Positions 1 to 51,307 of a stretch of 51,307 nt of DNA are shown in pieces. Each line of letters starts with the position of its first letter. Positions within the stretch are counted from its first letter, which is position 1. The notes beneath the pieces are model-generated. The model saw nothing but the letters and a program-made list of their open reading frames with translations. It made no database searches and was not told where the DNA came from. This stretch comes from a virus. Taxonomy: Duplodnaviria; Caudoviricetes. The translations under genes were made by a program, and so were the position numbers. The DNA is taken from positions 1-51,307 of IMG/VR virus record IMGVR_UViG_3300027987_000471; one strand, written 5' to 3'.

Positions 1-144
1 GTCTGTAAATTGTGCGGAGACGAAAAGGAGCAAAAATGAAAGTCGAGTTTGCTAACGAAGGAAGCGGCGAAAATAAAATTCAAGAAAAACCTAAAACGCT
101 GGTTATCTTGAATAAAACTAAAGCTGCTTACTGCCTGCCTTCTC
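1..144. repeat. Terminal direct repeat, copy 1 (assembly circularity overlap)
   Basis: 1-144 is identical to 51164-51307. The join falls between the capsid gene end and the next head gene, so gene order is continuous across it. Confidence 0.97.
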
Positions 145-548
145 AGGATGGAGATCTTGAAGGTCTTTTAGAAGGAGAGGAGGCAGGCAAATTTCTTACG
201 CCAGGCGAAAACACAGTATCTGTTGAGCTTTGGCGTAGGCTGACAGAGGAAAATTATCCGCCAGCACCTTCCGGCCAAAAGCCTAAAAAGAAGAACAAAG
301 GGATCATCATTGCAATGCGCAAAGGCAATCTAGAGGTTGCTCGCGCAGGTGAGGCCTATCCTTTGAACTTGTCTTGGGCGTCTAGGCCGATTGCCGAGTT
401 TGAGGCTTTCCTTGCGCAGATCAAAACTATCGACAAGGTCGATAAAGTGAAAGAAGGTCTTGAGGGCCATACTAAGCTGCTGGCTTTGTGTGAGAAGAGA
501 ATCGATGCTATTTTAGATGAGGCCCAAAAGGTCGCTGTAGATGCTTAA
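36..548 (+). CDS. Hypothetical protein downstream of the major capsid gene (head-associated by synteny)
   Basis: ATG at 36 follows AAGGAG, so it is preferred over the GTG at 12. The stop overlaps the next ATG. Confidence 0.7.
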   Translation: MKVEFANEGSGENKIQEKPKTLVILNKTKAAYCLPSQDGDLEGLLEGEEAGKFLTPGENTVSVELWRRLTEENYPPAPSGQKPKKKNKGIIIAMRKGNLEVARAGEAYPLNLSWASRPIAEFEAFLAQIKTIDKVDKVKEGLEGHTKLLALCEKRIDAILDEAQKVAVDA

Positions 549-826
549 TGGCTGTGACCGTTACCACATTTTTGAGAGATTATCCGGAATTTTCGGATGC
601 CTCTCCTGATCTGATAAAGCGTAAAATTGCGTTAGCTTCTAAGTTTGTGAATGCGGCCGCTTTCGGTGATAGAGCGGACGACGCTATAAAGCTGAGAGCA
701 GCTCATTTTTTAGCAATGTCTCCGCCCGCCGAAGAAGCAGCATTAGAGGTAGGGAAAACTTGGTATATGGCTGAGTTTTCTCGTTTGGCCAAAATAGCAG
801 CGGCTAGAAAGCGGAGCACAACATGA
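548..826 (+). CDS. Head-tail adaptor (DUF4054-like)
   Basis: FLRDYPEFSD...AAHFLAM...TWYMAEF matches the recalled F..FPEF / AH / T.YG..F pattern; typical position after the capsid gene. Confidence 0.75.
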   Translation: MAVTVTTFLRDYPEFSDASPDLIKRKIALASKFVNAAAFGDRADDAIKLRAAHFLAMSPPAEEAALEVGKTWYMAEFSRLAKIAAARKRSTT

Positions 827-1266
827 ATTTAGGCCCTGGTTGGCGCTCTGCTTTTTTAGCGCTCCTTCGTAAATCTGAGGTAAAAATAACAATCGGTATT
901 CACGAGGGAGACGCTGACAGGACTTCTGAAGAAATAACTAATGTGGAGGCGGGTTTTTATCAGGAATTTGGCGATCCACAAAGGTCATTTTTACGTGAGC
1001 CTTTTGACCGCAAAAAAGCTAAGTATATAAAAGATGCTTCTCAGTGGTATGGCCAATCTTTTAGAGGCCTTAGAAATATACATTCAGTTCCTGATTTGAT
1101 CGGTACTGAAATAAGAGACGATTTGAAATCTAACATAAAGGACGGTATTTCGCCGGCGCTAGCTCCGTCCACTCAGAGGCAGCGCGATAAAAAAGGACAA
1201 GGATCTACTCCCCTTTTAGCTACTGGGCAACTAGTTCAGGCTATAGACTATCGAGTGGAGAAATGA
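823..1266 (+). CDS. Neck / virion morphogenesis protein
   Basis: QEFG..PQRSFLR and PALAPST..KKG..PLLATGQL motifs of HK97-gp10-like neck proteins. Confidence 0.75.
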   Translation: MNLGPGWRSAFLALLRKSEVKITIGIHEGDADRTSEEITNVEAGFYQEFGDPQRSFLREPFDRKKAKYIKDASQWYGQSFRGLRNIHSVPDLIGTEIRDDLKSNIKDGISPALAPSTQRQRDKKGQGSTPLLATGQLVQAIDYRVEK

Positions 1267-1275
1267 GAGGGCAAT

Positions 1276-1689
1276 ATGGCAACATTGTCTACGGATGCGC
1301 GAAACGCCGCGTGCGACGCGGTAACAGTACTATTGAACGCGGGAGCCGGCGCTAATCCTCAGCTAGTGATTAGAACGGCAGCTCAAGCGGCGCTTTGTAC
1401 TATCAACTTGAATGGCACCGATGCTGTTGGCGATGCAATAGCCGGAGTTGCTACTGTAGCGGCCCCTGCAGGAGAAGGATCTTGGGTTGGGTATCAAATA
1501 AATCCTTCGGCGAATGGGGACGCTGCGGACGCTGTAGTTGTAGATAAAGACGGCACTATAGTCTATACGCTTACTGTGGGCGTTACTGCCGGAGTTGATT
1601 TGCAGCTGGCAACATTGACGTTGCAAACCGCGGTTCCGATTACATTTAGCGCCGCGCCCACTATCACGCAGCTTGCGGCACCTGCATAA
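1276..1689 (+). CDS. Virion structural protein (collar or fibre associated)
   Basis: Ala/Thr/Val-rich beta protein with the N-terminal 'ARNAACDA' motif seen in phage structural clusters; lies in the neck region. Confidence 0.5.
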   Translation: MATLSTDARNAACDAVTVLLNAGAGANPQLVIRTAAQAALCTINLNGTDAVGDAIAGVATVAAPAGEGSWVGYQINPSANGDAADAVVVDKDGTIVYTLTVGVTAGVDLQLATLTLQTAVPITFSAAPTITQLAAPA

Positions 1690-1695
1690 AAATAA

Positions 1696-4236
1696 ATGGC
1701 GGACGTCTTTGGACATTTCGGCCTGGCTACAGGGAGTAATGACGGCACTTCTTGGGAAGATGCGTATCAAACACCTGCGGCTTTTACTGCCGGATTGTCT
1801 GCAGACGATGTGGGGTTAGTAAAAGAGCATGCAGGCTATACGATGGCCGCGGCTTTTACTGTCGCTGTTAATTGTGCGATTCATTTTGGTTTTGATTCCG
1901 CTTTAACCGGAACAAGTTATAGTCTTCCTGCGCGTACAGGCTATACTGTATTAAATGGTAATGCGGGGGCCTATAGAGCGTTAGATCTATCTGCGAACGT
2001 TACTATTAGTAGGCTAGAAGTTTATAATTATTCATTCAGCACGGCACCTTTAGGGAATTTCAGTGCGGGAGATATAACATTTGATACGTGTGTTTTCAGA
2101 AATTCTGCATCAACAGGATCTGATGATATTTCCGGTGTTAGAGTAGCGGATCCGGCAACTCTAACTTGCACTGATTGTGAATTTCATACTTTAACTGGCG
2201 GTTCATTCGGCGCTATTCGCAATGAATACGCAACTATGACGCTTAGCGGCTGCTATATTCATGATAATTCTGGATCATTCGGAGCCGCAGTTGCTATTTA
2301 TGCCGGTGGGACAGAGTTAGTCACGATTGAAGATTGTGTTATAGCGGATAATACCGGTACATTAGGCGGAGCAGTGTATGCTCTCGGCAGTGACGGGCCT
2401 GTAGTGCTTCGGCGTTGCTGGTTGACTGGAAACGCCGCTCCTTACGGCTCTGCTATCTACGTAGACAGCGGAGGGAACGCGTTAACGTTGAACAACTGCG
2501 TGGTAGCAGGGAATACTTGCAACTATTCCGGTGCTATTCGTTTTGATTCAGCATCCGGCTATTTGAATATAGTGCAATGTACAATTGCAGATAATAGCAC
2601 ATCAGATACCGATTGCGCCGGAGTTGAGACCAGTCAAGATCCTTATATAGCTGATTGTATTTTTTGGGGAAACACGGGAGCTGGCGGCGCAGGCTCTCAG
2701 ATACTGTCTTCAGATACGGCGGGAGTTGTTGATTACTGCGATGTAGACGGTTTAGCTGTTAATGGAATATCCGGAATAGCTACTATATCCAATTCGGTTG
2801 ATGCTGATCCTGTTTTTGTCGGTTCGGGTAACGACCCTTACGATTTAACGGGATCATCTCCAACATCGGTCACTGAAGGTGGATCAGTAAGCGTCACAGG
2901 CTATCAAGATTTTGATGTTTTGAATAATGATAGGCCCGCGTCCAACCCGTCTATTGGTGCGTATCAAGCCGCTGCTGCTTCTACTAATCCGTGTTCGATT
3001 GCTGTCACCGTGGCTTCTCAAAGTTGGACTGCGTCCGGCTCGCAAAGTAATACGGCAGCAATAGCTATTACTTCGGCGGCTCAATTATGGTTTGCTCAAG
3101 GCGCACAAGAGAATGAAGCGGCTATTTCTATAGAAGTTGGACCTCAAGCGTGGGACGCTGAAGGCTTTCAGGAAAATGAAGCTTCTATCGCTATAGAGGT
3201 AGCTGCCCAAGAATGGCTGGCGGTTGCCGCTGAAGCCGGCACAAATCCTTGTGTGGTAGCTATTCAGGCGCCTTGGCAAGCTTGGGCTTTATCAGGAGAG
3301 CAAGCGAATGCGGCTTCCTTGGAGGCAGAAGTACCTTGGCAGAGTTGGAGTGTTTCAGGTTCCCAAGAAAATCAAGCAGTTATATCTATAAATGTTGGTC
3401 CGCAGGCCTTCGCCGCAGAAGGAACGCAAAGCAACCAAGCCGCGCTTGATATTGTAGTGGCCGGTCAGAGCTGGGATGCTTATGGAAGTTCTCCCGTAAA
3501 CGCGTGCACTATAGATATCCAGGTTCCGTATCAAGATTGGTCGGCTACTGGCAGCCAAGAAAATGCGGCGATTATTTCTATCCGAACCGGGCATCAAATA
3601 TGGTCTGCGGTTGCAGGTGTGGCGCTCCCTGAAGATGCTTTTAACCCCACATTAGATGTAAAATTAGAAAAATTACGAGAAGGGCTAGAGTGGGCTTTCG
3701 GCTGCAGAGTGGTTTACGGAAGAACAGAAAAAATAAATGATTACAGGCCTTCGGGCGATGTTTGGGGCAGACTAGATCTTATGTTTGCCGGAGATGTAGA
3801 GGGATATGACGTAGAAATTAGAGATGTTGATATTAGTGCCTATGACGGTGTCACGCCGAGGCAAGAAGTAGCTATTCGGCAAACTCAGTTGCGTTTTCAA
3901 GTAACGCTTAGGTCTAGAGATCAACGTCCTAGTCATAGTGCTTGGGCAGCAGGCTTGAAAGGCATGTCTCGTGTGAAATTGCCGTGGTTTGTGGGTGAGT
4001 TTTTAGAGCCCTATAATTTGGCGATAGGCGAATTCAAGCAGCTCACAGACAGGCCCTTTTCGTTAGATAATCGTGTAGAAGATATGGCAGTTTTTGAACT
4101 TTTAGTTTACACTGTTATGGTGGAGTGTGATGAGGCAGCCCGGGGAGGTTGGATTGAGCGAGTTGAAGCTACTTCTGATCTAGGTTTGCCGGCAACACTT
4201 GAGTGGAATGAGGAGATCATTCCAGAGGAGGAATAA
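1696..4236 (+). CDS. Fusion protein: right-handed beta-helix + 21-aa repeat stalk + C-terminal tail terminator-like domain
   Basis: N-terminal GSNDGTSWEDAY, GGA(V/I) and ..C.I..N beta-helix repeats ending in SIGAYQ; ten 21-aa repeats; the last ~200 aa resemble a neck terminator and directly precede the sheath gene. Confidence 0.65.
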   Translation: MADVFGHFGLATGSNDGTSWEDAYQTPAAFTAGLSADDVGLVKEHAGYTMAAAFTVAVNCAIHFGFDSALTGTSYSLPARTGYTVLNGNAGAYRALDLSANVTISRLEVYNYSFSTAPLGNFSAGDITFDTCVFRNSASTGSDDISGVRVADPATLTCTDCEFHTLTGGSFGAIRNEYATMTLSGCYIHDNSGSFGAAVAIYAGGTELVTIEDCVIADNTGTLGGAVYALGSDGPVVLRRCWLTGNAAPYGSAIYVDSGGNALTLNNCVVAGNTCNYSGAIRFDSASGYLNIVQCTIADNSTSDTDCAGVETSQDPYIADCIFWGNTGAGGAGSQILSSDTAGVVDYCDVDGLAVNGISGIATISNSVDADPVFVGSGNDPYDLTGSSPTSVTEGGSVSVTGYQDFDVLNNDRPASNPSIGAYQAAAASTNPCSIAVTVASQSWTASGSQSNTAAIAITSAAQLWFAQGAQENEAAISIEVGPQAWDAEGFQENEASIAIEVAAQEWLAVAAEAGTNPCVVAIQAPWQAWALSGEQANAASLEAEVPWQSWSVSGSQENQAVISINVGPQAFAAEGTQSNQAALDIVVAGQSWDAYGSSPVNACTIDIQVPYQDWSATGSQENAAIISIRTGHQIWSAVAGVALPEDAFNPTLDVKLEKLREGLEWAFGCRVVYGRTEKINDYRPSGDVWGRLDLMFAGDVEGYDVEIRDVDISAYDGVTPRQEVAIRQTQLRFQVTLRSRDQRPSHSAWAAGLKGMSRVKLPWFVGEFLEPYNLAIGEFKQLTDRPFSLDNRVEDMAVFELLVYTVMVECDEAARGGWIERVEATSDLGLPATLEWNEEIIPEEE

Positions 4237-5582
4237 TGAGCCTCGAATCGGTTATAAGCGGTGTTATTACGTCGGGAACTTTAACAGGCACTACAAAATC
4301 TTTCAAAGTAGGCATGGTATTCGGGCACCACAACGCCTATTCTGATGCGGCGCGTGTTTATACTACCTCCACTGCGTTGAATCAGTTGATTACTGACGGC
4401 ATTCCGGCAACTAGTCCTATTTACAGAGCAGTGTCGTCTATGCTGTCCGCAACTACAGGGAAACCGGATAAAGTAGTTGTAGGTAAGCAAAACGGCACAT
4501 TCACTCAGGCCGGCTCTATACAGGTTATAGGCACGCCCTATACCGGTCAAGTTTATGCTTTCGTGGTCAGAAATCCTACTGGCACGCCTACCACAATTTC
4601 GCATACAGTAACTGCGGGACAGACTACCACAGATATAGCTACGGCGCTTAATGCTTTGCTTACTGTGGTGTCCGGTATAACTTCTACTTCGGCTACAGAT
4701 ACTATCAGTTGGGAATCTGATGCCGATAATGTAATGTGGACGTTCGAATCTATGAGCAAAACTCAGTTTCAGTTTTTGGATGCTACACCGGCACCCGTCG
4801 ACATTACTTTGGCAACAGATTTGGCGGCGATCAGAGCTGCAAATCGAACGTGGTATGCTTTTACTTGGGCGGGGCCGACAAGCGCCGCTATAAATTTGGC
4901 CAATGGGAATTGGGCTGAAACGCAAGAGCTTATGTATTGGGGAACTTCATACAACAACAATGAAGAAGATCCTGCCTCCACTACATCGGCATCTTATCTG
5001 TGTGAAGCAGCTAACCTATTTCGAACAGTTATCGCTTTTAGTGGTGACCAAACTAAAAACTTGGCCGCTGCTCTTATCGGGAAAATACTGCCGTATGATC
5101 CGGGCAGTGTTTCTGCTGAATTTAAGACTGTTGCAGTAACCGCGGACACAATAAGTGGAAATGCTGAAACGTCTTTTGTGCAGAATAACTGCCTCTATTA
5201 CGCTGCGCTTGAGGGAGGTTTTGACTGGGTTCAAAATTCCAAGACTTCGGGCGGAGAGTGGATAGACGTTATTATCTTCAGAGATTGGTTGTTCGCCAGA
5301 TTGAGAGAAGCTGTTGCTACTTTGTTCAGCAATGCGGCTAAAATCCCGTACACCCGCGCCGGAGAAGAGATGATCGCCAAGGAATTCCGTGCGGTGCTGA
5401 AACTGGGAGTAACTAGAGGAGGCTTGGACGATACCGAAGAAGCTCCCTCTGTTACTTATCCTGAAATATCCGATATTTTGGAGGCCGATAGGATAGATAG
5501 GATTCTGCCTGATTTGGCGTTCAGCGGCAGGCTTGCAGGCGCTATTCATGCGCTTAGATTTACCGGCATTTTGCGGGTGTAA
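4236..5582 (+). CDS. Tail sheath protein (DUF3383-like)
   Basis: 448 aa with PGS..FKT, GEWIDVIIFRDWL, KIPYT..G and LAGAIH motifs. Confidence 0.92.
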   Translation: MSLESVISGVITSGTLTGTTKSFKVGMVFGHHNAYSDAARVYTTSTALNQLITDGIPATSPIYRAVSSMLSATTGKPDKVVVGKQNGTFTQAGSIQVIGTPYTGQVYAFVVRNPTGTPTTISHTVTAGQTTTDIATALNALLTVVSGITSTSATDTISWESDADNVMWTFESMSKTQFQFLDATPAPVDITLATDLAAIRAANRTWYAFTWAGPTSAAINLANGNWAETQELMYWGTSYNNNEEDPASTTSASYLCEAANLFRTVIAFSGDQTKNLAAALIGKILPYDPGSVSAEFKTVAVTADTISGNAETSFVQNNCLYYAALEGGFDWVQNSKTSGGEWIDVIIFRDWLFARLREAVATLFSNAAKIPYTRAGEEMIAKEFRAVLKLGVTRGGLDDTEEAPSVTYPEISDILEADRIDRILPDLAFSGRLAGAIHALRFTGILRV

Positions 5583-5591
5583 GGAGCAGTC

Positions 5592-6041
5592 ATGAGCTTT
5601 GAACCGAATGTTAAAGTTGTTAACCCTTCTGATGTGGATGTGCTTTGGGGGCATATTCAGATTCGGGGTTTTTCAAAAGGCACTTACATAAAAATAACGC
5701 CTGCCGCCGACGACACTACAGACGAAAACGGTGTAGACGGAGAGGTTGTTATTTCCATGACCAACGATCAGCGAGCCGATTTTGAGTTTACGTTGATGAA
5801 ATCGGCTAAAGCTAATTTGGAGCTGTCTTTGGCTCGAAATGAAGGCATTCAAGCGCGGCGCGTCCTAATTATGCCTCTTGTGGTCAGAGACGGCAACGGG
5901 AATGCTCTCTATGAGGCAGACAACGCTTGGATCAAGGCGCGACCGGAGAACGAAATATCTTCCGAAGTGACTTCCTACAAATGGACGTTACGCGTTGCAC
6001 ATCTCAATAGCATTGAGGGAGATTTGCTGTTCCCTCAATAG
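5592..6041 (+). CDS. Tail tube protein (DUF3277-like)
   Basis: 149 aa after the sheath gene; P.DV, IRGF..G, G.DGE, S.AN..LS, D.NG and AWI..RP motifs. Confidence 0.88.
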   Translation: MSFEPNVKVVNPSDVDVLWGHIQIRGFSKGTYIKITPAADDTTDENGVDGEVVISMTNDQRADFEFTLMKSAKANLELSLARNEGIQARRVLIMPLVVRDGNGNALYEADNAWIKARPENEISSEVTSYKWTLRVAHLNSIEGDLLFPQ

Positions 6042-6065
6042 CAGTGATCTGAAAGGAGCAAAAAG

Positions 6066-6677
6066 ATGATCACACCTGTAACTACGGTAATTGACGGCGA
6101 TACTTATGAGTTTATGCCCATGGCAGCCACCGAAGCTCGAAAGTGGTTGATGATTCTGCAACAGACTTTTGGGCCTTCTGTGGCTGAAGCTTTTTCCGGC
6201 ATAAAAGACGCCGCAATTCCGGATGGAGCGCTCGAGCTGGATACTGGAGACCCCAAAATGATCGTGGCGATGCTTGGGCCTATTGCGGGATCTATTTCTG
6301 GTCTGGTTAGAGGTTTTTCTTCGTCTCTAAACGCTGCCGGCTATGAGGCGCTTGTAGAGGCGTTTCTATCCAGGACTTGGGTAGAGACAGATTCGGGAGG
6401 AAAACTTGAGCTGAAGAAAGGCTATAGAGAGCTGAATTTTTACAACAAATTAGCGTTGGAGGCACGCATTTTATTGTGGTGCCTAAAGGAGCAATACTCT
6501 GATTTTTTCGGATACTTAGAGACGGCAAGAGTTTGGCTGGAAGCAGCAAAAGGAACGGCGGCGTCTCTATTGAAATCCCCATCTCAATCGACTGGTGGTT
6601 CTTCAGAATCGCAGCATCGAGCCGCTTCAACGTTAGCCTCATCGAAATTCAACGTGAATGGTCCCTTGCCGACATAG
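6066..6677 (+). CDS. Tail assembly chaperone (G product)
   Basis: Lies between tube and tape measure genes; contains the YSDFF motif on a slippery site. Confidence 0.8.
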   Translation: MITPVTTVIDGDTYEFMPMAATEARKWLMILQQTFGPSVAEAFSGIKDAAIPDGALELDTGDPKMIVAMLGPIAGSISGLVRGFSSSLNAAGYEALVEAFLSRTWVETDSGGKLELKKGYRELNFYNKLALEARILLWCLKEQYSDFFGYLETARVWLEAAKGTAASLLKSPSQSTGGSSESQHRAASTLASSKFNVNGPLPT

Positions 6678-6760
6678 CGGCGGCACATCTTACGCTAGAT
6701 GCGTATGAACTAGCAGAGGCTCAATCTAGAGAAGAGGCAGCTAGGGCTAGAAGAAAATGA
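6503..6760 (+). CDS. -1 frameshift extension of the tail assembly chaperone (GT product)
   Basis: Heptamer T TTT TTC at 6503-6509. The -1 frame is open from there to the TGA at 6760, which overlaps the tape measure ATG. Confidence 0.75.
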   Translation, partial: FFRILRDGKSLAGSSKRNGGVSIEIPISIDWWFFRIAASSRFNVSLIEIQREWSLADIAAAHLTLDAYELAEAQSREEAARARRK

Positions 6761-8562
6761 TTGTTCGGGACCTATTAATAGAATTCGGCGCGCGATTAAA
6801 TAAATCGGACATCGAAAAAGCGGATAAAGCTGCCCAAGGTTTTGCGTCAAAAACCGGGGGCATTATGGCCACGCTCCTTAGCTTGGGTTTCATCAAATTC
6901 TTTAAAGACGCCACTTTCGGCATATTAAATTTAGCCAGCTCGGTTGTTGAGAATATGAACGTCATGAATGCCGCTTTTGGCGACGGTGTTGATGAGGTTA
7001 AAGCTTGGGCTAAAGAGTTTGGAGATGCCGCAGGCCGTAATAGATACGAGCTGGAGCAAATGGCAGGTAGCCTTGGTGCTATGTTGAATCCTATGCTTGG
7101 CGATGCCGGTGCCGCTGCCGAATTGTCCAAGGCTCTGACTGAGCTTGCCGTAGACTTGGGCAGTTTCTATAACGTCGCCGATGAAAGCGCTTTGACTGCG
7201 CTCAGAGCGGGGCTAGTAGGCGAAACTGAGCCTATGCGCAAGTTTGGTGTGATAATGACCGAAGCGTCCATGAAAGCATGGATGCTAGAGAATAGGATAA
7301 AAGGGAACATAAAAACAATGTCGGTAGCGGATAAAACTATGCTCCGCTACCGGTATATGATGGATCAAACTGCTCTGGCGCACGGGGACGCGATAAAAAC
7401 CGCAGATTCTTTGGCGAATGCTTCTAAAGCTTTACGTGCGAAATTTATAGAAATGGCAACAGATGCCGGCGCTAAATTGATACCGTTTGCCGGGAAAGTC
7501 GTCTACGCTCTTTCTCGAGTAGTTACGTGGTTCAAACAAGTCGCCGCCGACTCTAAAATTGTTCAGTCTGCTTTTGCTGTTTTAGGTACCGCTGCAGCAG
7601 TGCTTGCTATAAAAATGCTGGCTCCTTTTCTGCCCTTAATACTGACTATAGGAGCTTTGATTCTTATTATTGATGACCTTTGGACGATGTTTGAAGGAGG
7701 AGAATCAGTAATAGGAAGTGTTATTGATTGGCTTTGGGGCCCGGGGAGCGCACAAGAAGCAGTCGCTTTTGTGAAGCAGGCGTTTTCAGATTTTGTCCGG
7801 TGGATGAAAACTGATGGTTTGATAATATGGGAAGCCATAAAATTAGCCATACAAGATTTTGTAAAAGCTGCAGCACCTTATGTTAAAGCATTTATAAGGG
7901 GCATTGCTGACGGTTTTACATGGTTATACGAAAATGTAATGAAACCGGCAGGTGAATTTTGGTTAGCACTAGGCAGAATTATAGTAGATTTTGTCAATTC
8001 GGCTATACCCTATGTTAAATTTTTCTTAACTGTTATAGGAGACGGCTTAGGTTGGTTGTATGATAATATTTTAAAACCTGTTTTCGGTTTTCTTGTAGAT
8101 ACCGCTATACCTATAATAGTCAGAATAGCTAAGGCCATAGGGGAATTTTTTGCCCCTGCTATCAAAGATTTGATCTCATTTTTTGAAGGGCTTTTTGATG
8201 TTGTAGGCTACGTCATTGATGAAATTGCCAAGTTCATCGATATGGTAGCCGAAGGTGTTAAGTCCGCGGCTGACTTATTTGGATTTGGTTTTGAAACTGG
8301 AGCTAAAGGCAAATCGCAGGTAGGATCTTCTATAAAAGCGCCAGCAGGTAAACAGTTTGGGGGCTCTATACCTGTAAATATTCCTCTGTCTTCTATAGGA
8401 TCTATGAACTACGGTGGAGACGAAATAAATCAAACTGTAGAGTTAAATTTTGATAGACCTCAATCTATAACGCCCGAGCGGATAGGGTCTAATGTAGAAG
8501 ACGCTATGAAGCGCGTAAACAAGAGAGCACTCGCTTCTCTAAAACAGAAAAAAGGCAGCTAG
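6757..8562 (+). CDS. Tape measure protein
   Basis: 601 aa, helical and Ala-rich; DLGSFYN...GETEPMRKFG motif, hydrophobic segment and periodic W/F residues. Confidence 0.92.
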   Translation: MIVRDLLIEFGARLNKSDIEKADKAAQGFASKTGGIMATLLSLGFIKFFKDATFGILNLASSVVENMNVMNAAFGDGVDEVKAWAKEFGDAAGRNRYELEQMAGSLGAMLNPMLGDAGAAAELSKALTELAVDLGSFYNVADESALTALRAGLVGETEPMRKFGVIMTEASMKAWMLENRIKGNIKTMSVADKTMLRYRYMMDQTALAHGDAIKTADSLANASKALRAKFIEMATDAGAKLIPFAGKVVYALSRVVTWFKQVAADSKIVQSAFAVLGTAAAVLAIKMLAPFLPLILTIGALILIIDDLWTMFEGGESVIGSVIDWLWGPGSAQEAVAFVKQAFSDFVRWMKTDGLIIWEAIKLAIQDFVKAAAPYVKAFIRGIADGFTWLYENVMKPAGEFWLALGRIIVDFVNSAIPYVKFFLTVIGDGLGWLYDNILKPVFGFLVDTAIPIIVRIAKAIGEFFAPAIKDLISFFEGLFDVVGYVIDEIAKFIDMVAEGVKSAADLFGFGFETGAKGKSQVGSSIKAPAGKQFGGSIPVNIPLSSIGSMNYGGDEINQTVELNFDRPQSITPERIGSNVEDAMKRVNKRALASLKQKKGS

Positions 8563-8563
8563 A

Positions 8564-9196
8564 ATGCCCTACGAAAATATAAAAGCTCAGCGCGGCGCTT
8601 CTCCTGTCGTCACAATAGGCGATGTTAGAGTATCGGCTTCCTTGAGTGAGAGTCACGAGCTTACTTCTGATGTGACCTCATCTCCCGTAGAAGGCAAGAT
8701 TGATACGAACGATCATATCTACAAAAAGCCTAGAGTAGTATCTATCGACGGTAAAGTGTCTGATGTAGTTATAGAGAATGGTTATCCGGGAAAATCGCTA
8801 GTAGAGTCTTTCAGAGTAGGTAATGAAAATAATCCGGCTATAGAGGCGTGGCATACTGTCAAAAGTTATTGGGATGAATCAAAGATAATAGATATTGAAA
8901 CTTCTTTAGAGACGCTGCCTTCTATGGCTATAGTTAAATTTTCGGTAACAAGAGGGCCGGGAGAATCTACTACTGTACTTCGTTTTTCTGTGACTGCTAA
9001 GCAACTTAATGTTGTTGCTACGCAGACGACAGCGGCGCTTACTCTGCCCGAGCCCAAAAGCAACACAGTAAAAGGCAAAGCTGAAGGCAAAGGGAAAAAG
9101 CCGAATAAGAACGCGAATGAGGCGCAAGATACTAAAGCTAAACAGTCTACTCTGTCCAGATTGGCTGGAGGCGTAACCGGGTTTTTGGGTTTTTGA
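8564..9196 (+). CDS. Baseplate / tail tube initiator (Dit-like)
   Basis: ESH....VT..PVEG....DH motif; directly after the tape measure gene. Confidence 0.75.
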   Translation: MPYENIKAQRGASPVVTIGDVRVSASLSESHELTSDVTSSPVEGKIDTNDHIYKKPRVVSIDGKVSDVVIENGYPGKSLVESFRVGNENNPAIEAWHTVKSYWDESKIIDIETSLETLPSMAIVKFSVTRGPGESTTVLRFSVTAKQLNVVATQTTAALTLPEPKSNTVKGKAEGKGKKPNKNANEAQDTKAKQSTLSRLAGGVTGFLGF

Positions 9197-9197
9197 T

Positions 9198-9545
9198 ATG
9201 ATAGAGATAGTTCAAACTGAAACTGACGGCTCCAGGCACTACGACGTAGAGAAGAATTTAGATGGAGTTAGTTTCATACTTCGTTTTATTTGGAACGAAT
9301 ATGATCAACATTGGTTTTTATCCGTATTAACAGAAGATGAGGAAGAGATACAGGGAGCGCAGTCTTATCGTCTTGTCAACGGGTGCTATCCGTTGAATCA
9401 ATCTAGGGACCCCAAGCGCCCTGAGGGAGAACTTTATCTTTTGGCGCAGTCTACGGCAGATCCTGTCCTATTGACATTGGGAATATCTTCTATTCTATTG
9501 TATATACCTAGAGAAGATATTTTAGCACTGAGAGCGCAGCTATGA
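9198..9545 (+). CDS. Small baseplate protein
   Basis: LDG..F.LRF.WN....W motif and synteny. Confidence 0.65.
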   Translation: MIEIVQTETDGSRHYDVEKNLDGVSFILRFIWNEYDQHWFLSVLTEDEEEIQGAQSYRLVNGCYPLNQSRDPKRPEGELYLLAQSTADPVLLTLGISSILLYIPREDILALRAQL

Positions 9546-10363
9546 GTTTAATTTTCGGCAGAAAATACGAACTTATAGTAGACGACATGTTGTTTACTGA
9601 TCTAGATTTAGGCTTTACTGTAGTAAGGACTTTAAAAGATACCTCTCCCAATTCGCTGGAGCTTACCATAACAAATGTTTCAGAAGGCCGAAGGCTGTCT
9701 ATGGTTCTAAAAAAATCGCCTGCAGTGCAGCTCAGTGCCGGTTACGAAGAGAATTTTGGAGTGATTTTTCTAGGGGAAGCCAGGGAGATAACGCCTACTA
9801 AGCAAAATACAGAGTGGATAATGTCTATATCTTCAGGAGACGGCGAAGACTCCATGGCAAAATCGAGAGTCAATAAGTCATTTGCTCCCGGTGTTTCGTA
9901 TGAGACAGTAATTCTTGAAGTTGCCAAATCTATGGGAGGTATAGGTTTGGGAAATTTAGAAAAGCTTTTGAAGAAAGGGGCTTTGCCCACAAAAAGAAAA
10001 AAATTTGTGAAAGGTGTCACTGTAAGTGGTCCTTCTAAAAAAGAGCTTCGGCGTTTAATGTTGGCCTCAGGCCTAGAGTGGAGCATCCAAAACAAGCAGT
10101 TTCAAGTTCTAGAGGCCAACAAAACTTTAAGCTCTGTAGCTTATGTTTTGTCAAAAGATACAGGCCTTGTAGGATCGCCTGTGTCTGACAACAGAGGGAA
10201 TCTAGAATTTATTTGCAATATGAATCCTCAAATAGTTCCAGGTAGACAGGTAGAAATTTCATCTAAATACGTGAAAGGCTTTTATAGATGCGTTAGAGTT
10301 GAGTACAGAGGCACTTATCCCGATGGTGAGTGGAGAAACGTAGTAGAGGCGACCAGAATATGA
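9542..10363 (+). CDS. Baseplate hub protein
   Basis: PN...L.I.N, L.AGY...G.IF.G, WSIQN, TGLVGSP and NP.I.PG motifs. Confidence 0.85.
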   Translation: MSLIFGRKYELIVDDMLFTDLDLGFTVVRTLKDTSPNSLELTITNVSEGRRLSMVLKKSPAVQLSAGYEENFGVIFLGEAREITPTKQNTEWIMSISSGDGEDSMAKSRVNKSFAPGVSYETVILEVAKSMGGIGLGNLEKLLKKGALPTKRKKFVKGVTVSGPSKKELRRLMLASGLEWSIQNKQFQVLEANKTLSSVAYVLSKDTGLVGSPVSDNRGNLEFICNMNPQIVPGRQVEISSKYVKGFYRCVRVEYRGTYPDGEWRNVVEATRI

Positions 10364-10929
10364 CGATAACACCGGACGAAATAGAAATTATCGAAGCCGC
10401 TATCGAATCGGATAGATTGGATCTTCACACTATGCGCGCAGGCACAGTTCAAGCAGTAAACGGAAAATATGTTGATGTGCGCTTAGATGTTAAACGTCTT
10501 ATTCCCGACGAGAACGGCGGGTTGGCCGAGGAGCAGATATGTGTTTTGAAGAATGTGCCTGTTTGGTGTTATAGAGATGCCACATTTCATGTAAGTTTCC
10601 CTATAAAAGCAGGCACAGAAGGAGCGGTATTTTTTTCAGAAACTTCGTTAGGCCAATGGCGCGCCGGATCAGGATCAGAAGTGCCCGACGATTCAGGTTT
10701 GCATACCTTAACAGGCGCTATATTCTTTCCCGGCATGGTTCGAGATGCCGCTACAGACGCTTTGGCGACTCCGAATGATGGTTTGGTTGTCGGAACAGTA
10801 GACGGGACAATAGCAGTATCTATACAGGAGAACGGTACTATAACTGCTGAGAATAGTGCCGGAAGTTTTGATTTAGCACCTTCAGGGCGTTTCTCGGCGA
10901 ACGGCAACAATTTTACGGTAGACCCATGA
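10360..10929 (+). CDS. Baseplate spike (Gp138 / gpV-like N-terminal OB domain)
   Basis: LHT...G.V, NVPV, FPIKAG.EG..FF.E and H.LT.A.F.PG motifs; ATGA coupling supports the start at 10360. Confidence 0.85.
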   Translation: MTITPDEIEIIEAAIESDRLDLHTMRAGTVQAVNGKYVDVRLDVKRLIPDENGGLAEEQICVLKNVPVWCYRDATFHVSFPIKAGTEGAVFFSETSLGQWRAGSGSEVPDDSGLHTLTGAIFFPGMVRDAATDALATPNDGLVVGTVDGTIAVSIQENGTITAENSAGSFDLAPSGRFSANGNNFTVDP

Positions 10930-11333
10930 CCTATTTTGCAAACGAAAGCGCTCAAGTCGGCTTGGATAATATAGCAGGCCCACCGGATCTGGTCTATTCT
11001 GGAGACGTAGTCATATCCGATGTAAGACTGACTAAAACTTATGATACGAACGTCAGAGCGGACGGCACTCGGGTTGCGACAACTTCTATAGTTTCTGTTT
11101 GGACGCCTGCTTGCCCTTTTAGTTCAGCGTCTTATACGTTTGTCTCCGGCGCGGGCAGCATATTAGCGCAGTCTGTAAGCTGCAGGTGCTCAGGAGCAGC
11201 ACCTATGCGTCTTAACGACAGCGGAACATGTCAGGGAGTATGGAACCAAACCAGTGCTCCTTATACGCCTATAGCATGTTCGTGCAATTTTTCTGTTACG
11301 GATGCCGGTCAAGATAAAGCGAGAGGGCTATGA
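10926..11333 (+). CDS. PAAR-like spike tip protein
   Basis: Cys-rich, with V.ADG.RVA and G.A.MR..D...C motifs, directly after the spike gene. Confidence 0.55.
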   Translation: MTYFANESAQVGLDNIAGPPDLVYSGDVVISDVRLTKTYDTNVRADGTRVATTSIVSVWTPACPFSSASYTFVSGAGSILAQSVSCRCSGAAPMRLNDSGTCQGVWNQTSAPYTPIACSCNFSVTDAGQDKARGL

Positions 11334-14233
11334 CAAACACTATTGCGTCTATGAGCGGCCCAAATAATGATTGGGTGTGGAGCAATGGCAGGCGTGTTTT
11401 TGTTACCGGATCAGACCTTATTCGCCAACGGTGGGGAATAAGAGCGCGGTCCATAAAAGGCGAATGGGTAATAGATAAAAACAGCGGGATCCCATACTGG
11501 GAAGAGATATTCATAAAAGGCTACTCGAATAGGCGCATAAAAGAAATTTTCCGTGAGATGTCATTAGCGACGCAGGGCGTCATCCGAGTAATCGACATAA
11601 ACCCGGGCAAGCTGAATCCAGCAACGCGCCGTCTGGATGATTTAGTTGTCAATTGTCTGATTCAAGGCGATACCGGCGAAGAGTTGGCCACTTTTAGATT
11701 TTTGTCTGATGTTTATGACATCGGCACACCGGGAAATATTATTTCGGTTACGCCCCCAGAAACAGGCATATCACCTGTCTATTTTTCTTATGTGCAGCGC
11801 GATGGAGGCCCTTTGTGGGCGGATTATTGCGTGTTTTATGCAGGCTCAGGCATAACACTCAGTGACGGCGCTCACGGCATCGCTATATCAGCTTCTGGTG
11901 TGCAGTCAATCGGCGTTCAAGGACAGACGCCGCTTACTGGAGCGCCTACACTATCCGCAGGAGACGGGATTGTTTTAACCCAGACAACCGGAAATATAGA
12001 AATAGCCAATTCTGGATTGTTTTCTATATCGTCTAACGACAACGATGAGCAGTTGGTAGGGCACCAAAAAATAGTGGAAGGTGCTAATATAGTAATAGAC
12101 GCCTTAGATTCAGACGCTGGTTTCAAAATAGCCGCTATAACCGGAGGGCCTTGGTATACGGCAGCGTCGGTAAATTTAGTTGCGGGCATCTTAAACAGTG
12201 GAACGGTAGCCGGAACTTATAACTATAGAGACGCATCTTTATATGATGTGCAGGAAATAGCCGCAACCCCAGGCTTCGATATACAATTTACATATACAGG
12301 AGTAGGCAATTTTAAAAAATTGATAGCCTATCTTCGTTACAACGGTAGTGTGTCGCATACAGTAGCTCTTAGACTCTACAATATAAATACCGTTACTTGG
12401 GATACAGTTTTAACTTTTACTTTGTCTGATTCTTGGGAAGTCTATGAGGTAGCCGTAGATAGTCCGGAAGATTATATAAATGGTTCTGATGAAGTTATTG
12501 CCGGATTGTATCATTCGAGCGCCGGAAACGCTTCTCACAACATCGAAATAGATTTATTTGTTCTAGAAAAAGACGCTTTGGCAGGCACCCCGGGAGTGAC
12601 TGACCATGGTGCGCTGACTGGATTAGCTGATTCAGCAGATCACGCTTACGCTTTTATGCATAATGGCAGCCGTGCTATGACGGGCGCTTTTAATTTGGCG
12701 TCACAAAATATAACAGATTCGAATAGAGCCAGCAGCAGCTGGGCGTCTTCAGGTATTCCTTGGACAGATAACCCGGCAGAATGGACGGCTGTCCGAGATC
12801 TGATAGGTTACGAAGGGTCTATAGCTCGTGCTATCATTCAAGCCGCTGCTTCGGGTGCTGGTGGAGTTACGTCTTTGAACACGCTGGCAGGCGATTTAGT
12901 TCTCACTGTAGGTTCGAATATCGTGCTTGATGTAGCTACACCCAATATCGAAATAGGAGTTGGAGGCTTAGCGGAAAATCAAGTTTTGATCGGTGCTGCT
13001 GGCGGTTCTATATTCCAAACTAATTACTTAACCTATGATGCTAATAATCAGCTGACAATAGGTGCCGGTTTTCCCGGACAGAGCACATTGGGCGCAGGTT
13101 TTGTTACCGGAGGAGTTGTAGCTATCGGCGGCACAGGAAGGCTGTATTTTAATAACACCGCGTCTATATCTGATGCGAATAGAGCAGGCAGCACGTGGGC
13201 TTCTCCGGGAATACGTGTATCTGCTAGCGCTGCTGAATGGTCTGCCATAGAGACACTGCTAGGCTCAGAAGGCTCATTGTTTGGGGCTATTTTAGCTTCT
13301 GCAGAAGGCAATACTTTAGACGAAGCTTATGATCAGGGAGGGGCAGGCGTAGGGGCGCTTATAACAGCCGATACGGGGCCTGTTGTAATTCAGAATACGG
13401 GGCAAAACAGTGTTTTGAATATTCAGCAAATATCGGCGACTACCTCTGGAATAGATTCTGTAGTAAACATCGCAAATAACAGTATAGCGCCCGAAGCTTT
13501 CGATATTAATTTTTCAGGCATAGCCGGTAACTATGCGGGCGTAAGCGATTATGATGATGAGGAGTATTTACTAGGGCATAGACTTTATTGCAATAATCAA
13601 ATTCTATCTATGATTTGCGAAGAAGATACTGCTGATCACGAATCGCACAGTCTTGTTTCGGTCAGACGCTTTGCCACGAATCCCGATAATTATCTGACTA
13701 AAGCGATGCTGTTGTCTGCTCATTACGATGCTGACGGTGTTCCGCCAACTTACCACGCGGCTAGAGTAGAAACGCAGATACGATGCACAACGGCGAATGA
13801 TTGGCATACGACTATTTACATGAATGCGTCAGGAGATGACGGCTCTATAGACGTAAGCGGGACCGATATAACTTTCGCAAAAACTGTGTCTTACGGTGCA
13901 GCGCCCTATACAGCAACTTATGCTGCAGGCACGCTTGTTGTGGATTGGACAAACGGCGCGGTGCAAAAAGCCGTCATAACAGGCGCGGTTACATCGGTAT
14001 CTTTCACTGCGCCAAGGGGAGTTACACCTAATTTGTTTATAGACATTGAATCTCCCAGCGGAGATTTCTCAATTAGCGGTTTTCCTGCTAATGTGCAGTG
14101 GCAAGGTTCCATAGATCCTGATTCATCTACTTTTACTATCTATTCAGGGACGTCGGCGACTATATCACTTGCCTATCTTGGGACATCGATGGGCTATAGA
14201 GCAACTATTTTGCCGCAGGTGCCGACAGCATGA
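11330..14233 (+). CDS. Fusion protein: baseplate wedge / sheath-initiator (gp25-like) domain + long fibre
   Basis: First ~125 aa carry TG.D.I.QR..IR....KGEW..D...GIPY..EI..K. The rest is Gly/Thr/Ser-rich fibre sequence (VTSLN, DHGALTGLAD..H, TLDEAYDQGG, internal duplication). Confidence 0.7.
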   Translation: MTNTIASMSGPNNDWVWSNGRRVFVTGSDLIRQRWGIRARSIKGEWVIDKNSGIPYWEEIFIKGYSNRRIKEIFREMSLATQGVIRVIDINPGKLNPATRRLDDLVVNCLIQGDTGEELATFRFLSDVYDIGTPGNIISVTPPETGISPVYFSYVQRDGGPLWADYCVFYAGSGITLSDGAHGIAISASGVQSIGVQGQTPLTGAPTLSAGDGIVLTQTTGNIEIANSGLFSISSNDNDEQLVGHQKIVEGANIVIDALDSDAGFKIAAITGGPWYTAASVNLVAGILNSGTVAGTYNYRDASLYDVQEIAATPGFDIQFTYTGVGNFKKLIAYLRYNGSVSHTVALRLYNINTVTWDTVLTFTLSDSWEVYEVAVDSPEDYINGSDEVIAGLYHSSAGNASHNIEIDLFVLEKDALAGTPGVTDHGALTGLADSADHAYAFMHNGSRAMTGAFNLASQNITDSNRASSSWASSGIPWTDNPAEWTAVRDLIGYEGSIARAIIQAAASGAGGVTSLNTLAGDLVLTVGSNIVLDVATPNIEIGVGGLAENQVLIGAAGGSIFQTNYLTYDANNQLTIGAGFPGQSTLGAGFVTGGVVAIGGTGRLYFNNTASISDANRAGSTWASPGIRVSASAAEWSAIETLLGSEGSLFGAILASAEGNTLDEAYDQGGAGVGALITADTGPVVIQNTGQNSVLNIQQISATTSGIDSVVNIANNSIAPEAFDINFSGIAGNYAGVSDYDDEEYLLGHRLYCNNQILSMICEEDTADHESHSLVSVRRFATNPDNYLTKAMLLSAHYDADGVPPTYHAARVETQIRCTTANDWHTTIYMNASGDDGSIDVSGTDITFAKTVSYGAAPYTATYAAGTLVVDWTNGAVQKAVITGAVTSVSFTAPRGVTPNLFIDIESPSGDFSISGFPANVQWQGSIDPDSSTFTIYSGTSATISLAYLGTSMGYRATILPQVPTA

Positions 14234-14952
14234 TCGGAATTCACGCTATTACAGAAAGCCTTGGAGGATCATCTGTACCCTGTTATGTTCCTGCCGGCGC
14301 GCCTCCTGATCTGATGCTGATATGCGTAGTAATAGCGGCCGCTGTTGACTATGATAATCATATCCCTAGCCTAGTTTGGAATCCCACACGGAATGGAGAT
14401 CAACTAGATAGTCAAATCCCTCCATATTATAGAGAGATAACCGGAATACAGCATACCGGAGAACCTTATATAGGCTTTCGCTATCAGGTTAGAATTTTTA
14501 GGCAGCCATCTCCCGACGTAGGCAACTACCCTATAACAATCGGACTGAGCACGAGCGGTGATGCTGTTTTAAGAAGGTCTATTAGAGCTTATTTGTTGAC
14601 GCGCGCCACTTACCACACTGTTGGGGGCACTTCCGGAACAAGTGGGACATCAGACAGCAGAAATTTTGGGCCGCTTGGTTATTGGGGCGCTATGCAGATA
14701 GGCGGAGCCGCTGCAGTTGGCGACATAGCTTACGGACAACCATTTGATACTGTTAATGTTTCGGCGTCTTCTTTGGATAATTCGTCATGGTTTTCTAATG
14801 CAACCTACGGGTCTTATTATAGGATTGCGGCGAACGTTGATAATGCTATACTAGGCACTAGAGTATCGTGGTCTCCGGCGACATGGTACGCAAACGCTGT
14901 TATAAATTTGAACGCGGAAGATTTATTAATTCCGCTTAATTCTGAAGGATAA
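14230..14952 (+). CDS. Hypothetical tail or fibre-associated protein
   Basis: ATGA-coupled to the fibre gene; beta-rich composition. Confidence 0.5.
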   Translation: MIGIHAITESLGGSSVPCYVPAGAPPDLMLICVVIAAAVDYDNHIPSLVWNPTRNGDQLDSQIPPYYREITGIQHTGEPYIGFRYQVRIFRQPSPDVGNYPITIGLSTSGDAVLRRSIRAYLLTRATYHTVGGTSGTSGTSDSRNFGPLGYWGAMQIGGAAAVGDIAYGQPFDTVNVSASSLDNSSWFSNATYGSYYRIAANVDNAILGTRVSWSPATWYANAVINLNAEDLLIPLNSEG

Positions 14953-14961
14953 GGAGCAAAA

Positions 14962-15471
14962 ATGGAAAAAACTTACACAATCGAAGAGGCCCAAGTAATT
15001 TACACAACCGGATCTACCCTTAGGGGTGTGGGCAACCAAAAAATGGTTTACGCGCTGGAGAGAAATCTAGAAGCTATCCGAAAAGCCATAAAAGAAAGCC
15101 GAGTGGCTTCCGAAATAGACGCCAGTCTACCGGCAAAAAGCCTAAAAGAAGCCGAAGATAAGCTTATAAAAGCGGCTCAAGAGCTTTCCGAAGATATGCC
15201 AGAAGATAAAAAAGATGCTTGGTTCGCTGAAGAGTCGAAAAAACTAAAACCCTTCAGGGATAGATTTAACGATCTTGATTCGAATTGGAGAAAAGGCACA
15301 GTAACTTTTCCTGTCTACACTTTGAAAGAAAAAGACATCAGAGAGGTGGAGCTTTCTGAGATTGACGGCGCACCGAGAGACCCCAAGCACACAGACGCTC
15401 AATTTCTGAATCAATACCGAGCACGTTATAACTGGATTTTAACGATGCTTGATTGCGTTGTTTTCGAATAG
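14962..15471 (+). CDS. Hypothetical helical protein, possible fibre chaperone
   Basis: AAGGAG RBS; charged helical protein with YAL.RN, located next to fibre genes. Confidence 0.45.
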   Translation: MEKTYTIEEAQVIYTTGSTLRGVGNQKMVYALERNLEAIRKAIKESRVASEIDASLPAKSLKEAEDKLIKAAQELSEDMPEDKKDAWFAEESKKLKPFRDRFNDLDSNWRKGTVTFPVYTLKEKDIREVELSEIDGAPRDPKHTDAQFLNQYRARYNWILTMLDCVVFE

Positions 15472-15483
15472 CAGAGGTAAACT

Positions 15484-16656
15484 ATGGCGGGTGTATCAAG
15501 TTCCGGTTTCACTAGCAAGACGTTTGAGGAGATAAGAGAGTCTATAAACAATAGAGTCTATACTAATGTGTCGCCGGAACTTGATCTATCTGATGATTCA
15601 TTAGACGGTGTAGAAATAGCCGCAATATCTTTAGAGATAGCTGACATGTGGGAAGCTTTACAGGCCCTTCAAGCGGCATTCGACCCCAATCAAGCTTCGG
15701 ATTGGACGCTAGAGCAAAGAGCGGCGCTAACGGGCACCTATAAATCGACCTATACCTATACTCGAGTATACGCACGAGTGCAGTTAGAGCCCAACGCAAG
15801 CTTGCCTGCCGGCGCTATCGCCAATTTAACAGGAAAGCCTAATACTAGATTCGCTTCTGAAACGGAAGTGGCGGGGGACGCTTCAGGAGGATATTTCTTC
15901 GTATGGTTCTCCGCTACAGAAGCAGGTCCTATAGCCGTAGATGTGGGCGAACTGGATGAAATAAACGTCTCTGAGCCTGGTTGGTTGGCTGTAACAAATC
16001 TGGTTGCGCAAGACACTTTAGGAACAGTTCCCGAAGAAGACGAAGAATTTAGAGACAAGAGACTTAGAGAACTTGCCGGCGCGGGATCTAGCACTTTAGC
16101 CGCGGTAAAAGCGGCCATATCTAGAGTTGCAAATGTTATTGACGTAGTCGGTTTTGAAAACGAGAACAATATTCCTCAAGGACTACTGCCTAGAAATTCT
16201 GTGCGTTTTATTGTCCGAGGGGGCGCGGACGAAGACATAGCCGATGCTATTTTTGCAGAACGCGCCGGCGGCGGTGCCGGAACAGCGGGAGATACCGCTA
16301 TAGTAGTTACCGACAGTTCAAATGTGCCTCATACAATACGAATTGACCGGCCTGTCGAGCGAGATTTTTATGCGGCTATTCAGATAAGAGTGACTACGGA
16401 ATGGGCAGGATCTGACGGCGTAGCCGCCGTAAAAGCCGCCGTAAAAGCTTATATCGACAGTCTTCATGTGGGAGACGAAATAATTTATGAGAAAGTGATT
16501 GGGTCTTTTATCTTCATAGCCGGTGTTTATGATTTGGATACCTGCGTTATTGGTCTGGCAGACCCACCCGCAACATCGGATGACATTGAAGTAGCTTATA
16601 ACGATGCTATATCGTGTTCCGTTGACGATATAGACGTGACTGCTGTGCAGGTGTAA
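15484..16656 (+). CDS. Baseplate J-like wedge protein
   Basis: G....GF..KTF.EI, FDP..A....L, GW..VTN, E.DEE.R..R and ENE motifs. Confidence 0.92.
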   Translation: MAGVSSSGFTSKTFEEIRESINNRVYTNVSPELDLSDDSLDGVEIAAISLEIADMWEALQALQAAFDPNQASDWTLEQRAALTGTYKSTYTYTRVYARVQLEPNASLPAGAIANLTGKPNTRFASETEVAGDASGGYFFVWFSATEAGPIAVDVGELDEINVSEPGWLAVTNLVAQDTLGTVPEEDEEFRDKRLRELAGAGSSTLAAVKAAISRVANVIDVVGFENENNIPQGLLPRNSVRFIVRGGADEDIADAIFAERAGGGAGTAGDTAIVVTDSSNVPHTIRIDRPVERDFYAAIQIRVTTEWAGSDGVAAVKAAVKAYIDSLHVGDEIIYEKVIGSFIFIAGVYDLDTCVIGLADPPATSDDIEVAYNDAISCSVDDIDVTAVQV

Positions 16657-16657
16657 G

Positions 16658-17254
16658 ATGCCTCCTCCCGAAGTAAACGGTAACAGAATAAATAAAGCGA
16701 TCGGCAATTTAAAAACTCAATACAAGAGCGCTGCCGGCATACAGCAAATTTTAGCAGCCGAAGTCGAAGAGATTGAAGAATTCGAACAGGCGCTTATAGA
16801 TGTTTGGGTGAAGTATACAATCGAATACGGCGAAGGATATACTTTAGACCTACTCGGCAGAATTGTTGATGCTTTGCGCAAAGGGCTGTCAGATACAGAC
16901 TATAAAGCACTTCTACGCGCGCAGATTTTGACTTTGAGATCAAACGGAAGAATAGAAGAATTATACACAATACTGCGTACTATTGAAGATCGAGAATACA
17001 GAATATATGCACAGCACCCTATGACTTTAATCGTAGAATCTAGAGACGCATGGGGGGCGATAGACGTAGATATAGTTATAGATATTCTCAACAGAGCAAG
17101 GGAAATGTGCTGGGATCTGGTGTTCGTATATTTCGAAACTTATACTCCTCTGCGCTTCGCTTCTCAAGACGCTACACCAGAGTACAGCTCAACAGAAGGG
17201 CTAGCTGACGTCACCGGAACTACCGGAGGTCGTTTTGCGAGGGATAGACGATGA
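16658..17254 (+). CDS. Baseplate wedge subunit (DUF2612-like)
   Basis: TQY, G..LD.LGRIV...R..LSD.DY...L.A.I motifs; follows baseplate J. Confidence 0.8.
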   Translation: MPPPEVNGNRINKAIGNLKTQYKSAAGIQQILAAEVEEIEEFEQALIDVWVKYTIEYGEGYTLDLLGRIVDALRKGLSDTDYKALLRAQILTLRSNGRIEELYTILRTIEDREYRIYAQHPMTLIVESRDAWGAIDVDIVIDILNRAREMCWDLVFVYFETYTPLRFASQDATPEYSSTEGLADVTGTTGGRFARDRR

Positions 17255-18486
17255 AAACTTTTTGTGATGCAGATGCATTTATAGAATACGGTCCTGCTTC
17301 AGTTATGACAGAGGCTCCTGACGGGAATATAAACGAAGGGTTTGTTTACGAGCAACTTCTTCCTCCCGGAATCCTGAACTGGTTTTTCAATCGAATAACG
17401 CGAAATCAAGTTAAGTTGGCCCGACACGCAGTAGGCTCTCATGTTTTGGAGACGTCTCAATTGGCTTTTGAAGTTAAAGCCATAAAATGGCTAAACTTGA
17501 TAAATTTGTGGGTAGCTATTCCTAATGCTGTTTCGGGCTATCTGCGTTATTCGCCTGACGGCCAGTATTGGTACCAAGGTGCCTCTTTCGATTTCGGTAC
17601 TGACTATCCCCTCAACCTAGACTATTTCCGAGCCTCGCCTACTCAAATATCGTTGTATGCCGGATCCGATGATTCTGTAGGTATAGAGCTGCAGACAACT
17701 CTAGACGTAACGTCCGGTGCTATGCTGTCCTTCCCTGGGAGCATACCAGCAGTGGCAGGCCCTACTAGAGTATTCACAAGAAATACAGAACTAGTGGCGC
17801 AGAATCAGCTTCTGTTGACAACTGGCTCACTGTCCAGTCCCGTGTTAGTGTCGCCGTCTTTCTACGGGGATTTTGCCGCGGTAACGGGTTTAGGTTCGGT
17901 ACTGTTTCGTCATAGACTGACGCATTATATAGACGGGATCGATAACGACCTGTGGTTTGGGATAGGCCACGGCGGAGCCGGTTTTAGCTTGAAACGCTTT
18001 TCCGACACAACATTGGCGTCAGGCACTGAACTGTATGATTTTGCAACAGAAGAACCTAACTTTGTGCCGACCTGTTTAGACATCAACAGCAATACGGGGC
18101 GGCTTATTGTTGCCGGCACCGAATCAGACACAGATGATTTGTTGAGGATCATGTATACCGACGATTTTGGATCTACTTGGGCCGACGCAACGGTGCCTGC
18201 TCTTGATTTTGGCTCTACGGCAACCCAAAATACTTTAGAGAAAATTCAATATCTCGGTGGTTCTTTTTGGGTTGGGCATTTCAGAACAACTACACCGGCC
18301 TACATAGAACAGAGTATTTTCTATTCGGTTGATGACGGGCTTACTTGGTATAGATCAAAACTTCTATTCTCGGCTTCGGATGAGCAGCAATTAACCGTAA
18401 ATGATTTCGATTTCTCCGGGAACTATTGGCTTACTGCTCGTGGCCCGGATGGCGCTTTTCAGCATAAAGGAAGCCTGCTGCCATGA
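17251..18486 (+). CDS. Tail fibre / receptor-binding protein with Asp-box (BNR) repeats
   Basis: N-terminal G..P...LNWFFN fibre anchor; YSPDGQYW, YTDDFGSTW and YSVDDGLTW Asp-boxes. Confidence 0.7.
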   Translation: MKTFCDADAFIEYGPASVMTEAPDGNINEGFVYEQLLPPGILNWFFNRITRNQVKLARHAVGSHVLETSQLAFEVKAIKWLNLINLWVAIPNAVSGYLRYSPDGQYWYQGASFDFGTDYPLNLDYFRASPTQISLYAGSDDSVGIELQTTLDVTSGAMLSFPGSIPAVAGPTRVFTRNTELVAQNQLLLTTGSLSSPVLVSPSFYGDFAAVTGLGSVLFRHRLTHYIDGIDNDLWFGIGHGGAGFSLKRFSDTTLASGTELYDFATEEPNFVPTCLDINSNTGRLIVAGTESDTDDLLRIMYTDDFGSTWADATVPALDFGSTATQNTLEKIQYLGGSFWVGHFRTTTPAYIEQSIFYSVDDGLTWYRSKLLFSASDEQQLTVNDFDFSGNYWLTARGPDGAFQHKGSLLP

Positions 18487-18836
18487 TAAAAGAGATCTAC
18501 GACAAAAATATTTTCGTCTATAAGATAGGCGAAATACCTGAACCGTTGAAAGTGCAGATAGAAAGAGAAGAGACCAGAAAGCCTTTGAACCTATCGGGGG
18601 CCAGCGCTTTTTTTACGCTGTTGACTGTTTCCGATTCAGGCGCGGCGTCAACTGTTATCGCATCCAGAACAGCTTCCATAGACGCCGCAAACGGTATTGT
18701 CACTCATACGTGGGAGGCCGGCGATTTAGCTGTAGAAGACAAGTACTATGGCGTTTTTTTCATAACGCTCTCCGACTCTTCTGTCATAAGCATTCCCAAG
18801 CAAAGATATTTTGAATTTGAGGTGGAGGCGCTTTAG
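18483..18836 (+). CDS. BppU-like Ig-fold virion protein
   Basis: PLNLSGA, DA.NG.V...W.AGD....Y....I......S.P pattern. Confidence 0.55.
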   Translation: MIKEIYDKNIFVYKIGEIPEPLKVQIEREETRKPLNLSGASAFFTLLTVSDSGAASTVIASRTASIDAANGIVTHTWEAGDLAVEDKYYGVFFITLSDSSVISIPKQRYFEFEVEAL

Positions 18837-18847
18837 GCGTTGACGCC

Positions 18848-18892
18848 CGCTCCTGTTTCCGGTTTGATGCTCCTTTCACGGAAACAGGAGCG
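18848..18892. terminator. Hairpin between convergent transcription units (probable terminator)
   Basis: Perfect 14-bp stem CGCTCCTGTTTCCG/CGGAAACAGGAGCG with a 17-nt loop, followed by TTTAT on +. Confidence 0.7.
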
Positions 18893-18897
18893 TTTAT

Positions 18898-19083
18898 CTA
18901 TCTTTCCCAAAACCTTTCGGCGGCGTCCTTCACGAGCTGCGTTCTTACCGGTATGCGGATCTGAAGGTAAGTCCGTTTCGGCGTCTCGACAAGCTTTCCT
19001 TCGCCGTTAACAAGAGCCTCCTGCAGAGTGCTCGATTGTATTTCTATCTCGTCACGATAGGTCTCCAATATTTTCTTTTTCAT
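18898..19083 (-). CDS. Hypothetical protein
   Basis: ATGA-coupled to the upstream gene; ends at the hairpin. Confidence 0.6.
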   Translation of the reverse strand: MKKKILETYRDEIEIQSSTLQEALVNGEGKLVETPKRTYLQIRIPVRTQLVKDAAERFWER

Positions 19084-19544
19084 TTTTTGATCCTCTCTAG
19101 CGTTCTTTTTGCTTTGTTTCTTCTGTATTTAAGCATCCTTTTCGCGCGCGGCGTTCCTCGGCAGTTCCCCGACATGTATTTATAGAATGCTCGAGTCATC
19201 GATCCTTTACAGTCACTACGTAGTTTTGAGAGAAGATATGCAGTGCAATATATTTGATTTTGCACATTGTTCAACGTATAGCCGGCAGCGCTGCATGCGC
19301 GCTTCGCTTTTCCGTGCACTTGCCCTAGTCCGTATTCTTTCAATTTAGACTTGGATTCAGCAGTATAGTCAAAGCTGCTTTCGAAATAGAAAACACTTGC
19401 TAAGTCAAATTTGTCTAGAGCGAAAGCGGTGCTTGCTTCGTTTATAATTGATACTACTTCGGCTCTATAATCTGCGTCTTTCATAATTTTAGACCTAGGC
19501 GACACAGCCATAAGCGTCATTATGAAAAGTTCTAATGTGCTCAT
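19080..19544 (-). CDS. Lytic transglycosylase (SLT domain), endolysin candidate
   Basis: Catalytic motif FESSF...A.S plus YGLGQV, N.IY.....L and A...Y.SG. Confidence 0.8.
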   Translation of the reverse strand: MSTLELFIMTLMAVSPRSKIMKDADYRAEVVSIINEASTAFALDKFDLASVFYFESSFDYTAESKSKLKEYGLGQVHGKAKRACSAAGYTLNNVQNQIYCTAYLLSKLRSDCKGSMTRAFYKYMSGNCRGTPRAKRMLKYRRNKAKRTLERIKK

Positions 19545-20140
19545 TTTTTCCTCGGCAATCTGAAGCTAGTGTCTTGGTAGATTTTGATTCCCGGTATATT
19601 AAGCTTACTCGGATCTACTGCGTTTTTTATAGCAATCTTAACAGCACTAATATCGACGCATAAGTATTCTCTAGGAACAGCGTCAAAATCAGAAACCTCC
19701 CAAGCCCAGCAGGGTGTTAACGTGACTTCTTGTTTGACATCAGCTTCGGCTAATAGTTCGGTTTTTTCAAAATTTCCTTCCTCTATAGCTTTTCTTTTAG
19801 CCTCCTCTTGCGCCGCTGTCCATGCGTGAACCTTATTTTTAGCTATGTTTTTAGCGTTGAATAAGGTTTTAAGCAGCGGCTTAAACAGCTCATCGATTGC
19901 TTTTTTAGCTTCTGCGTAGGGCCTCCCAAGCTCTAACCGCGCATTGTCATATTCTTTATGTTTTTCATGCACTTCTTGAGCTAACTCCAGCGCTAAGGCT
20001 GAAGTATCCTCGTCTGTTATCTTGAATTCGTCTAGAAGCTTAAGATAATCTTTCGCTTCTATTACCGCTTCGGCGATTATGCTTTGTGTCGAAGCTAAAA
20101 TAATTTCTGAATCAGTCAACTTTCCATTCTCCTTTCTCAA
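19541..20140 (-). CDS. Conserved phage coiled-coil protein
   Basis: Long coiled coil ending in W.WEV.D...VPREYL.VD...IPGI.IY, a pattern common in phage recombination modules. Confidence 0.6.
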   Translation of the reverse strand: MRKENGKLTDSEIILASTQSIIAEAVIEAKDYLKLLDEFKITDEDTSALALELAQEVHEKHKEYDNARLELGRPYAEAKKAIDELFKPLLKTLFNAKNIAKNKVHAWTAAQEEAKRKAIEEGNFEKTELLAEADVKQEVTLTPCWAWEVSDFDAVPREYLCVDISAVKIAIKNAVDPSKLNIPGIKIYQDTSFRLPRKK

Positions 20141-20387
20141 CTAAATCTGATGGGTCGAAATACGAAGAAAGCGAATCTATGATGTCTTTTTTGCTCATAG
20201 TAGATAGAAGATCATTCAGTTTTATCTCGTTGATACCTGGAGTTATCTCTATATACTCTTCGATAGCTTCCAGGAAAATGCGCTCTAAATCAGTTGGGTT
20301 TTTTCCTGCCATCCGCTTACCAAGTTGCGTATAATAATCCCATACACGAGGAATGCTCAAATGGCAGTTGAATTTATCGCTTTTCAT
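20112..20387 (-). CDS. Hypothetical protein, possibly ribbon-helix-helix DNA binding
   Basis: Coupled to neighbours; beta strand followed by two helices (..IFLEAIEEYI). Confidence 0.4.
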   Translation of the reverse strand: MKSDKFNCHLSIPRVWDYYTQLGKRMAGKNPTDLERIFLEAIEEYIEITPGINEIKLNDLLSTMSKKDIIDSLSSYFDPSDLVEKGEWKVD

Positions 20388-20839
20388 ATTCTTTTTCCTG
20401 TGGCTCCGTACAGCGCTAAACCGTACGCGTCGATGACATGATCGCTAAGCCCTGAAGGCAGCATCATCATTTTTGCTACTCTGTCATTATGTATTTTTTT
20501 CTTTACGGCTCCTTTCCATTGGAGAGGTGTTACCGTTGCTATTCTGGTTACCTCTCCTATTTTACCGGCAATCAGTCCTGTGAAATAAGATAAAGACATA
20601 ATGTCTTCTATTCTACAAGGGCTATTAGCTCTGAACTGAGGCTTTTCTATAATAACTTTTTCCGAGTAGCTAAACTCCTTACTCTCTAGACACATCAAAA
20701 CTCTGTTAGCGTGGCTTTCCTCACTTTCGCCTTTTTTTCTTATTATTTCTGCCCAATTATTTATCTCAATGAGGCCTTTGTTATTATCGATCCTTGCTAT
20801 GCCGGTGTGTTTTCCCGGATCAATACCTATAATATACAT
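20384..20839 (-). CDS. RuvC-like Holliday junction resolvase
   Basis: IIGIDPGKHTG, IIEKP, P..WKG...K and DH..DA.GLA motifs. Confidence 0.88.
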   Translation of the reverse strand: MYIIGIDPGKHTGIARIDNNKGLIEINNWAEIIRKKGESEESHANRVLMCLESKEFSYSEKVIIEKPQFRANSPCRIEDIMSLSYFTGLIAGKIGEVTRIATVTPLQWKGAVKKKIHNDRVAKMMMLPSGLSDHVIDAYGLALYGATGKRI

Positions 20840-20840
20840 T

Positions 20841-22721
20841 CTATACCTCTGGATTCCATATTTTCAATCTACCGTTAGAGTCCAAAATTCTTTTTGCTTT
20901 TTTTGACCATACCGACGACGCAACAGCTTCCGCGTCTGTTGGGTAATCTGGGCACATTTTATTGAATTGTTCGGAGAATATTCTATTCAAATCTTCTCCA
21001 CATTGGTGAATATCTGATTGAATAGGGACTTCTAACAGCAGCTCATCGTGAATCAAATTTACAGGCCTAGCTCCTAACAGCGCTCCGTCTCCTGCATAGC
21101 ATTCTCTAGTGATTGCGCGTGTTCCTGCTAAACAACCAGCAGCTGCCGACGCTTGGAATCTATGATTCGCCAGCACCGTAAACTCCGCTACGGTGCGAAG
21201 CATTCCAGTCCTGGCCAGCTCAATTTGAACTTTAGATCCTCTAGGGCCTGCTTCTGTTTTGCAGTATTCTAAATATTCTTCCATCTCAGATAGAGCTTTA
21301 AGCCAGGCTTTCCGCGTAGTATCTATTTCTTCATAAGTCCAAACTCTACCGGTATTTCTAATTTGCGTCAACCTGAACGTGTTATGCATCATTCCACCGG
21401 GAAAACCGAAATTAGCCGCTTTAGCATTTTGGCGCGCTTTAATAACATGCGGATCATCTTCTTCGTATAAACCTTTAGCCTCTTCGAAGCCTATCCCTAA
21501 AAGAACAGAACCGACGTATAGGTGTACGTCGACGCCTTCGTTAAGCAGCTCGCCTAGGACAGAATAGCCTAAAATATCTTTACATGTTTGAGCTAGAGTA
21601 TGAAGCTCCGCACCAGATATATCAGAGATTAAGAAGTAATGGCCTTCTCTAGGCTTATAAGTTTCTCGAATGCCTCCCTTCGTAGGAGCATTTTGCAGAT
21701 TAGTCCCTTCAAGCGGTTTACGCGGCGCGGCCGAGGTGGTTCTTCCGGTAGCCGCAATGCTGAAACGCGTTGTTATAGGAGCGTCATAGCCCAGCTCCAG
21801 CACTTTTATGTAAGTGCTAAGCATCTTTTCCGCGGTTATGTATTTAGCTCTTTTAAGCATCAATTCGTCGCCGCAAAGAATACATGCGACTATATCAGTG
21901 GAGGTCGCTTTGGCTTCAGTGGTAGGAATAGGTATCCCTTTTTCGTTACACGCTTTTTCGATTCTATCTCGAGCAGGCTTTACTTTTTTCTCAAAACTCC
22001 CATTTCTTTTTTTGATAACAAGACCGCTAGAGATCAGTTCAGGAAGCAGCTCATTCATCTGAGCTTCAAACCGAGCTTTGCATTCCTCTACTTTTTTTCT
22101 ATCTGTAATCATCCCTCTTGCTGTCATCAAAGTGAGGCAAAAAGATGAATACGCAAAATAAAATTCTCCTACAATTTGATCCTGCCCCGATAGCTGTTCA
22201 ACAAAAATTCTATGCGTTATTGTGGCATCCTGCTTCGCATACTCGATAGCATCTTGAGGCCATTTAGCTATCGGTGTATTGATCAATTCGCCGTAACGAA
22301 ACCTCCAACCGTCCGACTTGCCCCACATGCGTAAATCAAGGACAAGCTCAGCCAAATCTTTAAGAGAATATTCTTTTACCGCATCGCTATACAACGCTCT
22401 GCCAACGGCTATGTCCCAAAGCTTCTGCCTTATACCAACATCAGTGATAAGACCTTTTTCGTATTTTTCAAAAATATAAGGCAGAAGCTCGGGCCAAGTT
22501 GCCGCTACAGTTCCGGCATCATAAGCGAAGTTAAGGCCGATAAGCACGACATCATCATTAGTAAGCTGCTCATGCCACCACGCCGCAAGATAATCACTAT
22601 GGCGAAGTACTTCTGAAGTTTCTCCGTCATCAGAGAATGCGGTGCATACAACTTTAGGCAGTGGGCGTTTTCTTGTTATAAGAAACGTTTCATTATCTGC
22701 GGCACGGTATATTTTAGGCAT
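20841..22721 (-). CDS. Family A DNA polymerase with 3'-5' exonuclease
   Basis: Exo motifs DNET, NFAYD, YAKQDA; TGRT and NLQN; motif A DISGAEL, motif B RQNAKAANFG, motif C IHDEL. Confidence 0.95.
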   Translation of the reverse strand: MPKIYRAADNETFLITRKRPLPKVVCTAFSDDGETSEVLRHSDYLAAWWHEQLTNDDVVLIGLNFAYDAGTVAATWPELLPYIFEKYEKGLITDVGIRQKLWDIAVGRALYSDAVKEYSLKDLAELVLDLRMWGKSDGWRFRYGELINTPIAKWPQDAIEYAKQDATITHRIFVEQLSGQDQIVGEFYFAYSSFCLTLMTARGMITDRKKVEECKARFEAQMNELLPELISSGLVIKKRNGSFEKKVKPARDRIEKACNEKGIPIPTTEAKATSTDIVACILCGDELMLKRAKYITAEKMLSTYIKVLELGYDAPITTRFSIAATGRTTSAAPRKPLEGTNLQNAPTKGGIRETYKPREGHYFLISDISGAELHTLAQTCKDILGYSVLGELLNEGVDVHLYVGSVLLGIGFEEAKGLYEEDDPHVIKARQNAKAANFGFPGGMMHNTFRLTQIRNTGRVWTYEEIDTTRKAWLKALSEMEEYLEYCKTEAGPRGSKVQIELARTGMLRTVAEFTVLANHRFQASAAAGCLAGTRAITRECYAGDGALLGARPVNLIHDELLLEVPIQSDIHQCGEDLNRIFSEQFNKMCPDYPTDAEAVASSVWSKKAKRILDSNGRLKIWNPEV

Positions 22722-22739
22722 TGTTTTTCTCTTTAAAGG

Positions 22740-23093
22740 TTAGACACCAAGAACAGCTTTTACAACCAATGTGAACAATGTGTCTTTTCTGCGTTGATCC
22801 ACAGGCAATTTATAATAGTCTACTATACAAGGGTGCTCTTTTTTATCCGGATCTTTGATAGGACCGTATTTCCAACCGGTTTCTATTTTCTCTTTTAACC
22901 AGTTGTCGTGAGACGCTCTCGGCGGCTGATCAGGATTCGCCAAAATAGCCTTAGCACCGTTAAAAGCGCTTTCTTTTTGCCAAGCTGGAGCATCTTCCCA
23001 TTCAGGCTGAGAGTCATCTCCAAGCGCCATACAATAAATTCTGTTTACTTCATGCGCAGTTCTGGCGGCTCTGATCACTCTTTCTTTGTCCAT
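22740..23093 (-). CDS. RyR-domain protein
   Basis: SH.NW..EK...GWKYGP.KD..KKEHPC.V.Y..LP..Q..KD motif. Confidence 0.85.
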   Translation of the reverse strand: MDKERVIRAARTAHEVNRIYCMALGDDSQPEWEDAPAWQKESAFNGAKAILANPDQPPRASHDNWLKEKIETGWKYGPIKDPDKKEHPCIVDYYKLPVDQRRKDTLFTLVVKAVLGV

Positions 23094-23103
23094 AATTTCC
23101 TCC

Positions 23104-23175
23104 TTAGTACGCTATGCAGCCTAATAACCAACAGTATCTAGTATAATAGAAACGGCATTTTAAGCACGGATCCAT
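23104..23175 (-). CDS. 23-aa Cys-rich micro-ORF (MDPCLKCRFYYTRYCWLLGCIAY), not in the ORF track
   Basis: Fills the gap exactly: starts 1 nt after the upstream stop, and its TAA overlaps the next gene's TAAGGAGG. Confidence 0.45.
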   Translation of the reverse strand: MDPCLKCRFYYTRYCWLLGCIAY

Positions 23176-23176
23176 A

Positions 23177-23665
23177 TTAGATAAGCCCAACTTTTTTCAA
23201 ATATTCGTCGCTGGGTTGCGGAGCCCAACGGTGCGCTGTAAACGGTTTATTCTCTTTCGTAGTAGTTGTGTAGCACGATAGCTTCAGAATACTGTCCTTC
23301 AATGCATTGTTTTCGATAGCCTCTGTCGCCATTTCGTCCCACTCTTCGTCGGAGAACGCTTTGGTGTCCTCCACACCGGCGATAGCGCATAGAAAACCCA
23401 TCCAGTTCTTTAAAGACATCGTCGTCTTTGTCTTGTCTCCACTCAGATTCAGCACTTGTGAAGCAATTGAATTTACCGGCGGCGCATCTTCTTCGTTACT
23501 CTCTGCATAGAGTACTTCAGCTTCGATAATAATCGAGTCGCCTTTGTATCCTTCGCGTACCATCTTTGTGTTTTCTATCCTGACTACGTATTCTCCCTCT
23601 TTGAAGTATCGTCCGCTGCCGACTAATCCTACTTGACTCAGTTGATAATTTTTAAAGATTCCCAT
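23177..23665 (-). CDS. Putative single-stranded DNA-binding protein
   Basis: YF..GEY.VRI beta start, OB-fold-like size, located between helicase and polymerase. Confidence 0.45.
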   Translation of the reverse strand: MGIFKNYQLSQVGLVGSGRYFKEGEYVVRIENTKMVREGYKGDSIIIEAEVLYAESNEEDAPPVNSIASQVLNLSGDKTKTTMSLKNWMGFLCAIAGVEDTKAFSDEEWDEMATEAIENNALKDSILKLSCYTTTTKENKPFTAHRWAPQPSDEYLKKVGLI

Positions 23666-25295
23666 TATAGCCTCCTGCTATGTCTGCCATAAGCAGCTTT
23701 TGTTTTTGAGCGGTTGTGCTCTGTATATATTTTGCATCTCTGTAAGCTTTATTAAAGTCATCAAAAGCTAAGTTCAATGTAGATAAAATGTTTATTTCGA
23801 CAACATCGGCGTCTTGACCTGATCGATGAGTTCTGCCTATGAGCTGTTCCCAAGTTCGGCCGTTTGCCGGTGGAGATAAAATAAAATTTCGGCACCATTG
23901 CTGCAGATTAAAACCTTCTGAAATAGCTCCGATGGACGCCGCGATTGTTTTATCTCGCGGTTGAAGGCTGATAGGCAAGTGCCCGTTGATCAGCCGTCCT
24001 TGTGAGCCAAATGTTGGCATAACGGTGCTCAACACCTCACCTATTGCTTTGTGTTTATACCACACAATCATGGGCTTGCCTTTACTCTCATCTGCTAGAG
24101 CTAATTCCGCTGCGCTTTCTATAACCGACCAATCAAACCAGATCGGGACTGTTTCCGGTATAAAATCTTTTTCTACTGCTTTCCAGTTTTTTATCTCCGC
24201 ATTACCGGCAAAAGCTTCGTCTATTTGAGAAGGAGTGTCGTATTTTCTAGAATATTTAAGCTTTTCTCTAATAAATTTTCCGTAAATAGATCTTGCTTCG
24301 GCCCAATAATCCGGTGGAGGCTCTTTCCACACATAATAAAAGCCAAGCGCTATCTCTCGAGCATGCCTATAAAATTCGGGCCCTGTGCAAACAAAATCAC
24401 CGTTGGGCAGTTGCCAATAATTTTCAAGATGAAACCATGCTCGAGAGATAGCCTCGCTTTCTGCATCAACAAAACTTAAGACTATTGAAGAGCCTATGTC
24501 GACGCTATCTGCCAAAATTACACCGGGAACTTGCCTTATAAAATTGCCGTAGCCTTTTCTGGCCTCTTCTAGTGTCTCACCAAAATATTCTAGTGCACCT
24601 AAATCAGCGCGCACAGGCGGATTAACATCTAGTGCTTGGCACCAAAGCTCTGCCTCTTTGTAGTCGTCAGGAAGTATACCACCTCTGGGGGGTAACGCTA
24701 TGAGCTGCATGTGCCAATAGTCGTAAAACGAACGTGTAGCAACGGTGCCGGACAACGGGACAAATCGGCAAGTTCCCGCTGTGCGCCAATACCTAATAAC
24801 TCTTCGAGTGCAGCCGGCAGATCTATTTTTAAGATTATGCGCTTCATCGGCGACTATCAGATCAGGACCTAGCTCGTTAATAAAATCTGGGTGAGTAGAT
24901 ACATACTCATAGCTAGCAATTGTATAATCTGTATGTTCTATCCAGTGCTTTTTAAGGTTTTCGAAGTCATAGAAAGTTTTATCTCGCAGCGCGCCCGGAA
25001 CCAAAAGCAAAGCTTTTTTAGAATTCATTACGGTAGGCAATAAAAAAGTGACGATGGTTTTTCCTTGACCAACAGGCAACCCGCAAAAGATGCCGTCCAG
25101 CATAGCCGCCTCGTAAAGAGCAAGTGCTTGAAGCGGCCATAGCACCATTTCGCCTTGATCTGTTTTCAGAATGGAGGTAACTTGATTGACCAGATCACAG
25201 CCTAGTTGATCAGGATCTCTTTGAGGCAGCGCTATTATGCGCTTAAAATGATAGCCTGCCAAAGGCCCCGGGCGCGTGGAGAAATTCAATTTCAC
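23652..25295 (-). CDS. Superfamily 2 DNA helicase
   Basis: GQGKT, DEAH, SGT, EGFNLQ and QLIGRTHRSGQ motifs. Confidence 0.93.
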   Translation of the reverse strand: MKLNFSTRPGPLAGYHFKRIIALPQRDPDQLGCDLVNQVTSILKTDQGEMVLWPLQALALYEAAMLDGIFCGLPVGQGKTIVTFLLPTVMNSKKALLLVPGALRDKTFYDFENLKKHWIEHTDYTIASYEYVSTHPDFINELGPDLIVADEAHNLKNRSAGCTRRVIRYWRTAGTCRFVPLSGTVATRSFYDYWHMQLIALPPRGGILPDDYKEAELWCQALDVNPPVRADLGALEYFGETLEEARKGYGNFIRQVPGVILADSVDIGSSIVLSFVDAESEAISRAWFHLENYWQLPNGDFVCTGPEFYRHAREIALGFYYVWKEPPPDYWAEARSIYGKFIREKLKYSRKYDTPSQIDEAFAGNAEIKNWKAVEKDFIPETVPIWFDWSVIESAAELALADESKGKPMIVWYKHKAIGEVLSTVMPTFGSQGRLINGHLPISLQPRDKTIAASIGAISEGFNLQQWCRNFILSPPANGRTWEQLIGRTHRSGQDADVVEINILSTLNLAFDDFNKAYRDAKYIQSTTAQKQKLLMADIAGGYNGNL

Positions 25296-26554
25296 CGAAT
25301 AGCCTCTCTAATGACGTTGGCCGCTTTGTTGATCAAATCTTGATCACACGCGGTAGTTGAGGCCACGCCCGTAAGAAAGCCCAGTGCCGCCGAAACCTCA
25401 CTGTCGCCAGAGTAATCGGCTTCGTCAGTAGCATCTGAGGAGACAGACGACGAAGGTTGCGGTTTAACCGCACGTCCTTTTTTTGTAGATCCTTTTGGGC
25501 GACCTCTTCTGCCGGAAGTTTCTTTTTCAAGAGCATCGGCCTCTTTTTTCGCCGTTTCCGGTGTTTGCGGCTCTTCTGATGCTGACTCGGGAGGATTCAC
25601 CGATTGAGATGCTTTGATCCTGTCCATCAATGAGCCTTTTTTTGTTTCCGCTTCCGGCTGCTCCTCAGGCATTTTCTGATCGTCCACGACCTTTCCTTGT
25701 TTCTGCGATGCAGCGGCTGCCCGCATTCTATCCAATACTGAATTTCCGTTTGACATATAGCCAACTATCCTTTCTGCGTTTGTCAAATTACAAACACTTT
25801 TTAGTCCACACCCTAAAAACAAGTCACAAGAATGTGGGTCCGGTGGTAAATCAAGTGCTTTTAAATTATTCCTTTTTATTTCTGCCATAAGCTTTATAAC
25901 AGGAAGTAACTTTTCTTCAAAATCATTTTTTATTTTATCGTATTCGCAAAGTTGCCCGCCCACTGAATAAGACCCAGATTTTTTATATTTGGTGCTAGCG
26001 TAATTTAGCCAAAATCGCGCGCCGGCTCCTTTTGAATTGAAAGCGATAGGTGCGCAAAATTTATATAATATACTTTGCGTATCGTCTTCTAAATCGTCTG
26101 CCTTCTTCCCCCATTTCGCAGGATCCGAAGAAGTTTTGTGATCCACAATATTGACACCGTCGTAGACCCACGCAACATCGAAGATACCCGTAAGATTTAC
26201 GTCGGCGGGTAAATCTAAATTATAATATTTTTTAACTTGATAAGGTGTGACATTGAATTTAAGCTCAAACTGCGCGTTATACTTCCAGAGGTAATCTATG
26301 TTTATTATCCTATTCAGGCCATAGATCAACTCTATAGCTATTTTTCCGGGGTAATAATCTTTATCCTCATAACTCCAAACACGAGATGCGTCAGGCAGCT
26401 TCCCACTTTTTAAATATCTATCGACGTCTGAGTGGCATTCGCTTCCCAGCGCAGTGGCGCGGCTGTCTGCACCTGGAAGTCTATCAAGATAGCGCCAACC
26501 CCAAATACGTTGGCACATCAGAAACCCATTTATCTGTGAAGCTGAAATATGCAT
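25292..26554 (-). CDS. PD-(D/E)XK Cas4-like exonuclease with acidic / AT-hook C-terminal tail
   Basis: SASQ....C, G...H, E, GIFD, DHKT, Q...Y and C-terminal C..C..C motifs; tail contains RRGRPKG. Confidence 0.85.
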   Translation of the reverse strand: MHISASQINGFLMCQRIWGWRYLDRLPGADSRATALGSECHSDVDRYLKSGKLPDASRVWSYEDKDYYPGKIAIELIYGLNRIINIDYLWKYNAQFELKFNVTPYQVKKYYNLDLPADVNLTGIFDVAWVYDGVNIVDHKTSSDPAKWGKKADDLEDDTQSILYKFCAPIAFNSKGAGARFWLNYASTKYKKSGSYSVGGQLCEYDKIKNDFEEKLLPVIKLMAEIKRNNLKALDLPPDPHSCDLFLGCGLKSVCNLTNAERIVGYMSNGNSVLDRMRAAAASQKQGKVVDDQKMPEEQPEAETKKGSLMDRIKASQSVNPPESASEEPQTPETAKKEADALEKETSGRRGRPKGSTKKGRAVKPQPSSSVSSDATDEADYSGDSEVSAALGFLTGVASTTACDQDLINKAANVIREAIR

Positions 26555-26562
26555 GCTGTCTC

Positions 26563-26591
26563 TATTTAAATCTGATTTTTATCCGAGTCAA
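26563..26591 (-). promoter_or_regulatory. Sigma70-type promoter with operator copy
   Basis: TTGACT-17-TAAATA; operator TAAATC-T-GATTTT at 26567-26579. Confidence 0.65.
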
Positions 26592-26808
26592 CCCCCAAAG
26601 AATCGAAAATCCTCTCTACAAACTCTTTATCTACAGTCCATAATCTATTTTTATAATCTTTGACCATATAAAAATCATAAAAACAATCTTTTACTACTCG
26701 AACAGGTCTAGACAAAACATCTTCGACAAAACCTTTAGCTATGCCAATATCCTCAAGTTGATCTGGTGTCGCTTTTACGTTAGCCCAAAATGGCTTTAAC
26801 TTTGTCAT
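26566..26808 (-). CDS. Hypothetical protein
   Basis: ATGA-coupled ORF within the operon. Confidence 0.6.
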   Translation of the reverse strand: MTKLKPFWANVKATPDQLEDIGIAKGFVEDVLSRPVRVVKDCFYDFYMVKDYKNRLWTVDKEFVERIFDSLGVDSDKNQI

Positions 26809-27185
26809 ACAAAAAATCTCCTAAAACTCTCTTCGAAATACGAAATAGTCTGTTTAACTCCATTCGGCGAGCCGATAGCGTTGACAATACCCTCTTGAAG
26901 TTTTCTGCATCCGTCGCATAAAGTGCCTACGTTAGTAGTGCCCTTTCCGCAGGCCGGACATTTAGATACTTCACTGAACGCTTTTTCCACGTCTTCTTTT
27001 TTGACCTCCCAAAGCGCACCTTCTACTGCTTGCCGATACACCGAATTCATCAGAAACAAAGCGCCTCGACCGTATTCGGTTTCCGCTATGGCGACCAAAG
27101 AAGCGGTTTTTGGGATGAAAACTCCTTCTATGCTTGCGTCAGCTTCGCGCCGAAGCTCTCTTGAGTTTATCAGAATTATCCGCAT
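26805..27185 (-). CDS. Hypothetical protein with Zn-ribbon (CPAC...CDGC)
   Basis: Two CxxC pairs; in operon. Confidence 0.6.
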   Translation of the reverse strand: MRIILINSRELRREADASIEGVFIPKTASLVAIAETEYGRGALFLMNSVYRQAVEGALWEVKKEDVEKAFSEVSKCPACGKGTTNVGTLCDGCRKLQEGIVNAIGSPNGVKQTISYFEESFRRFFV

Positions 27186-27372
27186 CTTTCATCCTTTCGA
27201 TAAAAGCCTTTAGTATAGCCAAGTGCCAATCTTTGAGTGGCTTATCGAAGGCCTTCAGTTTCAATACGATCTTTTGCTCTGTTTCGGTAATCTCCAAACA
27301 GCCAAAAAGATACGCGTCTATTATAGCCTGACATATTTTTCTCTGCACACCTATAATTTCCACTTTCGTCAT
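27139..27372 (-). CDS. Hypothetical protein
   Basis: GGGGGAG RBS upstream of ATG. Confidence 0.6.
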   Translation of the reverse strand: MTKVEIIGVQRKICQAIIDAYLFGCLEITETEQKIVLKLKAFDKPLKDWHLAILKAFIERMKDADNSDKLKRASARS

Positions 27373-27443
27373 TTTACTCCCCCTCTTTAAAAGACTCCTT
27401 ATGGGCGGCGCCTAAATTAATAGATTCCGCCGAAAGAAGCCTT

Positions 27444-27605
27444 TTATTTTACCTCAAGCCCCTTTCCGAGGGCTTTCGCCGCAAGCACACCAAGCTCGTT
27501 TCTGTCGTCTGCGGTCAGCTCGCGCATCTCGTTCATCGTGACCGGCCTGCCACCGTCTGCTTCGAAAAACTCTTTGATAGCTTTGATTTTGGTGATTTTT
27601 TCCAT
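27444..27605 (-). CDS. Hypothetical 53-aa protein
   Basis: Start reassigned to the ATG at 27605 after GAAAGGAAAG. Confidence 0.65.
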   Translation of the reverse strand: MEKITKIKAIKEFFEADGGRPVTMNEMRELTADDRNELGVLAAKALGKGLEVK

Positions 27606-27683
27606 TTTGCTTTCCTTTCGTTTTGACCGAAATTGGCCGCCAATGAGCGCCGCCACAAAAGTGATGACGCCGATGGTGGTCAA

Positions 27684-27887
27684 TTAAAGCCAAGACAATC
27701 TTGGATTTGGTCCACCATAATGGCACGCGATGAAGTTGCCATCCTTCAAGACGTCAACTTGGATCGCGTTTTTCGCCTCTGACGTGCAAAACCGTGCAAA
27801 CGCACACGCTTCCTTTTTGTTGGAAAAATACGTCCGCGTGCGAAGTCTCGGATTTTGTGGGCTGTAAATTACTTCGTATGTGCTCAT
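27684..27887 (-). CDS. Hypothetical 67-aa protein
   Basis: Start reassigned to the ATG at 27887 after the same GAAAGGAAAG leader. Confidence 0.6.
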   Translation of the reverse strand: MSTYEVIYSPQNPRLRTRTYFSNKKEACAFARFCTSEAKNAIQVDVLKDGNFIACHYGGPNPRLSWL

Positions 27888-27943
27888 TTTACTTTCCTTT
27901 CGCTTCGTCACTGGATGTTTGAGACAGCCTATATTTCGCTATT

Positions 27944-28210
27944 TTAATCATATAGAAAGACGATAATGAATTGGTTGCCTTCTCTATCATAATTATCATC
28001 GTCCCACTCTACGGTATTGCCTTTTTTATCTACTATTGCCGGTGCATCAAGACTGCCACGTAAACCGCCAATTCCACTACAGCAGCAATCAGCACAGCAC
28101 AATGCTTTTTTCCATTCATGCAATCTGCGGCCTGCTATCATATTGACGCCTGTACGCAGTCTAACGCGTTTTGCTGTGCCATGAAAATTATTTCGTATTG
28201 TGCAAATCAT
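27944..28210 (-). CDS. Hypothetical Cys-cluster early protein
   Basis: ATG at 28210 after AGGAGG and a promoter; contains LCCADCCCSG. Confidence 0.65.
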   Translation of the reverse strand: MICTIRNNFHGTAKRVRLRTGVNMIAGRRLHEWKKALCCADCCCSGIGGLRGSLDAPAIVDKKGNTVEWDDDNYDREGNQFIIVFLYD

Positions 28211-28230
28211 CTCGTTACCTCCTACCAAGG

Positions 28231-28259
28231 TATTTAAATCGGATTTAAACCGCTGTCAA
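28231..28259 (-). promoter_or_regulatory. Leftward early promoter with palindromic operator
   Basis: TTGACA-17-TAAATA then AGGAGG; palindrome TTTAAATC-G-GATTTAAA at 28233-28249. Confidence 0.8.
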
Positions 28260-28295
28260 ATAAAAAACGACATGGAAAAAATTATTTTTTAGCGC

Positions 28296-28324
28296 TTGAC
28301 AGTAATCTAAATCAGATTTAAATA
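28296..28324 (+). promoter_or_regulatory. Rightward early promoter with palindromic operator
   Basis: TTGACA-17-TAAATA then AGGAGG; TAAATC-A-GATTTA at 28308-28320. Confidence 0.8.
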
Positions 28325-28344
28325 CCTCTATAGGAGGTAGCAAA

Positions 28345-28728
28345 ATGCATATAAATGGAGTAGAAATTAGACTAAATCCGAAATTCAAGGCGAGAGACAT
28401 GTTCTACGCGCTAAATCTCTCAATAGAGGCGCTGCAAGACGCTGTCAGTGAGGCAACAGGAAAAACCGGTATAGACAGCAGCGAAATAAAAATAGAGCGT
28501 TGCGAAGACCGTAGCGATTCATGGATGGAATACCTCGGAGTCAGATTGTCTAGCGACGATGAAAACCTTGTTGCTAGAACTATCAATTTTTTAGAAAAAT
28601 ACGTCAAAAAAGCTTCTGAAAAATTCTATCGAAAATTTCCGTCTGATGGCAGGCTCCGTTATGGCGTCCATAAGGTCGATCCGGAAAACGGAATTTTGCT
28701 CTATCAGAGCTTTTTAATTGACGACTAG
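28345..28728 (+). CDS. Hypothetical early protein
   Basis: Promoter and AGGAGG directly upstream. Confidence 0.75.
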   Translation: MHINGVEIRLNPKFKARDMFYALNLSIEALQDAVSEATGKTGIDSSEIKIERCEDRSDSWMEYLGVRLSSDDENLVARTINFLEKYVKKASEKFYRKFPSDGRLRYGVHKVDPENGILLYQSFLIDD

Positions 28729-28730
28729 AC

Positions 28731-28759
28731 TTGACAGCTATCTAAATCTGATTTAAATA
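28731..28759 (+). promoter_or_regulatory. Early promoter with palindromic operator
   Basis: TTGACA-17-TAAATA; TAAATC-T-GATTTA at 28743-28755; 28 bp identical to the reverse complement of 47686-47713. Confidence 0.8.
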
Positions 28760-28779
28760 ACCTAACAGGAGGTAACAAA

Positions 28780-28959
28780 ATGAGCTACACTAAAAATGTG
28801 ACATTATGGTGCGATGGAGTCGAGTGTTATGCCTGGATTAACGGTATGTCTACCACTGTAGAAATAGCCCGAATACGCGCACAAAGAGAAGAATCTTGGG
28901 TATATTCTAAAGGTAAAGATTATTGTCATCGTTGTGCAAAGGAAAAAGGCCTAAGATGA
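28780..28959 (+). CDS. Zn-finger paralogue 1 (59 aa, not in the ORF track)
   Basis: MSYTKNVTLWCDGVEC...W..SKGKDYCHRCAKEKGLR; AGGAGG RBS. Confidence 0.75.
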   Translation: MSYTKNVTLWCDGVECYAWINGMSTTVEIARIRAQREESWVYSKGKDYCHRCAKEKGLR

Positions 28960-29168
28960 CCTACTCTAAACCAGTTTTTATAATCTGCGAAGGTGAAAAA
29001 TGCGGCGCTAGATTTTACGCTAGAGATACTTTTAGCGTAAACGCTGCGAGAGAAAAAGCCAAAAAAGCCGGTTGGTATTATGGACAGCATGAAAAAAGTG
29101 GCGCTTTTTGCGTTAGATATAAATATGACTATTGTCCAGATTGTGCGAAAGAGTTAGGCCTAAAATGA
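28956..29168 (+). CDS. Zn-finger paralogue 2
   Basis: ATGA-coupled start; ICEGEKC...GW...DYCPDCAKELGLK. Confidence 0.75.
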   Translation: MTYSKPVFIICEGEKCGARFYARDTFSVNAAREKAKKAGWYYGQHEKSGAFCVRYKYDYCPDCAKELGLK

Positions 29169-29455
29169 CGAAGCAAGATGCTGTTTTTCATTTATCGCGA
29201 ATTCGACAGGCGCCGCTTGATCATGAGCTTGTTGCCAATATCGACACGGAAACTGTTTATGCCTACGCTGCAAATCCTTGTCGAATTTTGCTCGCACCGG
29301 AGATCTCAATCGGCACAGTCCAAGATTGGCTGGACGCGATGGACGATGCCGAGATAGGCGACACGGATTATGAGCTTTTCAAAACCATGCTAGAAGGCGC
29401 TAAAGACCTGATCGATGACCAAATCTATATGGATAGAATGGAGAGTTGGCTATGA
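29165..29455 (+). CDS. Hypothetical protein
   Basis: ATGA-coupled start at 29165. Confidence 0.6.
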   Translation: MTKQDAVFHLSRIRQAPLDHELVANIDTETVYAYAANPCRILLAPEISIGTVQDWLDAMDDAEIGDTDYELFKTMLEGAKDLIDDQIYMDRMESWL

Positions 29456-29685
29456 AACCGATACTCGAATCAAAAAACGGATCGTGGAAGCAAAACAAGC
29501 ACCAAAAAGCCGCTGAGCGCTATTTTAAATCTATGTCTTGGGGCGCTATCAGCGATATGGCCGATCAACTTGTTTTGGGAGAATTCGACAAATTGGATTG
29601 GTTTGACGAAGAAAAAGATCCTATATTCATTCGACACCTAACCGATTTAGTCATGGAGGCCGATGAATTCGGACCGGAGTGGTAA
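29452..29685 (+). CDS. Hypothetical protein
   Basis: ATGA-coupled start with GGAGAG RBS. Confidence 0.6.
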   Translation: MKPILESKNGSWKQNKHQKAAERYFKSMSWGAISDMADQLVLGEFDKLDWFDEEKDPIFIRHLTDLVMEADEFGPEW

Positions 29686-29686
29686 A

Positions 29687-29899
29687 ATGAGCATAGGTAC
29701 CTATTTCGAAATACGTTGTGACGCGCCTGTCGATATAGGCCTACGTGAGCACATCAGATGTCCAATGGTTCTACATGTTGAAACTTTAAATGCCGCTACT
29801 GCCGTGCTATATGCAGAACATTGTGGCTGGCGTTTTAAGAGCGGACATGACTACTGCCCAGAATGTGCGAGAAAGTTAGATCTAAAATGCCAAAACTAA
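29687..29899 (+). CDS. Zn-finger paralogue 3
   Basis: IRCD...RC...GW..KSGHDYCPECARKLDLK. Confidence 0.7.
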   Translation: MSIGTYFEIRCDAPVDIGLREHIRCPMVLHVETLNAATAVLYAEHCGWRFKSGHDYCPECARKLDLKCQN

Positions 29900-30165
29900 G
29901 ATTTTTCGGCGGAATTGAGGACAAAAAAGAACATTACGTTGATGCGTCAGCAGAGGCCTTTGCTAAACGTGACGGAGAAGACTATTACTGCTATAACAAA
30001 AGGCGTGTCTCTTTTTGGTACGGAAACAAGCGCTATTTATGTGAATACATGGTTAAGGCAGATCTAGATTCCGAAAAGCTTAAAGAAATCAACATGGCTT
30101 TAGCCTCTATAAACAACATCGATATAGTGAAGATAGTTTTTAGCGAAGGGTGCTACCCGCAGTAA
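29887..30165 (+). CDS. Hypothetical protein
   Basis: The ATG lies in the conserved 3' end of paralogue 3. Confidence 0.55.
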   Translation: MPKLRFFGGIEDKKEHYVDASAEAFAKRDGEDYYCYNKRRVSFWYGNKRYLCEYMVKADLDSEKLKEINMALASINNIDIVKIVFSEGCYPQ

Positions 30166-30175
30166 GGAGTACAAA

Positions 30176-30409
30176 ATGAAAATTGAAATCGATACTGAGC
30201 AAGTTTGGAAAGTAATCGAGTCTATGTTGGATTTTCCTTTAGCACAAATTTGTAGGCACAATGTGATTTGTACTGTCGCCTCAACTCTTTTTGATGACAA
30301 TGGCATCTATAAGGACAACAAGGACTATGCCGATTTTTGTAAACATGTAGTTTGGGCACATGATTTCCAGGCAATTGAGTTTATGAAAAAAATAAGGAGG
30401 ATGAAATGA
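30176..30409 (+). CDS. Hypothetical protein
   Basis: TAAGGAG RBS. Confidence 0.65.
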   Translation: MKIEIDTEQVWKVIESMLDFPLAQICRHNVICTVASTLFDDNGIYKDNKDYADFCKHVVWAHDFQAIEFMKKIRRMK

Positions 30410-30684
30410 AAAAAGATAAAACAAAATTTAATCATGTCTTCGAAAGCCATAATTTTAAGCTCCTAAATGAGCAGTGGGTTTTTAAATTTGAAAACGGATA
30501 CGGTGCCTCTGTCGTTAGAGGACCCTACACTTATGGTGGATCTGAAGGCCTCTACGAATTGGCAGTTCTTAGCAAAGATGGCTTTATAGACTATACAACA
30601 CCTATAACAGACGACGTAGAAGGCCATCTAAACGAAGCTGACGTAGAGCGGCTGCTAGACTCCATAAAAAAGCTGCCGGAATGA
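30406..30684 (+). CDS. Conserved phage protein of unknown function
   Basis: FENGYGASVV...YGG..GLYELAVL...Y.TPIT.DV.G.L is a widespread phage motif. Confidence 0.75.
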   Translation: MKKDKTKFNHVFESHNFKLLNEQWVFKFENGYGASVVRGPYTYGGSEGLYELAVLSKDGFIDYTTPITDDVEGHLNEADVERLLDSIKKLPE

Positions 30685-31181
30685 AAAAGCTACTGATAGC
30701 CTGCTTTGTTTTTCTTTTGGCTTGCGAGGAAGACGGTAGGCTATATATTGACAATAACTGCAATGCCGACGAAGTAAGAGCTATCTACACCGGCGCGGAT
30801 AAAATAAACAGAGCCGCGGGCTACGAAAGAATAGAGATCGGAGGCATCAGAAAAATAAAAAATAGCGACATCCTAAACGATGGCCTAGATTCTATAACGT
30901 GTCTAGACGACAACCCCGGCGACGAAAGGCACACAGGCGAAGCTTTCGCCAGCGACATCCTTTTGTACAGAGACAATATCGCTAATTACAATGTTTTGCT
31001 GGCGGTTGTTATCCATGAGATGGTGCATTATATTGCACAAGGACGACGAATAAACCTAAGTTTTGTTGACGAAGAAGAGCATATAGACAACGAAAATTGT
31101 ATAATGTGGGAGTATGTTGACGAAAACCCACCGGACGATTTTTGTGAAGAAGACATCGAGTTTATAAGGAGTGTAACATGA
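30681..31181 (+). CDS. Lipoprotein with HExxH zinc-metalloprotease motif
   Basis: MKKLLIACFVFLLA-C lipobox; VIHEMVH...H...CIM (Met-turn-like). Confidence 0.7.
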   Translation: MKKLLIACFVFLLACEEDGRLYIDNNCNADEVRAIYTGADKINRAAGYERIEIGGIRKIKNSDILNDGLDSITCLDDNPGDERHTGEAFASDILLYRDNIANYNVLLAVVIHEMVHYIAQGRRINLSFVDEEEHIDNENCIMWEYVDENPPDDFCEEDIEFIRSVT

Positions 31182-31384
31182 ACAAAAGAGAAGAAGCGGC
31201 GGTTTTTGAGCTGTCTCGCTTGACTATAGCGCTGGATAAGCTGAAAAAGTCTAATAAAGTGCCCCCAGAAATTTTGGAGCATTTAGAGGCTAAAGTGCAA
31301 ACAATGCGAAACGCTATCGAACCGGCGCTTTTGGCGCTGTTTGATCAAGCGGCCGCTAAAGACTACGATGAAGAAGAGAATTAA
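31178..31384 (+). CDS. Hypothetical protein
   Basis: ATGA-coupled with AGGAG RBS. Confidence 0.6.
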   Translation: MNKREEAAVFELSRLTIALDKLKKSNKVPPEILEHLEAKVQTMRNAIEPALLALFDQAAAKDYDEEEN

Positions 31385-31396
31385 AAGGCGCTAAAA

Positions 31397-31615
31397 ATGT
31401 TTAAAATCAAACGTTGGATGATGATAAGGTGGGCTGAGGGCGAAATCATGGAAAGGAATGAAGATAGCTGTATTGTTGTCGACGAATTGGCGTGTGAAGA
31501 AGCCGAGCGCAGATTAAATATAGGTGAAACAATCGGTTTAATGGATAACAACTATAACGTTGTCTCCACCTTATCATTAACAGATGAGGGGTACGTAGAG
31601 AAGAAACATGATTGA
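31397..31615 (+). CDS. Hypothetical protein
   Basis: In operon. Confidence 0.55.
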   Translation: MFKIKRWMMIRWAEGEIMERNEDSCIVVDELACEEAERRLNIGETIGLMDNNYNVVSTLSLTDEGYVEKKHD

Positions 31616-31663
31616 AGTATTTACTATTTCTATATTGATTGTTTGGCTGTTGTCCAAACTATA

Positions 31664-31692
31664 TTGACTTTTACCTAAACTAAACGTAATTT
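31664..31692 (+). promoter_or_regulatory. Putative promoter for the primase operon
   Basis: TTGACT-17-TAATTT followed by AAGGAGG; degenerate operator TAAACG-T-AATTTA. Confidence 0.5.
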
Positions 31693-31714
31693 AAATACAG
31701 CAAGGAGGCGGCGC

Positions 31715-31948
31715 ATGAGCAACAAAGAAGCTACGCATAAAAGACGTGCAATACAGTATCTAACTTTGAGAGTAACTCCTACTGAAGCAAGTAGATCTGT
31801 AATGCTTAGGCAAACGCTCAAATACTGGTACGCCTCTGACGGTCTTCGCTATTCGAAAAATGGCGGATGGACAAAAAATAAATACAGTAGCATCTACACG
31901 TGGCGTTTAGATCTAGAAAGTATAGAAGAAATAACATCGGAGGTTTGA
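31715..31948 (+). CDS. Hypothetical protein
   Basis: AAGGAGG RBS. Confidence 0.65.
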   Translation: MSNKEATHKRRAIQYLTLRVTPTEASRSVMLRQTLKYWYASDGLRYSKNGGWTKNKYSSIYTWRLDLESIEEITSEV

Positions 31949-31951
31949 TTA

Positions 31952-32149
31952 ATGGGAGCGCTTAACACAGAAAAGATGAAAAAAACGGACAATAAAATGT
32001 TCATGTTGCGATTGACTGGTGAGCAGTACAATCTTCTCCTGGCTTGGGTAAAGCGCCAAAAAGACAACGGCCTGGCGGCCGACGGCAGATCCTACTTCGT
32101 AGAAATGCAGAAAGCGTTCCACGATCAGTTTATGGAGTTGTCTAGATAG
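31952..32149 (+). CDS. Small putative DNA-binding protein (ribbon-helix-helix-like)
   Basis: GGAGG RBS; KMFMLRLT.EQY..L strand-helix start. Confidence 0.5.
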   Translation: MGALNTEKMKKTDNKMFMLRLTGEQYNLLLAWVKRQKDNGLAADGRSYFVEMQKAFHDQFMELSR

Positions 32150-32184
32150 ACATGACGGCATAAGATCAAGCGGAAGGAGGTCTC

Positions 32185-34596
32185 ATGGATGTCTATCTTT
32201 TCGACAATATAAACTCGCCGCCCGCCGAAAAAGTAAGCGGAAATCCATCTGAAATACTTGATATTTTTGGGGACGAAGAGAAGTGCCCATCTGTTCTATG
32301 CAAAACAGAAGCGGACAAGCTCCGCGGTGCCGGTTTTGTTATAGCCAAGTACAAAGAGGGAAGTAGGACTAGAAAAATATCAGATTTAGCGCTGGATTCT
32401 TCTGTTCAAATACTGGTCTTGGATATAGATAATATCAACTTCGATCAGTTAGCAGAAGCTTGGCCGATTCTGTCGTCTTACGATTCTGTAGTCTATTCCA
32501 CATGGAAGCACACTCCAGACAATCCTAGAATTCGTTATATGGTGGCCTTGGATAAACCTGTACCTAACACCAACAAGAAACATTTTGAGGCAGTCTATCA
32601 AGCCGTGTCTCGGGCGCTAAAACTGCCCTACGATAAGCAAGCCAGCGATAGAGTGCGCTTCTTCCTCGGGCCTCAGCATCGAATAGAAGGAACACAAGAA
32701 CGGTATAGATTCAAAGGTCCACCTTTTCCGATATCGAAGATAGACGTAGCCGCAAGCGCCGCGGCTACTGAGAGAGACGAAACAGAGGCAGATGATGAAT
32801 TCCAAGTTACTGGAGACCGCCCAAAAAAGCAAGAACTAAAAAATCTGGCAAAAAAACTTCGGGATTCTCCTGTGCCGGCCTACAAAAAAATAGCAACTGC
32901 CGTCGAAGCTATATTGAGGGGCGAAAGCTACGCTCCGAAGGGTAGCCGGCACGCTACTACCCTAAAAGTAACTATGGAGTTGGTCAAAAAGTGGCCGCAA
33001 TTGGACGCTGAATGGTTTGCCGCGGAATACCTAGAGGCGGAATGTTGGCCCGAAATGTGGGCCGGCGAAGAAGCCGCTGCGATGCCTGATTGGTTGGGCT
33101 GCGTAAACGGCGCTCGAGAGAGAATAGCCGAATCTGAGGCCATGGCGGCTACTTTATCCAAGATGTTGGATCGATCCACTAAGGATGTCCCATTTTCCGC
33201 TTTAGGGGACAGAATAGGTAAGCTTATTCTAGCTCACGGCAACAGCTTCTATGTCTGGGATTTAGAGAAAAAAACATACACTGGGCCTTGGCCTGGAATA
33301 ACGCTACCAGTAGTTGTCCGAAATCAGCTAGGAAAAATAGAAGGTCTCAAGGAATTCAAAGAGACTAAAAGAGGTCGAACGATGAAGTCGCCTACCGAGC
33401 TGTGTCACGAATACGGAACCACGATCAAAGAAGTAATATTCTACCCAAATGATCCGCCTACAGTTCAAGACGAAGATACTCTATATCTGAAAGCTTATGA
33501 TTGGATTGCTTGGGAGCCTAAATTCCATCAGATAGCTGAGGAGCTTCTGATAGCCGTGGCGGGCCTTAGAGCCGAAGATCTTTTCGCCTATCTGTCTCAA
33601 TTTAGAAATCTGAATCAGCCGCTGCCGGCGCTAACTCTAGTCGGTGGGCCTGGTGTTTGGAAATCCCGAATCATGGAAATACTAGGCCGTTTCTGGACAG
33701 ACAAGGAGGTCAGTCACACAAATCGCGCCGAACATGCTCTTGCGAAACACAACACATGCCTCCTGAAAAACCCTACAATATGGTCTGATGAGCAACTAGT
33801 AAAGACTCCGATGGGTAAAGACCAACCAGAACTTTACAGGCATAGCATAACATCTCGAGTGCAGTTTATAGAACCGAAGGGGCTACCGATTGTCGCTTTG
33901 AAAACCGCGGCTCGGCATCTTGTTTCGGTAAACAGAGATAGTCACGTCTTCAGCTCTGAAGTCGATGCCGACTCTATTGTGGCGACAATGGAGCGCTTTT
34001 TATTGATTCACGTGAACGAGCCCGCAGTGGCAGCTTTTGAGGCGAAATGGGCAGGAACGGACGAACTTAATGTATTACGTGAGGGATCGTCTCTTTTAGA
34101 ATACATCAGATTTATTGAGGAAAACACCAACTTCAAGAGCGAAGGGCGTCTATTTGTTGCTCCTAGAGTAGATATGTCGGTATTGATGCGCAGCCGTTTC
34201 CGAAACGATATGTTGAATTATTTATGGCAGATCGCCCTAGACGCTATCGATTTCGAAACGCGCACATCGGTTCCTGGCCACATAGATAGGCTGCCTCTTG
34301 TAGTGGACCACTTAGGAAAGCTGCGCATATCTCCCGGGCGCTTACACAAGCTTTGGGCTACCTCTAAGGTTGTCGCCGGCTCGGGTCTGAAAAGGCCTAC
34401 CACGCAGCACATAGGACACCTGCTGACGCAAGCAGGATTCAAAAAGCACCGAAACGAACGCGCGACCAAGGCACCTACCGGTGGCTGGGAAGTAAATCTA
34501 AACACTTTCAAAGACTTTATGGAAGTTTCTGAAGTGATGAGCTGGGATGATTTTGTCTCTGCATGTTTAAAGGTATTCGGAAAGGAGCCAAAATGA
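32185..34596 (+). CDS. Primase-helicase (AEP-like N-terminus, P-loop NTPase C-terminus)
   Basis: VLDID and YSTWKH....PR.R motifs; Walker A-like GGPGVWKS, Walker B IWSDE, IEPKG and ERF. Confidence 0.82.
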   Translation: MDVYLFDNINSPPAEKVSGNPSEILDIFGDEEKCPSVLCKTEADKLRGAGFVIAKYKEGSRTRKISDLALDSSVQILVLDIDNINFDQLAEAWPILSSYDSVVYSTWKHTPDNPRIRYMVALDKPVPNTNKKHFEAVYQAVSRALKLPYDKQASDRVRFFLGPQHRIEGTQERYRFKGPPFPISKIDVAASAAATERDETEADDEFQVTGDRPKKQELKNLAKKLRDSPVPAYKKIATAVEAILRGESYAPKGSRHATTLKVTMELVKKWPQLDAEWFAAEYLEAECWPEMWAGEEAAAMPDWLGCVNGARERIAESEAMAATLSKMLDRSTKDVPFSALGDRIGKLILAHGNSFYVWDLEKKTYTGPWPGITLPVVVRNQLGKIEGLKEFKETKRGRTMKSPTELCHEYGTTIKEVIFYPNDPPTVQDEDTLYLKAYDWIAWEPKFHQIAEELLIAVAGLRAEDLFAYLSQFRNLNQPLPALTLVGGPGVWKSRIMEILGRFWTDKEVSHTNRAEHALAKHNTCLLKNPTIWSDEQLVKTPMGKDQPELYRHSITSRVQFIEPKGLPIVALKTAARHLVSVNRDSHVFSSEVDADSIVATMERFLLIHVNEPAVAAFEAKWAGTDELNVLREGSSLLEYIRFIEENTNFKSEGRLFVAPRVDMSVLMRSRFRNDMLNYLWQIALDAIDFETRTSVPGHIDRLPLVVDHLGKLRISPGRLHKLWATSKVVAGSGLKRPTTQHIGHLLTQAGFKKHRNERATKAPTGGWEVNLNTFKDFMEVSEVMSWDDFVSACLKVFGKEPK

Positions 34597-34919
34597 GCAA
34601 TTTAGATTTTTATCACGCCTACCTAGAAGGCCAAAAAGCTGCCTCTTTCTTGGCAGAACGCGCATCACAAGCAGGGCTGTTGTTGAGAGAGCTAGAGAGT
34701 TGTCTGCCAAACAACATAAATTTAAACAGAATTAATTCGACTACTTGGAGCATAAGGTTACGCTCTAAAGAAGGAAAACTTTTAGGCTTCGCGACCGCCA
34801 GAATATACGATAAAACTTATACGCTTCAGTATCTAGAAGACATAAAGACAGGATCAAGCGTTGGTGATTTCAGAGATCTTTTACTAGAAATGCTAGAAAA
34901 CCCAAAAATGCACTACTAG
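34593..34919 (+). CDS. Hypothetical protein
   Basis: AAGGAG RBS and ATGA coupling at 34593. Confidence 0.65.
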   Translation: MSNLDFYHAYLEGQKAASFLAERASQAGLLLRELESCLPNNINLNRINSTTWSIRLRSKEGKLLGFATARIYDKTYTLQYLEDIKTGSSVGDFRDLLLEMLENPKMHY

Positions 34920-34932
34920 GAGCCGAAGTAAC

Positions 34933-35103
34933 ATGGACGAATATAAATGCGAAAACTGCAAAGAGCAGATGCTTTTGCTGGATGAAGAAGACTGGATATT
35001 ATGGTGCCCAAACTGCGGCGCTTTAGCAGGCATTATAGGCCAAGTTTTCGTGACAAAAATACCTGAAAAATCTAAACCAGATTTAGACAAAAATAAAAAA
35101 TAA
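34933..35103 (+). CDS. 56-aa Zn-ribbon protein (not in the ORF track)
   Basis: AGGAG RBS; CENC...WCPNCG. Confidence 0.6.
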   Translation: MDEYKCENCKEQMLLLDEEDWILWCPNCGALAGIIGQVFVTKIPEKSKPDLDKNKK

Positions 35104-35985
35104 AATTTTACAACGACACTGCACTGCCTCTCTAGAAATCTGAAATCATTAACAAATAAATTGAGGGCCTATTCAAGCTATTGTAATTATTACGTTAAAC
35201 ATATAATGTAATTGTTACAGTATTTATGCGCACACAAACGTTGCATATATGCTATTTTTTGTTATGATATACCACATATGCAATGTGTAAATTTTACGAA
35301 TTATTTTAATTTTATGCTCTATATTATTCGCCAAAAAATACAAAAAACACCTGCCTCATATGAATTTTGTAAATTTATTATTTTTTATGACTTATTTGTT
35401 TTTCTATATGTACTGTAATAATTACAATAATATACCAAATACAATAAAATCAAGCACTTGAATAGGCCCGCAATTTATTTTCTAATGATTTCAGATTTTT
35501 ACAATTTTTATTTCGCCTATAAAAAATGTATCGGGCCTATTAATTAATATCTGGTTTAGATCAATAGGCCCAATTTATTTTCTATAGATATCAGCAAGTT
35601 AGCCTGCTATTTTGCAACATGCACTAAATGCCAAATATACAATTAGGCCTAGATAAAAACTAACGATTACAATGTGTTACATTCGATACGGGCCTATTGG
35701 CCTATTGCTAATAATTCGTATGAGGAAAATTATAAAAATTTTATATAATAAAAAAAGATCACGCAAAATCGCATGTGTGTTTTTTTCCTGAAGGGGAGTA
35801 TATAGCAATAGGCCAATAGGCCCTAATCATATCTATGTAGCCGTTATTGTTAATTTAATTCAGGGCCGATAGGGTTTGGCTCAATAGGCCTCAATAGGCC
35901 AACACTACGGAATTATTATGTTTTCATTTACTTCAATAGGCCAACTACTTGAAATTATTATATTTGAGCTTTTTGGAGTGAAAGT
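35104..35985. other. AT-rich non-coding region with nested inverted repeats; putative replication origin
   Basis: Longest gene-free stretch, downstream of the primase-helicase; about a dozen AATAGGCC/GGCCTATT copies; 42-bp and 21-bp inverted repeats. Confidence 0.65.
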
Positions 35986-35987
35986 TT

Positions 35988-36015
35988 TTGCATTTAAATC
36001 GAGTTGTGTTAAACT
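35988..36015 (+). promoter_or_regulatory. Putative promoter giving a leaderless ASCH mRNA
   Basis: TTGCAT-16-TAAACT with a TG extension; ATG 7 nt downstream and no SD. Confidence 0.5.
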
Positions 36016-36022
36016 GGTCGGT

Positions 36023-36526
36023 ATGAAGGTCTTGTCAATCAGAAATCCTGAGGCCTATTTGGTCGCGTTCGGCCTGAAAGACGTCGAAAATCGGACATGG
36101 TCTACAGATTATCGAGGAACCGTCCAAATCCACTGTAGCGGTCAACAGTCGTTTGTGTGGCCAGATTCGGACTGGTTGCCGGACGAGGTAAAGAGGATCG
36201 TTCAGGCGGCGATAGATGACGGTACACCGTACGGAGAGCTGCATCGGTACGCTAGAGGCTACGAGGATATGTGTCGGCACGCAGAAGCGGTTCTAGGCGT
36301 CTCAGAAGAGCCAGGAGCTGGTTTTGTAGATGTGCTGAAAAGAGCGTCCATTTTGCCTTTTGTAAATAAAGCAGTCGTAGGACAGTTCGATCTGGTTGAT
36401 ATTGTTAGAGATTCTATGTCTCCGTGGGCACAGGAAGGCTGCTATCATTGGCTAGTAGAAAATCCAGTAGCTTATGATGAGCCTGAGATAGGAGTAAAAG
36501 GCAAACTGCGGTTGTGGAACCGTTAA
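36023..36526 (+). CDS. ASCH domain protein
   Basis: MKVLSIRNPEA.LV..G.KDVENRTW.T.YRG...IH and C-terminal KGKLRLW; start reassigned to 36023. Confidence 0.9.
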   Translation: MKVLSIRNPEAYLVAFGLKDVENRTWSTDYRGTVQIHCSGQQSFVWPDSDWLPDEVKRIVQAAIDDGTPYGELHRYARGYEDMCRHAEAVLGVSEEPGAGFVDVLKRASILPFVNKAVVGQFDLVDIVRDSMSPWAQEGCYHWLVENPVAYDEPEIGVKGKLRLWNR

Positions 36527-36536
36527 GGAGCAGACA
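36461..36536 (+). repeat. 76-bp direct repeat, copy 1 (ASCH 3' end + RBS)
   Basis: 72/76 identical to 37082-37157. Confidence 0.95.
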
Positions 36537-36541
36537 CGAAA

Positions 36542-37147
36542 ATGACCGGATTGGTTAATAGAATGATAACAGCTCCGTATCCAATAAAGCACGCAGTTCG
36601 TTTTGTTGAGCAGACTCATCGCAGGCTTAAACATGCCCACCACCGTATGTGGGCAATCAGTCTATGGGTAGATGGGCAACTTCGGGGAGTGGCGTTGGTA
36701 GGCGCACCAAAAGCTAGGAAATTGGGTGTAGAACAGAAGGACAGACCATATCCGCCCGCTTATGACCGGCTGGAAGTAGTGAGAGTTGCTGTAGAGGAAG
36801 GAGTTCCTAATGGGTGTTCGATGCTGTACGGGGCATGTGCCCGCGCATCTCGCGCCATGGGCGTGTTAGACTTGCTCACTTACACAGATGAGGATGAGCC
36901 AGGAACAAGTCTTCGAGCTGCTGGTTGGATAGAAGATGATGGGCTTTTTGGAGGAGGTCAGGCCGCGCGACCGGCACGTCCACGCAGGATACGTACAGAG
37001 CAAGAAGCACAAATGCGTAAGAGATGGTGGGCTCCGTGGTCTCAGTCTGTCAAACAAAAAGATTTAACTTCCAAAGGAGGCAATCCAGTAGCTTATGATG
37101 AGCCTGAGATAGGCGTGAAAGGTAAACTGCGGTTATGGAACCGTTAA
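36542..37147 (+). CDS. XF1762-family / Mom-like GNAT-fold protein (candidate DNA base-modifying enzyme)
   Basis: FV...HR, GVA.VG.P.AR, LEV.RV, N.CSMLYGA..R...AMG, TYT...E.GTSLRAAGW and RKRW motifs. Confidence 0.75.
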   Translation: MTGLVNRMITAPYPIKHAVRFVEQTHRRLKHAHHRMWAISLWVDGQLRGVALVGAPKARKLGVEQKDRPYPPAYDRLEVVRVAVEEGVPNGCSMLYGACARASRAMGVLDLLTYTDEDEPGTSLRAAGWIEDDGLFGGGQAARPARPRRIRTEQEAQMRKRWWAPWSQSVKQKDLTSKGGNPVAYDEPEIGVKGKLRLWNR

Positions 37148-37157
37148 GGAGCAGACA
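37082..37157 (+). repeat. 76-bp direct repeat, copy 2
   Basis: Encodes the same 21 aa (NPVAYDEPEIGVKGKLRLWNR), stop and RBS as copy 1. Confidence 0.95.
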
Positions 37158-37486
37158 TGAAAATGGTTAGTGTACTTGTTTTGTTGATTTCGATTTTGGG
37201 TTGTGGCGGCGAGCCGTTGCAGTTGCCTAAAGTATCAATTCATACGTGCGATGAGGTAAAAGTGCATCTGCAGGAGATTGGCTGTATGGATTTTGAGCTG
37301 TGTGCTTCGTTGGTTGATGATGCAGTCGAGAAGTACATAACCTCTAGGCTGCCCGAGAATGTTCCGTTTGAGGCGTTTTGTGATATTGCGCTATCGTCCG
37401 GGTTGCTGCCGGTTGACTGTGTTATGCAGGCGGCGAAACCGGAAGAGGTTGTGGATTGTGGCAAATTGATGGCGCCCAAAAAATAA
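37157..37486 (+). CDS. Cys-rich lipoprotein
   Basis: MKMVSVLVLLISILG-C lipobox and six further Cys. Confidence 0.7.
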   Translation: MKMVSVLVLLISILGCGGEPLQLPKVSIHTCDEVKVHLQEIGCMDFELCASLVDDAVEKYITSRLPENVPFEAFCDIALSSGLLPVDCVMQAAKPEEVVDCGKLMAPKK

Positions 37487-37544
37487 TTTTGTGTTATTAT
37501 TAGTATGCTGAAGCGCTAAAACATCAGCAGAAAGGAGGCCCGTT

Positions 37545-37622
37545 ATGGATAGAAATCGCTCTCTTAGAGCCGGTCTTGCTGCTATTGGGCAAGGCAGTTC
37601 CGGCAGAGCAAGCAGGAAGTAG
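37545..37622 (+). CDS. 25-aa Arg/Gly-rich micropeptide A (MDRNRSLRAGLAAIGQGSSGRASRK)
   Basis: Strong AAAGGAGG RBS; not in the ORF track; paralogous to the next ORF. Confidence 0.7.
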   Translation: MDRNRSLRAGLAAIGQGSSGRASRK

Positions 37623-37624
37623 CA

Positions 37625-37711
37625 ATGAATTTATTCAGAAGACTTCGACAAGGCATTGCTCGGCTGTTTGGCCGCGGCAGAGGGCAAACAGCAAGATCTA
37701 CGCGAAAGTAG
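37625..37711 (+). CDS. 28-aa Arg/Gly-rich micropeptide B (MNLFRRLRQGIARLFGRGRGQTARSTRK)
   Basis: Starts 2 nt after the peptide A stop; its TAG abuts the next ATG. Confidence 0.7.
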   Translation: MNLFRRLRQGIARLFGRGRGQTARSTRK

Positions 37712-38371
37712 ATGCAGATTCTCCCACCCAAACAAGCCGCAGTGCTTAAAGAAGAGCCTGCGGCTGTCCTTTTTTCCGCTGGAAAAGATAGTATCGCGGC
37801 AGCCGATATTCTTCATAGAGAGAATCTGCTGCCAAAAGATTTTATATTTTTATATTTTGTTCCGGGTTTGTCTTTTGTGGAGTCTATTCTAAGACATTAC
37901 GAGAAAAAATGGAAAGTAAATATAATACGCAGGCCTTCGGATGAAGCTCTGAGTTTATTTTCTGCTATGCGCAACGTTCGTAAAAAGCAATATACAGAGT
38001 CGGATGCTATGGCGCTTATTAGAGCTGAGTTTGATAATGTTTGGCTAATATCGGGAGCAAAAAAGAAAGACAGCTTAGCTCGGCGCGGCATGCTGTCAAA
38101 GCTGGTTGATGGAGTAGATTCTAAGCGTAAGACTATTTACCCGATAATTGAGTGGTCGGATAGACAAGTTAATGCTTATTGCAAAAAGAACAGACTTAAG
38201 CTTCCTATAACATACGATATGGGCCTTAAAAATTCTATGTGGGTCCCGAATACCGAAGGCTTGGTTTGGATAAAATCAAATTTTCCGAAAGATTATGATA
38301 GAATAGTTAGATTTTTTCCTAATCTGGAAAGTCTAGTTTTCAAGTATAAGAGACAGTATGCCCGCGAATAA
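37712..38371 (+). CDS. PAPS-reductase-family (PP-loop) protein
   Basis: FSAGKDS PP-loop; G.KK.DS..RR and YPI..WSD..V..Y motifs. Confidence 0.88.
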   Translation: MQILPPKQAAVLKEEPAAVLFSAGKDSIAAADILHRENLLPKDFIFLYFVPGLSFVESILRHYEKKWKVNIIRRPSDEALSLFSAMRNVRKKQYTESDAMALIRAEFDNVWLISGAKKKDSLARRGMLSKLVDGVDSKRKTIYPIIEWSDRQVNAYCKKNRLKLPITYDMGLKNSMWVPNTEGLVWIKSNFPKDYDRIVRFFPNLESLVFKYKRQYARE

Positions 38372-39134
38372 ATACGAATCGTTCGAGCTTATTGTTATTT
38401 CTAGGCGCAAAATAAATTTAGCCGAATATAACCCTAGGCTGATTTCTGAAGATGCTAAGAAGAGACTAAGGCACTTCATCAAATCGAAACAGTTTGGTCT
38501 TCTGTCGCCTCTTGTGTGGAACGAGGTTACAGGAAACCTTGTTGCCGGGCATCAACGGATACAGATTTTGGATTCTTTGCATGGGCATCTTGATTATGAG
38601 CTTACTGTATCTAAAGTTCATCTTTCGGAAGAGGACGAAATCAAAGCGAATGTTTTTCTGAATAATTCATCGGCGCAAGGGCAGTGGGATTATGATGTTT
38701 TGACTCAGCTCGCAGATTTAGGCGATTTTGATTTTGAAAAAGACTTTGGTTTTTCTTCAGATGATGTTGAGGCTATATTTGGGCCTCCTGAAGAGGAATT
38801 AGAGGCGCTTGCGGCGGAAGGGATGCGGCAGCTGGAGGAGGCGATACCGTTGCCGGCTATGGCTGATAGCGCTGAATCTGAAGAGAATCTGAGTGCTTTA
38901 TCGGAAGAAGATGCTGAGAAGTTCAGGCAGCTTAAAAAAGAAGCTCGGGAGAAAGCGAAACTTGACAATTTAAATGGAGATGGGTATAGATTGAGTAAGG
39001 CCGATGTGACAGTGACAATAGTATTTAAAGATTCGGAAACGAAAAGAGGTTTTATGCGTCTGTTGTCGCGTCCCGAAAATGATCGAAACATAACTGCCGA
39101 GCATCTAATTGAGTGCATTGAGAATGGATTTTAA
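38358..39134 (+). CDS. ParB/Srx N-terminal domain protein
   Basis: A.YNPR, FG...P.VWN..TGN.V.GHQR and N....G.WD motifs; acidic linker and no HTH. Confidence 0.88.
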   Translation: MPANKYESFELIVISRRKINLAEYNPRLISEDAKKRLRHFIKSKQFGLLSPLVWNEVTGNLVAGHQRIQILDSLHGHLDYELTVSKVHLSEEDEIKANVFLNNSSAQGQWDYDVLTQLADLGDFDFEKDFGFSSDDVEAIFGPPEEELEALAAEGMRQLEEAIPLPAMADSAESEENLSALSEEDAEKFRQLKKEAREKAKLDNLNGDGYRLSKADVTVTIVFKDSETKRGFMRLLSRPENDRNITAEHLIECIENGF

Positions 39135-39135
39135 A

Positions 39136-39411
39136 ATGGCATGCAAATTTAAACACACTAAAGTGCAAGTTCCTGATAAAGATTATATTTGCCCTAAATG
39201 CAAGTCTACCGAATTTTTTATTATAGAATGCGAAAATTATGATTGTGAAAAACTGCATAATAACGATTTTATTCAGTGTGAGGATTGTGGTTATGAGATT
39301 TCGGGCTCTAGATTTGCTTCTATTTATATCAAGAAACAGCATTTAGTTAAATGTTCTCATTGCAAAGGTACAGGTTTTGTTGCAGAGATCAAAAATGAGA
39401 ATGGAAGATAA
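39136..39411 (+). CDS. Zn-ribbon protein
   Basis: CPKC, CEDC and CSHCKGTG motifs. Confidence 0.65.
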   Translation: MACKFKHTKVQVPDKDYICPKCKSTEFFIIECENYDCEKLHNNDFIQCEDCGYEISGSRFASIYIKKQHLVKCSHCKGTGFVAEIKNENGR

Positions 39412-39595
39412 GAAAAGAGAGATGCTTGATCTTATGCGTTCTGTATCAGGAAGGCCGTGGCTTAGCCCTAAAGAGTTAGGTATGGCGATGGGGCGACCTT
39501 ATTATTCAGCATCGGCTTTTGCTTGTCCTATCTTGAAAGCGCTTGTTGCAGAAGGTAAAGTAGAGAGCAATAGAGGAGTGTATCGATTATGCTAG
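39395..39595 (+). CDS. Winged helix-turn-helix protein
   Basis: LSPKELG...SA....IL..LV.EG.V....GVYRL pattern. Confidence 0.65.
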   Translation: MRMEDKKREMLDLMRSVSGRPWLSPKELGMAMGRPYYSASAFACPILKALVAEGKVESNRGVYRLC

Positions 39596-39762
39596 AGCTA
39601 AAAGGTTTTAATTGTTATACTGTTGTTCAGCCGGTTGAAGATGTAGAGGATGTTTGCCCCGCGCTTGTGGTTATGTTAAATACTTGGATTAGAGATGTTA
39701 TCAGCAAGAAAATGGAAGATAGCCTTTGGAAAGTTAAAATTACGGGAAATATGAAGGTGTAA
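39589..39762 (+). CDS. Hypothetical 57-aa protein (not in the ORF track)
   Basis: Fills the gap between neighbours; GAGGAG upstream. Confidence 0.5.
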   Translation: MLELKGFNCYTVVQPVEDVEDVCPALVVMLNTWIRDVISKKMEDSLWKVKITGNMKV

Positions 39763-39763
39763 T

Positions 39764-40069
39764 ATGGATAAAGATAAAAGAGAAGAAGTTGAAGATCTTT
39801 TAGTGGGCAGTTTCTCTAAAACTTCGGATAAAGAGCTGGTTGAGAAGTTAGCAGATACTATATTAAAAGAGCTAAAGCAGAATTCAATTTCTGTTGAAAA
39901 TACTAAAAGTTGGTGGAAGTCTAAAACCATACAGGTAGGAATAGCGGCTACGCTGAGCGGGTTAGCGCTTTTTATCAATTCTGGAGATGCTACCGAATTG
40001 ATAATTTCCGCGGTAGGGCTGACGATGACCGTTCTTCGTTTTGTTTCTACTTCTAAATTGGTGAAGTGA
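39764..40069 (+). CDS. Holin-like membrane protein
   Basis: KSWWKSKTI followed by two hydrophobic helices ending in LRFVST. Confidence 0.55.
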   Translation: MDKDKREEVEDLLVGSFSKTSDKELVEKLADTILKELKQNSISVENTKSWWKSKTIQVGIAATLSGLALFINSGDATELIISAVGLTMTVLRFVSTSKLVK

Positions 40070-40082
40070 TTGTAAGGCAATA

Positions 40083-40325
40083 CCGCCAGCTTTGCATTCT
40101 ATAGGCCCAAACCCTATAGTGTAGGCGCACGCTGGCGTTTGTGCTCACTCGCGACAACAACTAAGTGTAAGTTGAAACGAATGCGTTCAGCTATTAGGTT
40201 CTGACGAGATATAAATCAATTGATCGAAAAAGCAAAACAGTGATTGACTGTTTGTAAGTGTATGTTCATTAAAGAGTAGAACTTTTCACAGTCTCAGTTT
40301 TAACTGCCGCGAGTGAGTTTTTTAA
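40083..40325. ncRNA. Candidate structured non-coding RNA
   Basis: ORF-free; a 5' hairpin, then CTCACTCGCG/CGCGAGTGAG closing ~175 nt with internal hairpins, followed by a T-tract. Confidence 0.5.
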
Positions 40326-40362
40326 AAATTATCGGTTATTCCGATTTAACTATGAGGTGTAC

Positions 40363-42054
40363 ATGCGTAAATTTTTGGCATTGATTCTCTTTTTGGTCGG
40401 GTGCGATACAGATTCTTGTTTAGTGCCTAGAGATGCTGGGGATGTAGTTTGTATTCAAGTGTGTGCTGATTTGTCGAGCAGGAGGTGTATAGAAATATGC
40501 TATCCTGACGGCACCGATACCGATACGGACACAACTACTGTTTCCGAGGATGCTGGTGCAGCTAACAGCACGGAATTACAGCAAGAAACCGATACGGACA
40601 CGGACGCTAGTACGGAATTAGAGCAAGAAACCGAGCCGGACACCGATACGGATACGTCCGTTGTTTTAGACGATGCCGGTGTCGATGCATCGGTAGTGCC
40701 GCTGCAGAGCTATTTTGTTGATTCGGTTCTAGGTGATGATTCTAACCCTGGAACTTTTGAGCTTCCTTGGAGGTCTACCACACCTTTTTCGTCAGCAGAG
40801 CAAGCGCCGGATATTAGTCTGCAGCCGGGAGATACTGTATATCTTAGAGCCGGTATGTATACGACTGTCGCTCAAGGGACGGATAATATGTATGTTCCTG
40901 CGTGGCTAAATCTTCATTATGTTCACGGTGAAAGTTCGGCTCCTATCACGATTAGAAACTACCCGGGAGAACATGTAATTATCGATCCTGCTGGTCAAGG
41001 CATGGGAGTATTTTTTCTAAATTCGTCGTTTGTTAATGTTGTGGGTTTGGATATTAGAGAAGCTTACTACAGAGGGATTTCTGTAGATCTGAATTCTAAT
41101 GAGGTCAATATTGATCATTGTTCCATATCTAGTACGGATGGGTGGGTTGGAGACAACATAGCCGGTGTCGAATTCAGATTAGCTAAAGACTGTTCATTAA
41201 CAAACTCTATAATTTTTGATAATTATGATAGAGTATCGGCGGCGCAAAATAACCAAACTGAAAATAGCTGTAATGTGTTTCTTCACAGAGGCGAAGGGAC
41301 AATAACTGTAGCTGATAATGTTATTTACCAGACAGGAGAGCCCGGATCTGAATATTCCGGATGCGGGCTGAAGCATAAGCATTCTTCGGTGGACCATGAT
41401 TTTGAGCTTAGAGTAGAGCGTAATTATTTTGAGAATCATCGTTTTGCGGCTATTGGGATTTCTACTAACAATGCTGTAGTGCAGGATAATGTTGTTAACG
41501 GAGTGTATAACTATTCCGGTTGGGGGCCTGGTCACGCTATCGATTTTAGGGATTGGGGTGGTCTTACCCATCTAACCGGCGCTAGAGTCGATCACAATAC
41601 AGTAATTTCAGATAAGCCTTTTTTCTTTTATCCTACAGATATTAATTCTGAAGGTGAAGGTGCGCCATGGGAGGATTTGAGCGATAATGTTGTCTCGGAT
41701 AATGTTTTTGTGGCTACTGATTCGAATGTGCAAGATCCGCCCATAGAAATCTACACTGCTATCGATGATAGAATCTATGAGTTGGCCGCGGCAGGAACTA
41801 GTTTTGAAGGAAATTGTTATTTTCTACAGACTGGCGGCGATATGCAGTTTGGCTTTGCCGAAGATACTTCGTTTGGCGAGTTGGGAGGCCGGTATGATTT
41901 TTTAGGATGGCAGCTGGAGTACGGTTGGGATTTTGACGGTTCTGAAGGAGATCCGCAGCTAAATTCGTCTTTTATGCCGACCTCGGAAAGTTGTAGCGGA
42001 AAAGGAGTCAGATCGGTTATAAATAGATCTAAGGTGTTTGTGCCACCAATGTAA
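40363..42054 (+). CDS. Lipoprotein with Asp/Thr-rich linker and right-handed beta-helix (pectin-lyase-like) domain
   Basis: MRKFLALILFLVG-C lipobox; DTDTDT repeats; YFVD...GDDSNPGT...PW...PGDTVYLRAG.Y and PbH1-type repeats. Confidence 0.82.
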   Translation: MRKFLALILFLVGCDTDSCLVPRDAGDVVCIQVCADLSSRRCIEICYPDGTDTDTDTTTVSEDAGAANSTELQQETDTDTDASTELEQETEPDTDTDTSVVLDDAGVDASVVPLQSYFVDSVLGDDSNPGTFELPWRSTTPFSSAEQAPDISLQPGDTVYLRAGMYTTVAQGTDNMYVPAWLNLHYVHGESSAPITIRNYPGEHVIIDPAGQGMGVFFLNSSFVNVVGLDIREAYYRGISVDLNSNEVNIDHCSISSTDGWVGDNIAGVEFRLAKDCSLTNSIIFDNYDRVSAAQNNQTENSCNVFLHRGEGTITVADNVIYQTGEPGSEYSGCGLKHKHSSVDHDFELRVERNYFENHRFAAIGISTNNAVVQDNVVNGVYNYSGWGPGHAIDFRDWGGLTHLTGARVDHNTVISDKPFFFYPTDINSEGEGAPWEDLSDNVVSDNVFVATDSNVQDPPIEIYTAIDDRIYELAAAGTSFEGNCYFLQTGGDMQFGFAEDTSFGELGGRYDFLGWQLEYGWDFDGSEGDPQLNSSFMPTSESCSGKGVRSVINRSKVFVPPM

Positions 42055-42069
42055 AGGAGGCGTTATGGG

Positions 42070-42324
42070 ATGCGGAAAAACAAAGAAAAAAGGCGGAGGC
42101 GGAAGGAAAAAATGAGCTGTGCGGATACCGGTCATATTCTAGTTGAGGAGCTAGATCATATAAATGGTCCAGGTGTATTGCTTATAAAATGCCTGCTTTG
42201 TGGTAGCGTTTTAGCTAGTATGCCCACACAATGGTCGGCTCTTGTGTCTCCTGTAGTTATTGAAGATAGAATTTGTGCGAAGTTTAACGGAGTTGGTGGG
42301 CAGTTTGGGGAAGCACGACGATAA
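42070..42324 (+). CDS. Hypothetical protein (alternative start 42112)
   Basis: AAGGAGG RBS; C...GH and CLLCG motifs. Confidence 0.5.
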   Translation: MRKNKEKRRRRKEKMSCADTGHILVEELDHINGPGVLLIKCLLCGSVLASMPTQWSALVSPVVIEDRICAKFNGVGGQFGEARR

Positions 42325-42919
42325 GATTCTGCCGGATGGTAGCATAGACTATCGAGCCAGAAGCGGAAAGAAGCGGAAGGACCTTCGCTATAAACTGGCT
42401 ATTTGGAACAGATCTCCTGAAGAGACTGATGAGGAATTTCATATCTATCGAGTCTTTAGAGATATGGAGCCGGATGATCGTGATTTTCAAGAGTATGTGA
42501 CGAAGAACGGCTATGATCTTGATTATGTTAATAGTCTATATGAAAAGCATAATTGGGAAACTAGAATAGACGCTTGGGATTCATCGGCGCGTGCCCGATT
42601 GGCTACTAGGCAGGCGATGGAGGCGCGCCGGATGAAGGCCAATCATGCAGCGGTAGGGGCTGCTATGCTTGCTGTAGCCGCTAAGCAGCTGGGCAGATGG
42701 AATAGCTTGCCGCCTGATGCAGACCCCATGCCGGTGTATCACCTTGTTAGTTTAGCTCAGACAGGCGTAGCGATAGAGCGTTTATCGAGAGATTTACCTT
42801 CGGACGAGACTACAGTTAACGTCAAATCAGATCTTGACCCAACAAAATTATCTGTTGAGGATTTAGTAAAACTCAGAGAGCTGAGAAGAAAAGCGCGAGT
42901 CGTTAAGGAAGATGAATGA
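42260..42919 (+). CDS. terS: Terminase small subunit (start uncertain)
   Basis: W.R...ET...F..Y..FRD and W..R..AWD motifs, C-terminal D..KLS.EDL; overlaps terL. Confidence 0.7.
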   Translation: MKIEFVRSLTELVGSLGKHDDKILPDGSIDYRARSGKKRKDLRYKLAIWNRSPEETDEEFHIYRVFRDMEPDDRDFQEYVTKNGYDLDYVNSLYEKHNWETRIDAWDSSARARLATRQAMEARRMKANHAAVGAAMLAVAAKQLGRWNSLPPDADPMPVYHLVSLAQTGVAIERLSRDLPSDETTVNVKSDLDPTKLSVEDLVKLRELRRKARVVKEDE

Positions 42920-44393
42920 GTCAGATCTTCTTTATGATGTATTCGATGATGAAGCTCTTGAAGCAGAGCTAGGGTCCAGATCTCTTCATGAATATATAAA
43001 GTTGGCTTGGCCGACGGTGGAGCCGTCGAATGAATTTGTCGATAATTGGCACATAGGCGCTATTTGTGAGCATCTAGAGGCAGTCGTTGACGGCGAAATA
43101 ACGCGCTTGATCATAAATGTGCCTCCCGGCACGATGAAGTCTCTGACTTGCTGTGTGTTTTTCCCTTCTTGGATTTGGGGGCCCAGAAATCTTCCTGGCA
43201 AAAAGCTGATGTTCGGATCGTATACGGATCGGCTATCCTTTCGAGACGCTTTCCGCACCAGAACTTTAATTCAGTCTCGTTTTTATCAGCGCCGATGGGG
43301 AGAGCGCTTCAAATTAATTACAAGCACATTAAATAAATTCGATACCGATGCTGCCGGTTGGCGTATGGCTACAACCGTCAGAGGAGGCGCTACGGGGGAG
43401 CATGCCGACATCCAGCTGGTAGATGATCCGCTGAAGCCTTTTGAGGTTACTCGAGCGCTCACTGTATCTGGAACTGCGCTTGAGGATTGCCGTATTTGGT
43501 GGACTGAAACCATGGCCTCCCGCTTGGTAAGTATCGTAAAATCGGCGCGCATAATCATCATGCAGAGGCTCCATGACGCTGATTTAGCTGGCGCTATGCT
43601 TAAAGAGGGCGGTTATGAGCATTTAATGCTGCCTATGTCTTTTGAGTTTAAGCGTAAGTGCTTTACATCCATAGGTTTTGAGGATCCTAGAACAGATGAG
43701 GGGGATCTGTTATTTCCTGAGCGTTTTCCGGAAGAAGCAGTCAAAAAACAAGCAAAAGAGATGGGGTCGCGGGCAGCGCGCGCACAGCATCAACAAGATC
43801 CGATCCTGCTCGAAGGTAACATCATCCATGGAGATTGGGTAAGGCACTGGGAGCCGGATAATCTGCCGCTTCGGTGGATAACCATGATTCAGAGCTGGGA
43901 TTGCACTTTTAAAGATTCGGACGGCACCGATTTTGTGTGCGGTCAAGTGTGGGCTCTAGGAAGTGACAGCAATTTCTATCTGCTAGACCAGATTTGTGAG
44001 CGGATGGGGCTTGTAGATACGTGCCTGGCGATCAAGCGCTTATCTAAAAAGTGGCCAAAAACCTTTAAAAAGCTCATAGAGAATAAGGCAAATGGGCCTG
44101 CTGTTTATGATGTGATGCGGAAAAGAATAAAAGGCCTTCGTTTGGTTGAGCCAGAAGGAGGCAAGATTGCTCGTGTCCATGCGATGGAGCCTGTATGGGA
44201 GGCCGGAGAGGTTTTTATTCCGCCCGCTTCGGTGGAGTGGGTAGGGCATTACATAAGCGAGTTGACAGGTTTCCCAGCAAAAGAGCATGATGATCAAGTA
44301 GATGCGTCGTCTCAAGCGTTGCTCTATTTGCAGACGAAGAGCATAAAGATGTTGAAAGACGCTATGTCAAAACAAGAAAGGCTTTTCTCATGA
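42912..44393 (+). CDS. terL: Terminase large subunit
   Basis: LIINVPPGTMKS, DDP, IMQRLH..DL, SWD, ENKANG and HDDQVDA motifs. Confidence 0.96.
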   Translation: MNESDLLYDVFDDEALEAELGSRSLHEYIKLAWPTVEPSNEFVDNWHIGAICEHLEAVVDGEITRLIINVPPGTMKSLTCCVFFPSWIWGPRNLPGKKLMFGSYTDRLSFRDAFRTRTLIQSRFYQRRWGERFKLITSTLNKFDTDAAGWRMATTVRGGATGEHADIQLVDDPLKPFEVTRALTVSGTALEDCRIWWTETMASRLVSIVKSARIIIMQRLHDADLAGAMLKEGGYEHLMLPMSFEFKRKCFTSIGFEDPRTDEGDLLFPERFPEEAVKKQAKEMGSRAARAQHQQDPILLEGNIIHGDWVRHWEPDNLPLRWITMIQSWDCTFKDSDGTDFVCGQVWALGSDSNFYLLDQICERMGLVDTCLAIKRLSKKWPKTFKKLIENKANGPAVYDVMRKRIKGLRLVEPEGGKIARVHAMEPVWEAGEVFIPPASVEWVGHYISELTGFPAKEHDDQVDASSQALLYLQTKSIKMLKDAMSKQERLFS

Positions 44394-45904
44394 TAGACTT
44401 CAGAAAACGAGCTGTAGCTTTCTCTAGAGCAACCTCGTCTATAGTAAGACGCGCAGACGCTTGGGTAAATAGTATAACGGGTGTCGGTACGTCCAGAGAT
44501 GCGGACACATGGACAAGGTTTTTTCCTGGTTGCCATTTGTCTGATCAAGAGGCGGCATTAATCTACGCTGAAAATGATATTGCGGCTAGAGTTTGTGATA
44601 CTTATCCCGAGTATGCGATAAAGAAAGGCTTCAATATCAATATTCGAGTAGGTTCTCAGTATGATACAGACGCGCTGGGGGCGAAGGAAGAATCTGAGAA
44701 GTTGATGAAGGACGAGCTTAAGCGTTTGTCTGCTATTAATAGATTAACCAAAGCTGCAGTGTGGGGGAATGTCTTCGGGATAGGTGTTGTTTTAATAGGT
44801 CTGGATGATGGAGCCGAGGATTTATCAGAGCCGGTAGATGAAAATAGGATAAGATCTATTTTGCATCTTACTGTGTATGATAAACGAAGAGTTACGATAA
44901 AAGAGTACTATGAGAATGCAGAGGAGCCTAAATATGGAGAGCCCAAGGTCTACACTCTAGGAGCTAAGCATAAAGGTGAGTCTATAGACGTGCACGAGTC
45001 TAGAGTGCTTGTTTTTGGCGGCGTCAGAACGCCCGACGACGAAAAATCGAATAGAGGCGGTTTTGATTATTCGCTGTTAAACCGAGCGAACAAAGTAATC
45101 CGGCAGACGTCAATGAGCTGGGATACTTTGTCGGCTATGATCGGTGAGGCGAGTCAGGGAGTTTTCTATATTGATGGTTATATAGAAGCGCTTGCGGGCG
45201 ATGAGGAAGACGTCATTGAAAAGCGCATGACGCTTATGGATATGATGAGAAATCGGCTTAGAGCGCTTGTTCTAGATGCCGCCTCTGAACGTTTTGAGCG
45301 TGTGCCGGTATCGTTTGCGGGTCTTACTGAAGCTTTTGACCAGTTGATGTATCGGCTTTCTTTAGCGACTACAATACCCGTAACGATTATTATGGGCAGA
45401 TCTCCTGCCGGTATGAATGCCACCGGAGAATCAGATCTTGAGATGTTTTATTCTAGAGTAGAGAACTTCAGAGAGCTGTCAGTGACTCCCGAAGTTGAGA
45501 AACTGATACGTTATATTTTTGCCGCTTCTGATGGCCCCTTTTCTGGAGAGCCTGACAATTGGGCTTTGAAATATTCTGATGTTAGGTCTGTGTCTCCGTC
45601 CAAAAAAATACAAGACGATAAAGCGAAGGCTGAAACCGATGCTATTTATTTGGATCGTGGAGTACTAACTGAAGAGGAGATAGGGATTTCTCGCTTTGGA
45701 CCTGATTCAGATTCGGATATTGTTATAGACATAGAAGCGCGTGCGATGAAAGCTGAGGAGGAGCCTTATGGCACAGAGCAAGAGCCGGACAATTCGAGCG
45801 GCGCGGATGCATTACAGAACAATGACACTGAGGATAATCAGAGAGGTCAACAGCGAGTTACAGCGCGTGGTTCAGACCAGAATGGACGCGGAAACAGTAG
45901 ATGA
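44390..45904 (+). CDS. Portal protein (DUF1073-like)
   Basis: W.N..TG.G..RD, YG.P..Y, VHESR and IP.T..MG.SP.G.NATGESD...FY motifs. Confidence 0.92.
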   Translation: MIDFRKRAVAFSRATSSIVRRADAWVNSITGVGTSRDADTWTRFFPGCHLSDQEAALIYAENDIAARVCDTYPEYAIKKGFNINIRVGSQYDTDALGAKEESEKLMKDELKRLSAINRLTKAAVWGNVFGIGVVLIGLDDGAEDLSEPVDENRIRSILHLTVYDKRRVTIKEYYENAEEPKYGEPKVYTLGAKHKGESIDVHESRVLVFGGVRTPDDEKSNRGGFDYSLLNRANKVIRQTSMSWDTLSAMIGEASQGVFYIDGYIEALAGDEEDVIEKRMTLMDMMRNRLRALVLDAASERFERVPVSFAGLTEAFDQLMYRLSLATTIPVTIIMGRSPAGMNATGESDLEMFYSRVENFRELSVTPEVEKLIRYIFAASDGPFSGEPDNWALKYSDVRSVSPSKKIQDDKAKAETDAIYLDRGVLTEEEIGISRFGPDSDSDIVIDIEARAMKAEEEPYGTEQEPDNSSGADALQNNDTEDNQRGQQRVTARGSDQNGRGNSR

Positions 45905-46487
45905 CAGGCTGATAGATAGGCTTAAAGCTGCTGTAGTGTCGGTATTGGCTCGTCTTGGCTTGAGGGGCTTGATAAGCAGAGAAGCTCTAAATTTTGATTT
46001 TGCGAACAAGAACTATTATGCAAACATAGCAGGCACTAAGGCGTTGGGCTTGCACAAAACCGGTGTGCCCGAGGATATGATCGAGAATTGGATAAAAAGA
46101 AATGTGGCGTTAATAACAAACACATCTATGACCGAAGCGCAGCGTTTAGAAGGCCTCTTTAGAGATGTGGCTTATTCTAATATGCGAGCCGATGAGCTTC
46201 AAAAACAAATAGCTAAAGTCTATAGATACGGCAGAAATAATTCTAAATTAATTGCGATCGATCAATCAGGCAAGCTTTGGGGGCAGATGAACGAGTATCG
46301 TCAAGTAAAAGCCGGCATTAAAGGCTATTATTGGCGCACAACTAGGATAGTCGGAAGAGTGAGGCCTTTACACGCAGCAAGAGAAGGTAAATTTTTCTTG
46401 TGGTCTAGGCCCCCGGAAGACGGGCATCCAGGACAAGCTATACATTGTATGTGCCATGCAGAAGCGGCTTTAGATCGTATGGATTAG
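45768..46487 (+). CDS. Minor head morphogenesis protein (Mu gpF / SPP1 gp7-like)
   Basis: LIA.DQ..K, Y.W.T....RVR..H..REGK.F.W..PP.DGHPG..I.C.C motifs. Confidence 0.9.
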   Translation: MAQSKSRTIRAARMHYRTMTLRIIREVNSELQRVVQTRMDAETVDDRLIDRLKAAVVSVLARLGLRGLISREALNFDFANKNYYANIAGTKALGLHKTGVPEDMIENWIKRNVALITNTSMTEAQRLEGLFRDVAYSNMRADELQKQIAKVYRYGRNNSKLIAIDQSGKLWGQMNEYRQVKAGIKGYYWRTTRIVGRVRPLHAAREGKFFLWSRPPEDGHPGQAIHCMCHAEAALDRMD

Positions 46488-46723
46488 AGTTTTGGAAGGT
46501 CCTTCATCGAGTGCGTATAAAACAAGTCAGTCACATTTTGATCATTATCTATAATCAATAAATTATCTACATGATCGCTATAGAAATTCAAAAGGCATTT
46601 CTCATCTCCGCAAAGAGATCTAGTTATTTGTTTAAAGCGAAACAGTGGAATTTTACCGTTCGTTACTAGCACGGTGTCGGAAGTTTTGTGTTTTCTACAC
46701 ACTATTGTTACTGCTTGTTTCAT
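46484..46723 (-). CDS. Hypothetical protein
   Basis: Last gene of the antisense operon; ATGA-coupled. Confidence 0.55.
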   Translation of the reverse strand: MKQAVTIVCRKHKTSDTVLVTNGKIPLFRFKQITRSLCGDEKCLLNFYSDHVDNLLIIDNDQNVTDLFYTHSMKDLPKL

Positions 46724-46926
46724 TTTTTGACCTCACTCATTTCCGCTATGCTTTTCCAGAAGTCATCTGAATCTTTGTTTATTTGTTCTAATTTTGAAAG
46801 TCTTTCTTCGATAGAATTTATTTTTGATTCTATCTCTGATGCCATATAGTTTATTAAATTAGATATGCGGTATCTGGTATCCCACATTATTGATTCATGC
46901 ACTATTTTAGTCAGCCGATTATACAT
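46720..46926 (-). CDS. Hypothetical protein
   Basis: GGAG RBS; in operon. Confidence 0.55.
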   Translation of the reverse strand: MYNRLTKIVHESIMWDTRYRISNLINYMASEIESKINSIEERLSKLEQINKDSDDFWKSIAEMSEVKK

Positions 46927-46929
46927 TTT

Positions 46930-47232
46930 TTACTCCAAATTTAGTTTTGCTGCGTAGCTGATCGAAGGCTCTGTGGAAGGTCGAGGCTTAAGCCAGCTGC
47001 GCAGCATGGCTACATGGCCATTTATAGCAGCTTCTACCGCTTCTTCGGTTGCATACAGATAGCTGTCTATAACGATTGTGTCTTTACCGGACACTACGTG
47101 TTTTTTGCTTGTAATGTAGATAGCAAAATTCTCGTGATCTTCGAATATGCCATTTATTTTTATTTTTTCTGGCCAGCATGTTCCATCAAAAAAGAAAACT
47201 TCGTCGCCGAGTTTGAAATGTTTTTTTGTCAT
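46930..47232 (-). CDS. Hypothetical protein
   Basis: GAGGTAAC RBS; F..GD.V start. Confidence 0.6.
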   Translation of the reverse strand: MTKKHFKLGDEVFFFDGTCWPEKIKINGIFEDHENFAIYITSKKHVVSGKDTIVIDSYLYATEEAVEAAINGHVAMLRSWLKPRPSTEPSISYAAKLNLE

Positions 47233-47245
47233 GTCGTTACCTCTT

Positions 47246-47458
47246 TTATCCTTTTATGTAAAAGGGCGATCCGGGGTTATTCATAGCGCGAAAATCGTAA
47301 CCAAGCCTTATCACCTTATTCATTTCAGGGATAAGGCTTATAGTTACATAGTCTCCTGCTTTTTCGGCCGCGATTCGTTCGGCTTTTTTGCGGCGGTAGG
47401 CTACTTGAGCTTTGATGTATTCTGTAGCGAGCGCTAATTTTTTCTTGCTTTTTGTCAT
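47246..47458 (-). CDS. Hypothetical protein
   Basis: GGAGGTAAC RBS before the ATG at 47458. Confidence 0.6.
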   Translation of the reverse strand: MTKSKKKLALATEYIKAQVAYRRKKAERIAAEKAGDYVTISLIPEMNKVIRLGYDFRAMNNPGSPFYIKG

Positions 47459-47463
47459 TATCG

Positions 47464-47670
47464 TTACCTCCAACCGTTTGCCAAAGCCACCGAGTAGGCC
47501 AAATCTTGCTGGTAGTGAGCTTCATCCTCTTTTTCAGTCCGCCAACCGCCACCTCGATTTACGCGACCACAGGTCAAGCATAGTCGGCTGCCTTCATCAG
47601 TGCTCGGACTGCCGTTAAAAATTGTTGTGTCCGTGCTGCCGCATTTGCATCTAGTTTTCGTCATTGTCAT
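47464..47670 (-). CDS. Zn-ribbon-like early protein
   Basis: Promoter plus AGGAGG; CKCGS...CLTCG. Confidence 0.6.
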   Translation of the reverse strand: MTMTKTRCKCGSTDTTIFNGSPSTDEGSRLCLTCGRVNRGGGWRTEKEDEAHYQQDLAYSVALANGWR

Positions 47671-47684
47671 TACCTCCTGAAAGC

Positions 47685-47713
47685 AATTTAAATCAGATTT
47701 AGATAGCTGTCAA
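47685..47713 (-). promoter_or_regulatory. Early promoter with palindromic operator
   Basis: TTGACA-17-TAAATT; TAAATC-A-GATTTA at 47689-47701. Confidence 0.8.
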
Positions 47714-47777
47714 CTTTTTGTTTGCGGAAAGAGCACATTACAGTATATATTAAAATTGACGAAACTGGAGGTCTGAA

Positions 47778-48113
47778 ATGGCAAATGAAGTATTAGATAT
47801 ATGTAAAAATATACAAGATATGCTCAAAAAGCAGCCGACGGCAGATGACATTCGAAAAATAGTAAAAGAACAGCTGGATGTACATGAAAATTCATGTCCG
47901 GCACGGCAATCGCATTCAGAGCTGAAAGATAGAATAGGAAATTCTGAGATAAAAATATCTAATGTTGTTTCAGATTTAGCAGGCTTAAAAGGACGCTTGC
48001 TCGGTCCCGCAGTTTTTTCTAGGCGCCTGAGCCCCAAGGTTTTAGTAGCTATCGGGACGATACTCGGCGCGGCTGTCCCGATAGCTATGTTGATTTTTAG
48101 TGCGCTGAAATAA
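47778..48113 (+). CDS. Coiled-coil protein with a C-terminal transmembrane helix
   Basis: GGAGG RBS; VLVAIGTILGAAVPIAMLIF. Confidence 0.6.
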   Translation: MANEVLDICKNIQDMLKKQPTADDIRKIVKEQLDVHENSCPARQSHSELKDRIGNSEIKISNVVSDLAGLKGRLLGPAVFSRRLSPKVLVAIGTILGAAVPIAMLIFSALK

Positions 48114-48120
48114 TTTTGGT

Positions 48121-48150
48121 TTGACAGTTTCGGTTTTTTCTGTTCATAGT
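48121..48150 (+). promoter_or_regulatory. Putative promoter for the head genes (leaderless start)
   Basis: TTGACA-18-CATAGT; ATG 6 nt downstream and no SD. Confidence 0.45.
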
Positions 48151-48156
48151 TAAACT

Positions 48157-49365
48157 ATGAGCGAATTTCATAAGGAAATCGTAGTTTCTCGCAAAGATTC
48201 TAAAGAAGAACATGAAGTTTCTGTAGAAAAACGCTTTGATTTCATAAAGTTAGGCTCTAAAGCGCGCAAAACCAAGCATGGGTTTTTGCGTGTACCCGCG
48301 GCTTTTACGAGAGCTGGTATTTTAAAATACAAAAGAGCCGACGGAACCGTTATTCGTGAGCTTCGGCACCCCGATGATGTTTTTGAGCCTGAAGCTATGT
48401 CTACATTAGAGGCTTTGCCTATAATTGTAGACCATGTTGTGGAAGAGGTAAGCACGGCTAATTATAAGCAGGTGCAAGTAGGGTTGACAGCTACCAGCGT
48501 TAGAAGAGATGCAACTGATCACGCGTTAGGAGAAGCGATTATTCAGGATCCTGAGGCGATAAGAGCTGTAGGCGAGGGCGAACTTGTTGAGTTTTCTCCT
48601 TGCTATGAGTGCGTGATCGATCCAACTCCCGGTGTTTATAAAGGTGAAAAATACGATCAAAGGCAGCGTCGAATTCGGTATGATAATTTGGCACTAGGGC
48701 CTTCTGGTTGGGGGAGAAGCGGGCCTACTGTAAGTTTTCGCATGGACGGCGGAGCTTTTTGTGGTCTGGAAGAAGAGCAACTAAAAAAAGAGGAGATTAT
48801 AGCGATGGAAGAATTTGAGATTAGGCTTGACGGCGTTGTCTATAAATTGAGCACAGCGCCCGGGGCACAAGGGCCTTTTTTGGCTGCTGTGCAGAAAATC
48901 AAGCAGCGCGCAGATTCGGCTGAGGGCGAAATTGCGCGGCTGAAGGGCGAAGTTGACGCGGCTAAATTGGCAGGAGAAGAGCTGAAGAAAAGGCTCGATT
49001 CGGCGCTTTCGCCCGAGAATATCGAAGCCGCGGTAAAAGAGCGAGCTGAGGTTGTGGCGAAAGCAAAAGCGCTTCTTCCGGACATCCGAACCGATGGCTT
49101 GAGTAATGAGGAGATCATGCTTCAAGTCGTTAAGTCCAAACAGCTTCGCCTGGACGGTATCTCCAAAGAGCATCTTTCGGGGTATGTCGCTGGCGCATTT
49201 GCCGGGTTTGCTGTTGAAGAATCTTCGACTGCGGCGAAGCCTAAATATCCTGAAATCGGAACAAAGCCCGATACAAGGCAGGACAGCGGATCAGATCTCC
49301 CTCCTGATGTGCTGGCACGGCAGCGTATGGTACAAGCGGGGCGTGGCGTAGAGGAGGCCAAATAA
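48157..49365 (+). CDS. Prohead protease / scaffold (DUF2213-like)
   Basis: T..GFL.....TRAG...Y, ELR.PD.VF, P...DH, E.S..Y and QR.IRY..LA....GR.G motifs; coiled-coil C-terminus. Confidence 0.9.
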   Translation: MSEFHKEIVVSRKDSKEEHEVSVEKRFDFIKLGSKARKTKHGFLRVPAAFTRAGILKYKRADGTVIRELRHPDDVFEPEAMSTLEALPIIVDHVVEEVSTANYKQVQVGLTATSVRRDATDHALGEAIIQDPEAIRAVGEGELVEFSPCYECVIDPTPGVYKGEKYDQRQRRIRYDNLALGPSGWGRSGPTVSFRMDGGAFCGLEEEQLKKEEIIAMEEFEIRLDGVVYKLSTAPGAQGPFLAAVQKIKQRADSAEGEIARLKGEVDAAKLAGEELKKRLDSALSPENIEAAVKERAEVVAKAKALLPDIRTDGLSNEEIMLQVVKSKQLRLDGISKEHLSGYVAGAFAGFAVEESSTAAKPKYPEIGTKPDTRQDSGSDLPPDVLARQRMVQAGRGVEEAK

Positions 49366-49366
49366 A

Positions 49367-50197
49367 ATGATTACTTCCATTCTTGACGAAAGAGCGCCGG
49401 TATATTCCGGCATGGTTGTAGGACGGCCTCTTGAGAGGCGCACGGGCGTGGCCAGTGAGCGGATCTATTTCGGTAAAGCGGTATCGATTGCTGCTGCTTC
49501 TGATTTGACGCTTGATCCTGTTTTGAATCTGTTTACTGACACTCAGCAGTTTATGGGCGTGTCGGTTGCGGACACAACGCTAGAAGCGCTAGCAGATCCG
49601 GTTACGGGCATCCCGAATACCGCGCCGTTTGGCGCTCACAGCGAAAATCGTCCCTTTGCTTACGTAAGAAAGGGAAGGATTTGGGTTCATTCGGATACGC
49701 AAATCACATCTAGAGCGCTGGGTGTGTTTGTGAAAGACGAAGATGACCTTGGCACTCCGGCGACAGTGCTTTCAACCGCTTTCGCTGCAGATTCCAGTGG
49801 GCTATCTTTCACTGTTACGGTTGCCGGCTTTGCTGTTCAGACTGTGACAATGCCGGCAGGCACAACGTCTCTTGCTGCGGCGGCTTCTCAGATCAATAAC
49901 CAGATCGTAGGAGCTTATGCCCAAGTGGTCGGTTCTCAAATTCAGTTGGTCACTTATCAAATCGGCAGCACGATGACCATCGCGGCTACTGATTCGACTA
50001 CGGATATCGTTTGGGATACTCCCGTGGCCGGTGCTGGTGATACTGCAATTTACGACTGGAACGCTAGAGGCACTTTCCATGCTTCGACGGCAGCTACTCC
50101 AGTTGCGGGGTATACAGAAATTACTGCTTACAGTAGTTGGGAAGCGGCTCAAACAGTTAACGGGAGATATTATGGTCTCCTGGAAGTCAAACTGTAA
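49367..50197 (+). CDS. Head decoration / cement protein with an inserted beta domain
   Basis: I.FG.AV, F.GVSV and V.KGRIWV motifs; lies between protease and capsid genes. Confidence 0.75.
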   Translation: MITSILDERAPVYSGMVVGRPLERRTGVASERIYFGKAVSIAAASDLTLDPVLNLFTDTQQFMGVSVADTTLEALADPVTGIPNTAPFGAHSENRPFAYVRKGRIWVHSDTQITSRALGVFVKDEDDLGTPATVLSTAFAADSSGLSFTVTVAGFAVQTVTMPAGTTSLAAAASQINNQIVGAYAQVVGSQIQLVTYQIGSTMTIAATDSTTDIVWDTPVAGAGDTAIYDWNARGTFHASTAATPVAGYTEITAYSSWEAAQTVNGRYYGLLEVKL

Positions 50198-50208
50198 GGA
50201 GGATTCTG

Positions 50209-51171
50209 ATGGACGAACTTCTTTATAAAATCATGCTCGAAATCGGCGCTATTCCTGCACACGTGACGAGGGCTGACGCTGGCGGGTATACCAAAAATCT
50301 GTATGACGAGCTTACCGCGGTAAAGGTTACTACCTATGATCAGAGGTATGTTGCCTTCAAAGCGAGGCGGTTGATTCCGATTACGAACGATACTTCTCCG
50401 GCAGCGGAAAAAGTGAAATACTACGCTTGGTCCGAATTCGGCATGAGCCAGATCATTGCGAAGTATAGTGACGATCTGCCCTTGGTGACCGCGCTAAGGC
50501 AGTCCTTCGAAGTTCCTATTGTGCCGTTCGGGCAAGCCTATGAGTATACGGTCCAGGACATTATTCGAGCCGCCACGGCAGGCGAGAGTTTGTCTGCGCG
50601 TGATGCGATTGCTTGCCGGACTGTGTTTGAGCAGACAGTCGAAACCGTTGCTGCTGTAGGCAATACCAAAACCGGTTTGACCGGCCTAGCGAATCATCCC
50701 AATGTCACGATCTATGTTCCGGCTACTGGTACGTGGTCTGGCGCTACTGGCCTTGAAATGGCTTTGGACATGATCGGCTTTTTGAACGCGATTATCATTG
50801 CGTGCAAAGAGGTCTTTATGCCCAATACGCTTGTGCTCGATATTACGAACTATCGGCGTTTCATGACGACACCGGTTTCTACTACCGGCGACACAATGAA
50901 CACTGCAGCGCGCTATTTCACGACCAACGCGGGGCAAGAAGTCAGAATCGAGAGCTGGAACAAGCTCGCAACAGCGGACGCCGCAGGAACTGGGCCACGA
51001 GCTGTTATGTATCCCTTCGATCGCATGGTGCTTGAGATGGAAATTCCTCTTGAGTACACTGAACTTCCGCCACAGGCTAAAAATTTGGCGTTTATCGTCA
51101 ATACTCATGGCCGAATCGGCGGCGTGAATATGTACTACCCGCCGGCTGTCGGCTATATGGACGGTCTGTAA
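50209..51171 (+). CDS. Major capsid protein (DUF2184-like, HK97 fold)
   Basis: DDLP.V, Y.Y...DI..A, GL.NHPNV, P.TL.L and R.GGV..YYP....Y.DG motifs. Confidence 0.93.
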   Translation: MDELLYKIMLEIGAIPAHVTRADAGGYTKNLYDELTAVKVTTYDQRYVAFKARRLIPITNDTSPAAEKVKYYAWSEFGMSQIIAKYSDDLPLVTALRQSFEVPIVPFGQAYEYTVQDIIRAATAGESLSARDAIACRTVFEQTVETVAAVGNTKTGLTGLANHPNVTIYVPATGTWSGATGLEMALDMIGFLNAIIIACKEVFMPNTLVLDITNYRRFMTTPVSTTGDTMNTAARYFTTNAGQEVRIESWNKLATADAAGTGPRAVMYPFDRMVLEMEIPLEYTELPPQAKNLAFIVNTHGRIGGVNMYYPPAVGYMDGL

Positions 51172-51307
51172 ATTGTGCGGAGACGAAAAGGAGCAAAAAT
51201 GAAAGTCGAGTTTGCTAACGAAGGAAGCGGCGAAAATAAAATTCAAGAAAAACCTAAAACGCTGGTTATCTTGAATAAAACTAAAGCTGCTTACTGCCTG
51301 CCTTCTC
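51164..51307. repeat. Terminal direct repeat, copy 2
   Basis: Identical to 1-144. Confidence 0.97.

Follow-up and report, generated by a model that had tools for sequence, protein, structure and literature searches.

Probable gain of a Mom-like gene by insertion with duplication of an ASCH/lipoprotein gene junction in a Caudoviricetes genome

In the window, that is the whole 51,307-nt stretch of phage DNA analysed here, an ORF of the XF1762/Mom-like family lies between an ASCH-like gene and a putative lipoprotein gene, and its product ends with the same 21 residues as the ASCH-like protein. We consider it likely that the Mom-like gene was acquired by an insertion that duplicated the junction between its two neighbours, the shared tail being a by-product of that event. 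The closest relative found, L002 (record G001), is a genome of 50,476 bp rated 100% complete, and it serves as the reference for the arrangement without the Mom-like gene. The features of the region are the following.

36023..36526, + strand: ASCH-like gene, 167 aa (phrog_3193, TRIP4/ASC-1 profile match, ASCH fold)
36461..36544, + strand: repeat copy 1, with the last 21 ASCH codons (36461-36523), TAA (36524-36526), AAGGAG (36525-36530) and ACG-AAA-ATG (36536-36544)
36542..37147, + strand: XF1762/Mom-like GNAT ORF, 201 aa (NF045478, phrog_1384, fold match to Mu Mom)
36545..37081, + strand: insert-specific DNA, 537 nt (similarity to the flanks ends with the repeat; absent from L002)
37073..37080, + strand: AAAGGAGG in the linker codons of the Mom-like ORF (read from the sequence)
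37082..37165, + strand: repeat copy 2, with the ASCH-tail codons as Mom-like C-terminus (37082-37144), TAA (37145-37147), AAGGAG (37146-37151) and ATG-AAA-ATG (37157-37165)
37157..37486, + strand: putative lipoprotein gene, 109 aa (ORF; 54% identical over 92 aa to the L002 ORF directly after ASCH)
37712..39134, + strand: PAPS-reductase-like gene (37712-38371) and ParB-like gene (38358-39134) (PF01507, E 6.5e-7; phrog_424, phrog_9353, phrog_620; synteny)

The two copies of the direct repeat, both 84 nt long and separated by 621 nt from start to start, are identical at 79 of 84 positions, and the similarity drops off sharply at both edges. About 8e-32 such repeat pairs would be expected by chance in 51.3 kb and, apart from a 144-nt terminal overlap, this is the sole long internal direct repeat of the genome, present in two copies. 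The preliminary description had reported a duplication of 76 bp; the duplication is real, but it extends to 84 nt, continuing through the stop codon, the AAGGAG ribosome-binding site that overlaps the ASCH stop TAA, and the ATG-AAA-ATG triplets. In copy 2 these three triplets are codons 1-3 of the lipoprotein gene, and in copy 1 the Mom-like ORF begins at the final ATG. The common C-terminus of the two unrelated proteins, which that description had also pointed out, was found at 21 of 21 residues. Its statement that the four differences between the copies are synonymous holds for the coding part, where repeat positions 33, 36, 42 and 54 carry third-position changes (GGA/GGC, GTA/GTG, GGC/GGT and TTG/TTA), but it overlooked a fifth difference at position 77 (36537 C / 37158 T), owing to which the lipoprotein ATG reads ACG in copy 1. 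Synonymous divergence between the copies is about 0.27 per site, and with copy 1 under constraint and copy 2 drifting without it, a synonymous-only pattern has P = 0.020-0.038. The initial 32 nt, the longest perfect run, are identical and all differences fall within the right-hand 52 nt, a clustering that is not significant, with P about 0.09 for five differences missing the first 32 of 84 positions by chance. The repeat contains no stem-loop, and its copies fold no better than shuffled sequence (z -0.54 and +0.45). Viral contigs contained 0 exact matches to a 22-mer taken from the junction, and the DNA of 35900-37500 had no match in 50,697 phage records.

As judged from homologues and from the structural model, the 21-residue tail is native to the ASCH-like protein, where it constitutes the conserved end of the ASCH fold and part of the folded core rather than a separate module. 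The start of this protein was set by trimming a long ORF that opens at 35918 to the Met aligning with the L002 start, MRVLSIRNP. Residues 1-166 match phrog_3193 (E 3.5e-24), and the profile built for the protein matches solved TRIP4/ASC-1 ASCH chains with E 6.9e-13 to 3.1e-11, and TTHA0113 with 1e-5, over the N-terminal 40 residues; a Pfam search gave no family at E <= 0.01. In the AF2 model (pLDDT 84.3) the tail forms strands 141-156 and 164-166 with a pLDDT of about 90. The first 17 entries among the Foldseek matches listed for this model are ASCH entries (TRIP4, EOLA1/CXorf40, TTHA0113 and ZmASCH), the best at 2.4e-6, with TMq about 0.5. The ASCH label given earlier to the gene is thus upheld by profile and by fold. 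The tail motif is kept in 19/19 aligned ASCH-like homologues; P154 and G160 do not vary, and L162 is conserved at 90% or more.

The Mom-like ORF is composed of 7 borrowed or leader codons, a core (residues 8-167), a linker (168-180) and the ASCH-derived tail (181-201). Its assignment to the XF1762 family, already proposed, was borne out by NCBIfam model NF045478, with 103.8 bits against a cut-off of 50 and residues 11-162 aligned to profile positions 3-142 of 143; the match to phrog_1384 had E 7e-23. The Pfam family of phage Mu Mom, PF25680, scored 23 bits over residues 11-130 (E 7e-5), which is under its gathering threshold of 27.1. Several close Mom-like homologues bear a precomputed PF25680 label. 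At least 250 PDB chains matched the structural model at E <= 0.001, all the listed ones being GNATs, and the top Foldseek match was Mu Mom (8bv8; 1e-7 vs 1.5e-5 for the next entry). VIA-align superposed the model on GNAT structures with Z 11.5-13.8 over 127-159 residues, 8bv8 giving Z 13.8 (rmsd 3.5, 159 aligned residues) and the next structure 13.0, which is counted a tie. At the sequence level, neither an hhalign comparison of the Mom-like profile with Mu Mom (17 columns, E 0.64) nor a local HMM of 245 Mom-like homologues, which aligned Mu residues 26-76 alone at 5.1 bits and placed H26 of the window protein on Mu H58, was significant. R81, S93 and D118 are invariant among the aligned Mom-like homologues, and their spacing appears Mu-like. 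The XF1762 family was not mentioned, nor any activity reported for it, in the literature searched.

The tail is foreign to Mom-like proteins, to judge by its absence from every homologue examined. None of the 19 aligned homologues carries it, and 18 of them end 7-17 residues past the invariant RWWAPWS, the remaining one continuing for a further 10 residues unrelated to the tail. Coverage of the query is 57-90% for all 119 non-self homologues listed, matches to the best 150 of 1,759 representatives never extend beyond residue 182, and a search for the tail in 262 homologues had a best E of 2.9. On the question raised beforehand, whether XF1762 homologues end before the tail, those examined all lack it. 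A longer Mom-like protein of 415 aa has its Mom-like part at the C-terminus, with no ASCH part, tail or Pfam family. In the Mom-like model the last strand is followed by a single helix (168-177), and the pLDDT of residues 175-200 is under 50, which carries little weight, as no homologue in the alignment covers this stretch. A free-standing shared tag is thus not supported as stated, since the tail is the conserved terminus of the ASCH fold, occurs in none of the Mom-like homologues examined and is modelled with low confidence when attached to the Mom-like core. A PW(A/S)Q stretch occurs in both proteins, 14-17 residues ahead of the tail, but was rejected as the true joint; in each case it is a native motif conserved in its family, and the sequence up to the repeat is unrelated.

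The 537 nt of insert-specific DNA comprise 18 nt of foreign leader followed by the Mom-like core up to its variable C-terminal linker, and no stop codon of its own is included. From the alignment, the native start of the core is probably the ATG at 36563, since 12 of 19 aligned homologues begin at the Met matching codon 8 in the window, the other 7 having longer or differently called N-termini. The orphan AAAGGAGG, reported earlier just before copy 2, was located at the position listed above and is probably a relic of the ribosome-binding site of the donor's next gene; no useful in-frame ORF follows it, and an ATG 14 nt downstream opens 5 codons. With a GC3 rank of 24 of 51, the Mom-like gene is typical of the genome in this respect, so that either the gain is not recent or the donor had a similar composition.

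L002 is related to the window across the region, with identities of 73% for the primase, 66% for ASCH, 54% for the lipoprotein, 64% for PAPS and 75% for ParB. Its lipoprotein gene directly follows the ASCH gene and, with the whole record covered, the only match to the Mom-like protein was that to the ASCH tail. The repeat copies are identical to the L002 junction at 54 and 56 of 83 positions (65-67%) and to each other at 94%; being far closer to each other than to L002, they indicate a duplication much younger than the L002 split. When L002 is used as a distant outgroup, it matches one or the other copy at four sites (three coding and one start-codon position), and three of the four favour copy 2. 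This agreement suggests that most changes may lie in the constrained ASCH copy, where they would necessarily be synonymous. The nine other closest ASCH loci have no Mom-like gene after ASCH. PAPS-reductase-like and ParB-like genes come after the ASCH-like gene in all ten closest loci, L002 included.

No near-identical relative was found in the collections searched. A metagenome scan with the ASCH-like protein returned the L002 contig as best match, the next being 43% identical. The best viral Mom-like locus, 76% identical, belongs to an unrelated high-GC phage of 98.9 kb, and no closer DNA context for the gene was found among the viral loci searched; a genome scan with the Mom-like alignment gave 11 loci, the best 52% identical, from which no host or donor is assignable. 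Among cultured phages the maximum identities were 42% for the Mom-like protein, 30% over full length for the ASCH-like protein and 40% for the terminase. Mapping of three runs of one study at 80% likeness, one of them sharing 0.13 of the sampled words, yielded only short, diverged fragments, none of which spans either repeat copy, and a single joint (38259/38606); no RNA run containing the phage was listed. One further locus among those examined, L124, shows the same junction-duplication design. Another, L166, has a truncated Mom-like gene and a PeSL-like appearance.

Downstream of the repeat, the lipoprotein gene encodes a signal-like N-terminus ending in ILGC, which we take to be a lipobox; its product had no match in the Pfam, NCBIfam or phrog family searches. 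The sole PADLOC match was that of the ParB-like protein to a methyltransferase model. A consensus scan of the + strand from 35779 to 37458 disclosed no promoter-like or terminator-like site, and the ASCH-like, Mom-like and lipoprotein genes would be transcribed together from a promoter lying in the AT-rich gap before ASCH.

Taking into account that: (i) the Mom-like gene is missing at the syntenic position of L002, and (ii) the flanking repeat is single-copy there, we propose the following course of gene gain. In an L002-like ancestor, the lipoprotein gene would have come next after the ASCH-like gene, beginning 5 nt past an AAGGAG overlapping the ASCH stop. A foreign 537-bp XF1762/Mom-like fragment without stop codon would have been joined in at this junction through two staggered joints, non-homologous or based on microhomology, most simply on two genome copies during replication or co-infection. 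If exit occurred behind codon 3 of the lipoprotein gene and re-entry took place 84 nt upstream, at ASCH codon 147, the 84-nt junction would come to stand on both sides of the insert, as it now does. The ASCH-like gene remains whole and the lipoprotein gene retains its own ribosome-binding site and start. Translation of the Mom-like gene would begin from the duplicated start region, adding 7 N-terminal residues before the native Met and, its own stop being missing, the ORF reads in frame through the 21 copied ASCH codons to the copied TAA. A join in either of the other frames would have met a stop after 2 or 4 codons; the existence of the tail thus calls for no purpose. It would ride on the enzyme as a passenger and not as a tag, and selection may have retained the recombinant for leaving all three ORFs expressible.

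The synonymous-only differences weakly favour either constraint or a copy taken from a diverged relative (P about 0.02-0.04), and the origin of copy 2 has to be weighed accordingly. The preliminary description had offered, as an alternative, that one copy came from a diverged relative. It is conceivable, although we are doubtful, that copy 2 derives from ASCH in such a sister phage, through homologous exchange in the repeat, during the insertion or later, or through integration of an excised circle. Such an origin would account for the differences without any function of the tail and would fit the identical first 32 nt, with all differences rightward, as a crossover within the repeat; phage exchange at short boundary repeats is described in passages of PMC3029335 and PMC2839356. 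Nevertheless, the clustering of the differences falls short of significance, and the next relative found is 66% identical in ASCH. Selection for the tail on the Mom-like enzyme is improbable. The tail might act, for example, as an ASCH terminal beta-hairpin that docks on the ASCH-like protein or competes with it, as a stabilising element, or by coupling ribosomes to the lipoprotein start, and the 4/4 synonymous coding differences as well as an ORF kept intact across 21 extra codons despite the synonymous divergence would agree with this. However, only four events are counted, the L002 outgroup puts most of the changes perhaps in the constrained ASCH copy, and the tail belongs to the folded ASCH core, is no module and occurs in no Mom-like homologue examined. 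Nor is ASCH-Mom linkage general, an idea that was examined and rejected: an ASCH-like ORF occurs in 1/92 Mom-like loci and a Mom-like ORF in 0/160 ASCH loci.

As anticipated in the preliminary description, recombination between the copies would take out exactly the 621-bp unit and restore an L002-like arrangement. This geometry permits clean excision, and mini-circle formation from ORFs bracketed by repeats has been documented for phages of the T4 type (PMC2839356); moreover, the phage encodes its own exonucleases and a RuvC-like resolvase. We nonetheless regard it as quite improbable that the repeats form a recombination cassette whose unit is lost, regained or amplified at appreciable rates, possibly via mini-circles, leaving the population mixed for DNA modification, since the genome has just two copies with a longest perfect run of 32 nt, the repeat lacks a stem-loop or any other structure, a scan of 34 ORFs recognised no single-strand annealing protein, and an excised unit is lost for good unless its circle re-enters. 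Scarless loss by the same recombination would also be compatible with the state of L002, but a Mom-like gene older than the L002 split is very improbable, as the mutual identity of the copies would then need continual gene conversion and none of the nine other loci has the gene after ASCH. It is most unlikely that two strains or phages were misjoined via a shared short sequence. The record is a metagenome assembly; yet a chimera would need a near-identical 84-nt sequence at both ends of the foreign gene with both joints in frame, the five differences exclude a collapsed or repeated graph path, and the Mom-like GC3 agrees with the genome. An improbable extension would give the junction a role beyond that of a scar, in either or both of two forms, with a 621-bp circle and its portable 84-nt linker moving among related phages, or with the hairpin selected to tie the Mom-like enzyme to the DNA-binding ASCH-like protein or the PAPS-reductase/ParB-like module; the outcome would be a chimeric DNA-modification system that varies within the population.

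Insertion with junction duplication is thus the reading we retain. Against it stand the genome-typical GC3 of the Mom-like gene, since an old neutral tail would be expected to be more decayed, and a donor and joints that are not reconstructable, the nearest Mom-like DNA context found lying, at 76% identity, in an unrelated phage. A purely neutral tail is mildly disfavoured by the pattern of differences between the copies.

The arrangement has several known counterparts. In lambdoid phages, the morons of Juhala, Hendrix and colleagues are extra genes between genes that are adjacent in relatives, likely beneficial to phage or host, and classical ones carry their own promoter and terminator. The Mom-like gene likewise sits between genes adjacent in L002, but no promoter or terminator of its own was seen in the consensus scan, and its expression depends on the duplicated start region. 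A closer case is gene 68 of mycobacteriophage Island3, an extra ORF missing from the sister phage; the last 18 residues of its product, together with about 50 bp of DNA, duplicate the end of the gene upstream, and Hatfull et al. (2011, PMC3029335) attribute it to recombination at the repeat, with gain or loss. Both extra ORFs share C-terminal residues with the upstream gene, are bracketed by the repeat and are absent in a relative. The present repeat differs in being 84 nt long and in taking in the stop and the ribosome-binding site as well as three initial codons of the downstream gene, so that the insert borrows both ends; furthermore, the inserted gene is of a recognisable family and the copies have diverged by 5 changes. 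In LRRHood, a 1.35-kb insertion is flanked by 29-bp direct repeats located at the very 3' terminus of a gene, relatives being single-copy (PMC3029335). Extra genetic material is there similarly flanked by repeats at a gene 3' end, but several genes were inserted, the repeat is shorter, and a shared protein tail is not reported in the passages of that paper concerned with it. The PeSL cassettes of T4-type phages are single ORFs between direct repeats of about 100 bp, and recombination of these repeats deletes the ORF and can yield a mini-circle that might re-insert (Arbiol et al. 2010, PMC2839356). PeSLs are multi-copy and intergenic, with promoter and stem-loop, whereas here there are two copies of a mostly coding repeat with no significant fold.

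With Mu Mom, the protein shares the GNAT fold, as its top structural match, and the condition of a small phage enzyme in a DNA-modification neighbourhood. The tRNA-dependent N6-adenine modification of DNA by Mu Mom has recently been explained, and according to PMC13219725 residues R111, S124, D149 and R151 are essential and activity needs an HTH-like insertion (residues ~175-209). The two proteins differ in that identity is only 12-15%, PF25680 stays below threshold and no Com-like translational activator is present at the Mom-like gene. By analogy with Mu Mom, the window protein may be a GNAT that modifies phage DNA against host restriction.

The locus is an ordinary but clean instance of a known route of gene uptake by phages. 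A promoterless and stopless fragment would have been made expressible in one step, the junction duplication supplying the ribosome-binding site, the start codon and the stop codon. For annotators it is a warning that identical tails on unrelated neighbouring phage genes can be recombination scars and not shared motifs. If the tail or the repeat were functional, this would represent neofunctionalisation of a recombination scar. Lying in an operon with genes of nucleic-acid-modification type, the Mom-like gene is, by analogy, a reasonable candidate for anti-restriction DNA modification.

The 51,307-bp window is a complete viral contig with terminal repeats. It contains a direct repeat whose copies, 36461-36544 (copy 1) and 37082-37165 (copy 2), are identical at 79 of 84 positions and lie 621 nt apart, start to start. 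Their similarity ends sharply at both edges, the chance expectation for such a pair is about 8e-32 and, the 144-nt terminal overlap aside, no other long internal direct repeat occurs in the window. Three genes are concerned:

36023-36526, + strand, ASCH-domain protein (phrog_3193, TRIP4/ASC-1 profile match, AF2 model fold)
36542-37147, + strand, XF1762/Mom-like protein (XF1762 family score, Mom-like by PHROG, GNAT fold)
37157-37486, + strand, small protein with a signal-peptide-like start (lipoprotein gene)

The ASCH-like ORF had no Pfam family at E <= 0.01; it matches phrog_3193 at 3.5e-24, a profile built from 20 homologues hits ASCH chains of known structure (TRIP4/ASC-1) at 6.9e-13, and the first 17 structural matches listed for its AF2 model (pLDDT 84.3) are all ASCH. 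The second ORF is labelled Mom-like by its PHROG match and scores 103.8 bits against the XF1762 family (cut-off 50), but stays below the Pfam Mom threshold (23 vs 27.1 bits). Its model adopts a GNAT fold; the best Foldseek match is Mu Mom 8bv8 (1e-7), and the VIA-align Z of 13.8 with Mu Mom is a tie, being within 1 of those with ordinary GNATs. Profile searches gave no family match for the third ORF.

Each repeat copy comprises 21 codons, TAA, an AAGGAG overlapping the stop, a 5-nt spacer and A(C/T)G-AAA-ATG. Four differences between copies are synonymous third positions within the 21 codons, and the fifth (36537 C, 37158 T) falls in the first of the three final triplets. The 76 bp and four differences of the preliminary description are thus too few, while the rest of its observation holds: the duplication gives the ASCH-like and Mom-like proteins one 21-residue C-terminus.

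We conclude that the locus is an insertion of a Mom-like gene with duplication of a gene junction. The sole close relative in viral and metagenome collections, L002, belongs to a 50,476-bp record rated complete and is 73% (primase), 66% (ASCH), 54% (lipoprotein), 64% (PAPS-reductase-like) and 75% (ParB-like) identical to the window. There, AAGGAG and the lipoprotein start come after the ASCH stop, and the whole record matched the Mom-like query through the ASCH tail alone. Because the L002 start codon aligns with the ATG of copy 2 (37157), the opening three codons of the lipoprotein gene belong to the repeat; copy 1 now has ACG in place of this ATG, which leaves the third codon as the Mom-like start. 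Since the copies share 94% identity with each other and either one only 65-67% with the L002 junction, the duplication would be much younger than the split from L002, barring homogenisation by gene conversion. In the next nine closest ASCH loci the PAPS-reductase-like gene lies within about 100-320 nt after ASCH, a pattern that suggests two successive insertions at this site, first of the lipoprotein gene and later of the Mom-like gene. Elsewhere, between the primase gene and an AT-rich gap, two small ORFs (118 and 56 aa; 34563-35103) have no counterpart of at least 60 aa at that place in L002 and no family match in profile searches, and so form another indel between both phages.

The 21-residue tail is the conserved end of the ASCH-like family. 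Its motif is present in all 19 aligned ASCH-like homologues (33-66% identical), in which P154 and G160 never vary and L162 is conserved at >= 90%; in the model the tail supplies strand 164-166 and part of strand 141-156 (pLDDT about 90). The preliminary description asked whether XF1762 homologues end before the tail, and those examined do: it is missing in 19/19 aligned Mom-like homologues, 18 of which end 7-17 residues past the invariant RWWAPWS, the remaining one (P0004) extending 10 further unrelated residues. All 119 listed non-self matches of the Mom-like search span just 57-90% of the query, no match passes residue 182 in the best 150 of 1,759 representatives, and the tail alone gave a best E of 2.9 against 262 fetched Mom-like homologues. 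The length after RWWAPWS, with a median of 12 residues in the 117 of these 262 that have the motif, is 35 in the window protein. Model residues 175-200 have pLDDT < 50, weak evidence, as the alignment holds no homologue there. The first seven residues are also non-native, because 12 of the 19 aligned homologues start at a Met at window codon 8.

We propose that a foreign 537-bp fragment (36545-37081) was joined through staggered joints, which would leave the 84-nt junction on both sides. The fragment would consist of an 18-nt leader and the Mom-like gene up to a variable C-terminal linker, without stop; AAAGGAGG at 37073-37080 is plausibly the ribosome-binding site of the donor's next gene. 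Both joints preserve the reading frame: the left one with the duplicated start, the leader having no in-frame stop, and the right one with the ASCH codons. The other two frames would stop after 2 or 4 codons, and hence the tail requires no purpose to exist. As no promoter-like or terminator-like site was found on the + strand at 35779-37458, the three genes probably form a single transcript. The Mom-like gene has the highest GC1 of 51 genes and a GC3 that is unremarkable for this genome (rank 24 of 51); its import seems not to be fresh.

Two other repeated elements were observed. The window contains nine copies of the motif CAATAGGCC, where 0.4 would be expected. Eight of them, on both strands, cluster at 35562-35942, within the ~900-bp AT-rich gap directly upstream of the ASCH-like gene; the same cluster lies at 3461-3897 of L002, ahead of its ASCH gene, making this an iteron- or operator-like array that both phages have kept. 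Three sites, 28289-28327, 28724-28762 and 47670-47708, share a 39-nt motif that combines a TTGACA-like hexamer with a palindrome (ATCTAAATC.GATTTAAAT); they are probably phage promoters with operator.

Most likely the insertion produced the shared tail incidentally, and the proposed role of this tail as a tag is unsupported. With copy 1 constrained and copy 2 neutral, four synonymous changes out of four have P = 0.020-0.038, depending on transition bias, a mild signal from four events. It fits selection on the tail of the Mom-like protein, and also a copy 2 that a diverged sister phage contributed from its ASCH gene by exchange within the repeat, the first 32 bases being identical and every difference lying to their right. 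A third reading that fits is that most changes arose in the ASCH copy, which is under constraint: at 4 of 5 variable sites the distant outgroup L002 agrees with one of the two copies, and at 3 of these 4 with copy 2. No general ASCH-Mom linkage was found, an ASCH-like ORF being present in 1/92 Mom-like loci and a Mom-like ORF in 0/160 ASCH loci. The suggestion that the 621-bp unit is a switchable cassette is likewise unsupported; the repeat geometry permits its clean loss, but the genome has just two copies, their longest perfect run is 32 nt and the repeat contains no RNA or DNA hairpin.

Comparable arrangements exist. Hatfull et al. (2011, PMC3029335) report that Island3 gene 68 has no counterpart in the sister phage Brujita and that its last 18 residues, and about 50 bp of DNA, duplicate the end of gene 67, which lies upstream. 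According to the same authors, LRRHood carries a 1.35-kb insertion bracketed by 29-bp repeats. For T4-type phages, ORFs flanked by repeats, and mini-circles, are described by Arbiol et al. (2010, PMC2839356). When 238 fetched loci (1.42 Mb) were compared with themselves, 18 showed dispersed direct repeats of >= 40 nt. In one, L124, a repeat of about 44 nt (9852-9895, 10116-10158) covers the end of ORF 9140-9871 together with the next ORF start. Between the copies lies an 87-aa ORF whose first three residues are those of the downstream ORF and in which five consecutive residues close to the end also occur in the upstream ORF, the same junction-duplication design as in the window. In another, L166 (1-6351; 78-kb viral contig), gene cassettes are bracketed by five copies of a 159-nt element that contains a stem-loop sub-repeat. 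The ORFs 314-688, 3004-3486 and 4323-4667, unrelated to one another, have the same last seven residues, inside an element copy. The second of them, a Mom-like gene (67% identical), is truncated after about residue 117, and an ASCH-like ORF lies at 5719-6297.

The window enzyme has its fold in common with Mu Mom, which uses Gly-tRNA as the glycine donor to modify N6 of adenine in DNA and so shields the DNA from restriction (PMC13219725). Anti-restriction DNA modification is therefore a putative function of the window enzyme; sequence alignment did not match its catalytic residues to those of Mu Mom, and XF1762 is not mentioned in the searched literature. Downstream of the lipoprotein gene lie the PAPS-reductase-like and then the ParB-like genes. 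The order ASCH-like, PAPS-reductase-like, ParB-like, at 36023-39134 in the window, recurs in 10/10 closest ASCH loci and constitutes a conserved three-gene module. The module is reminiscent of the IbrA/IbrB pairing and may act as a nucleic-acid modification unit.

Follow-up and report, generated by a model that had tools for sequence, protein, structure and literature searches.

What would two very short reading frames, set directly against the gene of a PP-loop ATP pyrophosphatase in a phage genome, contribute to that enzyme? The best reading of the locus is that both frames, here called P1 and P2, would encode small partner proteins dedicated to a nucleic-acid-modifying module, similar to IbrA/IbrB, that lies ahead of the terminase genes. 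The proposal as a whole, in which P1 and P2 would be real small basic proteins filling a slot that holds a single peptide in most other phages with a PP-loop gene and a ParB-N gene, is given a probability of roughly 0.55. Such unnamed mini-genes, present in most related phages, offer a first handle on a common PP-loop/ParB phage gene pair. The features concerned, within the window (the whole stretch of 51,307 nucleotides that was analysed), are:

36023..36526, + strand: ASCH-domain gene, 167 aa from the ATG at 36023 (phrog_3193, E 3.5e-24)
36454..36544, no strand: direct repeat, copy 1, 91 nt (ASCH 3' end, intergenic spacer and next start)
36542..37147, + strand: Mom-like / XF1762-family gene (phrog_1384, E 7e-23; NCBIfam XF1762_fam, 103.8 bits)
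37075..37165, no strand: direct repeat, copy 2, 91 nt (with copy 1 brackets the Mom-like insertion)
37157..37486, + strand: lipoprotein-like Cys-rich gene, 109 aa, lipobox-like LGCGG
37506..37529, + strand: TGCTGA/TCAGCA hairpin, 6 bp, weak
37530..37538, + strand: Shine-Dalgarno GAAAGGAGG of P1, read from the sequence, 6 nt 5' of the P1 ATG
37545..37622, + strand: micro-ORF P1, 25 aa, net charge +5, C-terminus Arg-Lys, stop TAG
37625..37711, + strand: micro-ORF P2, 28 aa, net charge +9, C-terminus Arg-Lys, stop TAG
37712..38371, + strand: PP-loop ATP pyrophosphatase, PAPS-reductase fold, 219 aa (Pfam PF01507, 30 bits; fold)
38358..39134, + strand: ParB-N (CTPase/Srx-fold) protein, 258 aa (PHROG, Pfam, fold)

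Micro-ORFs coupled to a PP-loop/ParB-N gene pair

An earlier note on this DNA had described two paralogous micro-ORFs behind a strong ribosome-binding site, tightly coupled to a PAPS-reductase-like gene that in turn overlaps a ParB-like gene, and this architecture holds throughout. Both frames are present exactly as described, and their local alignment (score 46, z = 6.0) was matched by 1 of 5000 composition-preserving shuffles; by sequence they are paralogues, a tandem duplicate within the phage lineage of the window. The motif GAAAGGAGG is also kept 5' of the P1 copy in L001, the sole close relative found. P2 starts 2 nt past the P1 stop, behind an AGGAAG, the ATG of the PP-loop gene (37712) follows the P2 TAG with zero gap, and the PP-loop and ParB-N genes share 14 nt. 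No Shine-Dalgarno of the AGGAG/GGAGG type was found in the sequence for the PP-loop gene of the window, nor a strong one in L001.

L001, whose PP-loop protein is 64-66% identical to that of the window, retains both frames in unchanged order. P1 has 17 of 24 aligned residues in common with its counterpart, with 12 synonymous against 7 non-synonymous codon differences (8/5/14 by codon position), and P2 has 20 of 28, with 11 against 8 (11/4/15), in a codon test that rests on this single close relative. Third positions hold an excess of the differences in both frames. The peptides are 71% identical, compared with 66% identity in the PP-loop protein and 53% in the product of the lipoprotein-like gene, and DNA 5' of the P1 Shine-Dalgarno gave no match between the two. 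Arg codons in P1 and P2 exchange freely between AGA and CGN. A second pair of peptides, from loci L025 and L050, likewise shares 27 of 32 residues, with 12 synonymous and 5 non-synonymous changes. Taken together, positional conservation, the coding signature and stop/start coupling indicate that P1 and P2 are very probably genuine translated genes, functionally tied to the PP-loop/ParB pair.

The earlier note had set the module beside ASCH and Mom-like genes, and it is the former that endures: at least 24 of 93 eligible loci have an ASCH profile match 5' of their PP-loop gene, making the ASCH gene a recurrent neighbour of the module. The window copy alone has no Pfam match and is assigned via its family profile only, which matches the ASCH domain of ASC-1 in the PDB (E 2e-9); Pfam ASCH is matched by seven of nine family members. 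The Mom-like gene (23 bits against Pfam Mom, under the cut-off of 27.1) is a window-specific insertion outside the conserved module. It is flanked by the 91-nt duplication, whose copies are 91% identical in a repeat search of the window, and the last 21 residues of its protein duplicate the ASCH C-terminus. It is absent from L001, where a lipoprotein-like gene directly follows ASCH, and its residues 1-180 found no match by tblastn in any other fetched locus. The lipoprotein-like gene matches nothing in Pfam or PHROG, and among all loci L001 alone carries another copy. As for the small hairpin that had been pointed out, it is present but not significant (its minimum free energy is -8.7 kcal/mol, whereas shuffles average -13.0 and 197 of 200 fold equally well or better), has no counterpart in L001, and no Rfam match was found within the stretch.

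A slot for small basic proteins

Across phages the unit runs, in order, ASCH (where present), small protein or proteins, PP-loop enzyme and ParB-N protein, between replication and terminase genes; in the cultured phages RAP44 and BS-TP2 the PP-loop/ParB module lies immediately 5' of terS/terL. The scan for Arg/Gly-rich ORFs upstream of PP-loop homologues that had been suggested for this locus proved positive: after a ParB-profile scan, an automatic filter placed a small basic Gly/Ser/Ala-rich ORF before the PP-loop gene in 67 of 93 eligible PP-loop+ParB loci. As these loci contain near-identical ones, per-locus counts overstate independence, and the unique peptides number 61. Eleven filter negatives were checked by eye; a similar ORF had been overlooked in eight and was truly absent in three. 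A strict filter found the ORF before 8 of 22 PP-loop genes and before none of 144 other long ORFs. A looser one found it in 17 of 21 ParB-linked loci, in 10 of 33 PP-loop loci lacking ParB and at 35 of 270 background gene starts (Fisher p = 6e-11 for enrichment over background). It was found in none of four loci in which ParB accompanies a methylase or Mom-like gene, and loci of the LR1 type (L054, L102, L132), as well as L117 and L120, have the enzyme pair and lack the small peptide ORF.

The slot typically holds one unnamed protein, whose gene ends at, or a few bases from, the PP-loop start: the distance from ORF end to PP-loop profile start has a median of 10 nt (12 nt or less in 39/61), TAATG or TGATG occurs at many junctions, and an SD-like motif stands 4-13 nt 5' of 42 of the 61 unique genes. 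The peptides have 25-60 residues of disordered, basic composition, rich in Arg and Gly, with a median net charge of +9 (range +3 to +15) and Cys in just 3 of 59. Clades share motifs (IQRRINR.TG near the start, RRKS.GG.GG at the end), and across all peptides no column besides Met1 is invariant. Basic tails also occur in cis, at the N-terminus of six PP-loop representatives (13-18 residues, charge +4 to +7), a count that covers 25 of 150 listed representatives.

That these are chance, unexpressed ORFs, as their extreme shortness and the lack of any Pfam or PHROG family covering them might suggest, is scarcely credible given the coding signature, the Shine-Dalgarno motifs, the positional enrichment and the 50 database protein clusters that match the peptide-family profile at E <= 1e-3. 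P1 and P2 would occupy the slot of this wider family by position, and homology to it is not demonstrated by sequence. An HMM of 59 family peptides placed neither among its 12 best of the 624 small ORFs in the window, pairwise comparisons with wider-family peptides yielded z-scores no better than about 4, and the one between P1 and the L025 peptide had z = 2.0, reached in 220 of 5000 shuffles.

The extreme C-terminus of the wider family appears to be under selection. Gly ends 34 of 59 unique peptides (shuffle mean 8.9) and Gly-Gly ends 20 (shuffle mean 1.45), values that none of 2000 shuffles reached in either case. An embedded Shine-Dalgarno is not, on the codon evidence, what accounts for this excess, because an SD-like motif falls in the last codons of just 10 of the 34 Gly-ending peptides and the terminal Gly codons, mainly GGC/GGT, match those used elsewhere in the peptides. 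Gly and basic C-terminal types alternate among closely related loci, which argues against one strict C-terminal chemistry, and the signal cannot be transferred to the window, whose own two peptides terminate in Arg-Lys, not Gly.

These observations bear on whether the ORFs might be pure leaders, whose translation brings ribosomes to a PP-loop gene lacking its own Shine-Dalgarno and whose product is functionless. Such a role would suit the want of a strong PP-loop site in both the window and L001, and the abutting or overlapping stops and starts common across loci. It is nonetheless unlikely, as synonymous changes outnumber non-synonymous ones, the Gly/Ser/Ala-rich basic make-up is maintained across loci spanning 33 to 68% GC, motifs persist clade-wide, and Shine-Dalgarno sequence fails to explain the glycines; the AGA/CGN swapping, moreover, leaves no conserved codon-specific stalling.

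How the module may work

The PP-loop protein scores above the Pfam PAPS_reduct cut-off of 22.5 bits and matches phrog_424 (E 1e-20), a family which we take to be linked to lambda NinC. Its AF2 model (pLDDT 86.7) resembles TtuA, PAPS reductase and TilS at a TM of about 0.5, TtuA being best (E 1.9e-7), with the TtuA-TtuB complex 5gha also among the fold matches. F-S-x-G-K-D is invariant in the family alignment and no Cys is. Identity as CysH was rejected on that absence and on a score of 22.3 bits against CysH models whose cut-off is 154. The ParB-N protein matches phrog_9353 (E 2.7e-51), phrog_620 (E 4e-24) and the methylase N-domain of phrog_498 (E 2.8e-20), and by fold 6sdk, ParB-CDP (E 3.5e-6). 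Its family, in which YNPR and GH.R are invariant and 11 of 18 members match Pfam ParB_N, also matches the N-region of PADLOC MTase_II; the protein further has an acidic linker and, towards its C-terminus, a conserved part with no known fold.

From the arrangement of the genes, ribosomes would enter at the P1 Shine-Dalgarno, restart at P2 and restart again at the PP-loop gene; this coupling, with the ParB/PP-loop overlap, suggests that the four products are made together, the peptides in amounts at least equal to those of the enzymes. The PP-loop enzyme would, from what is known of such families, use ATP to adenylate an oxygen of its substrate. Lacking a conserved Cys, it would perform neither PAPS reduction nor the Fe-S or persulfide chemistry of DndC and TtuA. 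Genomic context suggests the ParB-N protein as an NTP-dependent partner that engages DNA; the target would be nucleic acid of the phage, with DNA at about the packaging stage the likeliest.

The small protein would then be a dedicated partner of the PP-loop enzyme, in one of two ways. Firstly, it may be a co-substrate or carrier whose C-terminus is activated in the PP-loop active site, a tentative suggestion that is less sure for P1 and P2, with their Arg-Lys rather than Gly-Gly ends. Secondly, and this we hold to be possible if somewhat doubtful, it may be an accessory tail that binds nucleic acid in trans. The earlier idea of a carrier or cofactor for nucleic-acid modification, with a link to packaging or anti-defence, retains a fitting context, in the ParB-N association with methylases and Mom-like genes and in terminase adjacency. 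A third option would make the peptides free polycations, condensing DNA, packaged in virions or serving as chaperones independently of the two enzymes whose operon they merely share. Their charge, Arg/Gly richness and nearness to packaging genes would accord with this, but the peptide gene goes with modules of the PP-loop type, being missing from all four methylase or Mom versions at the same genomic position, and its stop/start coupling is specific to the PP-loop gene, so that the option seems improbable.

Comparison with known systems

In the TtuA-TtuB and Ncs6-Urm1 pathways of tRNA thiolation, a PP-loop enzyme is fed by a small protein ending in Gly-Gly; like them, the module has a PP-loop enzyme with a small protein of its own, and across the peptide family the last residues of that protein are apparently selected. 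A TtuB/Urm1-like sulfur carrier, with a C-terminal thiocarboxylate feeding PP-loop thiolation, would agree with the TtuA fold match, the listing of 5gha and the Gly-Gly ends of the family. It is very improbable here, for the PP-loop enzymes lack an invariant Cys to form an Fe-S or persulfide site, Pfam and PHROG searches found no E1-like or desulfurase gene in the module, 25-60 probably disordered basic residues cannot form a beta-grasp domain, and neither P1 nor P2 terminates in Gly-Gly.

Lasso-peptide cyclases, PP-loop-type enzymes that act on peptide carboxylates, and MccA/MccB of microcin C7 offer another likeness: a short ribosomal peptide encoded just 5' of an ATP-dependent adenylating enzyme. 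The earlier note had likened the locus to a RiPP unit, in which P1 and P2 would be precursors from which the PP-loop enzyme yields a free bioactive peptide, and the precursor-then-enzyme order, the tandem duplication and the selected family C-terminus speak for it. A classical RiPP unit is nevertheless distinctly unlikely: searches of the neighbours against Pfam, PHROG and folds detected no RRE/PqqD-like domain, protease or exporter, and those of Pfam and PHROG no immunity gene; the disordered, basic, Cys-poor peptides have no leader/core pattern and share no residue besides Met1; and the module sits beside phage terminase genes amid nucleic-acid-related domains.

Phosphorothioation by DndB/DndC, as described in PMC10853773, likewise brings a ParB-superfamily protein and a PP-loop ATP pyrophosphatase together on DNA. 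DndC carries a 4Fe-4S centre on three cysteines and a cysteine dyad (PMC10853773), whereas no Cys is invariant in the family of the window enzyme, and Pfam, PHROG and PADLOC revealed no DndA, DndD or DndE homologue in the module.

Other phages carry members of the same ParB-N subfamily either as fusions with DNA methyltransferases (Bacillus phage B83 gp68, Listeria phage B054 gp77, Streptococcus phage Javan630) or next to a Mom-like partner gene (Enterococcus phage phiEf11), with ParB-N 34-44% identical to that of the window over about 120-135 residues. These share a position towards the end of the early/middle region, before the packaging genes, and the coupling of ParB-N to a DNA-modifying enzyme, whereas in the window the coupled enzyme is a PP-loop ATP pyrophosphatase and a small basic gene is added.

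Similar in gene content are IbrA/IbrB of E. coli ECOR-9, described as 'co-activators of prophage gene expression', and YbdN/YbdM of K-12, which also combine a PAPS-reductase-fold gene with a ParB-like gene and are linked to phages or prophages. IbrA and YbdN are PAPS-reductase/DUF3440 proteins, whereas the window enzyme, at only 219 aa, has no DUF3440 match; the window module is further set apart by its order of enzyme then ParB, by their 14-nt overlap and by the small basic gene that stands before the enzyme.

Two micro-ORFs coupled to a PP-loop gene

The genes considered here lie between a primase/helicase-like gene and the terminase region of the window, in the following order:

32185-34596, + strand: primase/helicase-like gene, followed by an AT-rich stretch and then by the genes of interest
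36023-36526, + strand: ASCH gene
36542-37147, + strand: Mom-like gene
37157-37486, + strand: lipoprotein-like gene (109 aa, Cys-rich, lipoprotein-type signal LGCGG), between the Mom-like gene and P1
37545-37622, + strand: Arg-rich micro-ORF P1, 25 aa
37625-37711, + strand: Arg-rich micro-ORF P2, 28 aa
37712-38371, + strand: PP-loop gene, PAPS-reductase fold
38358-39134, + strand: ParB-N gene
42260-42919, + strand: terS, 3' of the module, with larger late genes alongside

The earlier note had described twin paralogous micro-ORFs behind a strong ribosome-binding site, tightly coupled to a PP-loop gene that itself overlaps a ParB-N gene, and all of these observations hold. P1 and P2 are paralogous (z = 6.0, matched by 1 of 5000 shuffles); a Shine-Dalgarno sequence, GAAAGGAGG, stands 6 nt upstream of P1; P2 starts 2 nt past the P1 stop; and the TAG of P2 directly abuts the ATG of the PP-loop gene, which has no strong Shine-Dalgarno sequence of its own and overlaps the ParB-N gene by 14 nt. 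The sole close relative found, locus L001 on an IMG/VR contig similar in size to the window (PP-loop protein 64-66% identical), retains P1 and P2 in unchanged order and preserves the Shine-Dalgarno sequence, 5' of which the DNA is unalignable. Between the window and L001, 17 of 24 P1 residues and 20 of 28 P2 residues are identical. Synonymous differences outnumber non-synonymous ones by 12 to 7 in P1 and by 11 to 8 in P2; most changes fall at third codon positions, and Arg codons interchange between AGA and CGN. In this single comparison the peptides (71% identity) are conserved at least as well as the enzyme (66%). The coding signature of P1 and P2 comes from this one pair of loci, four further close PP-loop homologues (59-67% identical) being known as proteins (P0002-P0005), and when viral contigs were searched with a degenerate DNA pattern for P2, the L001 contig was the sole match. 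A search of sequencing runs listed none of RNA and one of DNA, the latter with a small word share; contigs of sequencing reads cover only 38219-38708, within the ParB-N gene, and none spans the micro-ORFs.

A leader-peptide attenuator or regulatory uORF, for which conserved regulatory codons and alternative terminator/antiterminator hairpins would be expected, is not supported: the TGCTGA/TCAGCA hairpin mentioned in the earlier note folds more weakly than shuffled sequence and is not conserved in L001, and scans for promoters and terminators returned sites at no more than chance level. An Rfam search of 35000-39500 gave no match in the micro-ORF region. Attenuation through Arg codons was set aside because the window and L001 often differ in the Arg codon used, with frequent AGA/CGN swaps. 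Finally, P2 and the PP-loop gene are in frame in the window with a TAG between them, as a read-through fusion would require, but this reading was discarded because the two are out of frame in L001, just 14 of 61 peptide genes are in frame with the PP-loop gene, and peptide genes show no enrichment of TAG stops (9/61, vs 13/61 for PP-loop genes).

Several other features surround the module. Of 13 copies of AATAGGCC in the window (approximately 2 expected by chance; 13 reached in 0 of 100 shuffles), 12 lie, on both strands, in the AT-rich non-coding stretch at 35100-36060, between the primase/helicase-like and ASCH genes. With several long inverted repeats as well, this stretch is a candidate origin or regulator-binding array. 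The lipoprotein-like gene at 37157-37486 matches no family and is common to the window and L001 only (53% identity). Directly 3' of the ParB-N gene, 39136-39411 encodes a protein of 91 aa that contains several zinc-ribbon motifs of the CxxC kind. The product of 40357-42054, 5' of terS, is a right-handed beta-helix protein of 565 aa; it carries a lipoprotein signal and has Thr-Asp repeats.

A small basic protein encoded just before phage PP-loop genes

The PP-loop family is large, with 966 representative proteins retrieved by profile search at E <= 1e-10, and its pairing with ParB is present in cultured phages of Riemerella, Bacteroides, Lactobacillus and Gordonia. Scanning 5' of PP-loop homologues for short ORFs, as the earlier note had suggested, revealed a short, basic ORF rich in Gly, Ser and Ala, the end of which coincides with the PP-loop start or lies close to it. 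In most cases AGGAGG or GGAGG stands before this ORF, and the loci span 33-68% GC. Bacteroides phage BS-TP2 carries, in order, ASCH (gp52), a 53-aa 'hypothetical' protein (gp53), PAPS reductase (gp54), ParB (gp55) and the terminase genes; in Riemerella phage RAP44 the corresponding gap holds an unannotated 44-aa basic ORF; Lactobacillus phage LR1 has no small basic ORF in this slot. Three loci of the LR1 type (L054, L102 and L132) keep the PP-loop and ParB genes, with a 68-71-aa acidic ORF replacing the small basic one and an additional gene between the pair. On a Prevotellaceae MAG contig (L049, 707-874), the slot is filled by a stop-to-stop frame that closely resembles the gp53-type peptide but has no ATG, GTG or TTG start; since there is an ATG in a frame shifted by one, this may reflect an indel in the assembly or an atypical start.

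The ORF is associated by position with PP-loop genes. Under a strict filter it preceded 8 of 22 PP-loop genes vs 0 of 144 other long ORFs, and under a looser one 17 of 21 ParB-linked loci, 10 of 33 PP-loop loci without ParB and 35 of 270 background starts. A scan with a ParB profile (alignment A2) contributed 80 further viral loci, 77 of which have the PP-loop gene beside the ParB gene. The automatic filter recovered the slot ORF in 67 of 93 eligible loci, many of them near-identical (61 unique peptides); when 11 of its negatives were checked by eye, 8 contained a comparable ORF that had been missed and 3 did not.

Within clades the peptides align well. In a large clade M..(I/L)Q(R/K)RI(N/E)R.TG(V) leads into a basic stretch, and the peptide closes with (F/Y)RR(K/R)S.GG.GG at its stop; a second clade follows GG.VGRGG.F.TR.QRY.DMR.AFG...G; across all clades no column is invariant except Met1. 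The 59 unique peptides outside the window and L001 have a median length of 46 residues and a median net charge of +9, and 3 contain Cys. Their C-termini are under selection: 34 of 59 end in Gly and 20 of 59 in Gly-Gly, compared with means of 8.9 and 1.45 when residues were shuffled within each peptide (observed counts reached by 0 of 2000 shuffles). This ending might be a by-product of a Shine-Dalgarno sequence embedded for the next gene, an explanation rejected because only 10 of 34 have an SD-like motif there and GGC or GGT predominates among the terminal Gly codons, as elsewhere in the peptides. None of 20 peptides tested matches any Pfam or PHROG family, the 50 database clusters retrieved by profile at E <= 1e-3 have uninformative names, and an ESM Atlas query with the L048 peptide peaked at a score of 0.78, under the lead threshold. 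The literature searched contained no account of the small protein.

P1 and P2 are tied to this family by position, size and composition and not by demonstrated sequence homology: when the 624 small ORFs of the window are ranked with an HMM of the 59 peptides, neither is among the first 12, and P1 reaches only z = 2.0 against the L025 peptide. Both end in Arg-Lys, and so lack the conserved Gly-Gly (or GGQ/GGE) end of ubiquitin/ThiS/Pup-like modifiers.

The enzyme, the ParB-N protein and their neighbours

The PP-loop motif of the enzyme (F21-S22-x-G24-K25-D26), of the SGGxDS type and close to the N-terminus, is invariant in alignment A1, and the AF2 model of the enzyme (pLDDT 86.7), with a Rossmann-like fold, has matches to TtuA, PAPS reductases, TilS and GMP synthetase (E 2e-7 to 2e-5). 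PF01507 is its sole domain, the protein ending at residue 219. CysH enzymes carry a conserved catalytic cysteine near the C-terminus; in this family no invariant or near-invariant Cys was found in A1 (12 sequences) or in A6, a second alignment of 50. As scores also fall far below the CysH models (NF002537, 22.3 bits against a cut-off of 154; TIGR02057, 20.8 against 254.2), the enzyme is neither a PAPS/APS reductase nor, lacking conserved cysteine, a DndC- or TtuA-type Fe-S enzyme. PADLOC returned just a weak QueC match (E 1.2e-3). Short basic N-terminal tails occur in six PP-loop representatives among the 25 examined of 150 listed. One representative, P0157 (305 aa), has an 83-residue N-terminal extension fused to the PP-loop domain, with CxxC...H motifs resembling an HNH-type zinc finger.

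The ParB-N protein matches phrog_620 (E 4e-24), and 11 of 18 family members match Pfam ParB_N. It has invariant Y-N-P-R and G-H-x-R motifs and a CTPase/Srx fold, with matches to ParB-CDP (6sdk, E 3.5e-6) and to sulfiredoxins (E 0.02-0.05). A canonical partition ParB has a centromere-binding HTH, a C-terminal dimerisation domain and a ParA partner; no HTH family was found in the window's protein, its C-terminal 70 residues gave no confident fold match, and no ParA-like gene occurs among the neighbours scanned. Members of this ParB-N subfamily occur as fusions with DNA methylases in phages B83, B054 and Javan630. In Streptococcus phage Javan630 (L061, 809-3197) the partner is an adenine methylase and a SAM synthetase gene precedes the fusion; in Enterococcus phage phiEf11 (L060, 1962-3078) the subfamily is paired with a Mom-like protein. 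These methylase and Mom versions occupy a genomic place matching that of the PP-loop version, and none of the four has the small basic ORF. We infer that the ParB-N protein serves DNA-modifying enzymes and that the small protein belongs to the PP-loop version of the module. The ParB-N domain appears to be a common adaptor that phages combine with DNA-modifying enzymes of different kinds. PMC12704722 describes fusions of the ParB-CTPase fold as enriched in phages, methyltransferases among them; none of the PAPS-related terms looked for occurs in that paper.

The earlier note had also placed ASCH and Mom-like genes beside the module, and here the two part company. ASCH is a frequent neighbour, a clade-specific profile detecting it at no fewer than 24 of 93 loci. 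The window's copy alone has no Pfam ASCH match, but the family profile (A5) matches ASCH structures of ASC-1 (E 2e-9), and PF04266 is matched by 7 of 9 members. The Mom-like gene (Pfam Mom 23 bits, under the 27.1 cut-off; phrog_1384 'Mom-like' E 7e-23; NCBIfam XF1762 family 103.8 bits, cut-off 50) lies outside the module, being missing in L001, unmatched in all other loci and bracketed by a duplication. This 91-nt direct repeat (36454-36544 and 37075-37165, 91% identical) flanks the gene, so that its last 21 residues copy the ASCH C-terminus. The Mom-like gene looks like a recent cassette insertion via a duplicated ASCH 3' end and following start region.

Possible roles of the small protein and known systems

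PP-loop enzymes in general adenylate a substrate oxygen. The enzyme of this module would likewise adenylate an oxygen on its own substrate, the ParB-N protein would bring in DNA, and the small protein would be a dedicated partner of the enzyme. We tentatively favour, at a probability of roughly 35%, a co-substrate or carrier acting via its C-terminus. That the small protein serves instead as a trans-acting nucleic-acid-binding tail is almost as probable, and the remaining probability is shared among a coupling-only leader, a free polycation, a RiPP, a sulfur carrier and chance. Complex prediction for the PP-loop and ParB-N proteins with P2 scored 0.01, which, for a partner of fewer than 30 residues, is uninformative in either direction.

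The earlier note had preferred a RiPP-like peptide-modification unit, and a precursor-like peptide gene does adjoin a modifying enzyme; Pfam, PHROG and fold searches of the neighbouring genes, however, found no RRE (including in the ParB-N C-terminus, where an RRE-like fold was sought), leader protease, exporter or immunity gene, and the reading is not supported. Its alternative, in which the peptides are carriers or DNA-binding cofactors for a DNA modification, is plausible though unproven. A bolder version of the C-terminal co-substrate reading, and a distinctly improbable one, is that the enzyme adenylates the C-terminal carboxylate of the basic peptide and ligates the peptide to a target held by ParB-N (an exocyclic amine of phage DNA, or a protein lysine), with ASCH reading or trimming the adduct. 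If so, a DNA amine as target would amount to DNA hypermodification by a ribosomal peptide, and a protein lysine to phage-encoded Pup/ubiquitin-like tagging built on a PP-loop enzyme.

Pairs of PAPS-reductase-like and ParB-like genes are common in phages, usually under the label 'PAPS reductase' and with no function assigned. A conserved, translationally coupled and unnamed third component, a small basic protein that in many cases has a Gly-Gly terminus under selection, renders this opaque pair testable, and opens the questions of whether the peptide is adenylated, whether it is transferred and whether it is required for DNA modification. Genes for 'cysH/PAPS reductase' in viromes are tallied as sulfur-metabolism genes; if the substrate of the PP-loop enzyme is a peptide or DNA and not a sulfate ester, this tally would be wrong for such viral genes, and on the bolder reading many of them would fall outside sulfur metabolism.

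Among named systems, the closest relatives are IbrA/IbrB (YbdN/YbdM), in which, as in the window, a PAPS_reduct gene adjoins a ParB-like gene. The IbrA/IbrB type differs in having a C-terminal DUF3440 on the PAPS-reductase-like protein, a domain absent from the window's enzyme. YbdN and YbdM are themselves uncharacterised; PMC9068703 lists the former only as a putative PAPS reductase/DUF3440 protein and the latter as a putative ParB-like nuclease. For the Dnd system, PMC10853773 characterises DndC by 4Fe-4S-binding cysteines and a cysteine dyad, and the window's enzyme, without conserved Cys, does not share these DndB/DndC features. The module is a variant of the known phage pair of PP-loop and ParB proteins, and the main value of the finding lies in its unrecognised small-protein partner.
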